DNA from: Minisyncoccota bacterium
GTDB taxonomy: Bacteria; Patescibacteriota; Minisyncoccia; UBA6257; JAGOQP01
DNA length: 64,000 nt
Direction of reading: 5' to 3'
NCBI GenBank assembly: GCA_041661795.1
Contig: JBAZTS010000001.1
Span: forward strand, 124,161 to 188,160
This document shows, in pieces, positions 1-64,000 of this stretch (within the stretch, counting starts at the first letter, position 1; each line of letters starts with the position of its first letter). A program made the translations under genes and the position numbers. The notes under the pieces were generated by a model that was not told where the DNA came from, ran no database searches, and saw only the letters and a list, made by a program, of their open reading frames with translations.

Positions 1-283
1 AAAATTTTGATTTGGCGTCAATGGCGGTATTGGCAGATGTATTGACAAAAGTAAATTTGAAAGCCACTTGATCGCCTGGAACTATATTATTAAGTTGGTT
101 GGTCCAGTTTTGTGTCCCCGATTGATTATGATTACCCACCAGAAACATTCCGCTTGAAGAAAAACTGGCCTGACTGACCGCAAAGACATTTGTGGGAACC
201 TGAGAAACTAAAACCAATCCGATTAAAAGGATTGCTGGAAACTTTTTTGATATTTTCTTCAAAAAATTTATATATTTATTCAT
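1..283 (-). CDS. hypothetical secreted protein (partial; only N-terminal ~94 aa fall inside the window)
   Basis: Manual minus-strand translation from ATG at 283..281 gives MNKYINFLKKISKKFPAILLIGLVLVSQVPTNVFA..., a typical signal peptide. The reading frame stays open to the window edge. Not in the ORF track because it is truncated. Confidence 0.4.
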   Translation of the reverse strand, partial: MNKYINFLKKISKKFPAILLIGLVLVSQVPTNVFAVSQASFSSSGMFLVGNHNQSGTQNWTNQLNNIVPGDQVAFKFTFVNTSANTAIDAKSKF

Positions 284-394
284 ATTTTTATTTTTGTTTA
301 ATCTTTGGATGATAGCATATCTATAGTACAAAGTCAATACCTTGACAAATGAATCAAATCCAAGCCAAAAAGTTCATAAAAACACTTTGGTTTG

Positions 395-440
395 GAGAGG
401 ACTTGCGATGGCTGCTTGCCAAAGCAAGTCCTCTTCCGGA
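395..440 (-). terminator. stem-loop downstream of the GC-rich surface-protein gene (putative terminator)
   Basis: Perfect 13-bp inverted repeat GGAGAGGACTTGC...GCAAGTCCTCTTCC seen in sequence just 3' of the stop at 458. It is followed on the minus strand by GTGTTTTTATG. Confidence 0.4.
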
Positions 441-457
441 CGTGTACGTTGTTGAAA

Positions 458-1294
458 CTACGGAATGGTCGGACCTTCTGGGACGACGATAGGCTGTTTT
501 TTGTCGCCACCTCCCCGGGAAACAACTACTCCTCCAACGAGTAGAGCGACACCGCCGGCGATCCACCTGCCGTTGTGGTTGTTGATGTCCAGACGAACTT
601 CGTCGGACGTCTCTCCTCCGACACCAGTGCAGACCACCGTGTATAACTCGTCGTGAGTCAGTGGTGGCGTTTCCACCGACCCATCTGTTGATCCACCAGT
701 GTGAAAACCCTTGCCCGTCAGCGAGTGGCACTCGGTGGCATTCTGCGAATACCACACAAGTGTCACCGATGACTTCCTTTTGATCTTTTCTGTTACCTCG
801 TTGCCTTTGATCCTGGCAACAATAGTAACAGTCGGAGCAATCGGACTTGAAACGACGGGCGGTTGCTCAACAGGCAGAGCCGGAACTTCTCTGACAACCT
901 CCACTACTTCCGGCGGAAGCTGAGGAGGTGCGCAGTCCAGTCGACCACGAGGGTTGGCGGGTGAGATGAGCTTAAGATCGTCATTAAAACAGGCGCGAAT
1001 TTTAAGCCATTCCCCTGACTCCTTGGCTTTGACAAACGAAGTTCCTGGCTGGACTTCGCAAGTCACCCTACCGATCGAGTTGTTGTCCTTCCTGTAGTTC
1101 ATGGAAAAGACTGCTGGCTCTTGCAGAGTGAAGAGGCACTGAGTATTCCAGTCAACTTCACCCTCTGGATTCACGGGCCGTTGCATCAGTTGGCACGGCT
1201 TCACGTTGTCGTTCGGCGCTGATGCCCCGACAACAATCGTCGGGACGAAAAAGATCAGCGCGGTTAGCAAACCGAAAAGAACTCGCTTCATCAA
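458..1294 (-). CDS. GC-rich secreted cell-surface protein: signal peptide, Cys-containing domain, Pro-rich linker (PPQLPPEVVEVVREVPALPVEQPPVV), C-terminal TM helix with basic tail
   Basis: 278-aa ORF. N-terminus MMKRVLFGLLTALIFFVPTIVVGASA is a signal peptide. C-terminal WIAGGVALLVGGVVV followed by SRGGGDKK looks like a membrane anchor. Local GC is far above the genome background. Confidence 0.55.
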   Translation of the reverse strand: MMKRVLFGLLTALIFFVPTIVVGASAPNDNVKPCQLMQRPVNPEGEVDWNTQCLFTLQEPAVFSMNYRKDNNSIGRVTCEVQPGTSFVKAKESGEWLKIRACFNDDLKLISPANPRGRLDCAPPQLPPEVVEVVREVPALPVEQPPVVSSPIAPTVTIVARIKGNEVTEKIKRKSSVTLVWYSQNATECHSLTGKGFHTGGSTDGSVETPPLTHDELYTVVCTGVGGETSDEVRLDINNHNGRWIAGGVALLVGGVVVSRGGGDKKQPIVVPEGPTIP

Positions 1295-1479
1295 AACCTC
1301 CCTCGGTACGCCATAGCTTTTTAAGCGTTGGCAACCTGTCCGTAGTTCATTGGTTTCAAGGTGCTACTTAAGCTTGGAAGATATAACAAAATGCCCATTC
1401 TGTCAATCTGGATAATAAAAACCCAGTTAATTAAAAAGCCGCATAAACGGCAAAAAAATTTCACTATTTAACCTAATAT

Positions 1480-2109
1480 CTACCCAATAACCAAAGGCAC
1501 AAATGAAAACCCAGGGAACGACTTCTCTATAAAGTCGTTTTTAGCGGTTTTGTCCAAAACTACGATGCTATTTTTAACCGGAGTCACAATCCTGCCTCCT
1601 ATTTTTAATTGTTCTTTCCAACTAGTTGGAATTTCATCACAAGTAGCGGCTGAAATAATTTTGTCGTAAGGAGAATTCTCTTCAAACCCTTTTGAACCGT
1701 CCCCTAAAATTAATTTAATATTATTAAAAACTTCGTTCACGTGTTTAGAAATATTTTTTTCTGCCATTTCTTTGAACTCTGGAATAACCTCTATTGCGGT
1801 TATATTCCCCGTATTGCTTATCATATGAGCAATTAACATCGTTTGCCATCCGGAACCTGCGCCGATTTCCAAAACATTATCCCCTTCTTTTAAATCCAAA
1901 AGCTCTAACATAAAAGCAACCGTCAATGGCTGAGAGATTGTTTGGTTATATCCAATAGCCAGAGGTTCGTTTATATATGCTAAATCTTTTGACGCTTCCT
2001 GAATAAAATCTTTTCTGTCTATGTTTTTAAAAGCGTCTATCAAACGCTCATTTTTTAAATATCCAAAATCAATAAGTTCTTGAATTAGTTGTTCGTTGGT
2101 TTCTATCAT
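1480..2109 (-). CDS. pcm: protein-L-isoaspartate O-methyltransferase
   Basis: Carries the GYNQTISQP and VLEIGAGSGW (SAM-binding) motifs typical of PCMT. 209 aa. AT-rich like the host background. Confidence 0.85.
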   Translation of the reverse strand: MIETNEQLIQELIDFGYLKNERLIDAFKNIDRKDFIQEASKDLAYINEPLAIGYNQTISQPLTVAFMLELLDLKEGDNVLEIGAGSGWQTMLIAHMISNTGNITAIEVIPEFKEMAEKNISKHVNEVFNNIKLILGDGSKGFEENSPYDKIISAATCDEIPTSWKEQLKIGGRIVTPVKNSIVVLDKTAKNDFIEKSFPGFSFVPLVIG

Positions 2110-2342
2110 ACATATTTACTTTAAACTTTTAACCTCTAACTTTCAACAGATTGTACTTATCCACAGTTATATTGACCATTTTAAATTTATATGATATAGT
2201 TATCCTTTCGCACATAACAAAGAAGGAGGGTATCGTCAGTGTAGAATACGGAACGTGGCCAACATCAATCCGCAAGAAGTGAACGGGAGAGAGGTGGCTC
2301 TCCCACTACCGTCCCGACTGCGTCGGGACAGGAAAGGAAAAC

Positions 2343-2654
2343 ATGAACAGAGTGGTCTGCGTAACGGAGTTTGGGGTCGGAGTGACGCCAAGGATGTACA
2401 CCCTTGGCGCCGCGATGGAGAGAATCAAGAGAATGGTCCCTGTGATGGGCACCCATCGAATCGAAGTCAGAATCGATCCGGTTGACACCGAGCCCGATGG
2501 TCATCTGGCCATCGTCGTCCCTGTCCCCAACAAGATCAAGGGCAACCACAGGATCGACAACCTGTTCGCTGGAATTCCTGAGGCGGTAAGCCAGGGAAGA
2601 TCGGTGATGATCCGCCCCGAGCCTCGTCGAAACACCCACGGCCAGCTCTGGTAA
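2343..2654 (+). CDS. small hypothetical protein within a GC-rich island
   Basis: 103-aa ORF preceded by AGGAAAGGAAAAC-ATG (good RBS spacing) and followed by a strong hairpin. The overlapping antisense 150-aa ORF 2265..2717 looks like GC-rich antisense noise. Confidence 0.35.
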   Translation: MNRVVCVTEFGVGVTPRMYTLGAAMERIKRMVPVMGTHRIEVRIDPVDTEPDGHLAIVVPVPNKIKGNHRIDNLFAGIPEAVSQGRSVMIRPEPRRNTHGQLW

Positions 2655-2667
2655 AACATCCGCAACC

Positions 2668-2705
2668 GGAGGCACGTCGGGCCTCAAAACCCCGGCGTGC
2701 CTCCG
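2668..2705 (+). terminator. GC-rich hairpin GGAGGCACG-N-CGTGCCTCC downstream of the small GC-rich ORF
   Basis: A 9-bp perfect stem seen in sequence. There is no strong T-run, so it may be a structural or element boundary rather than an intrinsic terminator. Confidence 0.3.
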
Positions 2706-2859
2706 CTCAACTCGCACATTTTACAACCATCCCAAAAAACAGCGCTTCGCACGTCTAACGGGATAAGCAGCACCCATAAAACGCGCTTGGTATTCACCAG
2801 GGCGTTTTGCTTTATATAGAATTGAAAAAATGATAAATTTTGTTTATCTTTAAGATGTT

Positions 2860-2930
2860 GGGCGCTTAGGTAAGTGGTATACCTGCGGTCTCCAAAACCG
2901 CTGTCGGGGGTTCGATTCCCTCAGCGCCCG
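2860..2930 (+). tRNA. tRNA-Trp (anticodon CCA)
   Basis: Manual cloverleaf: acceptor GGGCGCT/AGCGCCC, anticodon stem GCGGT/ACCGC with loop CTCCAAA, T-arm GGGGGTTCGATTCCCTC. No encoded CCA. Confidence 0.85.
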
Positions 2931-2943
2931 CATTCTAAAAATC

Positions 2944-3459
2944 ATGAAAAAAGAAGCTCTAAACAGAATACTCATTGTTGGAGACGCTGGCAGGGGTAAG
3001 TCTTCGCTTGCTTCAAAAATTTCCACAAAATTAGGAATACAACATTATTCAACTGATGATTTTTATTACGAAGTAAAGTTTTCAAAATTACGAGACAGAC
3101 AAGAAAGTATTAATACTATCTCAAAAATCTTTCAAAATGAGAGATGGATTATTGAAGGTACTACGAGGCATTTAATTATACTTGGACTAGATTCTGCGGA
3201 TATAATTATTCACCTTAGATATAAAAACATACTAATTCAGTGGCTGGTTCTCATAAAAAGATATTTTGAGAGAAGTGGTAAAGTTATTGACAACATCGGG
3301 GGGTTATTAAAACTAATGAAGCATGTTCTATATAAAAAACATCATCTTGGATACAGAAAAGGTAAACTCACGCCAACTGAGATTATTGAACTCCATAAAC
3401 ATAAAGTAATTACACTTTCTTCTTTTAAAGAAATTGACAAGTTTATAAATTCTTTATAA
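2944..3459 (+). CDS. P-loop NTPase (topology-modulation/adenylate-kinase-like family)
   Basis: Walker A motif GDAGRGKSS near the N-terminus. 171 aa. Family assignment is by motif only. Confidence 0.55.
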   Translation: MKKEALNRILIVGDAGRGKSSLASKISTKLGIQHYSTDDFYYEVKFSKLRDRQESINTISKIFQNERWIIEGTTRHLIILGLDSADIIIHLRYKNILIQWLVLIKRYFERSGKVIDNIGGLLKLMKHVLYKKHHLGYRKGKLTPTEIIELHKHKVITLSSFKEIDKFINSL

Positions 3460-3587
3460 TTGAGATTTTATGTTGAACCAGGGCAAGTTTATTAAATTAA
3501 CTAAGTATATTAAATCCTTCAAAAACACTATTCCATTTAAGAACCATTGTTTGTATGGTGTTCCACTCTAGGATTTGAAAGCCCGCA

Positions 3588-3620
3588 ATAAAAAAATAAT
3601 CCCATTGGGATTATTTTTTT
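3588..3620. terminator. bidirectional intrinsic terminator (AATAATCCCA-TTGGGATTATT flanked by A- and T-runs)
   Basis: Perfect palindrome with A8 upstream and T7 downstream. It sits between the convergent P-loop gene (+) and rpmG (-). Confidence 0.6.
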
Positions 3621-3781
3621 ATCTCAACATGCTTAGTGTGTTTCCTGCACCACTTGCAATGTTTGGAAAGTTCTAATTTTTTCTCGTTAGTTTTTTTGTT
3701 CTTACGAGTATAATAATTAATTCTTTTACAAACAGAACATTTAAGTTTTATTAAATTTTCCGAAAATTTTGACTTTGCCAT
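3611..3781 (-). CDS. rpmG: 50S ribosomal protein L33
   Basis: Manual translation gives MAKSKFSENLIKLKCSVCKRINYYTRKNKKTNEKKLELSKHCKWCRKHTKHVEIKK. It has the C-x2-C...C-x2-C zinc ribbon and the overall L33 pattern. Absent from the ORF track because it is under 60 aa. Confidence 0.8.
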   Translation of the reverse strand: MAKSKFSENLIKLKCSVCKRINYYTRKNKKTNEKKLELSKHCKWCRKHTKHVEIKK

Positions 3782-3870
3782 GTACAGTAGAGAATAACCT
3801 TAAAAAAATAAAAAATCAAGTGATTATTATTGATTTATCAAGATATTTTTTATATTCTAAATAGGTTACT

Positions 3871-3958
3871 GGGTAGGTAGTCTCGTAGGGGCCGAGGGCG
3901 GTCTGTAAAACCGTTGGCCAATGTGCTCGCGTGAGTTCGACTCTCACCCTACCCACCA
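3871..3958 (+). tRNA. tRNA-Tyr (anticodon GTA), long variable arm, encoded CCA
   Basis: Acceptor GGGTAGG/CCTACCC. Anticodon loop CTGTAAA. Long variable arm as in bacterial tRNA-Tyr. Terminal ACCA. Confidence 0.85.
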
Positions 3959-3960
3959 CA

Positions 3961-4032
3961 GCCACCTTAGCTCAGCGGTAGAGCAACACTTTTGTAAAGT
4001 GAAGGTCCTCGGTTCAAATCCGAGAGGTGGCT
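3961..4032 (+). tRNA. tRNA-Thr (anticodon TGT)
   Basis: Acceptor GCCACCT/AGGTGGC. D-arm TAGCTCAGCGGTAGAGC. Anticodon stem ACACT/AGTGA with loop TTTGTAA. T-arm CTCGGTTCAAATCCGAG. Confidence 0.8.
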
Positions 4033-4081
4033 CAGATAAATCAAAAATAAAATTCCCTTTTTGGAGGGAATTTTATTTTTG

Positions 4082-4155
4082 AGCCAATGGCCGGAATTGA
4101 ACCGGCGACCTACTCCTTACCATGGAGTTGCTCTACCAGCTGAGCTACATTGGCG
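4082..4155 (-). tRNA. tRNA-Thr (anticodon GGT)
   Basis: Reverse complement gives GCCAATGTAGCTCAGCTGGTAGAGCAACTCCATGGTAAGGAGTAGGTCGCCGGTTCAATTCCGGCCATTGGCT. The anticodon loop is ATGGTAA. Confidence 0.8.
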
Positions 4156-4177
4156 GTATTTAATTGTAGCGTACAAA

Positions 4178-4537
4178 TTATTCTTCTTCGCTCTTTTCTT
4201 CTTTATTTTCAGAATGTATCTCGCTTATTATATTCTGACCGATTCCATTTTGTCCATCGTTTTTATCTTTGATGTTTTCAATATGTTTTCCAACAAAATT
4301 ATCCATTTTCATAAGAATTAGTTTTGACCTCCTTAAAATTCTTGCTAGAATACTATTAAACTTTTTATCAACCGCTCCCATCCATTTCGAACCCCCTATA
4401 AAAATAGTCAGCTTTGATTTATTTTCAGATCCATTGGTAAAAAAACTATTATCCACTACTGGAAGTTTTTTAGCCAACATATAAACCATAAGACCAAGGC
4501 AGATAAAGAAGATTATTTCAACAACAAAATAGAACAT
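4178..4537 (-). CDS. hypothetical small membrane protein (N-terminal TM helix, acidic C-terminus)
   Basis: 119-aa ORF lying between tsf and tRNA-Thr. No recognisable motif. Confidence 0.4.
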   Translation of the reverse strand: MFYFVVEIIFFICLGLMVYMLAKKLPVVDNSFFTNGSENKSKLTIFIGGSKWMGAVDKKFNSILARILRRSKLILMKMDNFVGKHIENIKDKNDGQNGIGQNIISEIHSENKEEKSEEE

Positions 4538-4545
4538 ACCGTTTA

Positions 4546-4986
4546 TTATAACTCATATCGGCAGAATCTTTCCACCTTTATATTCTCACCGGTTTTAGCA
4601 ATTACTTGAGATACCAGATCGGATATTTTAAATGACTCATCTTTGACATAGGGCTGTTCCAAAAGCTCATTAACATCAGTCGGATTCATTGAGGCAACTT
4701 GCATGGCCAATTCTTTAGCCAAAGATTGGAAGACATCATTTTTGGCGACAAAATCCGTCTCACATCTGACTTCAATCATAGCTCCAATTCTTAAGCCGTG
4801 AATATAAGTAGCCAAAGTTCCAGATCCAGTTTTTCTTTCGGCTCTTTTCTCTGCTTTAGCAAAACCTCTTTCAAAAATAAGTTTTTTGGCTTCTTCTATA
4901 TTACCCTTGGCATCTTCCAAGGCCTTACTGCATTCCATTACTCCAGCTCCGGTTTCTTCTCTAAGTTTGATTAAATCCGAGTTCAT
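4546..4986 (-). CDS. tsf: elongation factor Ts (short form)
   Basis: N-terminal UBA-like [29 protein letters not shown] and the FVAKN motif. Lies directly downstream of rpsB, the conserved rpsB-tsf arrangement. Confidence 0.8.
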
Positions 4987-4990
4987 ATTG

Positions 4991-5797
4991 TTAATTGTTG
5001 CTCAGTTTACTGATAATTCTATTAACTACCCAATTTATTGAAGACCTTGAATGATCGTTGGCAGGAATAAACAAATCAAAATCATTTGGGTTGTCATCAT
5101 TATCTATTATACCAACAACGAGAATTTTCTTCTTTTTTGCCTCCTTAATAGCAGTAATGTGATTTTTGATTGACGAGTCAATAACCAAAAGAATGTCGGG
5201 TATTTTAATATAGTTATCAAGCCCCAAAAAACTTTGACCCATCTTGTCTACTTCCCTTTTTATCAATAACCTTTCTTTTTTGGTATAACCCTCAAACTTT
5301 CCTTCTTCAAGGTCTTTTTTCCTTTTTTTAAAATATTCTATTCTTTTATAAAGAATAGAAAAGTTGGTAACAAGCCCCCCTATCCATTTATTAATAACGT
5401 AAGACGAATTTTCCAAAGATTTAGCTAAATTTAAAACCGAATCTTTGGCGGACGGTTGAGTTCCCACAATCATAAATGTCTTTTTTTCATCTTTGTTCTT
5501 TTTGATAAATTCGGCAACCGTGTCTGTGGCTTTTAGAGTTTTAGCCAAATCAATTATTTCAACTCCATTCCTACTCGTAAAAATAAATTCCTCAAACTTA
5601 GGATTTCGTCTTGATTTTTTGTGACCATAAAAAACTCCGGCTTTAGCCATTTCTAATACGATCTCGTCATTCTCTGAAGAAAAAACCTCCTCAGTTTGAC
5701 CAGCGGATTCATTTTGGTCATCTTTTTTTAATTCTTCGTTTATATCTTGCATAATACAAAAGCTGCGCCCCCCGCAGCATGTCTTAGGTTGCATCAC
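4991..5797 (-). CDS. rpsB: 30S ribosomal protein S2
   Basis: S2-family sequence ([39 protein letters not shown]). The true start may be the internal Met near 5755. Confidence 0.85.
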
Positions 5798-5874
5798 CTT
5801 TTTAAGGCAAAGACCAAAGATAGGGTTTTAATTGTTCTTTTATTATATACGAAGGTTGTTCAAAAAATCAAGTC

Positions 5875-6567
5875 CTAAATACCTCTCCACTCTTCTATCT
5901 TTTTATGGTCTCCTGACAAAAGAACCTTAGGAACAGACCATTTTCGGCCCGAGGCCGATCCGCCTTGGGCGGACTTTCCATCGGGGCTAAAAACTTCTGG
6001 ACGAGTATAGGTTGGATAACTTCCCTTTAATTCTTCTAAGGATTCTTTTTTCCCAAGAACTCCAGGAATAAATCTGGAAACCGAATCAACTAAGACCATC
6101 GCCGGTATCTCGCCGCCAGAAAGAATAAAATCCCCTATTGATATTTCTTCATCGGCAATATGTTTGGCCACCCTTTCATCAACTCCTTCATATCTGCCAC
6201 AAATTAAAATTAAATTGTTATACTTAGACAATCTTTGAGCAATTTTATTATCAAACTTTTTACCTCTTGTTGAAAACAAAATCACTCTTATCCTAGTAGT
6301 AGAACTTCGTTCACTATGGGACTTCGCTTTGCTCGTTTTTGACTTTATATTTTCCACTGCTTTATATATTGGTCCAACTTTTAAAACCATCCCCGGTCCT
6401 CCCCCAAAAGGACTATCATCTATCTTTTTATGCTTGTCCTTAGCCCATTTTCTGATGTTATATGTTTTTATAGATATCAATTTGTTTTTCTGAGCGCGCC
6501 CTAAAATTGACGATTTAAAATAATCTTCAAAAACATCGGGAATAGCTGAAAGAATGTGAAAAATCAT
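5875..6567 (-). CDS. trmD: tRNA (guanine37-N1)-methyltransferase
   Basis: TrmD hallmarks: N-terminal MIFHILSAIPDVFEDYF and SPFGGGPGMVL. It also contains an in-frame GC-rich palindromic insert at 5945..5974 (see findings). Confidence 0.85.
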   Translation of the reverse strand: MIFHILSAIPDVFEDYFKSSILGRAQKNKLISIKTYNIRKWAKDKHKKIDDSPFGGGPGMVLKVGPIYKAVENIKSKTSKAKSHSERSSTTRIRVILFSTRGKKFDNKIAQRLSKYNNLILICGRYEGVDERVAKHIADEEISIGDFILSGGEIPAMVLVDSVSRFIPGVLGKKESLEELKGSYPTYTRPEVFSPDGKSAQGGSASGRKWSVPKVLLSGDHKKIEEWRGI

Positions 6568-6588
6568 AGATATAAGTTTAACAAAAAA

Positions 6589-6620
6589 CCGTCCCGATTG
6601 AAATCGGGACGGTTTTTATT
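6589..6620 (-). terminator. intrinsic terminator after the KH-domain gene (ACCGTCCCGAT-loop-ATCGGGACGGT + T-run)
   Basis: An 11-bp perfect stem followed by TTTTTTG on the minus strand. Confidence 0.6.
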
Positions 6621-6929
6621 TTACAAATTTTTCAAATCTTCAACTGTTTGATCAACCCTAGAAGAAGGTCCTGTCCCTCCCTCTGGCTCTAAAATTTTAA
6701 GATTGACGCGAGCGTTGTTTTTCATACCAACGATTCTCAAAAGAGAACGGATGGCTTTGGCTGTTGATCCCTGTCTTCCGACAATTTGTCCCATGTCGGC
6801 CTTATGAACTTTAAGGGTCAAAAGCACTCCCATTTCATCAATTTTTCTTTCTACTTCTACGTCGTTTGGATTGTCAACCAAAGATTTGACGAGAAAATCC
6901 AAGAATTCTTGATCTCTGAATGTTTCCAT
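6621..6929 (-). CDS. KH-domain RNA-binding protein (YlqC/UPF0109 family)
   Basis: GxxG KH signature (IVGRQGSTAKAIRSL). Sits in the conserved slot between rpsP and trmD. Confidence 0.7.
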   Translation of the reverse strand: METFRDQEFLDFLVKSLVDNPNDVEVERKIDEMGVLLTLKVHKADMGQIVGRQGSTAKAIRSLLRIVGMKNNARVNLKILEPEGGTGPSSRVDQTVEDLKNL

Positions 6930-6962
6930 GAATAACTTTCTTGCTTGCTATTTATCGACCTT

Positions 6963-7370
6963 TTAAACACTAACCTGTTCCGATGATTCTTGATTTTGTT
7001 CTGGAATAGAATTTTCTACCGGCTGTTCTGCCGGAATTGTCTCTTGGACGGGTTCGGCACTTTGATTTTCAGGAACGACAACTGATGCCTGTTCAATCGG
7101 TTTTTTGGATTTCTTATGCATAGGAATTTTGACTCCCTCTATAGCTCCGGCTGAAATCAAAATATTATGGATAGAACCGCTCGGTTGAGCTCCATTATCT
7201 ATCCATTTTTTTACCTTCTCCTTGGCAACAAGAAACTTATTAGTATGAGGATTATACCATCCCAGGTCTTCAATAAATTTACCTTTCAATTTGGACCCCT
7301 TTTGACTGACTACTATTCTGTAAGAAATTTGTTTTTTCTTGCCTATCGGTTTTAGTTTTATGGTTAACAT
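6963..7370 (-). CDS. rpsP: 30S ribosomal protein S16 with acidic/Pro-rich C-terminal extension
   Basis: N-terminus MLTIKLKPIGKKKQISYRIVV... is a typical S16 fold sequence. Confidence 0.85.
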   Translation of the reverse strand: MLTIKLKPIGKKKQISYRIVVSQKGSKLKGKFIEDLGWYNPHTNKFLVAKEKVKKWIDNGAQPSGSIHNILISAGAIEGVKIPMHKKSKKPIEQASVVVPENQSAEPVQETIPAEQPVENSIPEQNQESSEQVSV

Positions 7371-7405
7371 AATCTTTGGTATCCTAATATTAAATTAATC
7401 AAAAG

Positions 7406-9574
7406 TCAATTTTTATCCTCCAATTTCAATGATAATATTTTTGAAGCTCCCGACTCATCCATTGTTACGCCGTAAAGAACATCGGCTGATTCCATAATTA
7501 CTCTATTGTGGGTAACAATTATAAATTGACTGTGAGAAGAAAAGTTTTTTATTAAGTCGGAAAATCTTTTTGAATTCTTTTCATCCAAAGCCGAATCGGC
7601 TTCATCTAAAACCAAGAAAGGCGGAGGACTGACTGAGATTAAGGCAAATAAAACAGCCAAAGAGACCAAACTCTTCTCACCTCCGGAAAGCATTTCTAAG
7701 CTGGTTATTTTCTTCTGAGGGATAGAAAGGTCTATATCTATTCCGAAAGGAACTTCTTTTTCTTCTTCCGTTTCCTTCTCTAAAATTTCTACGCCATCCT
7801 CTATTTTTTCTTCGCTGATCTCTTTTTTAATGAGCTTCATCTTGGCATGACCCCCTCCAAACATAACCCTAAAGAAAGTATGAAATTCTTCATTGACCCG
7901 TAAGAAAGATTCTCTGAATTCACTGTTGATTTTATCGTTTAATTCGTTAATTGCCAAAGAAAGATTTTCTATGGCTCCCGATAAATCGTTTGATTCTTTG
8001 TTCAAAAAATTATAATGAGATTCAACTTCCTGGGCTTCGTTGACTATTGACTGGTCTATTTCTCCTATACTGGCTAATTCTCCTCTCAGACGGAGCATTT
8101 TTTTCTCTATAATTCCTATTTCTTCATCAGAAAAGGAATAATTATAAGACGGGCTAATAGCTATATCTTCAAATGTTTTAAAGTGTTTTCCAATTGAATG
8201 TATCTGATTTTTTATGTCTTCAAGGCGATAAGATATCTTTTCTTCCTCAAAAATTATCTTTTCCTTGTCTCGTTCAAAATTTTGGAGCCGATTCCTTGAA
8301 GATTCAAGATTTTCAAAAGCCGACCTGAACTTAGAATTAAACTCTTCTAATTGTTTTGACTGGGAAAACTCTTTTTCTTCAAGAAGGGATATTTCTTTTT
8401 CTATTTGGTCTATCTGTTTCTTTATCTCATCTCTTTTCTTCTCTACCGTTGAGATGTCGTGTTTTTGTCCGGAATCTTTATCCAAAAGACCATTTAATTC
8501 ATTTATAATTTTTTTAATAAATTGTCTTATTTCTTCTATGTCATTTTCTTCTAAAACAGAATTGAGCTTATTTTTTATATTGCTAATTCTTTTTTCTATT
8601 TCATCAAAAGAAGCCCTTTGACCGACTTGTTTTATAACAAATTCAATTTCCGCTTCAATCCTAAAGAATTCTTTTTCCAATAAAGATTTCTTTTCAAAAA
8701 GGCCCTTTTTTTCTTTTTGTCCAGAAGAAACATCTCCAGAGACAACTTGTTGGTCTTCTATTTTTTTTAACTCTTTTTCGGCCTGAGAAACTTCTAAAGA
8801 GGCCTCTTTTGTTTGATTGAGTAAACTTTCAAGAGGACTTTTAGCTTTTTCTTTTAAACCGATAAGATTTTTTATTTTGAAGGAAAAATATTTGTTTTCG
8901 AGATCTTCTAACTCCTTATCCACTTCAAATCTCTTTTCCCATCTGGAAGTTTGTTTTTTAAGCATTCTTAAACGCGGAGCTGCTTCTCCCATCATGGCGC
9001 TTATCTTTTCCAGATTTATCCTTGTATTTTTTAATTTTCTCTCCGCTTCATTCTTCTTAAGCTGATATTCTTTCAGACCCAAGATTTCCTGAACCATCAT
9101 CATTCTTTCGGTCGGAGTAGCTTTAACAAAAATATCTCCTGCCCCTTGTCCAATAATAGTTAAACCCTTAGTGCCCAATTTTATTTTGGAGAAAAAATCT
9201 ATGATGTCTTTTAAGCGAACTTCAGAATCGTTAATAAAATATTTGGAATCGGAGTTCCTGTTAATGCTTCTGGAAACCACCACTTCTTTAAAATCAACCG
9301 GAATGTTTCCTTTAGAATTATCAAAAACTAAGCTCACTTGAGCCATAGACATTTTCTGTTTTTTAGCCGTTCCGGAAAAAATCAAATCCTCAATTTTTGC
9401 TCCTCTAAGATTCTTCGCCTCTCTTTCGCCTAAAAGCCACCTGATGGCATCAATGACGTTGGATTTTCCGGATCCGTTAGGTCCGACAATAGAAACTATG
9501 CCTGCAGGAAACTCAAAGACAGTTTTTGAGGCAAATGACTTAAAACCGTTAATTTCAAGACGCTTTAGAAACAT
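7406..9574 (-). CDS. smc: SMC-family chromosome segregation ATPase (short, apparently hinge-less, 722 aa)
   Basis: N-terminal Walker A head (LEINGFKSFASKT...GPNGSGKSNVIDAI). C-terminal signature LSGGEKSLVSLAVLFAL plus Walker B LVLDEADSALD. Long coiled coil in between. Synteny rnc-smc matches Bacillus. Confidence 0.7.
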   Translation of the reverse strand: MFLKRLEINGFKSFASKTVFEFPAGIVSIVGPNGSGKSNVIDAIRWLLGEREAKNLRGAKIEDLIFSGTAKKQKMSMAQVSLVFDNSKGNIPVDFKEVVVSRSINRNSDSKYFINDSEVRLKDIIDFFSKIKLGTKGLTIIGQGAGDIFVKATPTERMMMVQEILGLKEYQLKKNEAERKLKNTRINLEKISAMMGEAAPRLRMLKKQTSRWEKRFEVDKELEDLENKYFSFKIKNLIGLKEKAKSPLESLLNQTKEASLEVSQAEKELKKIEDQQVVSGDVSSGQKEKKGLFEKKSLLEKEFFRIEAEIEFVIKQVGQRASFDEIEKRISNIKNKLNSVLEENDIEEIRQFIKKIINELNGLLDKDSGQKHDISTVEKKRDEIKKQIDQIEKEISLLEEKEFSQSKQLEEFNSKFRSAFENLESSRNRLQNFERDKEKIIFEEEKISYRLEDIKNQIHSIGKHFKTFEDIAISPSYNYSFSDEEIGIIEKKMLRLRGELASIGEIDQSIVNEAQEVESHYNFLNKESNDLSGAIENLSLAINELNDKINSEFRESFLRVNEEFHTFFRVMFGGGHAKMKLIKKEISEEKIEDGVEILEKETEEEKEVPFGIDIDLSIPQKKITSLEMLSGGEKSLVSLAVLFALISVSPPPFLVLDEADSALDEKNSKRFSDLIKNFSSHSQFIIVTHNRVIMESADVLYGVTMDESGASKILSLKLEDKN

Positions 9575-10247
9575 AAGAAAGGGCTTTTTTGGCAGCTTCT
9601 ACTTCGGCCTCTTGTTTTGAAAAACCTTCTCCTTGGGCCAACTCTTCTTCTCCTATAAAAACTCCTACTTTAAAAATTTTTTTGTGGTCAGGACCGGATT
9701 CTTCTAAAACTTGATAATTGGGAGTGATTTTATATTTTTCTTGGGCAATTTCTTGGAAAAAACTTTTGGCATCTCTATATGAACCTTTTTCTATAACTTC
9801 TGAAGCTTTGGAAAAGACGTATTTTTCTATAAATCGAGCTGACGTTTCGTAGCCACTATCTAAATATATGGCTCCAATAAGAGCTTCAAAAGCATTGGCT
9901 AAAATAACATCTCTGGCTTTGCCTATGTCTTTGGATTCGCCTTTGGACATTGAAAGAAAATCTCCCAAATTTATTCCTTTGCCCGCTTCTGATAAAAAAA
10001 TGTAATTAACCAAAGCTGCTCGAACACTGGTAAGATACCCCTCATCTTTGTCGGGATAAGAAGCAAAAAGTTTCTCGGTAATAATCATTTCCAAAACAGC
10101 GTCACCTAAAAATTCAAGACGCTCATTGTGAGAAATTCCCCAAGAAGGATTTTCGTTAAGATAAGATCTGTGAGTTAAAGCTTCTTTTAATAATTCCTCG
10201 TTTTTGAAGCTAACGTCAATTTTTTCCTGAAATTCAGATAAATTCAT
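9555..10247 (-). CDS. rnc: ribonuclease III
   Basis: RNase III signature ERLEFLGDAVLE. C-terminal dsRBD. Uses a TGA stop. Confidence 0.85.
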   Translation of the reverse strand: MNLSEFQEKIDVSFKNEELLKEALTHRSYLNENPSWGISHNERLEFLGDAVLEMIITEKLFASYPDKDEGYLTSVRAALVNYIFLSEAGKGINLGDFLSMSKGESKDIGKARDVILANAFEALIGAIYLDSGYETSARFIEKYVFSKASEVIEKGSYRDAKSFFQEIAQEKYKITPNYQVLEESGPDHKKIFKVGVFIGEEELAQGEGFSKQEAEVEAAKKALSYVSKAS

Positions 10248-10681
10248 TATTCCTTTTCAACTTCTTCTAAATGTTTAAATACAGTGCCCAAAACTCCATT
10301 AACAAATTTTCCTGAATTTATGCCTCCGTAATTTTTAGCTAATTCTATGGATTCATTAATAGCCACTTTATAAGGAACTTCATTTCTGTCGGCGAAAACC
10401 AATTCATAGACCCCTATTCTTAGAACATTTCTGTCAATTAAAGATATCTGTTCAAATGGCCATTCAATAGCAGAAGTGGAAATTATTTTATCAACCTCAC
10501 TAATACGCTGAACTATCCCATTAACCAATTTCCAAACAAATTCGGGCTCGTTAATCCCGGGGCCAAACTCATCCATATTTCTCTGGACAATAGCCACCAA
10601 ATCGGAGGATTTTTCTGAAAAATCCCACTCATATAGAGATTGAAGAACTATAGAACGAGCTAAGTGTCTAGTGGCCATATT
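10247..10681 (-). CDS. nusB: transcription antitermination factor NusB
   Basis: NusB-like sequence beginning [20 protein letters not shown]. The track ORF extends further 5' but that extension would overlap rpmF, so the start was trimmed to the internal Met. Confidence 0.7.
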
Positions 10682-10697
10682 GAAAATTGGTAAAAAA

Positions 10698-10871
10698 TTA
10701 TTTTGTAACTTTTTTACCTCGGTAGAATCCGCAGTTGGCGCAGGACTTATGAGGCATAGTCGGATGTTTGCATTTTGGACAAACAAGTAACTTAGCCACT
10801 TTTAGGGCGTGATGAGATCTGCGTCTACCTGTTTTTGAACGGGTATGATGTTTTGTCGGTACTCCTCCCAT
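10698..10871 (-). CDS. rpmF: 50S ribosomal protein L32
   Basis: Manual translation [57 protein letters not shown]. It has the L32 zinc ribbon. Under 60 aa, so absent from the track. Confidence 0.75.
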
Positions 10872-10949
10872 AGTTAGAGAATAGTGATTAGAGAATAGTG
10901 GATAGAAATTACTGATATGAAACTTGCACTACACGCTATCCCCTAAACG

Positions 10950-11720
10950 CTATCTTGATTTAATATTATTGTACTTACCTATAAAAGTCAACCGGTGAAT
11001 TTTGGAAGGACCGTGTTTTTTGATGGCCTCTATGTGCTTTTTGGTTCCATATCCCTTGTGATGGTCAAATCCGTATTGAGGATATTTTTTGTGCAATTTG
11101 GTGATGTATTTGTCTCGGGTAATTTTAGCAACAATAGAAGCCAGAGACACAGCCGGAACTTTTTCATCGGCTTTGGGGAAATTTTTGAAAGTTAAATTCG
11201 TATGTTTATATTTCTTTATACTTTCATATTTCTGAATATTTATTTTTAAACTCCCATCAGCAATCACTTCACCATTACATTTAGAACGATCGTTCAAAAT
11301 GTAATGGTAGGATAATTTGTCTGACTTTCTCAATCTTTTCATTTTAACCATTGTTTTCTCAAATGCTTTTTGGGCGGCTAAATTACAAGCATTGCTGATA
11401 TTAATACCATCAATCTTTTTCTCGTTAACCCAAGCGCAGGAAAAAATAATTTTATTTTTCTTCACCCAAGAGAACCACTTGTATCTTTGCTTTTCTGAAA
11501 GATTTTTAGAGTCGGCCAGTTTGCGCGGATAATTGTATACCGTATACCGCCTGCCTGCCGGTAGGCATGGTATACCGTAATGCTTATACAGTTTTGATAA
11601 TTTTCTGTTTAAATCAAAAGATAAAATCACACATCCAACATAAACTCTACCGGCCAGTGGTCCCCGCCCGACCTCGTCTATACCGATAACATAGTCAATT
11701 TTTTTCATATATAACGTCAA
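10950..11720 (-). CDS. rnhB: ribonuclease HII (carries an in-frame repeat-derived insertion)
   Basis: IGIDEVGRGPLAG motif and downstream DSK. A ~20-aa insertion (KHYGIPCLPAGRRYTVYNYPRK) is encoded by the GTATACC/GCCTGCC palindromic element at 11535..11578. The start is probably the Met near 11708. Confidence 0.8.
   Translation of the reverse strand: MTLYMKKIDYVIGIDEVGRGPLAGRVYVGCVILSFDLNRKLSKLYKHYGIPCLPAGRRYTVYNYPRKLADSKNLSEKQRYKWFSWVKKNKIIFSCAWVNEKKIDGINISNACNLAAQKAFEKTMVKMKRLRKSDKLSYHYILNDRSKCNGEVIADGSLKINIQKYESIKKYKHTNLTFKNFPKADEKVPAVSLASIVAKITRDKYITKLHKKYPQYGFDHHKGYGTKKHIEAIKKHGPSKIHRLTFIGKYNNIKSR
11535..11578. repeat. GTATACC-GTATACC-GCCTGCCTGCCGGTAGGC-ATG-GTATACC palindromic repeat element embedded in rnhB
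   Basis: Seen in sequence: two tandem GTATACC heptamers, an imperfect GC-rich inverted repeat, and another GTATACC. The same heptamer recurs at the pilin-LamG loci. Confidence 0.6.
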
Positions 11721-11813
11721 TTAATTATATAGGAAAACGCCAAATATTTCTCTTTGCTTTTATTGCCCTGCTTGTCTTATAATAAACACAAGAATTTATA
11801 TTTTCTTAACCTT

Positions 11814-14800
11814 ATGTCTGATTTTGTTCATCTACACAACCACAGTCATTATTCCCTCTTAGATGGTTTAGCTAAGATAGATGACATAATTAAAAGGGCC
11901 AAGGATTTGGGGATGGAAGCAATCGCCTTGACTGACCACGGAAACCTTTACGGAGCCATAGAATTTTATAAAAAAGCAAAAAAAGAAGGAATAAAACCGA
12001 TTTTAGGAGTGGAGGCATATTTAGCCCCAAAAAGCCGTTTTGATAAAAATTCAGAAGACGCAGAAAAGTATTATCACATCACTTTACTGGCAAAGAATAA
12101 CGCGGGCTGGAAAAATCTTTTAAAACTTATAACCAAAGCCAACATGGAGGGTTTTTATTATAAACCCAGAATAGACAAAGAGCTTCTGGAAAAACACAAG
12201 GAGGGGTTAATCGTTCTTTCCGGATGTGCCTCAGGAGAAATTTCCAGTTTAATAGGAAAAAATAAATATCAGGAAGCCAGGCAAGCGGTTCAGTACTATA
12301 AAAATCTTTTTGGAGAAGATTTTTATATGGAAATCTGGCACCAGCCAAAAATAAAAGAAATTCAAGAAAGAATTCCTCTTATAGTCAAACTGGCTCAGGA
12401 AGAAGACGTTCCCCTGGTGGCTACCGGCGATATACATTACGCAAGAAAAGAAGATGCTTTTTATCATGACATACTTTTAGCGGTTCAAACTGGAAATAAA
12501 ATAACCGATGACGATAGATTAACTCTAAAAGCCGGTGAATTTTTTATAAAATCAAAAGAAGAAATTGAAGAGGCCTTTAAAGATTATCCAGAAGCGATAG
12601 CAAACACAAAAAAAATAGCTGACAAATGTAACGTTGAAATAACGTTAGGAAAAACCATACTCCCAAGTTTTCCCATCCCGGAGGGAGAAACTAGTTTTTC
12701 TTATTTAAAAAAATTGGTAGACCAAAAAATGCACAATCGATTTGAAGAAACCACTCCTGAAATACAAAAACGGCTTGATTACGAAATGTCTGTTATAGAA
12801 AAAACTGGATTTTCCGATTACTTTCTTATTGTTCAGGATTTTGTTAACTGGGCCAAAGAAAGAAAAATAGTGGTAGGTCCAGGAAGAGGAAGTGCCGCCG
12901 GGAGCATAGTTTCTTATATCCTAAGAATCACCGAGGTAGACCCGATTAAATACAACCTGCTTTTTGAAAGATTCTTAAATCCAGACAGAATTCAAATGCC
13001 CGATATTGATTTGGACTTTACGGATGTCAGGCGTGATGAAGTAATGGGATATCTAAAGGAGAAATACGGAGATGATAAAGTGGCTCAAATAATAACGTTT
13101 GGAACTATGGCTTCAAGAGCTTCCATCAGGGATTCAGGAAGAGCTTTAGGGTTTTCCTACGGATTCTGCGACCAGCTTGCCAAATTAATTCCTTTTAATT
13201 TTAGTTTAGATGATTCATTAAAAAAAGTTGAAGAATTTAAAAAACTTTACGAAGAAAACACCGATGCCAGAAAATTAATAGACGCCGCCAGAAAACTTGA
13301 AGGTGTTGTAAGGCACGCTTCGGTTCACGCCTGTGGAATAGTTATTTCAAAAGAATCGTTAACTGAATACATGCCCTTGCAATTTGCCCCTCAAGACACC
13401 AGCACCGTCATTACCCAGTTTGAAATGCATGCGATAGAAGATTTGGGGCTTTTAAAAATGGACTTGCTTGGATTAAAAAATCTAACCATTATAGAAAACA
13501 CACTACGGCTGGTTAAAGACATTCAAAACGTTTCCATAGATATATCCCAAATAACCTTAGAAGATAAAAAAACTTTTGAAACATTGCAAAGAGCCGACAC
13601 TACCGGGGTTTTTCAACTTGAATCAAGCGGAATGAGGAGATATTTAAAGGAGCTTGTTCCCACAGAATTGGAAGACATAATCGCCATGGTAGCTCTGTAT
13701 CGCCCGGGACCAATAGAGCTTATTCCCCAATACATCGCAAGAAAACACGGCAAAGAAAAAGTTGTTTACTTGCACTCAAAACTTGAGCCCATACTTTCAA
13801 AAACATATGGAATAGGGATTTATCAGGAACAGATGATGCAGATAGCTAAAGATCTGGCCGGGTTTACATTGGCCGAAGCCGATATCCTAAGAAAAGCTAT
13901 TGGCAAAAAAATAAAAGAACTTTTGGATCAGCAAAAAGAAAAGCTTCTGGATGGGATGAATAAAAATGACATTGACGAAAAGACAGCAATAAAAATTTGG
14001 GAACTTTTTCCGCCTTTTGCCAGATACGGATTTAATAGAAGCCATGCTGTCTGCTATGCCCTAATTGCCTACCAGACCGCTTATTTAAAGACCCACTTCC
14101 CCATTGAGTTTATGACTAGCTTATTTAATAACGACTCTTCTGATATGGAAAGAATCTCACTCTTGGTGTCAGAAGCAAAAAAAATGGGAACGGAAACGCT
14201 TCCTCCGGATATCAATCAAAGTTTTTCACAATTTACCCCTGATGGAAAAAATATAAGATTTGGATTAAATGCCATAAAAAATGTCGGCTCTAATATAGTA
14301 TCGGCCATTATAGAAGAAAGACAAAGAGGAGGTCCGTTTTTAAGTATTGAAGATGTCTTATCAAGAGTGCTCCATAAAGATTTAAACAAAAAATCTTTAG
14401 AGAGCTTGATAAAAGCCGGAGTTTTTGACAGTTTGAACATAGAACGCAATCAGATGTTAAAGAACATAGATAAGGTTATTGTCTTTTCCCAAGGAATCAG
14501 AAAACATAGCGGTCTTTTACAAAACAATCTTTTTGGAAGCATGAGTAAACAAGCCAGATTGGTTTTAGAAAAGATGCCGGAAGCCACCAAAGAAGAAAAA
14601 CTTTTCTGGGAAAAAGAACTGATGGGATTTTATGTTTCCGACCATCCTTTAAAAAAGTATCAGAATGTTTTTGAAAAGAAAAAGGCCTATCCAATCAGAA
14701 AAATAATTGATTATATAAACTCCGGTCATGGGACAAGGTCAGTTAGGTTGGGCGGAATAATAACCAATATTAAGAGAATTATATCCAAAAACAATAGACC

Positions 14801-14981
14801 TATCGCATTTGCAAAAATAGAAGATATCAACGATACTTTAGAAGTCATAGTTTTTTCCGATATTTTAGAGAAAAATCCCCAAATTTGGCAGGAAAATAAC
14901 ATAGTAATAATCCAAGGAAAACCATCATTAAGAGACAACGAACCAAAAATAATAGTGGAAGAAGCAGTGAAATTAAATTAA
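11814..14981 (+). CDS. dnaE: DNA polymerase III alpha subunit
   Basis: PHP domain start MSDFVHLHNHSHYSLLDG. Polymerase core motifs (GPGRGSAAGS, palm/fingers). Total 1055 aa. The track ORF starts 20 codons earlier, but the PHP-domain Met is the likely start. Confidence 0.9.
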   Translation: MSDFVHLHNHSHYSLLDGLAKIDDIIKRAKDLGMEAIALTDHGNLYGAIEFYKKAKKEGIKPILGVEAYLAPKSRFDKNSEDAEKYYHITLLAKNNAGWKNLLKLITKANMEGFYYKPRIDKELLEKHKEGLIVLSGCASGEISSLIGKNKYQEARQAVQYYKNLFGEDFYMEIWHQPKIKEIQERIPLIVKLAQEEDVPLVATGDIHYARKEDAFYHDILLAVQTGNKITDDDRLTLKAGEFFIKSKEEIEEAFKDYPEAIANTKKIADKCNVEITLGKTILPSFPIPEGETSFSYLKKLVDQKMHNRFEETTPEIQKRLDYEMSVIEKTGFSDYFLIVQDFVNWAKERKIVVGPGRGSAAGSIVSYILRITEVDPIKYNLLFERFLNPDRIQMPDIDLDFTDVRRDEVMGYLKEKYGDDKVAQIITFGTMASRASIRDSGRALGFSYGFCDQLAKLIPFNFSLDDSLKKVEEFKKLYEENTDARKLIDAARKLEGVVRHASVHACGIVISKESLTEYMPLQFAPQDTSTVITQFEMHAIEDLGLLKMDLLGLKNLTIIENTLRLVKDIQNVSIDISQITLEDKKTFETLQRADTTGVFQLESSGMRRYLKELVPTELEDIIAMVALYRPGPIELIPQYIARKHGKEKVVYLHSKLEPILSKTYGIGIYQEQMMQIAKDLAGFTLAEADILRKAIGKKIKELLDQQKEKLLDGMNKNDIDEKTAIKIWELFPPFARYGFNRSHAVCYALIAYQTAYLKTHFPIEFMTSLFNNDSSDMERISLLVSEAKKMGTETLPPDINQSFSQFTPDGKNIRFGLNAIKNVGSNIVSAIIEERQRGGPFLSIEDVLSRVLHKDLNKKSLESLIKAGVFDSLNIERNQMLKNIDKVIVFSQGIRKHSGLLQNNLFGSMSKQARLVLEKMPEATKEEKLFWEKELMGFYVSDHPLKKYQNVFEKKKAYPIRKIIDYINSGHGTRSVRLGGIITNIKRIISKNNRPIAFAKIEDINDTLEVIVFSDILEKNPQIWQENNIVIIQGKPSLRDNEPKIIVEEAVKLN

Positions 14982-14989
14982 TATTTAAT

Positions 14990-16780
14990 ATGAAAAAACA
15001 AATAGAAAATAAAAAAGAAGAACAAATACATAAAATCAGGCACTCCTTGTCTCATTTGCTGGCGGCTGCGGTTTTGGAAAAGTGGCCAAAAACCAAACTG
15101 GCTATAGGACCGGTCATTGATAATGGTTTTTATTATGATTTTGACTTCCCTGCTCCGATAAGTGACAAAGATTTAGAATCCTTGGAAAAAAGAATGCGGG
15201 AGTTGGCAAGACAAAATTTGGATTTTACCAAAAAGAAAATAACGTTTATTCAGGCCAAAAAACTTTTTGTCAAAGCTTCTTATAAAATGGAGTTAATTAA
15301 AGAACTAAATCAAAAGAAATCATCTTTGAGCATTTACGAAACGTCTGTGGGAAAAGGAAAGTTGAAAAAAGAAGTATTTATGGATTTATGTTCCGGACCT
15401 CATGTTAATAATACCAATGAGATAAATTCCGAAGGATTAAAACTGACTCACTTGGCTGGAGCTTACTGGAGAGGAGACGAGAAAAATAAAATGCTCACTA
15501 GAATTTATGGAGTAGCTTTTGAAGACAAAAAAACTCTGAATGAGTATCTAAAGATGATGGAAGAAGCCGAGAAGAGAGATCATAGGAAATTGGGAAGAGA
15601 ATTAGACCTCTTTACTTTTTCAGAATATATCGGAAGCGGATTACCTTTGTACACTCCAAGAGGAGCTTTGATAAGAAGGCTATTAAATGATTATATAGAA
15701 AGTTTACAAGTAAAAGCTGGATATACACAAGTATGGACACCCCAGATAGCTAAAGCCGAACTTTTCAAAATTTCTGGACATTATGACAAGTATAAGAATG
15801 ATATGTTTAGAGTAGTTTCTAATTATTCAGACGAAGAATTCTACCTAAAGCCCATGAATTGTCCTCAACACACTCAAATATATAAGAGTCGGGCTAGAAG
15901 TTACAGAGATTTACCTATTAGATATACCGATTTTGCAATGCTTTACAGAGACGAGAGACCAGGAGAATTAAGCGGACTAGCCAGAGTAAGATCATTTTCT
16001 CAAGATGATTGCCATATTTTCTGTCGTGAAGATCAAGTTGATAAAGAAATAGATACTGCCTTAGAAATGACAAAAAAAGTAATGGGTATTTTTGGTTTTA
16101 AATATAAATACAGATTGTCAACGCGTGATCCAAAACATCCTGAAAAATACTTGGGCGATCCAAAAACCTGGGACAAAGTAGAGAAATGGGCAGAAAAAAT
16201 AATGAAGAGAAATAAGATAGAATACTTTGATGGTCCCGGTGAAGCTGCGTTCTATGCTCCAAAAATGGATTTAATCGCTACAGATGCTCTTGGCCGTGAT
16301 TGGCAACTCTCAACTGTCCAAATAGATTTTGTGTTTCCAGAAAGATTCGGATTAACTTATATAGACAAGGATGGTAAAGAAAAACATCCCGTGATGATTC
16401 ACAGAGCTATTATAGGTTCACCAGAAAGATTCATTATGGTGCTTTTAGAACATTATGCTGGAGCTTTTCCTTTGTGGTTGTCTCCTGTCCAAATTGAAGT
16501 AATTCCAGTTTCGGAAAAACATCTGAACTATGCCAAAGAAATAGAAGAAAAAATAAAAGAAAATGGAGCGAGGGTTGAAGTGGCCGATGCCAATGAAACA
16601 TTAGGAAAAAGAATAAGAGAAGCCGAGCTTCAAAAAATTCCTTATGTTTTAATTGTCGGCGATAAAGAAAAACAATCCAATTCTGTAAGCATTCGAAGCT
16701 ATAAAAAAGGACAAGAAGGAGAGATGAAAATAGATAAATTTATTGAGAAGATTGTAAAAGAGATAAAAAATAGGGAGTAA
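14990..16780 (+). CDS. thrS: threonyl-tRNA synthetase (no N-terminal TGS domain)
   Basis: Class II aaRS motifs (HRKLGRELDLF, FRDE..., anticodon-binding C-terminus). 596 aa. Confidence 0.88.
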   Translation: MKKQIENKKEEQIHKIRHSLSHLLAAAVLEKWPKTKLAIGPVIDNGFYYDFDFPAPISDKDLESLEKRMRELARQNLDFTKKKITFIQAKKLFVKASYKMELIKELNQKKSSLSIYETSVGKGKLKKEVFMDLCSGPHVNNTNEINSEGLKLTHLAGAYWRGDEKNKMLTRIYGVAFEDKKTLNEYLKMMEEAEKRDHRKLGRELDLFTFSEYIGSGLPLYTPRGALIRRLLNDYIESLQVKAGYTQVWTPQIAKAELFKISGHYDKYKNDMFRVVSNYSDEEFYLKPMNCPQHTQIYKSRARSYRDLPIRYTDFAMLYRDERPGELSGLARVRSFSQDDCHIFCREDQVDKEIDTALEMTKKVMGIFGFKYKYRLSTRDPKHPEKYLGDPKTWDKVEKWAEKIMKRNKIEYFDGPGEAAFYAPKMDLIATDALGRDWQLSTVQIDFVFPERFGLTYIDKDGKEKHPVMIHRAIIGSPERFIMVLLEHYAGAFPLWLSPVQIEVIPVSEKHLNYAKEIEEKIKENGARVEVADANETLGKRIREAELQKIPYVLIVGDKEKQSNSVSIRSYKKGQEGEMKIDKFIEKIVKEIKNRE

Positions 16781-16783
16781 TAA

Positions 16784-17686
16784 ATGAAAATCGGAAAGGT
16801 TATAGTTGTCTTAGGCCCAAACGCTTCTGGTAAGTCAGATTTGGCTGTTGAAATAGCTAAATTTATCAGACAAGCAGAGATAATTTCAGCCGACTCTCGC
16901 CAAGTTTACAAAGGATTTAATCTTACGGCAGGAACTGTCCCCTTAGATAAGAATTCCAATTATAAAAATATAAAACATCATCTTATAGCAGTAACTTCTC
17001 CCAAAAAGACATTTTCCGTTGCTCAATATCAAAAACTGGGAAGAAAAGTTATTCATAAAATATTAAAAGAGGATAAAGTTCCTATAATCTGCGGAGGTAC
17101 TGGGCTTTATATTGATTCATTGATTTATAACATCAACTTCCCCTCCGTAAAAGCCAATTTAAAACTTAGAAAACAACTGGAGAAATTACCAGCAGATGAG
17201 CTTTATAGAAGATTAAAAAAACTTGACCCCGGAAGATCTAAAAATATAGACAGATTTAACAAGAGACGTTTAATAAGAGCCATTGAAATAGTTACAGCCA
17301 CAGGAAAGCCAATAGGAAAAATAAGCAAAACTCCCCTGTTTAATACTTTAAAGATAGGAGTTTTGACAGATAAAGAAGATCATCATAAAAGGATATTAAA
17401 AAGAATAAAAGACAGAATCAAAAAAGGAATGCTAAAAGAGGTGGCAGATTTTCATAAAAATGGGCTTTCTTGGAAGCGTTTGGAGAGCTTTGGGTTAGAA
17501 TTTAAATGGATATCCAAATATCTCCAAAAACAAATCAACAAAAAAGAGATGGTAGATAATTTATATAAAGAAATATGCCAGTATGCCAAAAGGCAGATGA
17601 CTTGGTGGAGAAAGGATAAAGACATAGTTTGGATAAAGTCAAAAAAAGAACCCCTTAGCATCGCTAAGAGGTTCTTGAAAGAATAA
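16784..17686 (+). CDS. miaA: tRNA dimethylallyltransferase
   Basis: P-loop GPNASGKS and DSRQVYKGFNLTAGT motif. A GGGAG sequence lies 9 nt upstream of the ATG. Confidence 0.85.
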   Translation: MKIGKVIVVLGPNASGKSDLAVEIAKFIRQAEIISADSRQVYKGFNLTAGTVPLDKNSNYKNIKHHLIAVTSPKKTFSVAQYQKLGRKVIHKILKEDKVPIICGGTGLYIDSLIYNINFPSVKANLKLRKQLEKLPADELYRRLKKLDPGRSKNIDRFNKRRLIRAIEIVTATGKPIGKISKTPLFNTLKIGVLTDKEDHHKRILKRIKDRIKKGMLKEVADFHKNGLSWKRLESFGLEFKWISKYLQKQINKKEMVDNLYKEICQYAKRQMTWWRKDKDIVWIKSKKEPLSIAKRFLKE

Positions 17687-17692
17687 TCTTGA

Positions 17693-18118
17693 TTAAGCGG
17701 CCTTTCTTTCTTCTTCATCTTCTTCAGAAATCTCTGGTAATTTAGCTTCTATGCTCGGATATTCAACAAAATCGGAACTTCCCAAACTCTTTAGAGCTTC
17801 GTTGACTTCGTCGGTAAATCTATTGAGCATTTTTTGATAAAGAGGAATTTCTTCGTCTTTGATTTCCATAATAATAATCTCTCTTTTCAAAGATTCCGGG
17901 AATTTTTTTAGAGCCATTAAATACTGGCCCCTCTCTATGTTTGATTCGTTGGCCCCTAATATATCAGCCACACCTCCGAATTTTTCTTGAAGAGATTTGA
18001 AATACTTTGTAAAATTGGTTAATCCTTCTTCGTATTGTTTTATATCTTGAGCCAAATGTTTGGCAACCAGACCAACTTCGTAATCAAGACTCTCAAAACC
18101 ATTTTTTTCAATATTCAT
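17693..18118 (-). CDS. hypothetical acidic protein
   Basis: 141-aa ORF. No recognisable motif. Acidic C-terminus. Confidence 0.4.
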   Translation of the reverse strand: MNIEKNGFESLDYEVGLVAKHLAQDIKQYEEGLTNFTKYFKSLQEKFGGVADILGANESNIERGQYLMALKKFPESLKREIIIMEIKDEEIPLYQKMLNRFTDEVNEALKSLGSSDFVEYPSIEAKLPEISEEDEEERKAA

Positions 18119-18135
18119 ATTTTTATTGTTAATTA

Positions 18136-19575
18136 TTATTTTGATAATTTTCCAAATATATTTTTAACCACTGCCGGATTTGATTTTCCTTTGGTTTTAG
18201 CCATCACCTGTCCGATAAGGAATTGTACGGCGCTTTCTTTACCATTCTTGTAATCATACCATACTTTCTGGTTATCGTCAATAACCGACTGAACGACAGT
18301 TTCTATTTCTAATTCGTCTGAAATCTGGGTTAATCCTTCGTTTTTAACTATGTTTTCGGGGGATTCTCCCGTATCAAAGCTTTTTATAAGAACATCTTTA
18401 GCGACTCGGCTGGATATTTTCTCTTTGGTTATCATGTCGGCTATTTGAGCTAAAAATATTGGTTTAAACCCCGACTGAGATATTAATATTCCCCTTTCCG
18501 ATTCTACTCCCTTCAAGTCAGATGTTAAGTAATTAAAAATCAGATCAATATCTCCGGAGTCATTTAGGGATTTGAATTCGGAGACGGCTTCTTCAAAAAA
18601 ATCAGAAATGTACATATCGTTTATAAGGACATCTCTTTGTAAATCGGAAAGATTGAATTGAGAAGACAACCTGTCTCTTTTTTGCTTCGGCAGTTCGCTT
18701 ATCTTAGCTCTCACTTCTTTCAAATATTGGTCCGAAAAAGTAAACGGAGGTAAATCCGGTTCTGGAAAATATCTATAATCGTGGGCCTCTTCTTTGCTTC
18801 TTTGAGAAAATGTTTCTCCTTTGGTTTCATCCCAGCCACGCGTTTCTTGTTTTATGGTTTCTCCCTCGGTTAATCTTTCCGATTGTCTTTCTATTTCGTA
18901 ATTAATTGCGCCAAAAACAGCTTTAAATGAATTTAGATTTTTTACCTCCACCTTGGTTCCCAATGGATCTCCATCTTTAGCAACAGAAGTGTTGGCCTCA
19001 ATTCTTAAATGTCCTTTTTCCATATCGCCATCAGAGACCCCAAGATATCGGAGTATCAACTGAAACTCGTGAGCAAACTCAACTACGTCTTGAGCCAAAG
19101 AAAAATCCGGTTCAGTAACAAGTTCCATTAGTGGAACTCCGGCTCTATTAAAATCAACCAAGCTATGCTTGCCATCTCCGGCATGACAAAGTTTTCCCGT
19201 GTCTTCTTCCAAATGAATTCTGGTTATCCTTATTTTTTTACCGCTTGATGGCAGTATTAAAAAACCATCCAAACAAAAGGGTTTATCGTATTGGCTTATC
19301 TGATAGGCCTTAGGAAGGTCAGGATAAAAGTAATTTTTCCTGTCAAATTTTGAGAGCTTGTTAATCTGGCAGTTTAGAGCCAGACCCGTCTTTAAAACCA
19401 TTTCTATGGCTTCTCTGTTGGCTTTAGGCAAAGTTCCGGGGTGAGCCATACAGATTGGACAAACATTAGTGTTGGGATCTATTTCCATTGGATCATTCTT
19501 GCAATCACAAAACATCTTGCTTTGTGTAGAAAGCTCCGCGTGAATTTCCAAACCAATTGTAGGACGATAATTCAT
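18136..19575 (-). CDS. gatB: Asp-tRNA(Asn)/Glu-tRNA(Gln) amidotransferase subunit B
   Basis: N-terminus MNYRPTIGLEIHAELSTQSKMFCDCKND and overall GatB architecture. 479 aa. Confidence 0.9.
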   Translation of the reverse strand: MNYRPTIGLEIHAELSTQSKMFCDCKNDPMEIDPNTNVCPICMAHPGTLPKANREAIEMVLKTGLALNCQINKLSKFDRKNYFYPDLPKAYQISQYDKPFCLDGFLILPSSGKKIRITRIHLEEDTGKLCHAGDGKHSLVDFNRAGVPLMELVTEPDFSLAQDVVEFAHEFQLILRYLGVSDGDMEKGHLRIEANTSVAKDGDPLGTKVEVKNLNSFKAVFGAINYEIERQSERLTEGETIKQETRGWDETKGETFSQRSKEEAHDYRYFPEPDLPPFTFSDQYLKEVRAKISELPKQKRDRLSSQFNLSDLQRDVLINDMYISDFFEEAVSEFKSLNDSGDIDLIFNYLTSDLKGVESERGILISQSGFKPIFLAQIADMITKEKISSRVAKDVLIKSFDTGESPENIVKNEGLTQISDELEIETVVQSVIDDNQKVWYDYKNGKESAVQFLIGQVMAKTKGKSNPAVVKNIFGKLSK

Positions 19576-19602
19576 ATTGGATATTTTATCACAAAAAATT
19601 TA

Positions 19603-20229
19603 TTATAAATATTCAAATAAAGCCAATTTGGTTTTTTCAAATACTTCTTCTGGAGTTCCAGAACCATCGATTATAGTAAACCCCTCAAAATGGGAACCGA
19701 TTGAAAGAAACTTTTCTCTAATTGATTTTAAATTTGATAAAGTCTCAAATATTGACTTTGCATCATTTCTTTTTTCTATGCGTGTCATTGCTAATTCAGA
19801 ATCAATATCAAAAAAAATAATTTTCGAGGGCATAATAAACTTATCGCCGATAATTTCTTTGTGATTATCCCAGAAAGTTTTCCAATGTGTTTCTCCTCTG
19901 AAACTTCCATAAGCCAAGGTTGAGAGAAAATATCTATCACAAAAAACCTGCATTCCCTTCTTTATAGCTGGTGCAATAACTTTGTCTATATGATCTTTCC
20001 TGTCCAAGATAAAAAGTAATTGACGTTGTTCATTAGATATATCTTTAATTTTACCAGACAGCACATCGTCTATCTTTTGGGACCATTCCCCTTGTTTTGT
20101 GGGCTCAAATGTAAAAACTATATTGTTCTTTTTGTTATCGGCAACATATTTTTTCAACATTTCAATCTGCGTCCCTTTTCCGGATCCGTCTATTCCCTCA
20201 AAGACAATAAAGTTTTTCTCTGTAACCAT
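19603..20229 (-). CDS. tmk: thymidylate kinase
   Basis: P-loop FEGIDGSGKGTQ and a DRY-like motif. 208 aa. Confidence 0.85.
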   Translation of the reverse strand: MVTEKNFIVFEGIDGSGKGTQIEMLKKYVADNKKNNIVFTFEPTKQGEWSQKIDDVLSGKIKDISNEQRQLLFILDRKDHIDKVIAPAIKKGMQVFCDRYFLSTLAYGSFRGETHWKTFWDNHKEIIGDKFIMPSKIIFFDIDSELAMTRIEKRNDAKSIFETLSNLKSIREKFLSIGSHFEGFTIIDGSGTPEEVFEKTKLALFEYL

Positions 20230-20259
20230 AAAGTTATTATATCAAAAGGTTACTGGTAA

Positions 20260-20288
20260 TCAAAAACCCGCCAAGGCGGGTTTTTGTT
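20260..20288 (-). terminator. intrinsic terminator after rplK (AAACCCGCC-TTGG-GGCGGGTTT + T-run; bidirectional)
   Basis: Perfect 9-bp stem with flanking A5 and T5 runs, seen in sequence. Confidence 0.6.
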
Positions 20289-20714
20289 CTATTCTTTTAT
20301 TTCTATACCCATGCTTCTTGCCGTTCCTTCAATTATTTTTTGGGCCTGTTTTATATCCTTAGTATTAAGGTCGGGCATCTTCTTTTGGGCAATATCTTTG
20401 ATGTCCGATTTTGAAACACTCCCCACCTTATCTTTTAGAGGATTTCCAGAACCCTTCTCTATCCCGGCAGCTTTTTTCAATAAATCCGATACCGGAGAAG
20501 TTTTTAATTTAAATTCAAAGCTTCTATCTTCGTAGATGGTAATAACCGCCGGAACAATACTTCCCGTCATTTCCTTGGTAGCATCATTAAACTGCTGACA
20601 AAATTGACCTAAGTTTATTCCATGAGGCCCAAGAGCTGTTCCCACTGGAGGGGCCGGTGTAGCTGCTCCTGCTGGAAGTTGTATTTTTATTATTGTTTTT
20701 ACTGGTTTTGCCAT
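20289..20714 (-). CDS. rplK: 50S ribosomal protein L11
   Basis: [34 protein letters not shown]... is the canonical L11 sequence. Confidence 0.9.
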
Positions 20715-20719
20715 AATTT

Positions 20720-21304
20720 TTAAATTTTTTGAATTTGTAATGAATCTATTTCTATTATTGTCTCTCTTCCAAAAACCGGAATAGCTACTTTAATTCTTCC
20801 ATGTTCTTCGTCAACTTCGGTAATTTTTCCTTCGTAGTCCTTAAACGGACCGTCAACTATTTTTACCAAATCTTCCAGAACATACTCAATCTTGAACTTC
20901 ATCTCTTTGTTCTCGTCCATCTTGGACATAAGGAAAGTAATTTCTTCTGCCGAAAGAGGTGTGGGTTTTGTTGAGTCGGGTCCGACAAATCCCATGACTC
21001 TTGGGGTGTTTCTGACGACATACCAAGAATCTTCCGACAAATTCATTTCCACCAAAACATATCCCGGATAAATCTTTTCTTCAACTATTTTTCTTTTGCC
21101 ATTCTTTATTTTTATATTTTTTTCTTTGGGCACTATAACGTTAAAAATTTTATCGTTCATTGAAAGCGACTCAACTCTTTGTTTTAGATATCTGGCCACA
21201 GCATCTTCATACCCTGAATAAGTGTGAACAGCATACCAACGTTTTTGACTCTTATCTTTGTCGTCTACCTGCAAACCCTTTTTATCGTTATTTTCCTGTT
21301 CCAT
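20720..21304 (-). CDS. nusG: transcription termination/antitermination factor NusG
   Basis: NGN domain ([13 protein letters not shown]) and KOW motif ([19 protein letters not shown]). secE-nusG-rplK synteny. Confidence 0.9.
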
Positions 21305-21309
21305 GTTTT

Positions 21310-21492
21310 TTAAAAAGTTAAACTCAAAAGATAGGAGAATAAAATATCTAAAAGTCCTAAGAAAATAGATACCACTATGGAAAATCCTATAACAACCACA
21401 GTCAAATTAACCGTTTCATTTTTGGTAGGCCAATTAACTTTTTTTAATTCGTGATAGGATTCTATAAAATATGATTTGATTTTTTGTATCAT
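21310..21492 (-). CDS. secE: preprotein translocase subunit SecE
   Basis: 60-aa protein with a single C-terminal TM helix. Conserved position upstream of nusG. Confidence 0.7.
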   Translation of the reverse strand: MIQKIKSYFIESYHELKKVNWPTKNETVNLTVVVIGFSIVVSIFLGLLDILFSYLLSLTF

Positions 21493-21544
21493 TTTATTTT
21501 AAAGCCGCCTCTGGGCGGCACCCTTGTATACTACCAAAACAACC

Positions 21545-23539
21545 TTAAATGTCAAGATTCTTAACCATAGCCGCTCTGCTCTGAATAAAGTGTTTTCTGG
21601 GTTCAACTTTTTCACCCATAAGAATATCAAAGAGCCGATCCGCCTGTTGAGCGTCTTCAATTCTAATTTGTTTTACTGTCCTTGTAGCCGGATCCATGGT
21701 CGTTTCCCAAAGTTGCGGAGGATTCATTTCTCCAAGACCTTTGTAGCGCTGAATATTAACTCCCTTAACAATTTCGGACACTTCTTCTTCACTTCCGATG
21801 TCTACATTTTCATTCTTCTGGTCTTTAATTTTACCGAATTCAGAAATAAGTTTTTCTTTTTCCGCATCAGAATAAGCATATTTGAACTCGCGACCCTTTT
21901 GTATTCTGTAAAGTGGCGGTTGAGCAATATATAAATATCCTCTTTCTATTATTTCCCTAAAATATCTGTAGAAAAGAGTTAAAAGTAAAGTTCTGATATG
22001 AGCTCCGTCAACATCAGCATCGGTCATAATAATTATTTTATGATAACGAATTTTATCAGGATTAAAATCATTGCCAATAGCGGTACCCAAAGCAATAACC
22101 AAAGATTTTATTTCATTGTTGGCAAGCATTTTATCCAAACGAGATTTTTCAACGTTAAGAATCTTTCCACGCAAAGGCAGTATAGCTTGGAATTTTCTGT
22201 CTCTTCCCTGTTTTCCAGAACCACCGGCGCTGTCTCCCTCAACAATAAACAATTCGGATTGAGCAGGATCTTTTGACGTACAATCGGCAAGTTTTCCGGG
22301 TAAGGCCAAACCTTCCAAGGGGCCCTTCCTTAAAACCGTTTCTTTGGCGGCTTTAGCGGCTTTTCTGGCTTTAACGGACAACAAACATTTAGAAATAATT
22401 AACCTTCCTTCATCTGAATATTTTTGTAAAAATTCTTTTAACGCCTCTGAAACTACCGATTCAACGGCGGTTCTAGCCGGAGGATTGCCAAGACGAGCTT
22501 TGGTTTGCCCTTCAAATTGGGGTTCTCTTATTTTTATAGAAACTATAGCCACAATACCTTCTCTGACATCGTCTCCGGTAAAATTATCTTCTTTTTCTTT
22601 AATATAAGTGTTTTCCCTGGCATAGTCGTTTAAAGCTCTTGTCAAAGCGGAACGAAAACCGGTCAAATGCATTCCCCCATCAGTTGTAAAAATATTATTA
22701 GCAAAACTCAATTCTTGAATTTCAGTATCGTTATTATAAACAAAAGCCGCTTCCACTTGGATTCCGTCATATTCTTTATTAACGTAAAAAGGAGTTTCTT
22801 GAACAGAATCTCCAAATTCATTTAGGTAATTAAGAAAAGAGATTATCCCTCCCTCAAAACAAAAAGAATAATACTGAATAAATTCTTCTCTCTCGTCAAT
22901 AATTTCAATACGAACTCCTTTTACCAAAAAGGCCTGCTGTCTTAGGTGATCAATTATTTTTTTTCTATCAAACTCGCCTTTGGAAAGAATTTCATCATCC
23001 GGTTGAAAAGTAACTTTAGTACCGGTATTTTTTGAAGCGCCAACCTTTTTAACTTTATATTGAGGAACCCCTTTTTTATATTCCTGAACATAAGAACCGC
23101 CATCTCTCTCAACTTCAACCTTCATCCATTTGGAAAGAGCGTTAACAACAGAAACACCAACTCCGTGAAGTCCCCCAGCAACTTTGTATGATTCGCCGCC
23201 AAATTTTCCTCCAGCATGAAGAGTACAAAGAACGGTTTCTAAAGCCGATCTTTTCGTCTGTGGGTGGATATCAACTGGAATACCTCTCCCATCGTCAGTA
23301 ACAGAAACTTTATTATCCTTAAGAAGTTCTACCCGAACATTCTTAGCGTGTCCGGCCATAGCTTCGTCTATAGAGTTATCAACAACCTCCCAAACCAAAT
23401 GATGAAGACCATCGGTTCCGGTAGAACCAATGTACATTCCCGGTCTTTTTCTGACCGGCTCTAATCCTTCAAGAACATATATATCTTTGGCGCTGTAAGA
23501 AGGACTATTTTCCTTATTTTTTTCCTCTTTTTTAGACAT
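21545..23539 (-). CDS. gyrB: DNA gyrase subunit B (or topoisomerase IV ParE; compact 664-aa form)
   Basis: GHKL ATPase motifs (HHLVWEVVDNSIDEAMAG, GLHGVGVSVVNALS). TOPRIM EGDSAGGS. C-terminal gyrB tail. Confidence 0.85.
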   Translation of the reverse strand: MSKKEEKNKENSPSYSAKDIYVLEGLEPVRKRPGMYIGSTGTDGLHHLVWEVVDNSIDEAMAGHAKNVRVELLKDNKVSVTDDGRGIPVDIHPQTKRSALETVLCTLHAGGKFGGESYKVAGGLHGVGVSVVNALSKWMKVEVERDGGSYVQEYKKGVPQYKVKKVGASKNTGTKVTFQPDDEILSKGEFDRKKIIDHLRQQAFLVKGVRIEIIDEREEFIQYYSFCFEGGIISFLNYLNEFGDSVQETPFYVNKEYDGIQVEAAFVYNNDTEIQELSFANNIFTTDGGMHLTGFRSALTRALNDYARENTYIKEKEDNFTGDDVREGIVAIVSIKIREPQFEGQTKARLGNPPARTAVESVVSEALKEFLQKYSDEGRLIISKCLLSVKARKAAKAAKETVLRKGPLEGLALPGKLADCTSKDPAQSELFIVEGDSAGGSGKQGRDRKFQAILPLRGKILNVEKSRLDKMLANNEIKSLVIALGTAIGNDFNPDKIRYHKIIIMTDADVDGAHIRTLLLTLFYRYFREIIERGYLYIAQPPLYRIQKGREFKYAYSDAEKEKLISEFGKIKDQKNENVDIGSEEEVSEIVKGVNIQRYKGLGEMNPPQLWETTMDPATRTVKQIRIEDAQQADRLFDILMGEKVEPRKHFIQSRAAMVKNLDI

Positions 23540-23625
23540 ATAGATGAAACAAAAAATGCCTCAATGCCCTCTAATTATAGCAAAATTGGGTAAAAAAACA
23601 ACCCTAAATATGATACAATATTATC

Positions 23626-24465
23626 ATGAATCCAAGAAAAATCATTGTTAGATTTATTATTCCCATACTTGCATTCGGTATTCCCTTTGTCGTTCCTTTG
23701 TACAATTTTTCCTATCCGCAAGATCTTTTGAATGTCGTTTCTTTGCTTTTCGTTATCATACTCGGTTTTTTTATAGCAGCAGCCACATCAAATTATCTTA
23801 ATTTTCAATCATGCCTTGCGGAAGAGAACAGCGCTCTAGTCACGCTTTTTAATATTGTTAAACTGGTAGCCCCCTCATCAACAAAAAAGATAGCTGATCT
23901 TATTGATTACTATGTAATCAAAACGCTTGATTATGAAATTGGAGAATATGCCGACCATACCCAGAAAGAATATGATGAAATCGTTGAAGAGGTAGATAAA
24001 TCAAAAATAAATTCTAAAAACTCAAATAGTTTGGCTTTGTTTTCATATATGCACGAGGTTAAATGTAACTTATTAAAAGTGCGACAAAATGTTTTTCAAG
24101 CAGCCAGAAAAGTTATGCACGGCACTCATTGGGCCATACTGGTATTACTTGCACTTGTTATTGAATTTCTCCTCTTGTCCGCACGCAATGGTGACGTATT
24201 TATAAATGCGATTATGGGAGTGATTACTATTGCCCTCTGTCTTGCTTTAATACTTCTTTATGAAGTTGACAGTAATGTATTCCTTGAAGAACAGCTTGCT
24301 TATGGAGATCCGCAAAAAGTTTTTGAAGCCATTGGAAAACTGCCTTATTATCCGGAGACCGCCATAAAATACAACATCGCAAAACCAGAAAAAAAATACC
24401 GCATCGGTATATACACCAACTATCCCAAATCTTTTGAGAAGACAATTAAGATAGTGGAAAAATAA
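23626..24465 (+). CDS. hypothetical integral membrane protein
   Basis: 279 aa with several hydrophobic helices (N-terminal IIPILAFGIPFVVPLY, central WAILVLLALVIEFLLL). No enzymatic motif. Confidence 0.45.
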   Translation: MNPRKIIVRFIIPILAFGIPFVVPLYNFSYPQDLLNVVSLLFVIILGFFIAAATSNYLNFQSCLAEENSALVTLFNIVKLVAPSSTKKIADLIDYYVIKTLDYEIGEYADHTQKEYDEIVEEVDKSKINSKNSNSLALFSYMHEVKCNLLKVRQNVFQAARKVMHGTHWAILVLLALVIEFLLLSARNGDVFINAIMGVITIALCLALILLYEVDSNVFLEEQLAYGDPQKVFEAIGKLPYYPETAIKYNIAKPEKKYRIGIYTNYPKSFEKTIKIVEK

Positions 24466-24487
24466 GATCTTTTTAAATTGACTTTAT

Positions 24488-24564
24488 TGGGGTGAGCAAC
24501 GGGGATTGAACCCGTGACCTCCTGGGCCACAACCAGGCGCTCTACCAGCTGAGCTATGCCCACC
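24488..24564 (-). tRNA. tRNA-His (anticodon GTG) with the extra 5' G(-1) and encoded CCA
   Basis: Reverse complement gives GGTGGGCATAGCTCAGCTGGTAGAGCGCCTGGTTGTGGCCCAGGAGGTCACGGGTTCAATCCCCGTTGCTCACCCCA. Confidence 0.85.
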
Positions 24565-24569
24565 ATACT

Positions 24570-25061
24570 TTAACGAACATTCATTTTTATGAGTATACGC
24601 CGCACATATCCCCAGTCAAGATTTAATTGCTTCCCTATCTCCCTATAGGAAGCACCAGAAGTTCTCATCTCTAGGGCTTTTGCTTTTTTATGTTCCATTA
24701 CAGATATTTTAACATTCCTCTTTTTGGCGTATTTACTCAATTCTGGAATTACTTTTTTAGCAATAGCATTTTTGACTATAAGATAATCGAAAATTCTTTT
24801 CAAAAAATAAAGCACATCGTCTTGTTTAGAAATATAATAAATCCAACTATCTTTCCAGTGAGATTTTCTTTTTGTGATTTTACAGACATAACCAACTTTA
24901 CTGAATTTAACTATGCCATCAAGAACCTCCTGATTTGTTTGAGATATGGCAATTCGGTATCCCTTGCCGTTGTGGCTTATACATCCCTCTCCATCAAAAA
25001 ATCCTGCTATATATTCCCATTTCATTAGGTCAATTATATCACTAATAAGTGGATACATCAA
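24570..25061 (-). mobile_element. freestanding LAGLIDADG homing endonuclease with C-terminal HTH
   Basis: Motif YIAGFFDGEGCI (the LAGLIDADG/DGEG core) near the N-terminus. C-terminal sigma-70 region-4-like HTH (ASYREIGKQLNLDWGYVRRIL). Its stop codon sits 6 nt from the tRNA-His 5' end. Confidence 0.75.
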
Positions 25062-25128
25062 TCATTACCGACTATACAAGAACCACATATTGATTTTATC
25101 ACAATAAAGCAATAAAATAGCAGATGAT

Positions 25129-25200
25129 GTTCCCATAGTTCAACGGATAGAACGACTCCCTTCTAAGGAGTAGATCCGGGTTCGATTCCTGGTGGGAATA
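25129..25200 (+). tRNA. tRNA-Arg (anticodon TCT)
   Basis: Acceptor GTTCCCA/TGGGAAT. Anticodon stem ACTCC/GGAGT with loop CTTCTAA. T-arm CCGGGTTCGATTCCTGG. Confidence 0.85.
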
Positions 25201-25258
25201 CATATAAGTTAATATAAAATTGCCTTATATTAGTTTTTTTGATAATTTTAAAAATGAT

Positions 25259-25330
25259 GCCGCGGTAGCTCAGTGGTAGAGCTTTCGCCTGAAGAGCGAA
25301 GAGTCGTCAGTTCGATTCTGACCCGCGGCA
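25259..25330 (+). tRNA. tRNA-Phe (anticodon GAA)
   Basis: Acceptor GCCGCGG/CCGCGGC. Anticodon loop CTGAAGA. T-arm GTCAGTTCGATTCTGAC. Confidence 0.85.
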
Positions 25331-25354
25331 CTGTTAATTAAAAAAACTACAAAT

Positions 25355-25426
25355 CGGGCCGTAGTGTAATGGTAGCACGAATGCTTTGGGAGTATTTAGT
25401 CCGAGTTCAAATCTCGGCGGCCCGAC
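25355..25426 (+). tRNA. tRNA-Pro (anticodon TGG)
   Basis: Acceptor CGGGCCG/CGGCCCG. Anticodon loop TTTGGGA. T-arm CCGAGTTCAAATCTCGG. Confidence 0.8.
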
Positions 25427-25580
25427 AAAAATAAAGACCCTTTTTTGGGTTTTTATTTTTGTTGTGACCCAAGAGATTTGAATAGAGAATGTGAAATTCT
25501 CGCTTGCCCGCCCGAAGCTTTAGCGAAGGAGGGGCGGCCCGACAAAAATAAAGACCCTTTTTTGGGTTTTTATTTTTGTT
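25413..25580 (+). repeat. ~48-bp direct duplication of the tRNA-Pro 3' end plus its terminator (25413..25460 and 25531..25580), separated by a ~70-bp spacer
   Basis: GGCGGCCCGACAAAAATAAAGACCCTTTTTTGGGTTTTTATTTTTGTTGTG occurs twice, verbatim. Each copy contains the AAAGACCC-TTTTTT-GGGTTTTT terminator hairpin. Confidence 0.7.
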
Positions 25581-25600
25581 GTGGTTGTAAAATTGAATAT

Positions 25601-26086
25601 CTATTTAAGTTTATGATTCTTTCCAAAACAGCTCCAAGGTAAAGTCAACTCAATTTCGGAAAAATTATTAATAATCCATTGCACGTACGTATTACAATTA
25701 GGACCGGTTAAAAAATATTTATTGGTATAAGGATATAAAATTGGAGATTTTTCTATAAATTCAATCATTTTTTCTGCGTTTTTACCTTCAATTTTGGCGA
25801 ATAATTTACTCTCCCAATAATATCCTCGGAGGAAAGGAACAACTCTGATTCCCTGGAATGGAGGGAGAAAATCTTTGTATAAATTTCCCCAATTTTGTTT
25901 GTTTTTAATTTTTCTAAAAAGTATCTCCCATCTTGATACAGAACCTTTCTTATTTATTACAAACCAAGAATGAGCCCCAAAACTAAATGGCAGTGTTGCC
26001 GGGCACATAAACAAAAACACCTGGTAATTATCCGGCTCTATTAATTTTCCAAAATTATCTTTGTCCATAGAAATCCTTTTGAGCAA
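25601..26086 (-). CDS. hypothetical protein, possibly of the LRAT/NlpC-P60 papain-like superfamily
   Basis: 161 aa. GPNCNTYVQW resembles the LRAT-family NCEHF catalytic-Cys motif, with an upstream His (GAHSWFV). Weak, motif-only inference. Confidence 0.35.
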   Translation of the reverse strand: MLKRISMDKDNFGKLIEPDNYQVFLFMCPATLPFSFGAHSWFVINKKGSVSRWEILFRKIKNKQNWGNLYKDFLPPFQGIRVVPFLRGYYWESKLFAKIEGKNAEKMIEFIEKSPILYPYTNKYFLTGPNCNTYVQWIINNFSEIELTLPWSCFGKNHKLK

Positions 26087-26089
26087 GAT

Positions 26090-26422
26090 TTATAAAGAAT
26101 CTTCTATCTCATTCATCTCTTTTACGATTGCCTGATAAAGTTCATCTCGCCCCTTGTTCCAAGCCCACATTCTAGCGGCCTCAAAACTTTCAAGCGCTTC
26201 TGTTACGTATCCGGCTTTAAGATATAAATGGGCCTGTCTAATAACAAATCTGGGCACTGCTTCCGGGTCGGATGATTCTTGGACTTGTCTTTCGTGTTCT
26301 ATGGTCCAGTTAATCAAGGCGCTTCTGACTCCTTCGTCTTCTACTCCTTTTTCTCTAAGTAATTCAACCAAACGCTGTTCAATGCCTCCTTCTTCTTCAA
26401 ATTTTGGCTCTCCTTTTATCAT
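26090..26422 (-). CDS. hypothetical acidic helical protein
   Basis: 110-aa ORF. GC moderately elevated. No motif recognised. Confidence 0.35.
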   Translation of the reverse strand: MIKGEPKFEEEGGIEQRLVELLREKGVEDEGVRSALINWTIEHERQVQESSDPEAVPRFVIRQAHLYLKAGYVTEALESFEAARMWAWNKGRDELYQAIVKEMNEIEDSL

Positions 26423-26497
26423 ATGTTTATAAATTAATAATAAATTATTTGTTGACGGACTTTGTCCGCCGTAGCTCGTTGCTTCAACGAGCGAAGG

Positions 26498-26584
26498 CGG
26501 AGGGTACAGGATTTGAACCTGTGATCCCGTTTCCGGGAAACCGCATTTCGAATGCGGCGCAATAAACCACTATGCGAACCCTCC
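26498..26584 (-). tRNA. tRNA-Ser (anticodon CGA), long variable arm
   Basis: Reverse complement gives GGAGGGTTCGCATAGTGGTTTATTGCGCCGCATTCGAAATGCGGTTTCCCGGAAACGGGATCACAGGTTCAAATCCTGTACCCTCCG. Anticodon loop TTCGAAA. Confidence 0.8.
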
Positions 26585-26593
26585 CTGTGTTTT

Positions 26594-26872
26594 TTATCTT
26601 AAGTCATCTTCTCTCAAAACGGCAAGGATTTCATCTTTTATATCAACCCTGGTTCCGTCTTTATGAAGAACACGTTTCCATTTGGGTATATAAACAATTC
26701 CGTTTTTAAGATGAACTCTAAAAAATTCTATATTTCTTCCATCCCCTTCTTTGTCATCGTCTCCATAATGAAGACGATCATCGCGTATCTCCTCGACAAT
26801 TCTCATGATTTCTTCTTTTGACAATTTTTCCGAAGCGTGTTCCCTGCCTGGTTCTATCTCGTGATTATTCAT
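26594..26872 (-). CDS. hypothetical acidic protein
   Basis: The track ORF 26594..26938 overlaps tRNA-Arg(CCT) at its 5' end. The likely start is the internal Met (MNNHEIEPGREHA...). Confidence 0.35.
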   Translation of the reverse strand: MNNHEIEPGREHASEKLSKEEIMRIVEEIRDDRLHYGDDDKEGDGRNIEFFRVHLKNGIVYIPKWKRVLHKDGTRVDIKDEILAVLREDDLR

Positions 26873-26906
26873 AATATCTATTATATATAAATTTAATAAT
26901 AAATTG

Positions 26907-26978
26907 TGCCCCCGGGAAGAATCGAACTCCCATTTCATCCTTAGGACGGATTTGTTCTATCCGTTGAACTACGAGGGC
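26907..26978 (-). tRNA. tRNA-Arg (anticodon CCT)
   Basis: Reverse complement gives GCCCTCGTAGTTCAACGGATAGAACAAATCCGTCCTAAGGATGAAATGGGAGTTCGATTCTTCCCGGGGGCA. The D- and T-arms are near-identical to tRNA-Arg(TCT) at 25129. Confidence 0.8.
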
Positions 26979-27035
26979 AGATAATATTGAAAAAATGATA
27001 TTTATACTATATTATAAAAACACACTTTTATTCAA

Positions 27036-27106
27036 GGGCCTATAGTATAGCGGTAGAACACCTCCATGGCATGGAGGGGGTCGGGGTTCGACTCCCCGTA
27101 GGTCCA
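27036..27106 (+). tRNA. tRNA-Ala (anticodon GGC) with the G3:U70 identity pair
   Basis: Acceptor GGGCCTA/TAGGTCC gives G3:U70. Anticodon stem CCTCC/GGAGG with loop ATGGCAT. T-arm GGGGTTCGACTCCCC. Confidence 0.8.
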
Positions 27107-27265
27107 CAATAAAATATTTAATCAGAGATTAGATATTTTATTTGGGCCACAGGAATCGAATAGAGGTGGGTCGGAGGACGCTTAGTCCTTCGTGTAGGAA
27201 ATTATTCAAAACCGAGGATTTTGAAAGAGTCCGCCCTGGGCGGACGATGTGAGATTCCCCGTAGG
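27107..27265 (+). repeat. structured spacer ending in a second copy of the tRNA-Ala 3' terminus (TCCCCGTAGGTCCAC at 27248..27262); contains a GTCCGCC-CTG-GGCGGAC hairpin
   Basis: A 15-bp direct repeat of the tRNA-Ala 3' end, seen in sequence. The embedded GC-rich hairpin at 27224..27242 resembles the dispersed CCGCC/GGCGG element. Confidence 0.5.
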
Positions 27266-27311
27266 TCCACCCAAAGAAACATTGTCATTATAAATCTTAA
27301 AAGAAAATGAT

Positions 27312-27923
27312 ATGAACAATCCACAAAAAGGTTTTAAAAATATACTTTTGGCTGTAGCGATCGTAGCGATTATTGGCGCGGTAGGATATTTTACTTTACC
27401 TCAAAAAAATTCAGAGCCAACAACAGAAGTAGCAAGTGCATCAACTATCATTTCAACAATCACCGATGCCGAGGCGAGACAGCAGTTGGAATCTGCCAAC
27501 ACTTGCAATTATCCTGACAGCTGGAACAGAAGCGATTGCGTGAATGCCGCGGAACCCCAAACAAGCTTAAAGGGAATTCATCAGGCTGTGCTCACCGAAG
27601 TTATCAGCTTCAAAAAGGACTGCGATACATGGACGGGAAGTGGGGGCGCTTGCAACGTCGGCGTAACGGGCGGTACTGAAATTAGCGGCGGACATGCGGG
27701 TGGCGACTGTAGCCATTTAACCGGCGACAAGATAGACATTAGCAACACCATCTCGGTTAATAATTATATCTTAGCTAAGGATTCAGCCGGCAATTATGTC
27801 AACTTTACTTTAACTGGCAACCGTGAAGACGGTACCGCACTATATAAAAACAAAATGACCGGAGTCATATATGCCGAAGAATCAGACCACTGGGATATCG
27901 GCGGTGTGGGTTGTATAAAATAA
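27312..27923 (+). CDS. hypothetical Cys-rich, Gly-rich secreted or membrane-anchored protein (N-terminal TM anchor)
   Basis: 203 aa. N-terminal hydrophobic anchor ILLAVAIVAIIGAVGYF. Eight Cys and Gly-rich segments. GC elevated relative to background. Confidence 0.5.
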   Translation: MNNPQKGFKNILLAVAIVAIIGAVGYFTLPQKNSEPTTEVASASTIISTITDAEARQQLESANTCNYPDSWNRSDCVNAAEPQTSLKGIHQAVLTEVISFKKDCDTWTGSGGACNVGVTGGTEISGGHAGGDCSHLTGDKIDISNTISVNNYILAKDSAGNYVNFTLTGNREDGTALYKNKMTGVIYAEESDHWDIGGVGCIK

Positions 27924-28064
27924 CACCACCTCGTTAGAGATGGCTAGTTACAAATTTCTAGTTTATTAAATAGTCGGTTATATCTATCTCTAACGGGGTT
28001 CACCAAACAAAAAATGGCTTCAGGCTATTTTTTGTTTTATAGATATTTGCTGTATAATTAATTC

Positions 28065-29030
28065 ATGTCAAACCAAGAAAACCAAATTATAAAAATCATA
28101 GAAGAAACTCTACCTTCGGTTATTTCTATTTTACCTGAAGACAAAGACGTTGACGACTTCAAAAATATAAGCCAGGACACAATAAAAAAGATATTAAAAA
28201 GAGAGGAGGAATTAAACGGCGGTTCTGGGTTTATTGTTGACGAAAATGGGATAGTTGTAACAGTAAGACACATACTCTCCAACAGCGATACCTATAAAAT
28301 CACAACCAACAGCAACGCTTCTTACAAAGCCAAAAAAATAGGAGTTGATACCGTAAACGATATAGCTTTTTTAAAAATAGAATCGGATGATAAATTCCAA
28401 GCGCTTCCCTTGGGAGATTCGTCTAATCTGAAACTTGGCCAGAGCGTTTTGGCTATTGGAAATGTTCTGGGGATTTTTTCCAACACAGTCTCGGAAGGAA
28501 TAATTTCGGGACTTTTAAGATCAATTACCGCCAGCGACGGAAAAAAGACAGAAGAAAATTTACATGGACTGATTCAAACCGATGCAGCTATAAATCCAGG
28601 TAATTCCGGCGGGCCTTTAATAAATTCAGATGGAGAAGCTGTGGGAATAAATTCAGCCAGTGTTGCCCAAGCTGAAAATATTGGTTTTGCCATGCCGATA
28701 AACATAATTAAAAAGGATTTGGAAAAAATAAAAAAGTTTGGAACTTTTAGGAGGCCTTTTTTGGGAGTAAGATATATAATAATTGACAAAGGCGCTTTAA
28801 TAATCAAACCAGACAAGTACAGACCGGCGGTGGTGGAATTAAGTCCGGCTGATAAAGCCGGTCTAAAAGAAGGAGACGTTATAACGCGCATCAATGAAAA
28901 TGAGATAAATAAAGAGCATAACCTTGAAGATTTTTTGGAAGAGTCGCTGGTTGGTCAAAGAGTAAAGATGGTTATTTTGAGAGAAAAAGTTAAATTTGAA
29001 ACAACTCTTAAACTTGAAGAGATAAAATAA
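28065..29030 (+). CDS. htrA: S1C-family serine protease with PDZ domain (HtrA/DegP-like)
   Basis: Catalytic-triad motifs (His in TVRHIL, Asp in DIAFLKI, Ser in GNSGGPLIN) plus a C-terminal PDZ domain (GVRYIIIDKGALII..., LKEGDVITRINENEI). Confidence 0.85.
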   Translation: MSNQENQIIKIIEETLPSVISILPEDKDVDDFKNISQDTIKKILKREEELNGGSGFIVDENGIVVTVRHILSNSDTYKITTNSNASYKAKKIGVDTVNDIAFLKIESDDKFQALPLGDSSNLKLGQSVLAIGNVLGIFSNTVSEGIISGLLRSITASDGKKTEENLHGLIQTDAAINPGNSGGPLINSDGEAVGINSASVAQAENIGFAMPINIIKKDLEKIKKFGTFRRPFLGVRYIIIDKGALIIKPDKYRPAVVELSPADKAGLKEGDVITRINENEINKEHNLEDFLEESLVGQRVKMVILREKVKFETTLKLEEIK

Positions 29031-29205
29031 CAAGCAAAATACTCATTAGAATATGGATATTTTGTTACTATCTTTCTGGTAATAATTAAGGTAAGGAGCT
29101 TGACGTTCTGAAGGTTTATTCAAACCAAGGTCTTTAACAAATCCATAAATATAAAAAATCACCAGAATTAAAACTAAGCCGATAATAATACCTTTCATAA
29201 AATCT

Positions 29206-31644
29206 TTAAGGTTTAAGAACTATATTAATTACTTTGCCGGGAATAAATATAATTCTGTCAATTCTCAAATCTTTAAGATAAGACGATAATTTACTGTCTT
29301 TTTTTATAATAACCAAAACTTCTTCCTGATTGGGACTTCCCGAAAGTTTTAACAATCCCCTTGTCTTTCCGTTAAATTGGACGGCTATATTGGATAATTG
29401 ATGACCCGTTATTTTTTTGTTAAATTTAGGCCATTTTTCCAAATGCACTGATTTACACGGATGAAGTTTCTGCCAGATTTCTTCAGTAATAAAAGGAGCA
29501 AAAGGAGAAAGCAGTTTTATAAAAGTTTCAAACTGGGACACGGAAACATTATTAGATTTTTCCATGTTATTAAAAAGAATCATCAGAGAGCTGATAGCTG
29601 TATTGTAGTTTAAGCTATCTATATCGTCGCTCACCTTCTTTACCGTCTGATTTATCATGACTTCAATTCCTTTCTCATGAGTCCCATGCTTTAAGCTGTG
29701 CGATTTAGAAAATTTCCAAACTCTATCTAAAAACCTATAAATACCAATAATGGCCTGGTCCCTAAAATCACCTCCCTGTTCAAATGGAGCTAAAAACATT
29801 AGATAAGTTCTTAATGTGTCGGCTCCAAATCTTTTTATATACTCATCGGGGTTTATAATATTTCCCTTGGACTTGGACATTTTGGCTCCTTCTTTAATAA
29901 TCAGTCCGTGGGCTCTGAATTTTTTTACCGGCTCTTGAAAATCAACCAATTTTAAATCGTGTAAAGCCATAGCCAAAAACCTAATGTACAAAAGATGAAG
30001 AACCGAATGTTCCGCTCCTCCTATGTACATATCAATAGGCAACCATCGCTTTGCGATGTTGCTAAATTCCAAACTCCCAACTCCCAACTTCCAACTAGAA
30101 AAAACCATTAAATAGCCAATATAGTACCAAGCCGAATCAAGAAATGTATCAGAAACATCTGTTTCTCTTGTGGCCTTGCCTCCGCATTTAGGACATTTAG
30201 TTTCATAAAAAGATTTAACAAAAGCCAAAGGAGATTTTCCTTTGCCTTGAGGCCTAAAATCTTTAACAACAGGGAGTTTGATTGGTAAATCTTTTTCTGG
30301 AACTGGTTGCCAGGCGCATTTTTTACAAAAAATCATGGGAATCGGAGGACCCCAATATCTTTGACGAGAGATGAGCCAATCACGAAGGTGAAATTGAGAT
30401 GTTATTTTCCCACCAACTAATTTGGTTATTTCAATTATAGCTTTTTTAGAATCCATTCCGTTAAACTTTCCGGAATTAATTAAATGTTCTTTATCATCTA
30501 AAACTTGCACAGAAACAAGTTTATATTTTTTGGCAAATTCAAAATCCCTTTGATCATGCGCTGGAACGGCCATAATAGCTCCCATTCCGTAAGAACCCAA
30601 AACATAATCAGCTACAAAAATAGGAATCTCTTTCTTAGTAGCTGGATTCATTGCTTTTATACCTTTTAATTCAACTCCCGTTTTTTCTCCACCCTCTCTT
30701 ATTCTTTCATCTCTTGATTTTGACTTCGCTTTATTCACATAACTTTCTATCTCTTTCCAGTTTTTCACCTTAGACCCTAAATCCTTAATCCTATCCCCTA
30801 ACAATTCATGCTCTGGAGATAAAACTATGTAAGTAGCTCCAAATAATGTATCTGGACGAGTGGTAAAGATACGTATATCGTATGCCGTATTTCGTATTTT
30901 AAAATCAATCAGGGCTCCGTCACTGCGTCCTATCCATTCTTTTTGAGCAATTTTAACTTTATCCGACCAATCTAATTTATCTATGTTATTTAATAATTTA
31001 TCGGCATAATCGGTTATTTTAAAAAACCATTGCTCCAATTTCTTTCTAATGACTTTAGTAGAACATCTTTCACATTCACCCCGCTCAATATCTGAGCGAG
31101 GCTCGCCTTTTCGAGATGAGGCGGCAGAAATTACCTGTTCATCTGCCAGTACAGTTTTACAGGAAGGACACCAATTAACTTCTTGTTTCTTTCTATAAGC
31201 TAACCCCTTTTTAAACATCTGGACAAATATCCATTGTGTCCATTTATAATAATTTGAATCATACGTTTCAAGTTTTTCTTTCCAAGCAAAACCGTTGCCC
31301 ATTGTTTCAAGTTGTTTATAGAACTTTTTTTCTGAAATTTTTGCCTGTTTAGCCGGATGGATCCCTACTTTAATGGCATAGTTTTCCGAATGAATACCAA
31401 AACCATCAAGCCCAATTGGCTCAAAAACATCGTATCCTTCCATTCTTTTCTTCCTCCCATAAATATCGGAGCCAACAAAAGCATACATATTTCCAACGTG
31501 AAGACCTTCTGCCGAAGGATAGGGAAACATCATTAAATTATAAAATGGCAATTTTGCTCTCAAAACAGAGGGTTCATACACCCCATTTTTCTTCCAAATT
31601 TGATTCCATTTTTTCTCTATTTTTTTAAAGTCAAAGCTATTCAT
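29206..31644 (-). CDS. leuS: leucyl-tRNA synthetase
   Basis: Class I HIGH-like motif (HVGNMYAF) and KMSKS (KMSKSKGN). Editing and Zn domains present. The start is taken as MNSFDFKKIEKKWNQ. Contains an in-frame CTCCCAA x3 heptamer array at 30074..30094. Confidence 0.9.
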   Translation of the reverse strand: MNSFDFKKIEKKWNQIWKKNGVYEPSVLRAKLPFYNLMMFPYPSAEGLHVGNMYAFVGSDIYGRKKRMEGYDVFEPIGLDGFGIHSENYAIKVGIHPAKQAKISEKKFYKQLETMGNGFAWKEKLETYDSNYYKWTQWIFVQMFKKGLAYRKKQEVNWCPSCKTVLADEQVISAASSRKGEPRSDIERGECERCSTKVIRKKLEQWFFKITDYADKLLNNIDKLDWSDKVKIAQKEWIGRSDGALIDFKIRNTAYDIRIFTTRPDTLFGATYIVLSPEHELLGDRIKDLGSKVKNWKEIESYVNKAKSKSRDERIREGGEKTGVELKGIKAMNPATKKEIPIFVADYVLGSYGMGAIMAVPAHDQRDFEFAKKYKLVSVQVLDDKEHLINSGKFNGMDSKKAIIEITKLVGGKITSQFHLRDWLISRQRYWGPPIPMIFCKKCAWQPVPEKDLPIKLPVVKDFRPQGKGKSPLAFVKSFYETKCPKCGGKATRETDVSDTFLDSAWYYIGYLMVFSSWKLGVGSLEFSNIAKRWLPIDMYIGGAEHSVLHLLYIRFLAMALHDLKLVDFQEPVKKFRAHGLIIKEGAKMSKSKGNIINPDEYIKRFGADTLRTYLMFLAPFEQGGDFRDQAIIGIYRFLDRVWKFSKSHSLKHGTHEKGIEVMINQTVKKVSDDIDSLNYNTAISSLMILFNNMEKSNNVSVSQFETFIKLLSPFAPFITEEIWQKLHPCKSVHLEKWPKFNKKITGHQLSNIAVQFNGKTRGLLKLSGSPNQEEVLVIIKKDSKLSSYLKDLRIDRIIFIPGKVINIVLKP

Positions 31645-31713
31645 TTTACTAAGAGAGATGACTACGGATAATAACAAATTTATACCGATAATGTAAAACA
31701 GTCCTTTGTCGGT

Positions 31714-33243
31714 TTATTTCTTGATGAAAAAGTTTATTCTAAAACTTATGAATCCGTTGCCTAAATCTGAAAAACTAGAGAGAGGCATATCTACCCTTTC
31801 TATTTTATCAATTAACTCAATTTTATTTTTAAAATCAAGCGCATAGGATTCCTTGGTGGTTCTAGCGCTTATTGAAGCCGGACTTTGGTTGCCTGATATT
31901 GATAACCTATCAATAGAAACATTACTTCCGATACTGGAATAAATTGAAGAGACCACATCAGATATTTTAATTATTTGTCCCTTGGCTTTAATGGCTTTAT
32001 CAACTCCAGTATTAAACTGTTCGGCTTCTTTTTTAAGAGTGTTTAAATAAGCGATGTTGTGATTGGCTGAAAGATTAGCCACATCACCGGCCAAACTCAT
32101 AGAAAAAGAATCCAAAAACACAAAAACTCCCCAATAAGCGAAAACTATTACTGATAAAGTGGCTATGATGACATTTTTCCAAATACTAAAAAAAGAAGTA
32201 ACTTGAGAATGAAAAAACTTGTTCTCGGTATCTTCGGGAGCCAAACTTATTTCTCTATCTTGTGATCTTGAAACTATTCCCCTAATAGCTGCTCCCAATG
32301 ATGCCGACCAAGAAACATCAACCGCAAAAGAATTTAAAGAGAGAGGAGATACTTCTAAAACAAAATTGTCCATAAGAATGTTTTTCACCTGCTCTTCAAT
32401 CCCCGGGGCAACAATATATATTTTTTTCAAGTTGTCTTGGAATCTACCAGAATAAAAGTTAATTACCCTATGACCTTCCTGAATTATTAAGGACTTAAAT
32501 TGGTCAAAAGATATTTCTCTCTGAGACCCATCTTTAGCAACGATCGTTTCCCAAGGAGAAAACCTATTAAAATATAAAGAACCCTCCCTCACCACCGAGA
32601 AGCTCATTCCATCGCTATTTATGTGCATTATAAAATACGAATATTTTTCATGATCTTTATTTATTGTATCTATAACTCTTACCAAAGAGGCGGCTTTTTG
32701 CTCAATAGCTAATACAGTAAAATCGGCCTGGGAAAGACAGGAAGACATGGAATTTATGATGTTTTTATCCACAAAAGAAGATAAAATTTCTGTCTCATGG
32801 ACAGATTTTCCTTGATCAGAAATATTTTGCCAATCAGAATAGGCACCAGAAAAGTTTATGGGAGAAATGACCTGCATATTTAATCTAACCGTTTCTTTAA
32901 AATCGGATTCCTTTAAAATCGGGAGTACAAAAGATTGAGTGTAAATATTAGAGTCGGATAACGTGACTATAACTGCTACTTTTTTATTTTTTCTGGGAGT
33001 AATGCTGTCGTGCAAAGTTTCTAAAGCTTTTATAAATTCTTTGGAATTTATAATACTCCCGTTTCTTAGGGCGCCTATCGGAATTTTAGTCGAAAATTTT
33101 GAAATTTTATTAGTATCAACATCTAGGATAGCAAAAAATACTCCATTGTCAGTAATTTCCATCCCTCCAATCTCTGTCTTGGGTTTGATTAGCCGTAAAA
33201 ACTTTTTTAGTACTTTCGTAATCATTTCGTATTTCGTAGCCAA
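31714..33243 (-). CDS. pilM: type IV pilus assembly protein PilM (actin-like ATPase fold) fused to a PilN-like TM/periplasmic segment
   Basis: 509 aa. N-terminal FtsA/PilM-like region, then a TM helix (IIATLSVIVFAYWGVFVFL) and a C-terminal periplasmic region. Located at the distal end of the pilBC-pilin operon. Confidence 0.55.
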   Translation of the reverse strand: MATKYEMITKVLKKFLRLIKPKTEIGGMEITDNGVFFAILDVDTNKISKFSTKIPIGALRNGSIINSKEFIKALETLHDSITPRKNKKVAVIVTLSDSNIYTQSFVLPILKESDFKETVRLNMQVISPINFSGAYSDWQNISDQGKSVHETEILSSFVDKNIINSMSSCLSQADFTVLAIEQKAASLVRVIDTINKDHEKYSYFIMHINSDGMSFSVVREGSLYFNRFSPWETIVAKDGSQREISFDQFKSLIIQEGHRVINFYSGRFQDNLKKIYIVAPGIEEQVKNILMDNFVLEVSPLSLNSFAVDVSWSASLGAAIRGIVSRSQDREISLAPEDTENKFFHSQVTSFFSIWKNVIIATLSVIVFAYWGVFVFLDSFSMSLAGDVANLSANHNIAYLNTLKKEAEQFNTGVDKAIKAKGQIIKISDVVSSIYSSIGSNVSIDRLSISGNQSPASISARTTKESYALDFKNKIELIDKIERVDMPLSSFSDLGNGFISFRINFFIKK

Positions 33244-33245
33244 AT

Positions 33246-33656
33246 TTAATTGACCGATACTTCTTCTATAGAATCAATATTAACAAATCCAGAATTATTG
33301 TCGGCTTGAAGAATTGCCTCAAATTTACTTCTTTTATCAACAGCCACCGCCTCTGAAGAGATGTCATATCTTCCACTTATATCCCTTGTGATTTGTATTG
33401 CGGTAGAAGCATTATCCAAGGTGAGAGAATAAGACCCCGATGGAAAATCTTTATCCCACAGAACCTTTAATATAGCATCGTTTATACCGGCTTTTGCAGC
33501 CATAGAAGCGTTTCTGGAAAGACGAACGCCTAACCCTTGTTGATTTAGAAAATAAGAAGCCACCAAACTAGCTATGGCCGCTTCCACCACTATAGCTCCC
33601 ATTATTAGTATTGCAGAAAGAGCAGCGACTCCTTTTTTATTATTGAGTAACTTCAT
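33246..33656 (-). CDS. hypothetical membrane-anchored protein in the pilus operon (PilO/minor-pilin-like)
   Basis: 136 aa. N-terminal basic leader plus hydrophobic helix VAALSAILIMGAIVVEAAIASLVASYF. Confidence 0.4.
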   Translation of the reverse strand: MKLLNNKKGVAALSAILIMGAIVVEAAIASLVASYFLNQQGLGVRLSRNASMAAKAGINDAILKVLWDKDFPSGSYSLTLDNASTAIQITRDISGRYDISSEAVAVDKRSKFEAILQADNNSGFVNIDSIEEVSVN

Positions 33657-33996
33657 TTTCTCTTATAGAGTTCAAAACTTGGCTTGATGAAGATAATTTT
33701 ACTATCCAAACGACTTTATCATTGTTTATTTTTATCTTGTCTTCTGGACCCCAAACTGATTCTTTAAATTTTGACAAAGCAAGATTTTGCGTTTGAGAAT
33801 CTTTATTAAGATACCAAACATTGGAGAGCGAAAGATAAGGAAATCTGGAAAGTTTGCCAAAATAAATATCTCCGGTATCAAGATAGACAGCATAATAATC
33901 ACTGCCATTGGCAGTTCCTTTCCAATAAAGAAACCCGGCCACAAAAATTAATAAGACAACTAACACAACCAACAACGCAATTATTATTTTTTTCAT
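33640..33996 (-). CDS. hypothetical membrane-anchored protein in the pilus operon
   Basis: 118 aa with a single N-terminal TM helix (IIIALLVVLVVLLIFVAGFLYW). Confidence 0.4.
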   Translation of the reverse strand: MKKIIIALLVVLVVLLIFVAGFLYWKGTANGSDYYAVYLDTGDIYFGKLSRFPYLSLSNVWYLNKDSQTQNLALSKFKESVWGPEDKIKINNDKVVWIVKLSSSSQVLNSIRENEVTQ

Positions 33997-34020
33997 ATGA
34001 TTTGATTATAAACTATTTAT

Positions 34021-35568
34021 TTATTTACTCCAGTTTAAATGAATATCATTCACCGTAGGAGAATTTCCAGAATCAGGAGAAAGGAATATTTTGTATCTAA
34101 AGTATCTGGAGTTATACAACCCAGAAAGCTTTTTAGAAATATTGCTGTTAGTGGGAGTGTAATAACTTGAACCAGTCCCATCCGAACCGACATATGTCCA
34201 GGGACCGCCTGATGAGTTGGATGTGGCAATTTGGAACTTAATCACGGTACCAGATGGTTTTGTCCCCTGCCAAAGAACACTATTTAGAGAAGCACCCCCA
34301 ACAACTTGTGAATCATAAATTAATGATGTTAAATCACCTGATATAGTAGTAGAAGCCAAAGTCAAGGATAATCCTGCGGTAATATTAGTTGAAGAGGAAA
34401 AAGTATTTATAATAGAAGAAGTTGTGGCATCTCCCACGTTTCCTCCCGACCAATCGTATTGGGAAAAAACATCATCTTTATACCGCGTCAAATAATTTGA
34501 AAACTTTAGATTTCTTCCATCCTGCCATTCAACAGCGCTAACAACTTTTTGAGTGGAAGGGTCATCTGTCCCACTGCTTGCTACTATATCGTTATTGCCG
34601 TCTCTTTGGACATTTTCTAAATAAAAATATCTGGAATATACGGCGCTGTTATAAATTTGTTTTATTTCTTGAGCGGAAAGAGCGCGGTTATAAACACGAA
34701 CATCGTCAATAAAACCATTTACATAGTAACCAGGATAGTATCCTATATTTGTTGCGGACCCAGTAGTTAAAGCCCCTGAAACGGGATTAGTTGCAGTTTG
34801 ATTTCCATCAATATACGACACTAAATTTGATCCGTCATAAGTCAACGCAAGAAAATGCCAACTACCATCAGTAACGCCCGATCCAGAATTAAAAACTTGT
34901 CTTCCTTGAGTTGCAGTGGTTACACCTGTACGTATCTGCCCCCCCGGATCTGGAACACTTATTTCAATCTGAGTACCCTGCATAAAAATGATATGATGAT
35001 CACTAGTAGAAACGCCAACTCTTTTAAACCACCCCGACACAGTAACGTATAGTGGCGGATTTGGTGGAGACGCAATACCCACATAATTACTTCCATTAAA
35101 ACTTAAACATCCACCGACTCGACAACTGGACGAAGCTGTGCGCGTTGGACTGCCATTTAAAGTTCCACTATTATAATTCCCCGAGGAATCATACGCTAAA
35201 GAACCTGCTGTTTCGTCCATTTTCCAATGTCCCACAAGTCCACTATTAACATCATTATATAGAATGCTTTCTTGGCCGGATACTGACACCGCTGCAGTGG
35301 AAGAAGAAACTATAAAATATTGATTAGCTGAACCTTTGTTTAAATCGTATATATTGTGCCAATTATTATTTGTGAATGATTCAACTTTATTGGCTAAATC
35401 CATAGCCAAAGAAGAAGCTGTCTGGTTTCCCCTATTCTCAAAATTATTTTTTATAACAGAAACAATAGCCACTGTGGCTCCTAAAATAAACATCCCTCCA
35501 ACAGCTATAGCGACTAAAACTTCCATCAAGAGCTGACCACTTTGATTTTTTATATTAATATGAATCAT
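34021..35568 (-). CDS. prepilin-type N-terminal domain protein with C-terminal LamG (concanavalin A-like lectin) domain; pseudopilin or tip-adhesin candidate
   Basis: Class III signal-like N-terminus (SGQLLMEVLVAIAVGGMFILG). LamG/Laminin_G_3 hallmarks (GHWKMDETAGS..., GWFKRVG..., DDVRVYNRALSAQEIKQIYN). Confidence 0.65.
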   Translation of the reverse strand: MIHINIKNQSGQLLMEVLVAIAVGGMFILGATVAIVSVIKNNFENRGNQTASSLAMDLANKVESFTNNNWHNIYDLNKGSANQYFIVSSSTAAVSVSGQESILYNDVNSGLVGHWKMDETAGSLAYDSSGNYNSGTLNGSPTRTASSSCRVGGCLSFNGSNYVGIASPPNPPLYVTVSGWFKRVGVSTSDHHIIFMQGTQIEISVPDPGGQIRTGVTTATQGRQVFNSGSGVTDGSWHFLALTYDGSNLVSYIDGNQTATNPVSGALTTGSATNIGYYPGYYVNGFIDDVRVYNRALSAQEIKQIYNSAVYSRYFYLENVQRDGNNDIVASSGTDDPSTQKVVSAVEWQDGRNLKFSNYLTRYKDDVFSQYDWSGGNVGDATTSSIINTFSSSTNITAGLSLTLASTTISGDLTSLIYDSQVVGGASLNSVLWQGTKPSGTVIKFQIATSNSSGGPWTYVGSDGTGSSYYTPTNSNISKKLSGLYNSRYFRYKIFLSPDSGNSPTVNDIHLNWSK

Positions 35569-36760
35569 ATAAATTTTTTACCTCTGTTGGAGAAAGAGCG
35601 CGATTATAAATACGGACGTCGTCAATTAGACCTTTAAAATTGTAACCACCCACTATAAACCAATTTCCAAAGGCCCAATACTTAGTTGTTGGCAAGGTTA
35701 GAGATGCTGGTATTCCTCCGTTAAAACCACTAAAGCCGATATCTTGACCGTTAATGTATGCTTTCAATTTATTTGCATTACCAATTTGAGTTCCATCAAA
35801 CACAATTACTATATTATTCCAACTCCCAGCACTGTAGCCAGCAGTATTAGTAAGACCATAATTATTTCCTGCATCAGATACACTATCTGCTACAAAACAG
35901 TAAAAATCGGTAGATGCTGAATTACTCTTTCGTAATATAATTTGTGAATTTCCTGATGAGCTCCAAGAAGACCAGAGCACTCCTGATGGATTGATGACCG
36001 GTTCTGAAAACCAAATAGACCAAGTAACTTTGTTAAGACCATCCACAATATTTTTATTTCCAATATCAATATAATCACTGGCCCCATTAAAACTAATCGC
36101 TCCTCCAAGTTTCCCAAACGCCCAAGTCGTACCTCCACCGTTATTTGCTGTTCCGTTATTTGAATTTCCCGACACATCCTCAAGTCCCACGGTTGTGTCA
36201 TCAGCAATGATTCCGCTTGTTCCTCCGTCAAATGGCCAATATCCTACCAAAGAATCGTCTTGAGAAACGCCTATCTTTCCCTGCGAGCTAATAGAAACAA
36301 CAGCGGTATTGCTCCCTCCTTTCATTCTAACAACCAAAGAGTCGGATAAAATTGGCTTCCCCGATATGGCTATAAAAGATATGGTCTTTGAGCTCCCGTC
36401 AACCGGACTAACCAAATCCGTTACCGGATTTAACCCACTTTCCACAACAACCGAAGAAGTTGCATAAGAGGTTCCTGAAAATATTTGATAGTAGTCAATC
36501 GAACTAGTACTGTTGGTAAACTTTATGCTCCAGCCATAACCCCCTTCCTGATTAATTGACCTGTTTTGCGTATTTCTTATGGCTTCAACAATATTTTCCA
36601 CATCCAAATCAAAACTGTGCCTGTTTTTATAGTTTCCAAAACCTATAAAAGCGACTCCGGCCATAACGATTACAATTCCCACGGATATCAAAAGCTCAAC
36701 CATGGTAAAGGATTTCTTGCAAGCAAAAAATCTTTTTGTTTTTCCTTTTTTGTCTTTCAT
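35555..36760 (-). CDS. prepilin-type N-terminal domain protein with C-terminal LamG domain
   Basis: Leader MKDKKGKTKRFFACKKS, then FTMVELLISVGIVIVMAGVAF. LamG hallmarks (LVGYWPFDGGTSG..., WSIWFS, DDVRIYNRALSPTEVKNLY). Confidence 0.65.
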   Translation of the reverse strand: MKDKKGKTKRFFACKKSFTMVELLISVGIVIVMAGVAFIGFGNYKNRHSFDLDVENIVEAIRNTQNRSINQEGGYGWSIKFTNSTSSIDYYQIFSGTSYATSSVVVESGLNPVTDLVSPVDGSSKTISFIAISGKPILSDSLVVRMKGGSNTAVVSISSQGKIGVSQDDSLVGYWPFDGGTSGIIADDTTVGLEDVSGNSNNGTANNGGGTTWAFGKLGGAISFNGASDYIDIGNKNIVDGLNKVTWSIWFSEPVINPSGVLWSSWSSSGNSQIILRKSNSASTDFYCFVADSVSDAGNNYGLTNTAGYSAGSWNNIVIVFDGTQIGNANKLKAYINGQDIGFSGFNGGIPASLTLPTTKYWAFGNWFIVGGYNFKGLIDDVRIYNRALSPTEVKNLYDSY

Positions 36761-36778
36761 ATAAAATACAAACTACTA

Positions 36779-37987
36779 TTAAAAACTGCTTGTCAGCTGA
36801 TACACTGGAACAATAACTGCAAGAGCTATAGTTCCGACTACAATTCCTATAAGCATCAACATAATGGGTTCTATAAAAGCCACCAGAGATTTGACTCCGC
36901 CTTCTATTTCGTTAGAGTAGAAATCTCCCAATGTTAATAAAATGCTTTCTATGTGTCCGGATTTTTCCGAAACGGCTATTAAATTAGATACTACTTTGGG
37001 AAAAATCGGTTCTTTTTTAAATGCTTCTCCAACAGTCAACCCTTTTGATATTCCTTCCCTTGAAATTCTCATCATGGCATTTTTCAACTCAGGCAAAGCA
37101 ACCGATTCGGCTGTAATTTCTATAGCATCAAGTATAGGAAGACCAGAGGATAGTAAAGATGAAAGAGTTGTGGCAAATCTTTGTAAAGCAATTTGGTGAA
37201 TAACTTTTCTGATAACCGGAGTTTTTAGGGCAATATCAAACATAATTTTTCTTCCCGGTAAAGTTTTCAAGAAGAAGTATCCCCCGCCAATAAAAAATGC
37301 GGCTAATAACAACAAAAGCCAGACAAGATTATCTCCTACAAAAAGTCCCACAGTAAAAACAATTCTTGAAAATGTCGGCGGTTTCATGCCACCCGAGAGG
37401 AAAACATTGGCAATTTTAGGAAGAGAGAAACTAACCAAAAGCACAAGAATTAATATAGAAGTGAAGAAAAGAATAACAGGATAAGTCAAAGAGGCCTTTA
37501 TTTTTCCCGTTAACTCTTTCTCTTTTTCCAAAGAAACACTTAGTTGTTCAAAGACATTTTCTAAGTTACCGGAAACTTCTCCAGCTTTTATTAAATTAAC
37601 AAAAACTTGAGAAAAAGTTTTTGGGTATTTAGCAAAAGTAGTATAAAATGGCTGGCCTTTTTCAAGATTAGCCCTGACTTCCAACAGAAAAGATTTAACA
37701 GCCGGTTTGTCAAAATCTTCAACCAATATATCTATGGCCTTAAAAAGATCTGTACCAACTTTTAACATCAGAGAAAGATATTTGGTTAAAAAAACTTTAT
37801 CCTCTAGGGTGATTTTCTGGCCAGTTAGATATTTTAAATTAATACCTGATGTTTTTATCGGCTTTATAATAATTGGCCGAAGTCCCTGGGAAGCAATAAA
37901 AGCCAAAGCGTCGTTGGTTGTTTGACCTTCCGTTTCCCCCTCTACCATTCTATTGTCGGGCCTAATGGCCTTGTAGTAAAACCTCAT
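36779..37987 (-). CDS. pilC: type IV pilus inner-membrane platform protein PilC (GspF family)
   Basis: Two GspF repeats with three TM segments. 402 aa. Adjacent to the pilB ATPase. Confidence 0.85.
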   Translation of the reverse strand: MRFYYKAIRPDNRMVEGETEGQTTNDALAFIASQGLRPIIIKPIKTSGINLKYLTGQKITLEDKVFLTKYLSLMLKVGTDLFKAIDILVEDFDKPAVKSFLLEVRANLEKGQPFYTTFAKYPKTFSQVFVNLIKAGEVSGNLENVFEQLSVSLEKEKELTGKIKASLTYPVILFFTSILILVLLVSFSLPKIANVFLSGGMKPPTFSRIVFTVGLFVGDNLVWLLLLLAAFFIGGGYFFLKTLPGRKIMFDIALKTPVIRKVIHQIALQRFATTLSSLLSSGLPILDAIEITAESVALPELKNAMMRISREGISKGLTVGEAFKKEPIFPKVVSNLIAVSEKSGHIESILLTLGDFYSNEIEGGVKSLVAFIEPIMLMLIGIVVGTIALAVIVPVYQLTSSF

Positions 37988-37991
37988 GATG

Positions 37992-39704
37992 TTATTCCCT
38001 AATAACTCTCAGTACTTCCTCTATGCTCGTCATTCCTAAAGACGACTTTTTTAACCCATCTTCAAACATTGTTATCATTCCATTTTTTCTGGCAGTCATT
38101 AAAAGCAAATCTAAAGAAAAATTTGGATCAATTATTATTTTTCTTATATCTTCGTCAACTTCAAATGCTTCGTAAATTCCCATTCTACCTTTATACCCGG
38201 TTCCTCCGCAGGCCTTGCAACCCTTTCCTCTATAAAAAGTTTTGGGCATCTGAACATCAGGAAGATTTAAATCTTTTATCTGTATTTTTAATGAAGAAAC
38301 AAAGTTTTCCTCCGGAACAAAAGATTCAATACAGTCCACACATATTTTTCTTAACAATCTTTGGGCAACAACTAAATTTAAAACGGCAGCTGCCAAAAAG
38401 GGAGGGACTTTCATATCAATAAGACGAGGAACGGCTGTTGGGGCATCGTTAGTGTGGAGTGAGGACAAAAGTAAGTGACCGGTCAAGGCGGCATTAATAC
38501 CTATTTGGGCGGTTTCTTCATCTCTAATTTCACCAACCATTATAATGTTTGGATCTTGTCTTAAAATTGACCTTAAGCCAGAAGCAAAAGTTATCCCCGC
38601 AAGCGGATTTATTTGTATTTGATTTATATACCTGATGTTGTATTCAATAGGATCTTCAATGGTAACAATGTTAACTTGTGACCTGTTGAGCATATTTAAA
38701 ATTGAGTAAAGAGTCGTGGTTTTACCAGAACCGGTAGGACCGGTAACTAAAATCATCCCATATGTCTTTTTTATATTTTTTTCCACAATTTTAGCGGTTT
38801 CCTCCAACATTCCAAGCTCAGTTAAAGAAAGAGGTCTTTGAGTTCCGGGTAAAAGACGCATAACAATTTTTTCCCCATATAATGTAGGAATAACCGAAAT
38901 ACGAACATCTATCACAACAGAACCCGATTTATATCTGAAACGTCCATCTTGAGGTTTTTGATGCTCGTCAACTTTAAGAGCGCCAAGAAGCTTAATTCTT
39001 GCAATAATCGCCGAATGGACTTCTTTGGGGATTTCTAAAATTTCATAGAGTATCCCGTCAACTCTAAATCTTACCAAAATTTGGTCCTCTAAAACCTCTA
39101 AATGAACATCGGAGGAATTTAGAGAAGTAGCATATGAGAGCATATTGTTAACTATGTCAACTATGGGAATTTGAGTAGCCGCCTCTTCTTCTTTTGCGGA
39201 AGATATCTTTCTTTCCAGAGATGTTTTTATATTATCCTCTATGATTTTTTTAAAATCCTCAGTCAGTTGAGAGCCATAATAGGAAAATCCTTTAGCCAAA
39301 TCTTCTGGAGAAGCCAAGAAAGGCCTTATTTTAGCCGATATTTTCTTTTCCAAAAACTCAATTGTGGGAAGATCGGTTGGATCTTCCATGGCTACGTTTA
39401 TAGTTCCATCGGCATCTTTTAAAAAAGCAATAACGTTTCTTTCTCGGGCAAATTTTTCATCTACTTTTTCCAATACCGACTTATCTATAGTTCTTAAACC
39501 AAGATTAGCTCTCTCCACCCCAAAATAAGAGGATAGAAAATTGTAAAGATAATCCCTGCTAACAAAACCCTTAGAGATAAGCACATCTCCTATGTTCTGA
39601 TTCATTCTTGACGATTCATCAACAGCTTTATCAAATTGGTCTTCGCTTATAAGACCCTGATCAATGAGTATCTCTTTTATTTTTTGAGATGGGATTCTTA
39701 ACAT
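37992..39704 (-). CDS. pilB: type IV pilus assembly ATPase PilB (GspE family)
   Basis: N-terminal GSPII_E_N domain. Walker A GPTGSGKTT. Asp box, Walker B, and the His box HTNDAPTAVPRLIDM. Confidence 0.9.
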   Translation of the reverse strand: MLRIPSQKIKEILIDQGLISEDQFDKAVDESSRMNQNIGDVLISKGFVSRDYLYNFLSSYFGVERANLGLRTIDKSVLEKVDEKFARERNVIAFLKDADGTINVAMEDPTDLPTIEFLEKKISAKIRPFLASPEDLAKGFSYYGSQLTEDFKKIIEDNIKTSLERKISSAKEEEAATQIPIVDIVNNMLSYATSLNSSDVHLEVLEDQILVRFRVDGILYEILEIPKEVHSAIIARIKLLGALKVDEHQKPQDGRFRYKSGSVVIDVRISVIPTLYGEKIVMRLLPGTQRPLSLTELGMLEETAKIVEKNIKKTYGMILVTGPTGSGKTTTLYSILNMLNRSQVNIVTIEDPIEYNIRYINQIQINPLAGITFASGLRSILRQDPNIIMVGEIRDEETAQIGINAALTGHLLLSSLHTNDAPTAVPRLIDMKVPPFLAAAVLNLVVAQRLLRKICVDCIESFVPEENFVSSLKIQIKDLNLPDVQMPKTFYRGKGCKACGGTGYKGRMGIYEAFEVDEDIRKIIIDPNFSLDLLLMTARKNGMITMFEDGLKKSSLGMTSIEEVLRVIRE

Positions 39705-39743
39705 TTGTTTTTATTTTAACACAAAAAAGAAACTAAATAAAAT

Positions 39744-39775
39744 AAAAACACCCCACGTTACGAGGGGTGTTTTTT
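39744..39775 (-). terminator. intrinsic terminator after the major pilin gene (ACACCCCTCGTAACGTGGGGTGT + T-run)
   Basis: An 8-bp GC-rich stem followed on the minus strand by TTTTTATTTT. Confidence 0.6.
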
Positions 39776-39785
39776 ATTATTACAA

Positions 39786-40319
39786 TTACAAATTTAATCC
39801 CGGGTCAGTGCCGACTTCATAGATAGTCGTTGAATCTCCACCGTCGTTAAGTTCTTTGTTTGTAGTATATTTGCTACTTTCCAATTCAGTATTCACCTCA
39901 AATGTCTTATTTGTATTATCTCCTTTGTAGACATAGTGAAGCGTAGCACTAGTAACCGGATCTCTTGGTAAAGCAGAGATAGGAGAGCTTGGGTTGGCCA
40001 TGGTTGAAAAATCAACAGCAAACCATCCCGTGCCGTCAATAGCATAGATAAGTCTTTCTGTGGATGCTCCCAAAGAATACCCGGTAGTACCGCTTGATGA
40101 AAATGGACCGGCGGTAAACACAGGAGTAGTTGTAGCCACCAAATACAAAGAGACGGCATTTTTCATAGCATCAAAATCAGCCAATCTTTGCGTGTCTCTG
40201 GCTTGAGCTAAAAGTTCTGCTGGGTTTAAGACGACAACAACAGCCGCGGTTAAAACCGCTAATATTCCGATAACAACCAACAATTCAACTAAAGTAAATC
40301 CTTTTTTTGATTTTTGCAT
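39786..40319 (-). CDS. pilA: type IV major pilin (PilA-like)
   Basis: MQKSKKG|FTLVELLVVIGILAVLTAAVVVV is a class III prepilin leader plus hydrophobic alpha-1 helix. 177 aa. It has its own promoter and terminator. Confidence 0.7.
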   Translation of the reverse strand: MQKSKKGFTLVELLVVIGILAVLTAAVVVVLNPAELLAQARDTQRLADFDAMKNAVSLYLVATTTPVFTAGPFSSSGTTGYSLGASTERLIYAIDGTGWFAVDFSTMANPSSPISALPRDPVTSATLHYVYKGDNTNKTFEVNTELESSKYTTNKELNDGGDSTTIYEVGTDPGLNL

Positions 40320-40387
40320 ATTTTATTAATTATTAGTTTAAATGTGAATAAACATAACCGACCTTATTATTTGTTTTTTCAATGATT

Positions 40388-40425
40388 TTATTATATCACC
40401 ACCACAAAAAAAAGAAATGGCTCTG
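40388..40425 (-). promoter_or_regulatory. putative extended -10 promoter (TGATATAAT) for pilA
   Basis: Minus-strand TGGTGATATAAT at 40390..40398, about 70 nt upstream of the pilA start. A possible -35 lies ~20 nt further upstream. Confidence 0.4.
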
Positions 40426-40443
40426 TGGATAACTGTCAAAATT

Positions 40444-40812
40444 TTACTTATTCAAAAAACCTAAGATATTACCAACTAAATCTTCTATGGACGTCTTAGC
40501 TTTTATAAAGTATTCAACCGCTCCCAGTTCTTGACCCTTTTGAATGTCTTCTGGTTGTCCCAAGTTTGAAATTATAATAATCGGAGCGTTTTGAAGTTGC
40601 GGGTCTTGGCGCATACCTTCCATAACTTCAAACCCTGACTTTTTGGGTAAAATTAAATCAAGCAAAATAAGATCGGGTTTGTTATCTTTAAGTGAAAGCA
40701 ACGCCTCTTCTCCGTCTTTAGCGTGTATAACTTCAACCCCCTCTTTTGTGAGGCGGTTTTTTAAAAGAGAGGACAAAAACGGGTCATCCTCAACAAGAAG
40801 TATTTTTTTCAT
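40444..40812 (-). CDS. single-domain response regulator (CheY-like receiver; PilH-like)
   Basis: MKKILLVEDDP...DLILLDLILP...K motif set: phospho-acceptor Asp in LLDL and a conserved Lys. The start is taken as the internal MKKILLVEDD. Confidence 0.8.
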   Translation of the reverse strand: MKKILLVEDDPFLSSLLKNRLTKEGVEVIHAKDGEEALLSLKDNKPDLILLDLILPKKSGFEVMEGMRQDPQLQNAPIIIISNLGQPEDIQKGQELGAVEYFIKAKTSIEDLVGNILGFLNK

Positions 40813-40984
40813 AACATTATCGCTCATAGTTCATTTATTATACAAAAATCCACAATAAAAACAACTGGCTGGTTGTTAGTTAAGAGTTGATAATTATTTT
40901 GAAAACTTTTTTAGTTGCCCCAGCCGAAACTTTAGGATCCTCGGCCAACTCCATTCCGCCAAAGGCGGATCGATCAATAATCTT

Positions 40985-42530
<1,546 letters not shown>

Positions 42531-42689
42531 ACAAACTAAATTTACTTATACACGGACAGACACCGAAAATAAATTCCGTGAAAGTCCGTGTTAAACATAA
42601 AATAGTTTGTGAAAGGGACAACTAAAAAAACTTTCAAAATCCCGTATCTGCAATACGGGCTATTAAATTATCAAGGTTCTTCTTGTGGT

Positions 42690-42726
42690 AAGGATAAGTA
42701 TACAAAATCAGTTTAAAGTGTCAAGT
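42690..42726 (-). promoter_or_regulatory. rRNA promoter: -35 TTGACA / 16-nt spacer / -10 TATACT
   Basis: Minus strand reads CCACTTGACACTTTAAACTGATTTTGTATACTTATCC, about 165 nt upstream of the mature 16S 5' end. The leader contains a CCCGTATCTGCAATACGGG hairpin. Confidence 0.5.
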
Positions 42727-42802
42727 GGAAAGTAGAGAGTTAAAGGCGTGTAGAGAATTGACTTTTCCCTTAAAAAAAGTATTATTTATCAGTATTACAA
42801 AT

Positions 42803-43078
42803 ATGAAAAAAGATACTCATCCAGAATATTTCCCCGATGCCAAAGTAACTTGCGCCTGTGGGAACGCGTTTACTGTCGGTTCAACCAAAAAGGAATTACA
42901 GGTTGAAATTTGCTATGCTTGTCATCCTTTCTATACCGGTAAAGAAAAACTTATAGATACTGCCGGACGCGTTGAAAAATTCAAAGCCAGAAGAGAAAAA
43001 GCATCTAAGGTTTCTGTTAGAAAGAAATCAGAAAAAAGAGCAGTTAAGAAAGTCAAAAAAGCTTCCAAAACTAAGTAG
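42803..43078 (+). CDS. rpmE: 50S ribosomal protein L31
   Basis: [29 protein letters not shown]... is typical L31 with the CxC Zn motif. The track ORF starts 26 codons early. Confidence 0.85.
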
Positions 43079-43162
43079 CTAGTTTAGGGTTTAGGGAGAG
43101 AAGGTATTAGGGTATAGTTTTTTCTAGAACCCCATATCCTATCCCCTACACCCTTTTTAATT

Positions 43163-43897
43163 ATGGAAAACGTAAATAAACTAATAATTGAAGTTAGGGC
43201 TGGAACAGGAGGTGATGAGGCCTCTATTTTTGCCGGAGAATTAGTTAATATGTACCAAAAATATTCTCAAAAAAAGGGATGGAGATTTTCTATTATGGAT
43301 TCCAATACTACATCACTTGGCGGATATAAAACTTTTGTGGGGAAAATAGAAGGACAGGGCGTCTATGAAGATTTCAAACAAGAATCGGGAGTTCACAGAA
43401 TTCAAAGAGTTCCCAACACGGAAAAATCGGGAAGAGTTCATACATCAACCGCTTCAGTAGCCATATTGCCTTTATTAGAAGAAAAAGAATTGGTTATCAA
43501 TCCAGGTGATTTGGAAATATCTTTTTTTAGGTCTTCTGGGCCCGGAGGACAAAATGTCAATAAAGTTGAGACAGCTGTTAGAATTTTACACAAACCCACA
43601 GGCGTAGTTATTGCCTCTCAAACGGAAAGATCTCAAAATTCAAATAAAGAAAATGCCATGGGAATTTTAAGAGCTAAACTTTTTGAAGCTATGCGAGAAC
43701 AAAAAGCCGCCTCTTTGGGAGCAATAAGAAAAGAACAAATCGGCTCAATGGAACGCTCTGAAAAAATAAGAACCTATAACTTTCCCGACGACAGAATTAC
43801 CGATCATCGTATCGGAAAGAAATTTCATAATATAGAAAAAATACTTGAGGGTGATTTAGATCCGATAATTAAAGCTTTTAGAAAATCAGCCGTTTAA
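43163..43897 (+). CDS. prfA: peptide chain release factor 1-like (lacks the N-terminal domain 1; PNT in place of PAT/PVT)
   Basis: GGQ motif ([11 protein letters not shown]). RF-1-type codon-recognition region [28 protein letters not shown]. Only 244 aa. Upstream intergenic is only 84 nt. Confidence 0.7.
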
Positions 43898-45352
43898 AAC
43901 ATCTATATCTTCCTGAAAACTCTGAGCTCTTGAGACAACTCTTTCTCCATATGTAGAAATATAGTATTTCCATCTTCCGCCGGCATAGTATTTGGCCGCA
44001 GCCACTTTTTCATCATACAAACTTCCACCGGCAGCTCCAGCACTTTTCAGATAAAGAGCCGTAGCCATAAAAGCATCCATATTGTTCCAAGGAGAAGATG
44101 GATTATTTCCCGTCAGGGCAGATACTTGCTCTTTATATCCATTCCAGGTAGAAGGAATAAATTGAGCCGGTCCCATAGCTCCTCCATAAGCTCCATCAGA
44201 AGGAATGGGGCAAGAAACAAAAATGCTGTCCGGATTTATTCCAAGTTCACTGGTAATTTCCAAAAATATTGGAATATCTCTTGTGGGATGCATAGTGGTC
44301 GGATTACTGGCTCTATCCGGATAATAAGGATTAACATTGTATTTACATTTTCCAACATTCCTTCCTAAAGCCGATTCTCTGTCTAACACAGCTAGTATTA
44401 AAGCGGCCCTTACACCGGTTGCGTCTTGAGCTAATTTGGCAAATTTATAGGCCTCGCCAAAAGACAACTCTCCTCCTCCAAAAAATTCAAAGATTCTACT
44501 TCTTATTTGAGCGGCAGTTTTTTGTGTTTCTTTTAGAAGATCCTGATATTTTGATTCTTGGCCTTTGGTGACTTTTAATAACTCTTTTTTGGAGTCCTCC
44601 GTTTTTTTAACCAAACTTCTTTGTGATTCTTGGTATGCCTTAAGTTGCGATATATCTTCATATTCCAAAGCTAATGCTTCTTTTTGATCAATTAATTGGT
44701 TTTTTAATCTGACTATTTCTTCCAAAGCAATTCTAAGATTATCTTGAACAGCCATAAGATTATTTATATCCAAAAAAAAGTCAGAGAGTTTTGGATTGGC
44801 CAAAACCATTTCAATTACGCTCGTGGTTTCGCTCTCATAAATATTTTGAAGTATAGAAGAGAGAGATTTTTTATTTATGGTTATATCGCTTTCCGTTTCG
44901 GTTATTTTGCTTTTGGTACTGTCAATTTCTGAATCTAGACGATCCAGATTAAGATTTATTGCTTTTATCTGAAGATTAAGTTTGGCTATCTTGGCATTTA
45001 TGGTCTTTATCTCCGATTCCAAGCTTTTGCCCTGTTTTTTATACTGTTCTACCGTGTTCTCATAATCACTAATTTGTTTTTCTAAGTCCTTTAACTGAGC
45101 TTCCAATTGAGCTCTTTCTTCTTCTCTGGTTGAAGCAGCAAAAAGATAGCCATTGTTTATAGGGGCATAAGCCGAACCTAAAATAAAAGAGAATATGGCA
45201 AAAGATATAATCACAAAAACAGATATCTTCTTCAAAGGAACAATGATTGTTTTGGTTCCCAAAGAAGAAAGGTTAATCCTGTTGAAATTAGACCTTCCTT
45301 TGCTGATATCTTCCGATTTTTTGATTATATCCTGAATGCGTTTATACATCAT
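43886..45352 (-). CDS. membrane-anchored coiled-coil protein with C-terminal lytic-transglycosylase/peptidoglycan-hydrolase-like domain (PcsB/CwlO-like architecture)
   Basis: N-terminal TM helix. ~250 aa of coiled coil. C-terminal motif [13 protein letters not shown] resembling the SLT-domain (MQFMPxTW) active-site region. Confidence 0.55.
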
Positions 45353-45395
45353 AAAATCAGGGCTGTCCCTTTATATATTATAACGAATAAATAGC

Positions 45396-45424
45396 AAAAT
45401 AAAACCCCTTTATAGAGGGGGTTT
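45396..45424 (-). terminator. intrinsic terminator after rplY (CCCCT-loop-AGGGG, T-rich flanks)
   Basis: AAAACCCCTTTATAGAGGGGGTTTTATTTTG seen in sequence. Usable on both strands. Confidence 0.45.
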
Positions 45425-46083
45425 TATTTTGCTTGTTCTGGAGTGGTAGCAGGGGCTTCTTGTCCTCCCTCTTGAGGTTGACCTTCTATTGGCTCAGCAC
45501 CTTCTACAACAGGAGGAGCTTCAACAACCTCTTCTTTCATCTGTTCAGCTATGGTGACAATAACACTTTCCAACTCATCAAGAATTTCTATTTTATCGGA
45601 TATTTTAATATCTTTGATATGTAAGCTTTGATGCAGATCAATAAGAGAAGATAAATCAATTTCTATAAATTGTGGCAAATCAGATGGCAGGGCTTCTACT
45701 TCTATCTTTTCAAGAGCCTTAACTAGGGTGCCTCCTTTTTCTTTAACAGCCGGAGCTTCTCCAATGAATTTTATAGGGATGTCGGCGGTTATCTTTTTAT
45801 CCATATTAACTTTATAAAAATCAATACTGATAAAACTATCGTTAAGCGGATTTCTTTGAACATTATAAATAAGAACCGGAACGGTTTTTCCTTCTATAAC
45901 AACGTTAACAATGCTGTTTTCTCCAGCTTCTTTAAATACCTTAGAAAATTCTTTTACGGGAACAGACAGGTGAATATTCTCAAATCCCTGTCCGTAAATT
46001 TCTGCCGGAACAAGCCCTTGGTCTAAAAGGGTTTCTAATCTTTTTCCTAATATTTCTCTTTTTTGAGCTATTATTTCTAACAT
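45424..46083 (-). CDS. rplY: 50S ribosomal protein L25 / general stress protein Ctc form
   Basis: N-terminal L25 beta-barrel region (LEIIAQKREILGK...). Acidic C-terminal extension typical of Ctc. Confidence 0.75.
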   Translation of the reverse strand: MLEIIAQKREILGKRLETLLDQGLVPAEIYGQGFENIHLSVPVKEFSKVFKEAGENSIVNVVIEGKTVPVLIYNVQRNPLNDSFISIDFYKVNMDKKITADIPIKFIGEAPAVKEKGGTLVKALEKIEVEALPSDLPQFIEIDLSSLIDLHQSLHIKDIKISDKIEILDELESVIVTIAEQMKEEVVEAPPVVEGAEPIEGQPQEGGQEAPATTPEQAK

Positions 46084-46180
46084 ATGAAATCGTTAACCGT
46101 ATACAGTATACAGGTATATAAGATAAACGAAAAAACAAGATAAATCAAGCTATTTATGCATCCGTTATTTTTTATAATTT

Positions 46181-47503
46181 TTAGTATAAAGAATATTTAC
46201 CGTCTAAATATTTTTCTACACTTTCGCGTTCATTGTCAGAAAGAGCTCTGTTATATACTATAATTTCGGCCATTTGTGAATTAGCACTGAGTGTTCCACC
46301 AATTGTATAAATTTCGTCGGTAAGATTAGGAACGGCGTTACAAGAATCACAGGTATAGAAAGACCCAATTGTTCCGTTATATCTCAATATTGGGTCCCTA
46401 TATCTATCTCCACTATTATTTGTCACAGAAAAAATACCGAAATTACTATAATCAAACCCCGTATTTCTCATGACTGAATATCCATCGGTATAACCGATAA
46501 CTCCATCAAAAGGGCCATTCCTATAATAAAGAATCCTTGTTGTTCCTCCTGCTCCAGAAGAAGATCCAAAGGAAAAGAATTTTACCCCATCTTCATACCA
46601 AGTCAAACTTTTTCCAACAAAGAACACTGAAGAAGCTCCAGAGCCACTTACTCCCAAAGCTCCTCCAGCCAAAGAATCATTTGCTCCGTCAAATTGGACT
46701 ACCGACTTTCCATTAACCTGGTTGGTTTTAAAAAGCGGTTTATAACTTACATTACTTTGTATGGCATCATTATTGTTTCCAGATAGATCATCCCAAGTTG
46801 AAATTGGATCATTATTAGAAAGATTTAGGGAGTCGGCTTTAAGCCATAATTTTGGGTCATTAGGTGACAAAAAAAGATTCATGCCAGCTTCAAATCTGAC
46901 GGGATCTCCACCTCCGTCACCAGAAGCAACTTCTTTTATCTTTTTTTCTGATTCCAAAAGAGCGGTCAAAATATATCCACCATTACTATCCACAGCATAA
47001 GCATAAAAATTAGATGTGGATACGGCATTGGTTTCATCTATAGGAAGATCAGATATAAAAGGTCCAACCGATGTTATTCTGGTAAAATCAATTGGAATCC
47101 AACCCGTTCCATCAACATTTTTAAAGGTTGAAGTAGGGGCACATTTGTAAGACCACCCAGAAATTGCGGGAAGTCCTAAGTTTGCGCATGTTGTAGAAGA
47201 ATCGGGAATGGAAATATATAAAGTATTAACGCTACCCAAAGACAAATTACCCAGTCCCGAGTATTTATATTTTTCAACGGCAATTTTAAGGTTGTTTAAA
47301 TCCGATATTCTTCTGGCATCCTTGCTTTCTTGTATAAAAGAAACTGGATTTAAAATAATAACTGTGGCCGCCGAAAGAACGATTATAATACCAACTGTTG
47401 TTAAAAGCTCACCCATAGTGAAGGAACGGGTATCGTATACCGTATACCGTATACCGGGATAGAGCAAATGCTTCTTAAGTTTAGATTTTATAAATTCAAT
47501 CAT
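46181..47503 (-). CDS. prepilin-type N-terminal domain protein with C-terminal LamG domain (mosaic paralog A)
   Basis: Leader MIEFIKSKLKKHLLYPGIRYTVYDTRS, then FTMGELLTTVGIIIVLSAATVII. LamG C-terminus (AEIIVYNRALSDNERESVEKYL). The leader contains a GTATACC x3 heptamer array. Confidence 0.65.
   Translation of the reverse strand: MIEFIKSKLKKHLLYPGIRYTVYDTRSFTMGELLTTVGIIIVLSAATVIILNPVSFIQESKDARRISDLNNLKIAVEKYKYSGLGNLSLGSVNTLYISIPDSSTTCANLGLPAISGWSYKCAPTSTFKNVDGTGWIPIDFTRITSVGPFISDLPIDETNAVSTSNFYAYAVDSNGGYILTALLESEKKIKEVASGDGGGDPVRFEAGMNLFLSPNDPKLWLKADSLNLSNNDPISTWDDLSGNNNDAIQSNVSYKPLFKTNQVNGKSVVQFDGANDSLAGGALGVSGSGASSVFFVGKSLTWYEDGVKFFSFGSSSGAGGTTRILYYRNGPFDGVIGYTDGYSVMRNTGFDYSNFGIFSVTNNSGDRYRDPILRYNGTIGSFYTCDSCNAVPNLTDEIYTIGGTLSANSQMAEIIVYNRALSDNERESVEKYLDGKYSLY
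47430..47456. repeat. tandem heptamer array (GTATACC)x3, 21 nt, in-frame inside the 5' coding region of the pilin-LamG gene
   Basis: GTATC-GTATACC-GTATACC-GTATACC seen directly. It encodes ...PGIRYTVYDTRS... in the leader peptide. Confidence 0.75.
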
Positions 47504-47532
47504 TTCTTCTGTATTCGGTATACGACGCCCAG

Positions 47533-48441
47533 TTATACGCCACTTAGTATTTTTATTTTATCCGACACCACTTTTTCCACTTCATGAACTACTTCGGGAA
47601 GTATCTTATAAGGAACGATTTCGTTGGGACGAGATAAAAGAGCCAAATCCAAACCTCTCTTCCAGGCAGTTCTAAGTTCTGTATTGATATGAACAATAGA
47701 TACTCCCGCCAAAACAGCCAGTTTTAATTGTTCGTTAGAAACCCCAGACGCCCCATGTAAAACCATGGGAATATCAATCATGCTTTTTATCTCTTTTATT
47801 CTCTCTACATCAAGATTGGGGTCGGAAGCATCCAAAAACATTCCATGCAGAGTCCCTAGTGCCGGCGCCAGTAAATCTATTCCCGTTTCTTCTATAAATC
47901 TTTTGGCATCTTCGGGTTTAGTCAAATCTTCTTTTTTAACAGAAACACCTTCTGGGATTCTATCTAAAATAACTGACCCGGAACCTATATATCCAAGCTC
48001 CCCTTCCACCAAAACATCGCAATTATTTTTCTGGTTATATTCTTTGACAAAATTAACAACCTCTTTTGTCTCTCTTATGTTTTCTTCAATATTTTCTTTT
48101 CCGGCATCAAACAAAACTGCGTCAAATCCGGCCTCAACCGCTTCTTTTATTTTACCAAAAGAATGCGTATGGTCAGCGTTAAGAAAAATAGGAAAATTTC
48201 CGCCCGAGGCGGATCCGTCTATGATGGAAAATTCTTCTCTTAAACTTTTTATAAGAGCCACAACTTGTTTTATGCCTATAAAATCTCTTTCCCCTTCTGA
48301 AACTCCTATAATAACGGGCTGTTTCAAAGCGTAAGCAGCATCAAAAATTCCCTTAAGAGCCGCCAAATCGGAGATATTAAAATGCCCAACAGCTACATTG
48401 TGTAACTGAGCATCTTTTATTATTTCTCGCAATGTTTGCAT
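47533..48441 (-). CDS. fba: class II fructose-bisphosphate aldolase
   Basis: Class II FBA/TBP aldolase family motifs (NVAVGHFNISD, LNADHTHSF, HGASG). Contains an in-frame GC-rich palindromic insert at 48200..48217. Confidence 0.8.
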   Translation of the reverse strand: MQTLREIIKDAQLHNVAVGHFNISDLAALKGIFDAAYALKQPVIIGVSEGERDFIGIKQVVALIKSLREEFSIIDGSASGGNFPIFLNADHTHSFGKIKEAVEAGFDAVLFDAGKENIEENIRETKEVVNFVKEYNQKNNCDVLVEGELGYIGSGSVILDRIPEGVSVKKEDLTKPEDAKRFIEETGIDLLAPALGTLHGMFLDASDPNLDVERIKEIKSMIDIPMVLHGASGVSNEQLKLAVLAGVSIVHINTELRTAWKRGLDLALLSRPNEIVPYKILPEVVHEVEKVVSDKIKILSGV

Positions 48442-48448
48442 GGACTTA

Positions 48449-49720
48449 TTATATACTAATATATCCTTTAGTGATATTTTCTTTAGTCATTTCTTCCATT
48501 TTCCCCTCACCAAAATAGGAAGAAAATATTTTATTCCATAGTGACTCCTGATGATGATAAAGATACTTAATCATTTCAACCTTTTTAACTAAAGCCATTG
48601 AGGTATCTATAAGATTAAAGCTGACTAGAACTTCTATCCCGGTATCAGTAGAAAAATAATCGCCTATCCAATTCAGCCCCGCCCAGAAAGCAAAATCTCC
48701 ATCCAAGCCATGTTTTTTTGCCAACTCAACAATATTCTTTTCTGCTTTCTCCCAATGCAAGGCCTCCGGGTTAACGTGAGGATAAAAAAGACGCCAGTCG
48801 TTTTCGTCGTCTTTGGCTAAATATCTTTGAGTAACCATCCAATCTCCTTCCTTTATCAGTTCCTTAGAATCAATTACGTCGCCTCTTAAAAGAGAGGAAA
48901 AATCTTCAAAAAAGTTATGATTTATTATCTTTTTTCCGCCCGAGGCGGATCCGCCTATGGCGGAGAATACATCCGAATAAAAAGATATTTCATTAACATA
49001 ATGGAATAAGAGAGCCACGGTTCTTATGAGTTCTCCGGGGATATCCAAGGATATAGGAATGACAAATATTATTCCTAATTCTTTTAAGTGGCTAATGTTG
49101 TGATATTTTTTTTCAACAAATTTCTGAGCCAACTCTTTCCATCTGTCGCTGATAGAAATGATTTCTATTGGCCTTATCTCAAAATCAGCGCTGGACAAAT
49201 CTTGATAATGCCTGATAAAAAACATATTTATCCATTCAGCTCCTTCTACAAATCTAAGGGCGCTGGCTACTTCCCTCCAGTCCTCTTTTTTGAGCATCTC
49301 TGAAACGCTTTGATAACCAAGTGCGGAAAGAATCTTTTTAGGCGGTTCTTTTTCCAATATTTCTATAAACTTGTCTTTTTTTATAAAAAATCCTTCTTTT
49401 TTACCAACCACCAGATTAACCGCCTCAATTATTTTTTGGCATCCACCAACTTCAAAATGACATGGATTTCCTAAAACCGAATTGAGAATTTTATCGTCCT
49501 TGTTTATTTTTCCTATAAGAGCGTCAAATATTTGTTTGGCGCTGGAATCTTTTTTGAGACCAAGAAAGCTTAGTTTTTCCAGCATTATTGCCTCATTGTC
49601 AGAGCAAATTTCATCAAGCATTCTGGCTTTATTGGTAATTTTGCCAAGCTTATCCTGAACGTTTTTTATAACATCTTTATCGGTTCTTAAAATTCTTGCA
49701 ATTTTTTCGTAGGATTCCAT
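48449..49720 (-). CDS. hypothetical protein (423 aa) sandwiched between two pilin-LamG genes
   Basis: No motif recognised. Carries the longest copy of the GC-rich palindromic element (48936..48963), encoding AIGGSASGGK. Confidence 0.5.
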   Translation of the reverse strand: MESYEKIARILRTDKDVIKNVQDKLGKITNKARMLDEICSDNEAIMLEKLSFLGLKKDSSAKQIFDALIGKINKDDKILNSVLGNPCHFEVGGCQKIIEAVNLVVGKKEGFFIKKDKFIEILEKEPPKKILSALGYQSVSEMLKKEDWREVASALRFVEGAEWINMFFIRHYQDLSSADFEIRPIEIISISDRWKELAQKFVEKKYHNISHLKELGIIFVIPISLDIPGELIRTVALLFHYVNEISFYSDVFSAIGGSASGGKKIINHNFFEDFSSLLRGDVIDSKELIKEGDWMVTQRYLAKDDENDWRLFYPHVNPEALHWEKAEKNIVELAKKHGLDGDFAFWAGLNWIGDYFSTDTGIEVLVSFNLIDTSMALVKKVEMIKYLYHHQESLWNKIFSSYFGEGKMEEMTKENITKGYISI

Positions 49721-49729
49721 AAATTTATT

Positions 49730-51055
49730 TTAATATAAAGCGTATTTGTTATTTAAATATTTTTCTACGCTTTGACGTTCTCCTGTGGTTAATGTGTGAT
49801 CATAAAGAATAATTTCAGCAATTTGTACGTTAGAAAAACCTTCCACATTACTAGCTCCTTGCGAAGCTCCGATTAAATATTCGTCGTCGTCAGTATTTGA
49901 AGTACCAGCACAACCATCAGCAGCGTTGTAACTATAAGCCGCTCCGTTGACATAGAGACCGCCAGAACAGTTAGTTCCTCCAGTGGAATCTTGTTGATCA
50001 ATTAATTTAAAAGAAGTTTGATCAAATCCTTCTCCGAATTTAATCCAAGCACCTCCCATCGATCTCCAGAAACTCAACGGAGCAGTTCTAAATCCGAAAT
50101 ATTTAAATTGTCCGTCTGCTCCGGTTGAAGAACCTAAATAAACAACAGCCACAGGATCTCCATACCAACTCAAACTTTTAGCTACTATAAATAAAGTTTG
50201 ACCTCTAGTACCAGAAATTCCTGTTGGTCCTCCAATTAGATAATTATCAATTCCATCAAATTGAACTACCGAATTTCCATTAACTTGATTGGTTTTTAAG
50301 ATCGGCTTATAACTTACATTACTTTGTACGGCATTATTATTATTTCCAGACATATCGTTCCAAGTTGAAATTGGATCATTATCAGAAATCCCCAAGGAAT
50401 CCGCCTTTAACCATAATCTGGGACCATTAGATACTAAGGAGAGGTCAGTTCCTTTTTCAAATCTAATTGGATCTCCACCTCCGTCATTAGAAGCAGCAGA
50501 AATAAATTTATTTGATTCTATAAGAGCTGCTAGTTTCCAAGATCCTCCTGGAATATACGTATAATAAAGTCCATCTGAAGCAGAGTTAGTGGGATCAATA
50601 GGAAGAGATGAAAGTTGAATAACGGATTGAGTAGTAAAATTGACAGGAATCCAACCTGTTCCATCTGTCTTGATAAGGTTAGTTATAGTAACACAATTAT
50701 ATATGTATCCCGTAGGTAAAGAAGGAAGACCAAGATTGTCGCATGTTGCTGAAGAATCAGGGATGGAGACATAGACGGTAAGAGATGTTCCAAAGGAAAG
50801 GGTGGGGTCTATGACTTCTAGGTTCTGGAGGGAGTTATTGAGTAAAGAGAGGTCTTGCATTCTACGAGAGTCCCTAGTTTGAGCAAGATAATCAGCAGGG
50901 TTGAGGACGATAATGACTGCGGTTGTGAGTACGGCAAGAATACCTATAACAACGAGGAGTTCTACAAGGGTGAAGGAACGGGAATTGTATACCGTAGACC
51001 GTATACAGGGATAAGAAAAATACTTCTTTAGTTTGGATTTAATAGATTTATTCAT
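49730..51055 (-). CDS. prepilin-type N-terminal domain protein with C-terminal LamG-like domain (mosaic paralog B)
   Basis: Leader MNKSIKSKLKKYFSYPCIRSTVYNSRS, then FTLVELLVVIGILAVL. The N-terminal third is near-identical to the 62398..63693 protein. The middle segment is near-identical to the 46181..47503 protein. Confidence 0.65.
   Translation of the reverse strand: MNKSIKSKLKKYFSYPCIRSTVYNSRSFTLVELLVVIGILAVLTTAVIIVLNPADYLAQTRDSRRMQDLSLLNNSLQNLEVIDPTLSFGTSLTVYVSIPDSSATCDNLGLPSLPTGYIYNCVTITNLIKTDGTGWIPVNFTTQSVIQLSSLPIDPTNSASDGLYYTYIPGGSWKLAALIESNKFISAASNDGGGDPIRFEKGTDLSLVSNGPRLWLKADSLGISDNDPISTWNDMSGNNNNAVQSNVSYKPILKTNQVNGNSVVQFDGIDNYLIGGPTGISGTRGQTLFIVAKSLSWYGDPVAVVYLGSSTGADGQFKYFGFRTAPLSFWRSMGGAWIKFGEGFDQTSFKLIDQQDSTGGTNCSGGLYVNGAAYSYNAADGCAGTSNTDDDEYLIGASQGASNVEGFSNVQIAEIILYDHTLTTGERQSVEKYLNNKYALY
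50987..51007. repeat. degenerate heptamer array GTATACC-GTAGACC-GTATACA in the 5' coding region of pilin-LamG paralog B
   Basis: Seen in sequence. It encodes ...PCIRSTVYN.... Further GTATAC motifs lie in the promoter region 51061..51090. Confidence 0.65.
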
Positions 51056-51088
51056 TTTTACGGTATACGATATACTGTATTTAGTATA

Positions 51089-52090
51089 CTATTTTCTCAA
51101 TATTCTTGCCGCTTCTTCTGGAAAAACAGAGTTTATTTCAACTCCTGTTCCTAATTCAAATCCAGCAGAAATATTGGACTTGGGAACAATCTCAATGTGC
51201 CAATGGTAGCGAGAGTGTTTATTTTTTTCAAAAACCGGGGCGGTATGAATAAAGAAATTATAATCAGGGTCATTAATATTTTTTCTGATTAAATTCAGAA
51301 TTTTTTGTAAAATTTGTGTGAGAAATGACAAGTTTTTTAAAGAAGCGTCTTCAAAATAAGCCGAGTGTTTTAAAGGAAAGAGATTAATCTGATACGGTTC
51401 TTTGGAAGCAAACGGAGTAAAAGCAATAAATTCTTTATTTTTAAAAACTATTCTTTTTTTATCTTTAATTTCGGTTTTAATAATTTCACAATGAATGCAA
51501 CGATGATATTTTCTATTATATTCAGATGAAGAATCTAAAGATCTTTTGATGGTATGAGAAACTACCGGTAAGGCCAAAATCTGATAGTGAGGATGAAAGA
51601 TTGAAGCTCCGGCTTGTGCTCCCCAATTATGAAATAAAGAAATATATTTAACTCTTTTATCTATAGCTAATTGTCTGTATCTTTTTTGCAAAGCCAAAAG
51701 AACATTTAAGGCCTGCTTGTCACCCAAATCAGGAAACGACTTAAAATGATTTCTGGTAATAAGCAGATCATGATGTCCAAACCCAGAAACTGTTTCATAT
51801 ATTCCCCTTTTTTTTATTTTAACGCTAACCTTAGGACCATCAAAAACGGCCGGATATTTATTTTCAAGAACTTGAAGTTCCCACTTTTCCAACGGCAGTT
51901 TTTCCGGAAACCAAAAATATGGATATCTATTACCATTTTTTTGAGGGTTCTCAAACGGACAAGAGTTTACAGGAGAAGGTTTCCTCTTAGGAGTTATTTT
52001 CTTTTTGAGTTCATTGGGTCTTTTGGAGCGCTTAGAATTAACCAAGACCCATTCTCCAGTTGTCACGTGATAGCGAAGTTCTGAATTCAT
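51089..52090 (-). CDS. galT: HIT-superfamily nucleotidyltransferase, galactose-1-phosphate uridylyltransferase-like
   Basis: N-terminal Zn-site-like NSCPFE. HIT-type FHPHYQI (HxHxQ) active-site motif. 333 aa. Family-level inference. Confidence 0.5.
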   Translation of the reverse strand: MNSELRYHVTTGEWVLVNSKRSKRPNELKKKITPKRKPSPVNSCPFENPQKNGNRYPYFWFPEKLPLEKWELQVLENKYPAVFDGPKVSVKIKKRGIYETVSGFGHHDLLITRNHFKSFPDLGDKQALNVLLALQKRYRQLAIDKRVKYISLFHNWGAQAGASIFHPHYQILALPVVSHTIKRSLDSSSEYNRKYHRCIHCEIIKTEIKDKKRIVFKNKEFIAFTPFASKEPYQINLFPLKHSAYFEDASLKNLSFLTQILQKILNLIRKNINDPDYNFFIHTAPVFEKNKHSRYHWHIEIVPKSNISAGFELGTGVEINSVFPEEAARILRK

Positions 52091-52092
52091 AA

Positions 52093-54075
52093 TTATTTTA
52101 ATCTGTTTTCATAATACCACTCAAACACTTTCTTGGCTACCGGAACAGCATTTAAACTACCCTCCTTGGCGTCTTCTATCAGCACTAAGACAGCTATTTG
52201 TTGAGGTATCGCAGATTCACCCTGATCAAGACGTGGATTGTCGCCGATATTCTCATCTGCGCTTATCTGCGTTGTTTCCTTTGGAAGCAAGTTGTAGCCA
52301 ACAAAAAATGCATTTACTTTGGCATTATTTTCTATCTGAGCACTTCCGGTTTTGGCGGCAATTTTTAAAGGAATACCATTCAATATATGAGAGGTTCCAT
52401 ATTCTTTTTCTACTCCATCCATCATTCCTTTTTCAACTTCGGAAAAATTATTAACATCAGAAAACTCCATCAAATCATAAGACGGATTTTTAGTAAAAAC
52501 AGATTCTTGTAAATTATTTTTAATTTCCTTTACTAAATAAGGATTGAAAAGTTTCCCCTTAGAATTAATGGCTGATATATATCTTAAAAGAGCTAACGGG
52601 CTAATCATTAAATCTCCCTGACCTATGGAAACGTTATAAGTATCTCCTATTCTCCAAATTTGACCCGTTCTTTCCTCTTTTTTCTCCGGATCTGGTAGGA
52701 CCCCAACCGATTCGCCGATAATATCTATACCTGTCTTTTTATCTAATAAAAACTTTTTCCAATAATCTATTAACCTATAAACCCCAAGACCCTTTAGATT
52801 TTCTCCGCCCAAGGCGGATCCGCCTTTGGAGGAAAATCCTCCACCAACTTCGTAGAAGTAAACATTGCTGGAACGAGCCAGGGCTGAATACAAATTAACC
52901 CAGCCATGTGCTTTCCAATCAACAAATCTTGAGGGTTTGTCTGGAAAATAAGGATTGGGAATTTCTATGTAACCGGCAGAAAAAATCGAATAAAAAGGAT
53001 CAACTACTTTTTCTTCTAAAGCCCCAAAAGCCACCAACGGCTTGATGGTAGACCCCGGGCTGTATATTCCAGAAATTATTCTATTAAATGTCGGCCTGAG
53101 AGAATCGGAAAAAAGAGAGGATGACAAGTTATTATTGTCAAAACTTGGCAAACTCACCATAGAAAGAATTTCACCGTTTGATGGATCCATAATAAGCCCA
53201 GCTCCTGATTTTCTGCCCAAAAAATTAAGTTGATTTTTAAGTTCCGTATAAAAGAACTTTTGTAAATCAGCATCTAAAGTAGTGGTCAAACTACTGCCCG
53301 AAACAGGATCGGAAAATTTTTTCTCTTCAATAGTATTTCCCAAAGCGTCTTTGAAAACCACCGTGCTTCCTTTTTTACCTCTAATATATTTATCGTAATA
53401 TGCCTCTAAACCACTTTTGCCTATTTCATCATTTAAATCAAAACTTTCGTCAGTGTCTATATCATTACGACTCACTAGTCCTACATAACCTAATACGTGT
53501 GAAAAAACCTCTCCGTCAATATATCTCCTGGAGAAATTGTTTTCTACCAGAAGAAAATCAAAATTGAGATTCTTTATAGCCAAGCTCTGTTCCAAAGATA
53601 TATTTTTTAAAAGAGTAAGATGCGATTGTCTCTCTAAATTAGCCGATAGAATTGAATCTTTTATGGTCTGTTTATCAAAAGGAACTATTATGTTTATTTT
53701 TTCTAAAAGATTATCCAATTCATCTCTTCTTTTTAGAAGTTGAGAAAGAGATAAGACCGCGTCAAAACTGGGATTATTGGCAACCAAAGATGTCCCATAT
53801 CTGTCATAGATAACTCCCCTTGGAGCTGTTAAAATAATTTCTTGTCCGGCATTGGCCAAAGCTCTAATTTTATAAAAATCATCACCAAATCCAATGTAAA
53901 TAAATCTAAAAGCAAACAACAGAATAACCGCAAAGATTACGAGCCCAACAATTTTGAACACAGAAAAAGAGACGGGTTTTTCCACGGCTTCTAAACCTTG
54001 GGAAAAATCGTCTAAAATCGCATCCTCTAAAAAAATCTCTTTTCTAGCCATAGTCCTAAGAAAAAGAACAAACAA
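52093..54075 (-). CDS. mrdA: penicillin-binding protein 2 (elongasome transpeptidase)
   Basis: N-terminal TM anchor. Transpeptidase motifs STIKP (SxxK), SSN-like, and KTGSA (KTG). Directly downstream of mreBCD. Contains an in-frame palindromic insert at 52805..52832 encoding KGGSALGGE. Confidence 0.8.
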   Translation of the reverse strand: MFVLFLRTMARKEIFLEDAILDDFSQGLEAVEKPVSFSVFKIVGLVIFAVILLFAFRFIYIGFGDDFYKIRALANAGQEIILTAPRGVIYDRYGTSLVANNPSFDAVLSLSQLLKRRDELDNLLEKINIIVPFDKQTIKDSILSANLERQSHLTLLKNISLEQSLAIKNLNFDFLLVENNFSRRYIDGEVFSHVLGYVGLVSRNDIDTDESFDLNDEIGKSGLEAYYDKYIRGKKGSTVVFKDALGNTIEEKKFSDPVSGSSLTTTLDADLQKFFYTELKNQLNFLGRKSGAGLIMDPSNGEILSMVSLPSFDNNNLSSSLFSDSLRPTFNRIISGIYSPGSTIKPLVAFGALEEKVVDPFYSIFSAGYIEIPNPYFPDKPSRFVDWKAHGWVNLYSALARSSNVYFYEVGGGFSSKGGSALGGENLKGLGVYRLIDYWKKFLLDKKTGIDIIGESVGVLPDPEKKEERTGQIWRIGDTYNVSIGQGDLMISPLALLRYISAINSKGKLFNPYLVKEIKNNLQESVFTKNPSYDLMEFSDVNNFSEVEKGMMDGVEKEYGTSHILNGIPLKIAAKTGSAQIENNAKVNAFFVGYNLLPKETTQISADENIGDNPRLDQGESAIPQQIAVLVLIEDAKEGSLNAVPVAKKVFEWYYENRLK

Positions 54076-54497
54076 GATAATAAGCCATTATAAACAAATT
54101 CCACAACAAAACCAAAGATATTAAGATGCTCAAATCCTCCAAAAATAAACCAAAAAATAACTTGAAAGATAAAAACAAACAAAATAAAAATCCATAAATC
54201 ACGTCTGAAAAACAAAAATTTAAGAGCAAAAAACGTCAATATCCCGGCAATAATAAGAAATACTATTTCACCAGAAAAGAAAGGAGAAAATTTGACTAGC
54301 CACGATCCCAGTAGAAGAAAGAGTAAAAAATCAAAAACATCGGTTATAAAAAAACCCAAAGACACAACCAAAATTAATCCCAAGTTGGCTTTTACATTTA
54401 GAAAAGAAAAATCAAGATAAAATATAAGAAGAAATAAAAACAAAAAAGCCAATCCTGATAATAAATTTTTTCTCTGAAAAATATGCTTATTGGCCAT
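54027..54497 (-). CDS. mreD: rod shape-determining protein MreD (polytopic membrane protein)
   Basis: 156 aa, highly hydrophobic with multiple helices. Positioned in the mreB-mreC-[mreD]-pbp2 order. Confidence 0.5.
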   Translation of the reverse strand: MANKHIFQRKNLLSGLAFLFLFLLIFYLDFSFLNVKANLGLILVVSLGFFITDVFDFLLFLLLGSWLVKFSPFFSGEIVFLIIAGILTFFALKFLFFRRDLWIFILFVFIFQVIFWFIFGGFEHLNIFGFVVEFVYNGLLSCLFFFLGLWLEKRFF

Positions 54498-55173
54498 TTA
54501 AATTAATGGAATTTACAACCCAAATATTCCTAAGATTTGTAAGAGAATAAGGCAGATCAATAGTGGCCTCCAAAAAAGCCCCCGAAGAGCTTTCTCCAAC
54601 CGAACTAATCGTGCCGATAAATAATCCATAGGAGAAATCTTTAGAAGCCGAGAATATCTCTTCCCCAGGATTAATGCTTTTAGTTTTATCAACGAACGAT
54701 ATTTTAGGGCTTAATCCTCCTTCAAGTAAACCGTCAATTTCTTGGGATCCTATTCTTACTGGCAAAGAAAAAGATGGGTCAAACAAAGTTATTACTTCAC
54801 TAGTTTTTTGATTAACATTGGATATTTTCCCTACAATAACTTCGCCATCAAGAAGAACTGCCTCGTTTTTATTGACTCCTAAGTAGCTTCCACTATTAAT
54901 ATATAACCGACTCTTGGTATTAAAAGGATATAGAGAAAAAACTTTAGCTGGAATATAATTTTCTTCCAAATTATCTGCCTTTGCGGTAATTCTATTTATT
55001 TCATTCCTAAGACCCTGATTTTCTGATTTTAGAAGAGTATTCTCTTCAACCAAAGACCCGATTTTAAAAATCTTTGAAATACCACCCGAAAAACCCGCTG
55101 GTTTATTAAACGCCAAAGGAGAAATAATCAAGATGACCAACAAAATTATCAGAGTGCCAAAAAAATATTTCAT
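54487..55173 (-). CDS. mreC: rod shape-determining protein MreC
   Basis: N-terminal TM helix. Coiled coil (LKSENQGLRNEINRITAKADNLEE). C-terminal beta domains. Conserved operon position. Confidence 0.7.
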   Translation of the reverse strand: MKYFFGTLIILLVILIISPLAFNKPAGFSGGISKIFKIGSLVEENTLLKSENQGLRNEINRITAKADNLEENYIPAKVFSLYPFNTKSRLYINSGSYLGVNKNEAVLLDGEVIVGKISNVNQKTSEVITLFDPSFSLPVRIGSQEIDGLLEGGLSPKISFVDKTKSINPGEEIFSASKDFSYGLFIGTISSVGESSSGAFLEATIDLPYSLTNLRNIWVVNSINLNGQ

Positions 55174-56213
55174 TATTCTAAATTTATCGGCTTTATAGAG
55201 ACGGCAAAAAGATTTTGGTATCTGTCTATACTCTCAACCGCCATTCCAGTTCCTCTAACCACGCAAGTTAAAGGATCGCTGACTCTAATGGCTTTTACCG
55301 CTATTTCTTTTTCAATTAAATCTTCAAACCCTCTTAATAAACTTCCACCTCCGGAAATATAAATTCCTCTTCTTAGTATATCTCCTGACAATTCCGGGGG
55401 AGTTTTTTCAATAGTATCTTTGATAGCGTCAATAATTTGTTTCATTGACGGCAAAAGAGCTAATCTAACTTGTGATTCTTTAACAACCACCTCTTTGGGG
55501 AGTCCAGAAGACAAATCTCTTCCTCCAATCACCACCTCAGATTTTTCTCCATAAGGAAGCACGGAACCTATTTGTACTTTTATATTCTCGGCAGTTGGTT
55601 CTCCTATAGCCATCCTAAAATCATCTTTAACCATTCTGATTATGTCTTGAGTGAATTTATCTCCAGCTATTTTCAAACTCCTTGAGACAACCACCCCACC
55701 CATAGAAATGACCGCGATTTCGGTTGTTCCTCCTCCGGTATCAATAACCATATTGGCTGTTGGTTCGTCTATGGGAAGATTAGCGCCAAGAACAGCTGCT
55801 ATGGGTTCCTCTAAAAGGTAAACATTAGAAGCCCCAGACGAAACAACAGCGTCTTCAACTGATTTTCTTTCCACTTCGGTTAAGTTGGTGGGTATGGCTA
55901 CCACCGCTCTGATATAATTAAATAAAGAATCTTTTTTTATCCGTCTAAGATAATATTTAAGAATTTCTTGGGTCATAATAAAATCAGAAATAACCCCATT
56001 TACAAGCGGTTTAATGACGTCTATGTGAGTCGGCGTTCTACCAAGCATTTTTTGGGCTTCTTTTCCTATAGCCAAAACTTGGCCGGTTTTATTATTAACG
56101 GCAATTATTGTCGGTTCATTGAATATAATCCCCTCTCCTTTTAGATAGACAAGAGTATTGGCTGTCCCTAAATCTATCCCTATATCAGTTTTGAATCTAT
56201 CAAATAGTGACAT
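55173..56213 (-). CDS. mreB: rod shape-determining protein MreB
   Basis: Actin-fold motifs (IGIDLGTANTLVY, nucleotide-binding DTGGGTTEIAV). 346 aa. Confidence 0.9.
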   Translation of the reverse strand: MSLFDRFKTDIGIDLGTANTLVYLKGEGIIFNEPTIIAVNNKTGQVLAIGKEAQKMLGRTPTHIDVIKPLVNGVISDFIMTQEILKYYLRRIKKDSLFNYIRAVVAIPTNLTEVERKSVEDAVVSSGASNVYLLEEPIAAVLGANLPIDEPTANMVIDTGGGTTEIAVISMGGVVVSRSLKIAGDKFTQDIIRMVKDDFRMAIGEPTAENIKVQIGSVLPYGEKSEVVIGGRDLSSGLPKEVVVKESQVRLALLPSMKQIIDAIKDTIEKTPPELSGDILRRGIYISGGGSLLRGFEDLIEKEIAVKAIRVSDPLTCVVRGTGMAVESIDRYQNLFAVSIKPINLE

Positions 56214-56216
56214 AAA

Positions 56217-57446
56217 TTATTTTGTCCTATTAAAATATCTTTTTAAATAAGAAAAATCAACTAACTTAACTAACTTGTTTTTTCTCTCCTTGAATTCAAT
56301 CTTATTGCCGGTTTTTTGACTGATTACTAAACGAACGGGAATCCCAATCAAATCACTTTGAGCAAATTTTTCTCCAGCGCTTTTTTCTTTTCTGTCGTCA
56401 AAAAGAACTTGAGCGCCAAGCTTTTCTAAATCATTATAAATCTTTTTGGCCTTGGGATTATTTCCCAAAACTATCAAGTGAAAATCAAACGGGGCTGTTT
56501 CTTTTGGCCAGATAAGACCCTTGTCGTCGTGAAAAACTTCGGCGATTACACCCATCAATCTGGAGATTCCCATTCCGTAGCATCCCATCAAAACAATTTT
56601 TTCTTTTCCATCTTTGTCTCTGTATTTTAAGGAGAATGGCTCTGAATATTTTGTGTTCAGCTTAAATATGTTTCCCGCTTCAACTCCGGAAAAAATCTCC
56701 AGAGAAGATTTGCATTTTGGACATAAGTCGCCTTTCTTTGATGTGTTTATTTCACTGTTTTGGGCAAAATGACATTTCTTGCAGTAAATAATCTTATCTT
56801 CCCCGGCTTCACAAAAAACCTGGAATTCATGGGAGTATTTTGAGAATGTTCCCCCTGAGGCCTCAACTAATTTAGCATCCAAAGAGAGTCGCTTAAATAT
56901 GGCTTTATAGGCCTTTATGACTTTTTGATAGTATTTATCAAGATCTTTTTCATCTGAATGAAACGAATAGAGGTCTTTCATTATAAATTCCCTACCCCGT
57001 AAAATACCCGATTTAGCCCTAGGCTCATCCCTGAATTTGGTTTGTATCTGATATAAACCAAAGGGCATATCCTTATACGAGAAAAGAGCTTTTTGGGAAA
57101 GAGGCACCACTATTTCTTCATGAGTGGGCCCAAGAGCATATTCTTTTTTGTCACGAGAAGTTATTTTGAATAAAACATCCAAGCCGTCCCATCTTCCCGT
57201 TTTTTCCCAGTTTTCTTTTGGAGTTAGAGCCGGCATCAGGATTTCCTGGCCTCCAATTTTATTCATTTCTTCTTTGACGACGTTTTCAATTTTTTTGAGT
57301 ACCCTAAGACCTAAAGGCAAATATGAATAAACTCCGGCCATCAATTTTTCAATAAACCCCGCCCTGATTAAAATCTTGGCGTTATATGATTCCTCATCTT
57401 TGGGAAATTCTTTTCTTATGAAATTAGGAAGTTGTGATTGCAACAT
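56217..57446 (-). CDS. proS: prolyl-tRNA synthetase (compact form without an editing insertion)
   Basis: Class II motifs (motif 2 FRDE...RGREF, motif 3). N-terminal region typical of ProRS. C-terminal Zn-like CxxC...CxxC cluster. Confidence 0.75.
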   Translation of the reverse strand: MLQSQLPNFIRKEFPKDEESYNAKILIRAGFIEKLMAGVYSYLPLGLRVLKKIENVVKEEMNKIGGQEILMPALTPKENWEKTGRWDGLDVLFKITSRDKKEYALGPTHEEIVVPLSQKALFSYKDMPFGLYQIQTKFRDEPRAKSGILRGREFIMKDLYSFHSDEKDLDKYYQKVIKAYKAIFKRLSLDAKLVEASGGTFSKYSHEFQVFCEAGEDKIIYCKKCHFAQNSEINTSKKGDLCPKCKSSLEIFSGVEAGNIFKLNTKYSEPFSLKYRDKDGKEKIVLMGCYGMGISRLMGVIAEVFHDDKGLIWPKETAPFDFHLIVLGNNPKAKKIYNDLEKLGAQVLFDDRKEKSAGEKFAQSDLIGIPVRLVISQKTGNKIEFKERKNKLVKLVDFSYLKRYFNRTK

Positions 57447-57451
57447 AATTT

Positions 57452-58621
57452 TTAAAAAAACTTTCTAATATCTTGAATACTTATAAATATAATCAATAAT
57501 ATCAAAAGAGCAAAACCGATTCCGTTAACAATTTGCTGGAAAGAGGCGCTTATCGGTTTGCCTTTTATTTTTTCAGCCGTCAACATTACTAATCTTCCTC
57601 CATCTAAAGCAGGAAAAGGAAATATGTTTATAGCTGCCAGATTAATGGATATTAGAGCCACCAAATTAAGCAAAGAAAGAATTCCCCAGGAAGCGGCCTG
57701 AGAGGTAACCTTAAATATTCCAATCGGTCCCGAGACCTGAGAGAACAAGTCCCCTCCGGAAAATATGCTGGCAATAAGCTTAAAGAGCATAACGTATATA
57801 AAAACAAACATTCCCGCGGCCGACTTTAACGACTCCCAGATAGCTTGAAAAAATGGCATTTTACCAATTCCGGCAACTCCCAGCTCAACTCCGGTAGCCC
57901 CTTGACCGGCAGGAACTTCTATTCTTGGGATAACTTTTATTTCTTTTTTATCTCCCCCTCTTTCAATAAAGAAAGTTATTTCTTTTCCTTTGTTTTGAGA
58001 AACAAAAGAAACAAAACTTTCCACATCGCTAAAATCCAATATTTTGTCTCCGGATATTACTCCCGATTTTTCCGCCGGAGAATTAGAAGCAACATTTAAA
58101 ACCAAAAGTGATTTTTCAACCCCAAAACTAAAAACGATAGCCAGCAAAATCCATCCAAAAATAAAGTTCATAATCACACCAGCCATCAAAACCAAAGTTT
58201 TTTTCCAAAATGGTTTTTGATGAAAAAATCTTCCTTGGAGAGATTCTTCTTTATTGGGGAAGAACTTTTCTTCTATAAATATGTCTTTTTCGTAGATCTC
58301 ACCTTGAGTGGTTATTTTTATTTCTCTTTCTTCTATTGAAATATCGGTTTCTGAACTGTTGTTTTTACTATCCGCTATACGCTCTGTGCTATCCGCTGTT
58401 TCGTTGTCTTCCCCAGCAATTTTAACAAACCCCCCCAAAGGAATGGCATTTATACTCCAAACGGTTTCTCCTTTTTTCCATGAAAATAATCTGGGAGGAA
58501 ATCCAAATCCAAATTCCTCAACATACATCCCAGATTTTTTGGCAACTAAATAATGTCCAAATTCATGAACCAAAACCAAAACCGCCAGGACCGCTATAAA
58601 AATTATAATATCAACTATCAT
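57452..58621 (-). CDS. rseP: site-2 protease RseP (M50 zinc metalloprotease) with PDZ domain
   Basis: HEFGH zinc-binding motif in the first TM helix. Central PDZ. C-terminal LDGG motif. 389 aa. Confidence 0.8.
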   Translation of the reverse strand: MIVDIIIFIAVLAVLVLVHEFGHYLVAKKSGMYVEEFGFGFPPRLFSWKKGETVWSINAIPLGGFVKIAGEDNETADSTERIADSKNNSSETDISIEEREIKITTQGEIYEKDIFIEEKFFPNKEESLQGRFFHQKPFWKKTLVLMAGVIMNFIFGWILLAIVFSFGVEKSLLVLNVASNSPAEKSGVISGDKILDFSDVESFVSFVSQNKGKEITFFIERGGDKKEIKVIPRIEVPAGQGATGVELGVAGIGKMPFFQAIWESLKSAAGMFVFIYVMLFKLIASIFSGGDLFSQVSGPIGIFKVTSQAASWGILSLLNLVALISINLAAINIFPFPALDGGRLVMLTAEKIKGKPISASFQQIVNGIGFALLILLIIFISIQDIRKFF

Positions 58622-58629
58622 ATATAAGA

Positions 58630-59175
58630 TTATTCGTTTATCTCAACTATTTTCTTTTCCAAAATTTCGTCTATCTCTTTATTAAATTTATCTATATCTT
58701 TTTGAATATCTTCTGAAATTTTAAACCTCTCGTCCTCGGTTATTCCTCCTTCTTTTTCCTGATCACTCATCTTTTTCTTTATGTCATCGCGGGCATTTCT
58801 TGATTTTATTCTGGTATCTTCCGTTTTAGCTTTAATCATTTTTATAATCTCATCCTTCCTTTCTTGAGTTAAAGAAGGAAGATTGACGTGAACAGTGTTG
58901 CCATCCGGAGAAGCAGACAGATTAAGAGCGTTAGAAACGGCTTTAGCAATCGCATTTACTGCTGAAGCATCCCAAACGGTTATTTGTATCTCTCTTGGTA
59001 AAACAACCGAAATTGACCCCATCTGCTTAATGGGAAGTTTTTGACCGTAATACTCTACTGTAATATCCTCAACCAAAGCAGGGGTAGGACGAGATCCTCT
59101 AACAGAAGAAACTTCTGTTTTAAAAAAAACCTTTATTTCTTCTAGTTTTTTTGAAAGCTCCTGTAATATGTCCAT
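58630..59175 (-). CDS. frr: ribosome recycling factor
   Basis: RRF family sequence (VRGSRPTPALVEDITVEYYG..., coiled C-terminus). 181 aa. Confidence 0.85.
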   Translation of the reverse strand: MDILQELSKKLEEIKVFFKTEVSSVRGSRPTPALVEDITVEYYGQKLPIKQMGSISVVLPREIQITVWDASAVNAIAKAVSNALNLSASPDGNTVHVNLPSLTQERKDEIIKMIKAKTEDTRIKSRNARDDIKKKMSDQEKEGGITEDERFKISEDIQKDIDKFNKEIDEILEKKIVEINE

Positions 59176-59254
59176 ATTTGATGGACATATAATAACTTAT
59201 TTAAAAAACTAAATAAAGCACTTTTAGTTTCAGAAAAAATTTTAGAACACGGGT

Positions 59255-59380
59255 ATTTTTCTGCTAAAAAATCCCTGCCTGACGGCAGGCAGGCCTCTAG
59301 CTCAGCCCGCCGGCTTCCGCATGGCCCCAAAACCTTTTCCGAAACTAAAACCATGCGGCCGATTGGGACACATGGTTTTA
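59255..59380. other. GC-rich structured intergenic element (nested hairpins CCTGCC-TGAC-GGCAGG and CCGCATGG...CCATGCGG, plus AAAACCATG-N15-CATGGTTTT)
   Basis: Seen in sequence. Local GC is much higher than the flanking AT-rich DNA. The overlapping 70-aa track ORF has no support. Confidence 0.4.
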
Positions 59381-59420
59381 ATTGTTGTATATTCGAAAAT
59401 AATCAGAAATCTACTAAAAT

Positions 59421-60476
59421 TTACATTGACATTATGATTCTCTGATTAACAAAGTAGAAAGAAGAAATCTTAAATGAATTTCCAAGATCGTCAATCTTCC
59501 AGTTTTTTCCACCATCGGAACTGGTAAACATCTTTTTGTCCGAAACAACGTAAATTTTACCGTTGTTTAATCCCATGGCGTCTATGGTTTTCTTCTGAAT
59601 GGGAATTTCTTTCATAAGAGAATAGTTTCCTCCTCCATCTAAGCTTTTAAAAATACCCTCTTCGTTAAGAACATACATAATCCCATTTGAATCAAATTGT
59701 AAAAGAGAAACTTTTGGTGAAGAAAAGAATCCTCCGCCCGGTAAGTTTATTTTTTCAAATTTTCCTTCCAAGCTTTGACTCTTTCCGATATTTCCAGATT
59801 TGAAAAGAAGATAAAATCCAAGTCCATTTGGCTTGTAAATTTTAAGAACTGGAGAAGAAAAAACATTAACCACTCTGGATTGTCCGTTCTTAAGATTTAA
59901 GTGAATAATCTGACCGTTAGAAACAGCCAAATATAAGCTATTACCTTGCTGATACATGTCATAAACTGCTTCATTGTCAAAATCTATAAGTTTTTCAAGA
60001 TGAAAGAAGTAATCATAGGTTCTATAAACGACTCCTCTTCCTCCAGAAAAAACAGATATAAAATAATCCTCTCCATTAGAAGAAGCTGGTAATATCTTAA
60101 AGATTATTGAAGAAGCGTTAATTTCGTAATTAGAAGATGTGAAGCTATTCCAGGTGAGTCCTCCGTCACGACTGATAAAAAGCCCTTGGTCGGTAGAGGC
60201 GTACATCAAATTTTCTTTAGGATATCCGTCTATGTCAAAAACTTTAATATCATTGTTTTTGTTTAAAACCGCCTTGTGAATATTTTTAAAATCGTCATAA
60301 GAAACCAAAAACTGTCCGACCCCATCGGACCAGTTGGTTTCGGCAGCAGCGAAAACAGAGGCAAAAAGTCCATTGCCGTTAGAAATCCCCAGAGCGCTGT
60401 TATTTCCAGAAAGTCCAAAAAAAATTCCAACAACAGCCACTATTATTAAAACTAAGAACATGATGTTATCTGACAT
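59421..60476 (-). CDS. membrane-anchored BNR/Asp-box repeat beta-propeller protein
   Basis: N-terminal TM helix. Repeated S-x-D-G-G-x-T/N-W Asp-box motifs (SRDGGLTW, SLDGGGNY, SSDGGKNW). Confidence 0.55.
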   Translation of the reverse strand: MSDNIMFLVLIIVAVVGIFFGLSGNNSALGISNGNGLFASVFAAAETNWSDGVGQFLVSYDDFKNIHKAVLNKNNDIKVFDIDGYPKENLMYASTDQGLFISRDGGLTWNSFTSSNYEINASSIIFKILPASSNGEDYFISVFSGGRGVVYRTYDYFFHLEKLIDFDNEAVYDMYQQGNSLYLAVSNGQIIHLNLKNGQSRVVNVFSSPVLKIYKPNGLGFYLLFKSGNIGKSQSLEGKFEKINLPGGGFFSSPKVSLLQFDSNGIMYVLNEEGIFKSLDGGGNYSLMKEIPIQKKTIDAMGLNNGKIYVVSDKKMFTSSDGGKNWKIDDLGNSFKISSFYFVNQRIIMSM

Positions 60477-61336
60477 AGTAATTTTTTTATGTGAATTCTT
60501 TTATTAATGGTAAGCAGATTGAAATTTACAAAAAAGTTGCAAATTTCTTTTAGCGCCTCTAAATTTTTAACTTTATCCTTGGATAATATTAAAATTAATT
60601 CTTCTAATAAACTTTCTATATTCTTTGGATTTTTATCCACAAAAAGAATAATTTTCTCGGCTAACATATCCAGATTATAAGGAGTCAATTTAGTTCTTGA
60701 AATCTCGTTTGCAAGTTCCAAGGCCTTTTCTCTGTCCTTATCTCCCTTAGCAATCCTTATAGCTCTTCCTAATCTACCTAAAGATCTGGAAACAGCTAAT
60801 TTAACCTTACTTTGGTCCATTATACCATATTTATTCAGAAAGTCAAGTATAGAGATCTCGGGTAAGGAAGGGAAGAAAACGTTCAGAAATCTTGAGGAAA
60901 CGGTGGGCAAAAAGACCGATTGGTCTTTGGCAATGGCTATTATTACCCCCGTTTTTGGCGGTTCTTCTAATATCTTAAGCAAAGCGTTTTGGGCCTGATC
61001 AGTTAGCCATTCAGCGTCTCTTATGATAGCCATCCTGTAGGCAGAGGATATGGGTGTCTGATATAAAAACCTTTCCACTTCCCTAACCTTCTCTATACCT
61101 AAACTTTCTTTGGATTCATCACTATCTTTCTCAATTTCTTCTAAATCAACAATAATCGTTTCTTGAAATATTTTTTTCGGTTCTTCAAATTTATGATTTT
61201 CAAGATAATTGGCTAAACTTTTGGCAAAAAGAAATTTACCCAGTTCTCTTTCTCCAAAAAAAAGATAGGCATGGGAAAGTTTTTTTTCATCTGCCAAGCG
61301 TTTGAAGTCAGATATTAAAGAATCGTATCCGTACAT
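60452..61336 (-). CDS. holB: DNA polymerase III delta-prime subunit-like AAA+ clamp-loader protein
   Basis: AAA+ Walker A-like GERELGKF. Sensor motifs. SRF-like SRFLNVFF corresponds to the clamp-loader SRC/T motif region. 294 aa. Confidence 0.65.
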   Translation of the reverse strand: MYGYDSLISDFKRLADEKKLSHAYLFFGERELGKFLFAKSLANYLENHKFEEPKKIFQETIIVDLEEIEKDSDESKESLGIEKVREVERFLYQTPISSAYRMAIIRDAEWLTDQAQNALLKILEEPPKTGVIIAIAKDQSVFLPTVSSRFLNVFFPSLPEISILDFLNKYGIMDQSKVKLAVSRSLGRLGRAIRIAKGDKDREKALELANEISRTKLTPYNLDMLAEKIILFVDKNPKNIESLLEELILILSKDKVKNLEALKEICNFFVNFNLLTINKRIHIKKLLCQITSCS

Positions 61337-61339
61337 TGA

Positions 61340-62350
61340 TTACTTTTTATTCAAAAGAGTTCTCTTATATACATCCAAATGATTTAAAATAAGCCCGGTT
61401 CCTTTGGCAACACAAAATAGGGGCTCCTCGGCAACATAAGAATTGACCCCTAAAGTTCTTTTAAAAAAAGCCGGCAGATTATCTATTTGAGCTCCTCCGC
61501 CAGAGATTATTATTCCTTTTTCCATAATATCGGCAACAAGCTCCGGAGGCGTTTCGTTAAAAACTCTTTGTATGGCAGAAGATATTTCCATCAAGTGAGG
61601 ATGAAGAGCCTCTGCGATTTCATTTGATGTAATAACCAAATCTTTTGGAAGCCCGGAAGAAACGTCTCTTCCTCTGATTTGATAGTCCTTTTTAGAACGA
61701 GTGGAAATAGCTGAGCTTATGGCAATTTTTACATTTTCAGCTGTCTGTTCTCCTATAAATAGTCCGTATTTTCTTTTTATATATTCGGATATGGCCTGAT
61801 CAAATCTGTTTCCGGCTATTCTTAAACTAGCCCAAGAAACTATTCCTCCCAAAGAAACAACAGCCACTTCTGAAGTTCCTCCTCCTATATTTACAATCAT
61901 ATTTCCAGAATGCGAGTTTATGGGAATTCCGGCTCCCAGAGCCGCCAAAATTGGCTCTTTTACCGTATGAGCTTCTTTGGCTCCCGCTTCTAAAGCAGCC
62001 CCAATAACAGCCCTTTTTTCCGTTTGAGTAATCCCGGCAGGAACCGAGATAACAACATCCGGTTTAATAAATAAATTAAAAGAACCAACCGCTTTGGAAA
62101 TAAAATATTTTAATAGAGCTTTAGTTATATAGTAGTCGGCAATAACTCCGTCTTTTAAGGGTTTATAAGGAACAATATCAGAAGGAGTTTTTCCTATCAT
62201 GTCTTTGGCTTCTTTTCCAACGGCAATTACTTTGTTTTCAGGAAGTCCCAAAGCCACCATAGTCGGTTCGTTAATAACAAAACCTTTTCCAGGAACAAAA
62301 ACAACGGTATTAACGGTTCCTAAATCTATTCCGATTTTAGTTGTAAACAT
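61340..62350 (-). CDS. MreB-like actin homolog (second paralog)
   Basis: IGIDLGTVNTVVF... and the nucleotide-binding NIGGGTSEVAV motif. About 45% identical to the MreB at 55173..56213 by eye. The start is taken as the internal MFTTKIGIDLGT. Confidence 0.8.
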   Translation of the reverse strand: MFTTKIGIDLGTVNTVVFVPGKGFVINEPTMVALGLPENKVIAVGKEAKDMIGKTPSDIVPYKPLKDGVIADYYITKALLKYFISKAVGSFNLFIKPDVVISVPAGITQTEKRAVIGAALEAGAKEAHTVKEPILAALGAGIPINSHSGNMIVNIGGGTSEVAVVSLGGIVSWASLRIAGNRFDQAISEYIKRKYGLFIGEQTAENVKIAISSAISTRSKKDYQIRGRDVSSGLPKDLVITSNEIAEALHPHLMEISSAIQRVFNETPPELVADIMEKGIIISGGGAQIDNLPAFFKRTLGVNSYVAEEPLFCVAKGTGLILNHLDVYKRTLLNKK

Positions 62351-62397
62351 AATCTGTGTCAGATTTATGTTAGTGCTTTTACCTAAAATATGCAAAT

Positions 62398-63693
62398 TTA
62401 TCTAGTTGCGTTGTATAAAGCTTTGGCTTCTGCGGCAGAGATCGCTCTGTTATAAATATGAACATCATCTATATACCCATCAAATGTCCTGGTGGGAGTT
62501 GACATATTTCCTATGGCTAGACTTGACCCGGCATCAGATACCCGGCTACCAGCTCCGTTAGTTGCAGAAAGAACAGCTAAATTGCCATTAATATAATGAA
62601 TAACATTTCCAGAACAGGTGTCAGAACCATTCCATGTAATTACAAAATGGTTCCATTGATTTAATGGCGTTCCGGAACTAACAGCACAAGAAAGATTTGT
62701 GGACGAATAATCAACTGCAAAATTAATTGTTCCCGCAGCATTTATTGTTACAGTATAACCATTCACAATCGCGCTACTGGTTGTTTTGTCCAATACTCTG
62801 CCTAAAGTTTGCCCACCGCTTTTTGGATAAACCCAAGCAGAAAGAGTCATTGCCGAAAGATCATCTAAAGAACTATCCGAACCAACATTTACAACATCGT
62901 CTATTTTATCAAAAGAAACGGCGCCTCCGACTTTTCCTTGTACCCAAGTCATTCCCGTTCCATTGACATTTCCAGCCGTTCCACTATTAACAGTGCCTGA
63001 AGAATTTTCCAAGCCGGACGTTGAACTATTTGCTATTGACCCTGATGTTCCTCCGTCAAACTTCCAGTATCCTACAAGACCAGTATCTTTTATCGGACTT
63101 ATGGTCTTGTCTGTTCCAATTTCATACATGGAATATGAATCCCCTCCATCAGAGGATACTCTGTCTTTATCTCCTGATAATCTGTATTTATTGGATTCTA
63201 AGATAGTATTTATTTCCCAGGAACCTCCGGGTGTATATGTATAATAAAGTCCATCTGTAGGGGTGTTGGTAGGATCTATGGGTAAAGCAGAGAGTTGAAC
63301 AATAGATTGAGTAGTAAAGTTGACAGGAACCCAACCTGTACCATCTGTTTTGGTGAGATTAGCTGTAGAGACACAGTTATATGTATATCCTGAGGGGAGA
63401 TTGGGTAATCCTAAGGTTCCACAGGTAGAAGAAGCATCATCTGGTATGGAGATATAGACAGTAAGAGAGGTTCCAAAGGATATGGTAGGATCTATAGCTT
63501 CTAGGTTCTGGAGGGAGTTGTTTAAGAGGGAGAGGTCGTTTAACCTACGAGAGTCCCTGGCTTGAGCAAGATAATCAGAAGGATTGAGGATGATAACGAC
63601 TGCTGTAGTAAGGACTGCTAGGATACCTATGACGACGAGGAGTTCTACAAGGGTGAAAGAATTATTTTGTTTTACTAATTTAAATTTTTCCAT
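62398..63693 (-). CDS. prepilin-type N-terminal domain protein with C-terminal LamG domain (mosaic paralog C)
   Basis: MEKFKLVKQNNS|FTLVELLVVIGILAVL. The N-terminal ~200 aa are near-identical to paralog B. LamG C-terminus (GYWKFDGGTSG..., LSAWVYPKS, DDVHIYNRAISAAEAKALYN). Confidence 0.65.
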   Translation of the reverse strand: MEKFKLVKQNNSFTLVELLVVIGILAVLTTAVVIILNPSDYLAQARDSRRLNDLSLLNNSLQNLEAIDPTISFGTSLTVYISIPDDASSTCGTLGLPNLPSGYTYNCVSTANLTKTDGTGWVPVNFTTQSIVQLSALPIDPTNTPTDGLYYTYTPGGSWEINTILESNKYRLSGDKDRVSSDGGDSYSMYEIGTDKTISPIKDTGLVGYWKFDGGTSGSIANSSTSGLENSSGTVNSGTAGNVNGTGMTWVQGKVGGAVSFDKIDDVVNVGSDSSLDDLSAMTLSAWVYPKSGGQTLGRVLDKTTSSAIVNGYTVTINAAGTINFAVDYSSTNLSCAVSSGTPLNQWNHFVITWNGSDTCSGNVIHYINGNLAVLSATNGAGSRVSDAGSSLAIGNMSTPTRTFDGYIDDVHIYNRAISAAEAKALYNATR

Positions 63694-64000
63694 CTTTTGT
63701 CTCTTTCAAATTCATCTTTTGATAGAATCCCCTCTGTTGCTCCGATGCGTTCTATAACAGATGTGGCATTGGCATTGGCCATTCTTAACGCCTCTCTTAT
63801 CTGATTCTTGTTGTAAATTGTGAGTCGTTGGTTGTCGGTCGCTCTGATAATAGCCAAAACAAATCCACTCCCAAAAGCATCTCCCGCTCCCGTTCTATCA
63901 ACAACTTTTTTTTCTTTAAAAATCCCCGACTTATAAACATTTTTTCCATCGGAAACCCACGATCCATTTTTACCATCAGTCATTACAACAATTCCTTTTA
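63675..64000 (-). CDS. PfkB-family carbohydrate kinase (ribokinase-like), C-terminal part; gene continues beyond the window
   Basis: PfkB signature 2 region DRTGAGDAFGSGFV (the DTxGAGD anion hole). The frame is open to the window edge. Confidence 0.6.
   Translation of the reverse strand, partial: KGIVVMTDGKNGSWVSDGKNVYKSGIFKEKKVVDRTGAGDAFGSGFVLAIIRATDNQRLTIYNKNQIREALRMANANATSVIERIGATEGILSKDEFERDKRWKNLN

Follow-up and report, generated by a model that had tools for sequence, protein, structure and literature searches.

A 30-bp double hairpin that behaves like selfish mobile DNA inside protein-coding genes of Patescibacteria and other bacterial phyla

What is the same GC-rich palindrome doing inside four unrelated genes? 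The window examined here is a 64,000-nucleotide stretch of a metagenome-assembled Candidatus Paceibacterota genome with a GC content of 34-44%, and it bears four full copies of the element, in trmD, fba, a hypothetical gene and the gene for PBP2 (Table 1). The element is 30 nt long. It consists of two abutting 15-nt hairpin units, TCCGCC-RRA-GGCGGA and then the mirror TCCGCC-TYY-GGCGGA, each with a 6-bp GC stem and a 3-nt loop. The whole 30-mer is palindromic and either strand is able to form the double hairpin. The four host genes are all on the minus strand, and the copies are read in one common frame, which gives a 10-residue peptide of the type S-A-x-G-G-S-A-x-G-G.

Table 1. Element copies, single hairpin units and host genes in the window (inserted residues in brackets).
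Feature	Position	Strand	Details
Perfect element, hypothetical gene	48935..48964	.	TCCGCC-ATA-GGCGGA + TCCGCC-TCG-GGCGGA (coding strand); F[SAIGGSASGG]K
Degenerate element, fba	48199..48228	.	3 stem changes; F[SIIDGSASGG]N
Element, trmD	5944..5973	.	K[SAQGGSASGR]K
Element, PBP2	52804..52833	.	1 stem change; F[SSKGGSALGG]E
Single hairpin unit TCCGCCAAAGGCGGA	40955..40969	.	16 nt past 16S 3' end; E 2e-4; possibly a solo unit, membership uncertain
Single hairpin unit TCCGCCCTGGGCGGA	27230..27244	.	~120 nt after tRNA-Ala; E 8e-3; possibly a solo unit, membership uncertain
Class II fructose-bisphosphate aldolase (fba), host gene	47533..48441	-	
Conserved Patescibacteria protein, no Pfam family, host gene	48449..49720	-	
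trmD, host gene	5875..6567	-	
PBP2 (MrdA-type transpeptidase), host gene	52093..54075	-	

A sequence-only reading of this DNA had described four intragenic copies in these genes, all in one frame relative to the element, with non-coding relatives near the 16S 3' end and after tRNA-Ala. This description has been corroborated. On re-reading the window, the element sequences quoted for 48200 and 48936 are as stated. The core GGCGGATCCGCC is matched four times with at most one mismatch, whereas shuffles lead to an expectation of 0.02. A mismatch scan and an unfiltered covariance-model search return exactly four full copies (E 5e-15 to 3e-12; model spans 5941-5976, 48196-48231, 48932-48967 and 52801-52836), and the host genes are agreed, the hypothetical one having no Pfam match. 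The same scans recover the non-coding relatives as single hairpins (40952-40980 and 27219-27247). Two aspects needed correction. The unit of insertion is 30 nt rather than 18-28 nt. In addition, the element equals its own reverse complement, which makes a shared orientation of copies uninformative, and the frame alone carries information. The trmD copy has a flipped stem pair in one unit (C-G to G-C, giving TCGGCC..GGCCGA). The fba copy and the hypothetical-gene copy, 0.7 kb away, have the same rare loops, ATA/TCG.

Are the glycine-rich segments insertions or ancestral residues? In fba the window genome is 92% identical at the nucleotide level to its relatives L155 and L156, which have a clean 30-nt gap. 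GAATTT is followed by the 30 nt and then AATTTT in the window genome, whereas GAATTC runs directly into AATTTT in both relatives, and no target bases are duplicated in this empty/filled pair. TrmD reads PEVF[SAKGGSTSGG]KAGKW in P0004 and PEVFKAGRKLW in P0026. Among the orthologs compared, the insert in the hypothetical protein is restricted to the window genome and its 93% relative, and it is missing from every ortholog at 61% identity or below. These three comparisons answer the question: the GGSASGG segments are lineage-specific insertions and not ancestral residues. Other copies are shared by close relatives. The hypothetical-gene copy is identical in L155 and L156, and the PBP2 copy is common to the window genome and L156, the same stem change included.

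Insertion is at TTY^AAW-like sites, where target bases are neither duplicated nor lost. Target-site duplication of the MITE type is absent in the empty/filled pairs. However, 7-nt direct repeats flank seven of 115 copies (~6%), all of them in heptamer arrays, and this counts against a single no-duplication mode. A general 7-bp target duplication was rejected because it is seen in 6% of copies alone. Tandem (30+7)n variants also exist. The EEF^N site of fba is filled in the window genome and also in P0151 (60% identity, different loops); it holds one unit only in P0161, and closer relatives are empty. The fba site has been struck independently in different lineages. Some sites hold single units where relatives have doublets, and we infer that a doublet can lose one unit. 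The TrmD copy is shared with P0002, with both hairpins kept across deep divergence.

What does such an insertion do to the protein? The earlier suggestion that the inserts fall in loops is borne out by solved structures and AlphaFold models. The trmD insert lies in a loop of variable length among 120 orthologs, corresponds to a gap in solved TrmD structures and is modelled as coil (pLDDT 64-73). The fba insert spans residues 72-81, and the sole AlphaFold segment with pLDDT below 50 is residues 76-79. The PBP2 insert corresponds to a 16-residue gap relative to solved MrdA structures. The inserts are predicted by the AlphaFold models to occupy low-confidence loops. Each insertion adds a harmless flexible 10-residue loop, and does so in essential genes, both in this bacterium with its tiny genome and in many other uncultivated bacteria. 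The positions are tolerated by the fold and the hosts are unrelated ORFs entered in frame, with no fixed relation to gene starts, gene ends or domain borders.

The element never shifts the frame because its length is 10 codons. Furthermore, coding use of a TTT^AAA target is limited to TTT/AAA and xxT-TTA-AAx, since a TAA stop is already present in the third frame. This leaves two readings, of which the flexible SAxGGSAxGG persists in genes and PPxADPP for the most part fails to. In unambiguous ORFs of 200 codons or more the frames are distributed 58:6:3, with the glycine-rich frame dominant, and most off-frame exceptions are upstream of the first protein domain. The genic copies are therefore what survives selection, the glycine-rich reading persisting in tolerant surface loops. 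About half of the copies lie outside long ORFs even though the coding density of the window is about 90%, so selection seems to clear genic copies. Codon choice for Gly, Ser and Ala does not yield the motif. The probability of GGC GGA TCC GCC given GGSA is 0.003, on which ground codon usage and peptide convergence were both rejected, and the window has no GGSA or SAxGG peptide outside the four copies.

The sequence-only reading underestimates the extent of the element, which is not confined to this genome. A genome scan found the 28-mer core at no fewer than 120 loci in at least 108 species genomes, and by our own estimate chance would account for less than one of these loci. Patescibacteria supply most of these genomes, and others come from Omnitrophota, the Planctomycetes-Verrucomicrobia group and Ignavibacteriota. 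The host proteins are unrelated to one another: 62 of them match 116 Pfam families, including DnaG, RpoB, RpoC, aminoacyl-tRNA synthetases and PGK. The flanks of 122 copies (T 57/87/61%, A 61/79/61%) reveal a preference for TTT^AAA, and the consensus is TTT, then TCCGCC...GGCGGA, then AAA. The element has proliferated inside genomes, new copies being similar to those nearby; pairs within a genome share a loop pair in 41% of cases versus 5% between genomes (permutation p = 1e-4). IMG/VR viral contigs contain two full copies and one near-full copy. Other 17-mer matches in IMG/VR are noise from GC-rich sequence. No match to the element was found in plasmids of cultured organisms or in GenBank phages, and no published description was found in literature on the sequence, the peptide, or candidate phyla combined with palindromic or in-frame elements. 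A metagenome scan for units 1-30 nt apart found that the hairpin unit recurs in many small repeats and short tandem arrays.

The folding anticipated by the earlier reading is also seen, in that the element folds, and folding and covariation favor two hairpins. The stems keep pairing via compensatory changes. In an alignment that was partly hand-picked, the double-hairpin model has such changes in 8 of 12 pairs, with 17 cells versus 1.5 in shuffles (0/500). One long hairpin of 13-16 bp was rejected as the conserved structure because it does no better than shuffles. The loops are weakly complementary (24 versus 16.5 expected, p = 0.03). A bidirectional terminator was rejected, since the T-run precedes the hairpins and the A-run follows them, the wrong way round for a terminator, and the absence of an Rfam match led to rejection of a known RNA family.

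The explanation that we favor, with a probability of roughly 0.7, is that this is a very short, non-autonomous, replicating insertion element that is defined by its structure and filtered by selection. Copying might be carried out by a trans-acting, structure-specific enzyme that recognizes the two hairpins in single-stranded DNA. A possible model is offered by the HUH/Y1 enzymes responsible for the movement of REP/REPIN and IS200/IS605-type hairpin elements. If the enzyme recognizes hairpin structure, this would explain why stems stay paired while loops and stem letters drift. Several observations do not fit comfortably. Neither a mobilizing enzyme nor an autonomous parent was found near the copies. 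The 810 neighboring ORFs in windows of up to 8 kb include no gene that accompanies the element repeatedly (the largest cluster, of housekeeping genes, covers 5 of 120 loci), no RAYT was seen, and a linked transposase was rejected because no gene recurs beside copies. At 30 bp, the duplex cannot form the loop that a conventional transposase complex needs in order to pair the two ends. The element is strand-symmetric, unlike known HUH-mobilized hairpin elements. Finally, without a vector it is difficult to see why the stems should be identical in different phyla.

What if there is no transposase at all? In this alternative a nascent strand stalls during replication, jumps to an existing copy through the short microhomology of T-run and A-run, copies the hairpin-forming 30-mer from it and returns to its own template. 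Clean sites without target duplication are as expected for template switching, as is the lack of a linked enzyme gene among the neighboring ORFs. The TTT/AAA flanks could then be microhomology instead of a recognized target, the fba copy has the loops of its nearest copy, and single-unit and tandem (30+7)n variants suggest slippage. However, a passive process should amplify any resident palindrome, yet the same stems are seen across phyla, and the repeated use of one fba site by different source copies looks like target choice. We regard template switching as unlikely.

A quite improbable explanation is that the element is a signal useful to the host, such as a DNA site for protein binding or an mRNA double hairpin acting on stability or making translation pause, that is kept by selection with the peptide as a by-product. 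One clue in its favor is the slow change of older copies, which differ between the window genome and L156 by 1 in 60 nt, whereas their flanks differ by ~10 in 100 nt (8-12% for the surrounding genes). The hairpins of the orthologous TrmD copy persist through compensatory changes, and the sequence is conserved across phyla. Nevertheless, presence and absence differ between close relatives in otherwise unchanged genes, and copies decay, as in fba and PBP2 and at the sites reduced to single units. The unrelated hosts, the absence of any fixed position within genes, the apparent purging of genic copies and the lack of an Rfam match also argue against a signal. The slow change of old copies and the TrmD copy shared with P0002 could reflect host function or self-correction of the palindrome.

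It is very doubtful that the element is a transposon footprint, that is, two 15-bp terminal inverted repeats left joined after loss of the interior. The units do mirror each other in the manner of terminal inverted repeats, and in one Kiritimatiellae genome the 30-mer lies at the end of a ~190-nt repeat. The parent would be an insertion sequence bounded by TCCGCCRRAGGCGGA ... TCCGCCTYYGGCGGA, but no separated units flanking a gene were found in 120 + 120 loci. Moreover, target duplication is lacking, the insert never deviates from 30 nt, and copies multiply within genomes, unlike a scar. Chance, codon usage, Gly/Ser linker convergence and an assembly or adapter artefact can be dismissed: GGSASGG-like peptides are indeed used as engineered flexible linkers and all loci listed by the genome scan are from metagenome-assembled genomes, but the shuffle and codon probabilities are small, the 30-nt difference is found in otherwise collinear genes from independent samples, the contig names point to several assembly pipelines and many studies, and the copies bear point mutations while staying in frame.

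If the insertion-element explanation is true, selfish DNA inside protein-coding genes extends from one intracellular genus to a large range of uncultivated bacteria, and replicating insertion elements can be as small as 30 bp. It also poses a puzzle: by what means is a bare double hairpin copied into TTT^AAA without target duplication? In effect the inserts are linker-insertion experiments done by nature. They show where essential proteins have permissive loops, and as lineage-specific indels they can mislead marker-gene alignments and phylogenies. Loop sequences are markers of proliferation within genomes and possibly of DNA passing between ultra-small bacteria and cohabiting phyla. Such exchange has been reported for Patescibacteria, Omnitrophota and Bacteroidota (PMC12455944).

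How does the element compare with known systems? MITEs are usually at least 50 bp, with target-site duplications and a recognizable parent insertion sequence (PMC10969869). The present element is likewise non-autonomous, has inverted-repeat ends and can make in-frame fusions, but it is shorter, shows no such duplication in the empty/filled pairs, and neither the 240 loci nor the 810 neighboring ORFs held a parent insertion sequence with matching terminal inverted repeats. PATE, derived from IS200/IS605, have unlike end hairpins, are strand-specific and go in, without duplication, on the 3' side of a fixed tetra- or pentanucleotide. The clean insertion and the preferred TTY^ flank fit this pattern, whereas the strand symmetry does not. 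The small dispersed repeats (SDRs) of Nostoc, which Elhai et al. reportedly described in 2008 (Genome Res 18:1484; cited in PMC3116915), are said to be 21-27 nt, mobile-looking, without an encoded protein and associated with tandem heptamer repeats. They resemble our element in being very short and protein-free, and 6% of copies here have heptamer-type flanks; SDRs, however, are reportedly confined to cyanobacteria and differ in sequence. Among the elements compared, only these SDRs are reportedly as small, those that are intragenic or depend on a transposase being much longer.

REP/REPIN sequences, which RAYT transposases mobilize, are extragenic and species-specific, bear GTAG or CGTC as a head and border a RAYT gene (PMC3116915, PMC3733652). 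They share with the element a structure-defined palindromic unit (20-40 bp in REP), inverted doublets and non-autonomous replication. In contrast, the element has no GTAG/CGTC head, is half genic, and keeps the same sequence across phyla, and no RAYT was seen in the windows of up to 8 kb around its copies. Organellar counterparts include yeast mitochondrial GC clusters, with a putative AG target duplication (PMC4478555), Allomyces double-hairpin elements (Paquin et al., 2000, cited in PMC4478555) and the repetitive hairpin elements of sponges (PMC2800124). These too are short, mobile GC-rich hairpins or double hairpins of AT-rich, compact genomes, occasionally inside rRNA or protein genes. The element studied here is a GC-rich double hairpin in an AT-rich genome, but it is bacterial, lies here on a chromosome with 16S, tRNA and housekeeping genes and not in a mitochondrial genome, occurs in several phyla, and leaves clean sites without target duplication.

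The sequence-only reading had likened the element to Rickettsia palindromic elements, which are ~100-150 bp, fall into ten families and are confined to Rickettsia (Ogata et al., 2000, summarized in PMC10969869). The likeness of behavior stands. Both are palindromic, lie in frame in many unrelated housekeeping genes, add a peptide compatible with the fold and lack a transposase of their own. Family membership does not stand. The insert is exactly 30 nt and strand-symmetric, adds 10 residues (~30-50 in Rickettsia) and occurs in several phyla, the separation being by description since 30 nt are too short to align to a Rickettsia consensus. Perhaps, then, this is an undescribed class of mobile DNA, 30 bp long, made of two hairpins only, spread over several phyla, copied by a structure-specific or enzyme-free process and adding a flexible 10-residue linker to essential proteins time and again, although we put this forward tentatively and at somewhat less than even odds. 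The element behaves like selfish mobile DNA, and is far shorter than the intragenic mobile palindromes with which it was compared.

The decisive case for discrete insertion is fba. An FBA ortholog, P0122, shares 93% protein identity with the window's protein and is 292 aa long rather than 302 aa. In its DNA (contig L155) and in a second contig from a close relative (L156, 86% identity across 13.6 kb with conserved gene order), GAAGAATTC is followed directly by AATTTTCC. The window has GAAGAATTT(TCCATCATAGACGGATCCGCCTCGGGCGGA)AATTTTCC, with the insert in parentheses. This leaves a clean 30-nt gap, with no target bases duplicated and none lost. Among those listed, FBA orthologs with 59-69% identity have lengths of 291-300 aa. 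With the insert absent from these outgroups, the simplest reading of the fba copy is a gain in the window's lineage.

Other copies are older. The one in the hypothetical gene (48449-49720) is present in L155 and L156 and is 30/30 identical to the window's; the PBP2 copy is also present in the relatives, 29/30 identical, with a stem change in common. The 10 residues are missing from all of the hypothetical protein's more distant orthologs. One ortholog, P0270, has a different insert of 13 residues, TVIASPAESGTKQ, in the loop where the window's protein carries the element, and this may come from another repeat family. The TrmD site is a loop of varying length across 120 orthologs, and only the window, P0002/P0003, and P0004 carry the motif there. 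The trmD DNA of P0004 reads GTG TTT (TCCGCCAAGGGCGGA TCAACCTCGGGCGGA) AAA GCC, and removing the 30 nt gives PEVF-KAGKW, the form of ortholog P0026. In alignments to solved structures, the inserts coincide with gaps of 12 (TrmD), 8 (FBA), and 16 (PBP2) residues. The TrmD, fba, and hypothetical orthologs bear out the sequence-only reading, which took these segments for lineage-specific insertions and not ancestral residues. Of its size range of 18-30 nt, only the upper end stands, given the fba gap and P0004.

The sequences that reading cited are in the window as described, as are its four intragenic copies in trmD, fba, the hypothetical gene, and PBP2. A 28-mer mismatch scan and a covariance model with filters off gave identical censuses (see table). 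The 12-mer GGCGGATCCGCC has four matches at ≤1 mismatch, compared with 0.02 expected in dinucleotide-preserving shuffles. The host organism is a Candidatus Paceibacterota known from a metagenome-assembled genome. Its 16S rRNA gene lies at 40984-42530 with no 23S gene adjoining or elsewhere in the 64 kb, so the rRNA genes are unlinked.

Positions of the element, its relatives, and associated repeats
Feature	Locus	Context
Full copy	window, about 5944-5973	trmD; 28-mer scan and covariance model
Full copy	window, about 48199-48228	class II fba; 28-mer scan and covariance model
Full copy	window, about 48935-48964	conserved protein without Pfam family; 28-mer scan and covariance model
Full copy	window, about 52804-52833	PBP2; 28-mer scan and covariance model
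Single-hairpin relative	window, 40955-40969	just beyond 16S 3' end
Single-hairpin relative	window, 27230-27244	downstream of tRNA-Ala
Copies at heptamer-array boundaries	L067 1191; L069 4743; L093 2465; L094 7585; L095 7364; L099 4219; L121 2138	
Further heptamer/37-nt arrays	L195 1004-1084; L228 1892-1967; L276 4049-4129	
Sister double hairpins	L115 2306; L141 116; L124 2008; L086 6892; L212 554-652; L159 6236-6318	
About-70-nt repeat	L203; L204; L224; L255; L183; L225; L185; L273; L253; L193; L252	
About-190-nt repeat	L037 4588 and 6409; L084 7326	
GTATACN blocks	window, 11533-11549; 46090-46113; 47433-47456; 47509-47525; 50992-51008; about 51060-51090	
Site matching 222-bp insert of L156	window, about 55173	between mreB and mreC

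Could codon usage alone produce the likeness among copies? In 62 long window ORFs, GGC makes up 12% of codons for Gly, TCC 15% of those for Ser, and GCC 34% of those for Ala. From these shares, a GGSA peptide would be encoded by GGC-GGA-TCC-GCC with a probability of 0.003, which disposes of this objection. All GGSA or SAxGG peptides in the window fall within the four copies and use these same codons. The likeness is at the DNA level.

The insert is 30 nt (10 codons): TCCGCC-RRA-GGCGGA then TCCGCC-TYY-GGCGGA. Both halves form hairpins (stem 6 bp, loop 3 nt), and the second mirrors the first, so the element is identical to its reverse complement and lacks an orientation. The window copies are predicted to fold into a double hairpin (DNA -12.8 kcal/mol, z about -4), and into a 16-bp single hairpin only where both loops happen to complement each other. 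Variation also favours the double hairpin. In a hand-assembled alignment of 45 distinct copies (≤6 mismatches, hence biased toward hairpin-like sequences), 98% of cells are paired and 8/12 pairs have two-sided changes. These occupy 17 cells, compared with 1.5 ± 1.1 in shuffles (reached in 0/500), whereas the long-hairpin model is not above shuffles (46/500). Compensated stems include TCGGCC..GGCCGA (window trmD), TCTGCC..GGCAGA (P0002), TCAGCC..GGCTGA with CCAGCC..GGCTGG, and CTCGCC..GGCGAG with TGCGCC..GGCGCA. Sister double hairpins with different paired stems (TCAGCC..GGCTGA, CCAGCC..GGCTGG, CTCGCC..GGCGAG, CCCTCC..GGAGGG) suggest a superfamily defined by structure.

The element is not peculiar to this genome. 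An exact 28-mer scan over 185,579 species-representative genomes found at least 120 loci in at least 108 genomes of several phyla. Among the matches listed, all genomes are metagenome-assembled and roughly two thirds are, by record title, Patescibacteria of many classes. The other carriers listed, labelled as in their records, are Omnitrophota, Kiritimatiellae, Verrucomicrobia, Lentisphaerae, Planctomycetes, Ignavibacteriota, and a few further groups. Mis-binning cannot account for this spread, because the contigs of some matches are very long (Ignavibacteriota, 1.6 Mb; Omnitrophota, 287 kb). Contig names of the matches listed point to several assembly pipelines and many studies. No match was found in PLSDB plasmids or GenBank phages; among IMG/VR viral contigs there are two full copies plus a near-full one. 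The range of carriers recalls the phyla that, according to PMC12455944, exchange genes most often with groundwater Patescibacteria.

Among the copies listed, 67 of 125 perfect ones lie within an unambiguous ORF of ≥200 codons. The constant frame proposed from the window holds in 58 of these (SAxGGSAxGG); six read RRRIRLRR and three PPxADPP. The exceptions mostly precede the first Pfam domain, where they probably belong to 5' leaders, and two are inside a domain (an aminotransferase and a Cu-oxidase_4 protein). The 62 hosts among those listed represent 116 Pfam families, including DnaG, RpoB, RpoC, several aminoacyl-tRNA synthetases, PGK, PurA, TsaD, and DEAD helicases. The idea that inserts sit in surface loops agrees with the structure gaps and with AlphaFold models, in which the FBA and TrmD inserts are predicted as coil. 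In FBA (insert 72-81, between a helix and the strand with the catalytic His motif) residues 76-79 are the sole segment with pLDDT <50; the TrmD insert (199-208) has pLDDT 64-73 compared with a model mean of 85.

Insertion is exact, 30 bp without target duplication, with a TTY^AAW preference and hairpins maintained. Among the copies listed, the three 5' flank bases are T at 57, 87, and 61% and the three 3' bases A at 61, 79, and 61%, a bias seen across genomes of 30-70% GC. In the window, each of the four copies has TTY on its 5' side and AAA, AAT, or GAA on its 3' side. A coding TTT^AAA site is possible only as TTT-AAA or xxT-TTA-AAx, because the third frame holds TAA; this would keep the arginine-rich frame out of genes. 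The remaining bias would reflect selection against the proline-rich reading. Genic copies survive only in a benign frame and in loops.

The element proliferates within genomes and hits one site repeatedly. Among the copies listed, the same loop pair occurs in 9/22 within-genome comparisons and in 5% between genomes (permutation p = 1e-4), and the fba copy shares its rare loops, ATA/TCG, with its neighbour at 0.7 kb. P0151 (60% identity) also has an insert at the fba site EEF^N, a perfect element with loops AAA/TCA, and P0161 has a single unit, TCCGCCGATGGCGGA, there; judged from these orthologs, this indicates recurrent targeting. Another single unit is in TrmD P0009. Slippage between the 15-nt repeats, with one unit lost, could account for single units. 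Older copies differ between the window and L156 at 1 in 60 nt, compared with about 10 in 100 in their surroundings; structural constraint, inter-copy conversion, or quasi-palindrome self-correction may be responsible. Probably the hairpins, in single-stranded DNA, are recognised by an enzyme acting in trans, which would mobilise the element. No gene family recurs near it (810 ORFs at 120 listed loci). The main rival is template switching during replication, which would need no enzyme. A host function is the weaker rival.

In 7/115 listed copies the same 7 nt stand on either side, where units of a short heptamer array meet (0.8 expected; 0/2000 shuffles reach 7), and the heptamer differs from genome to genome. 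Metagenomes contain short perfect arrays that repeat every 37 nt, each period being the 30-mer and a heptamer. They also contain many further small repeats made of the same hairpin unit, and given this reuse the unit behaves as a module, like REP units. An about-70-nt repeat that recurs on metagenome contigs, AAGCGCAG-TCCGCCTGCGGCGGA-TGAGCATTTCGAGAGGCCTGCAA-TCCGCCTGCGGCGGA-CCATCGGG, has two units around a conserved 23-24-nt spacer and may represent either a repeat family of its own or a structured RNA. In the Kiritimatiellae genome JAQUMN01 the 30-mer ends an about-190-nt repeat (copies 97% identical), so there the element belongs to a larger repeat. The window itself has intergenic tandem heptamers GTATACN, e.g., CGGTATACGGTATACGG (9 matches, 0.01 expected). 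L156 lacks the blocks at about 46109 and about 51017, which implies that such blocks come or go rapidly. L156 has a 222-bp insert (about 3909-4130) with terminal inverted repeats ACCCCCTCACTCATTG...CAATGAGTGAGGGGGT, absent from the window, that looks like a MITE.

No description of the element was found in the freely accessible literature, and an earlier one in subscription journals is possible. MITEs have a target duplication, which the element lacks, and an insertion sequence as parent, of which there was no sign in 240 listed loci or among 810 neighbouring ORFs. REP/REPIN share the modular hairpin unit and the doublet, but their GTAG head is absent here and the element is not confined to extragenic DNA. 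Organellar GC clusters and double-hairpin elements behave alike, although the element is not organellar. The parallel with Rickettsia palindromic elements, drawn from the window alone, is sound as to behaviour (in-frame intragenic palindromes), but length and host differ. Cyanobacterial small dispersed repeats, like the element, combine small size with heptamer association.
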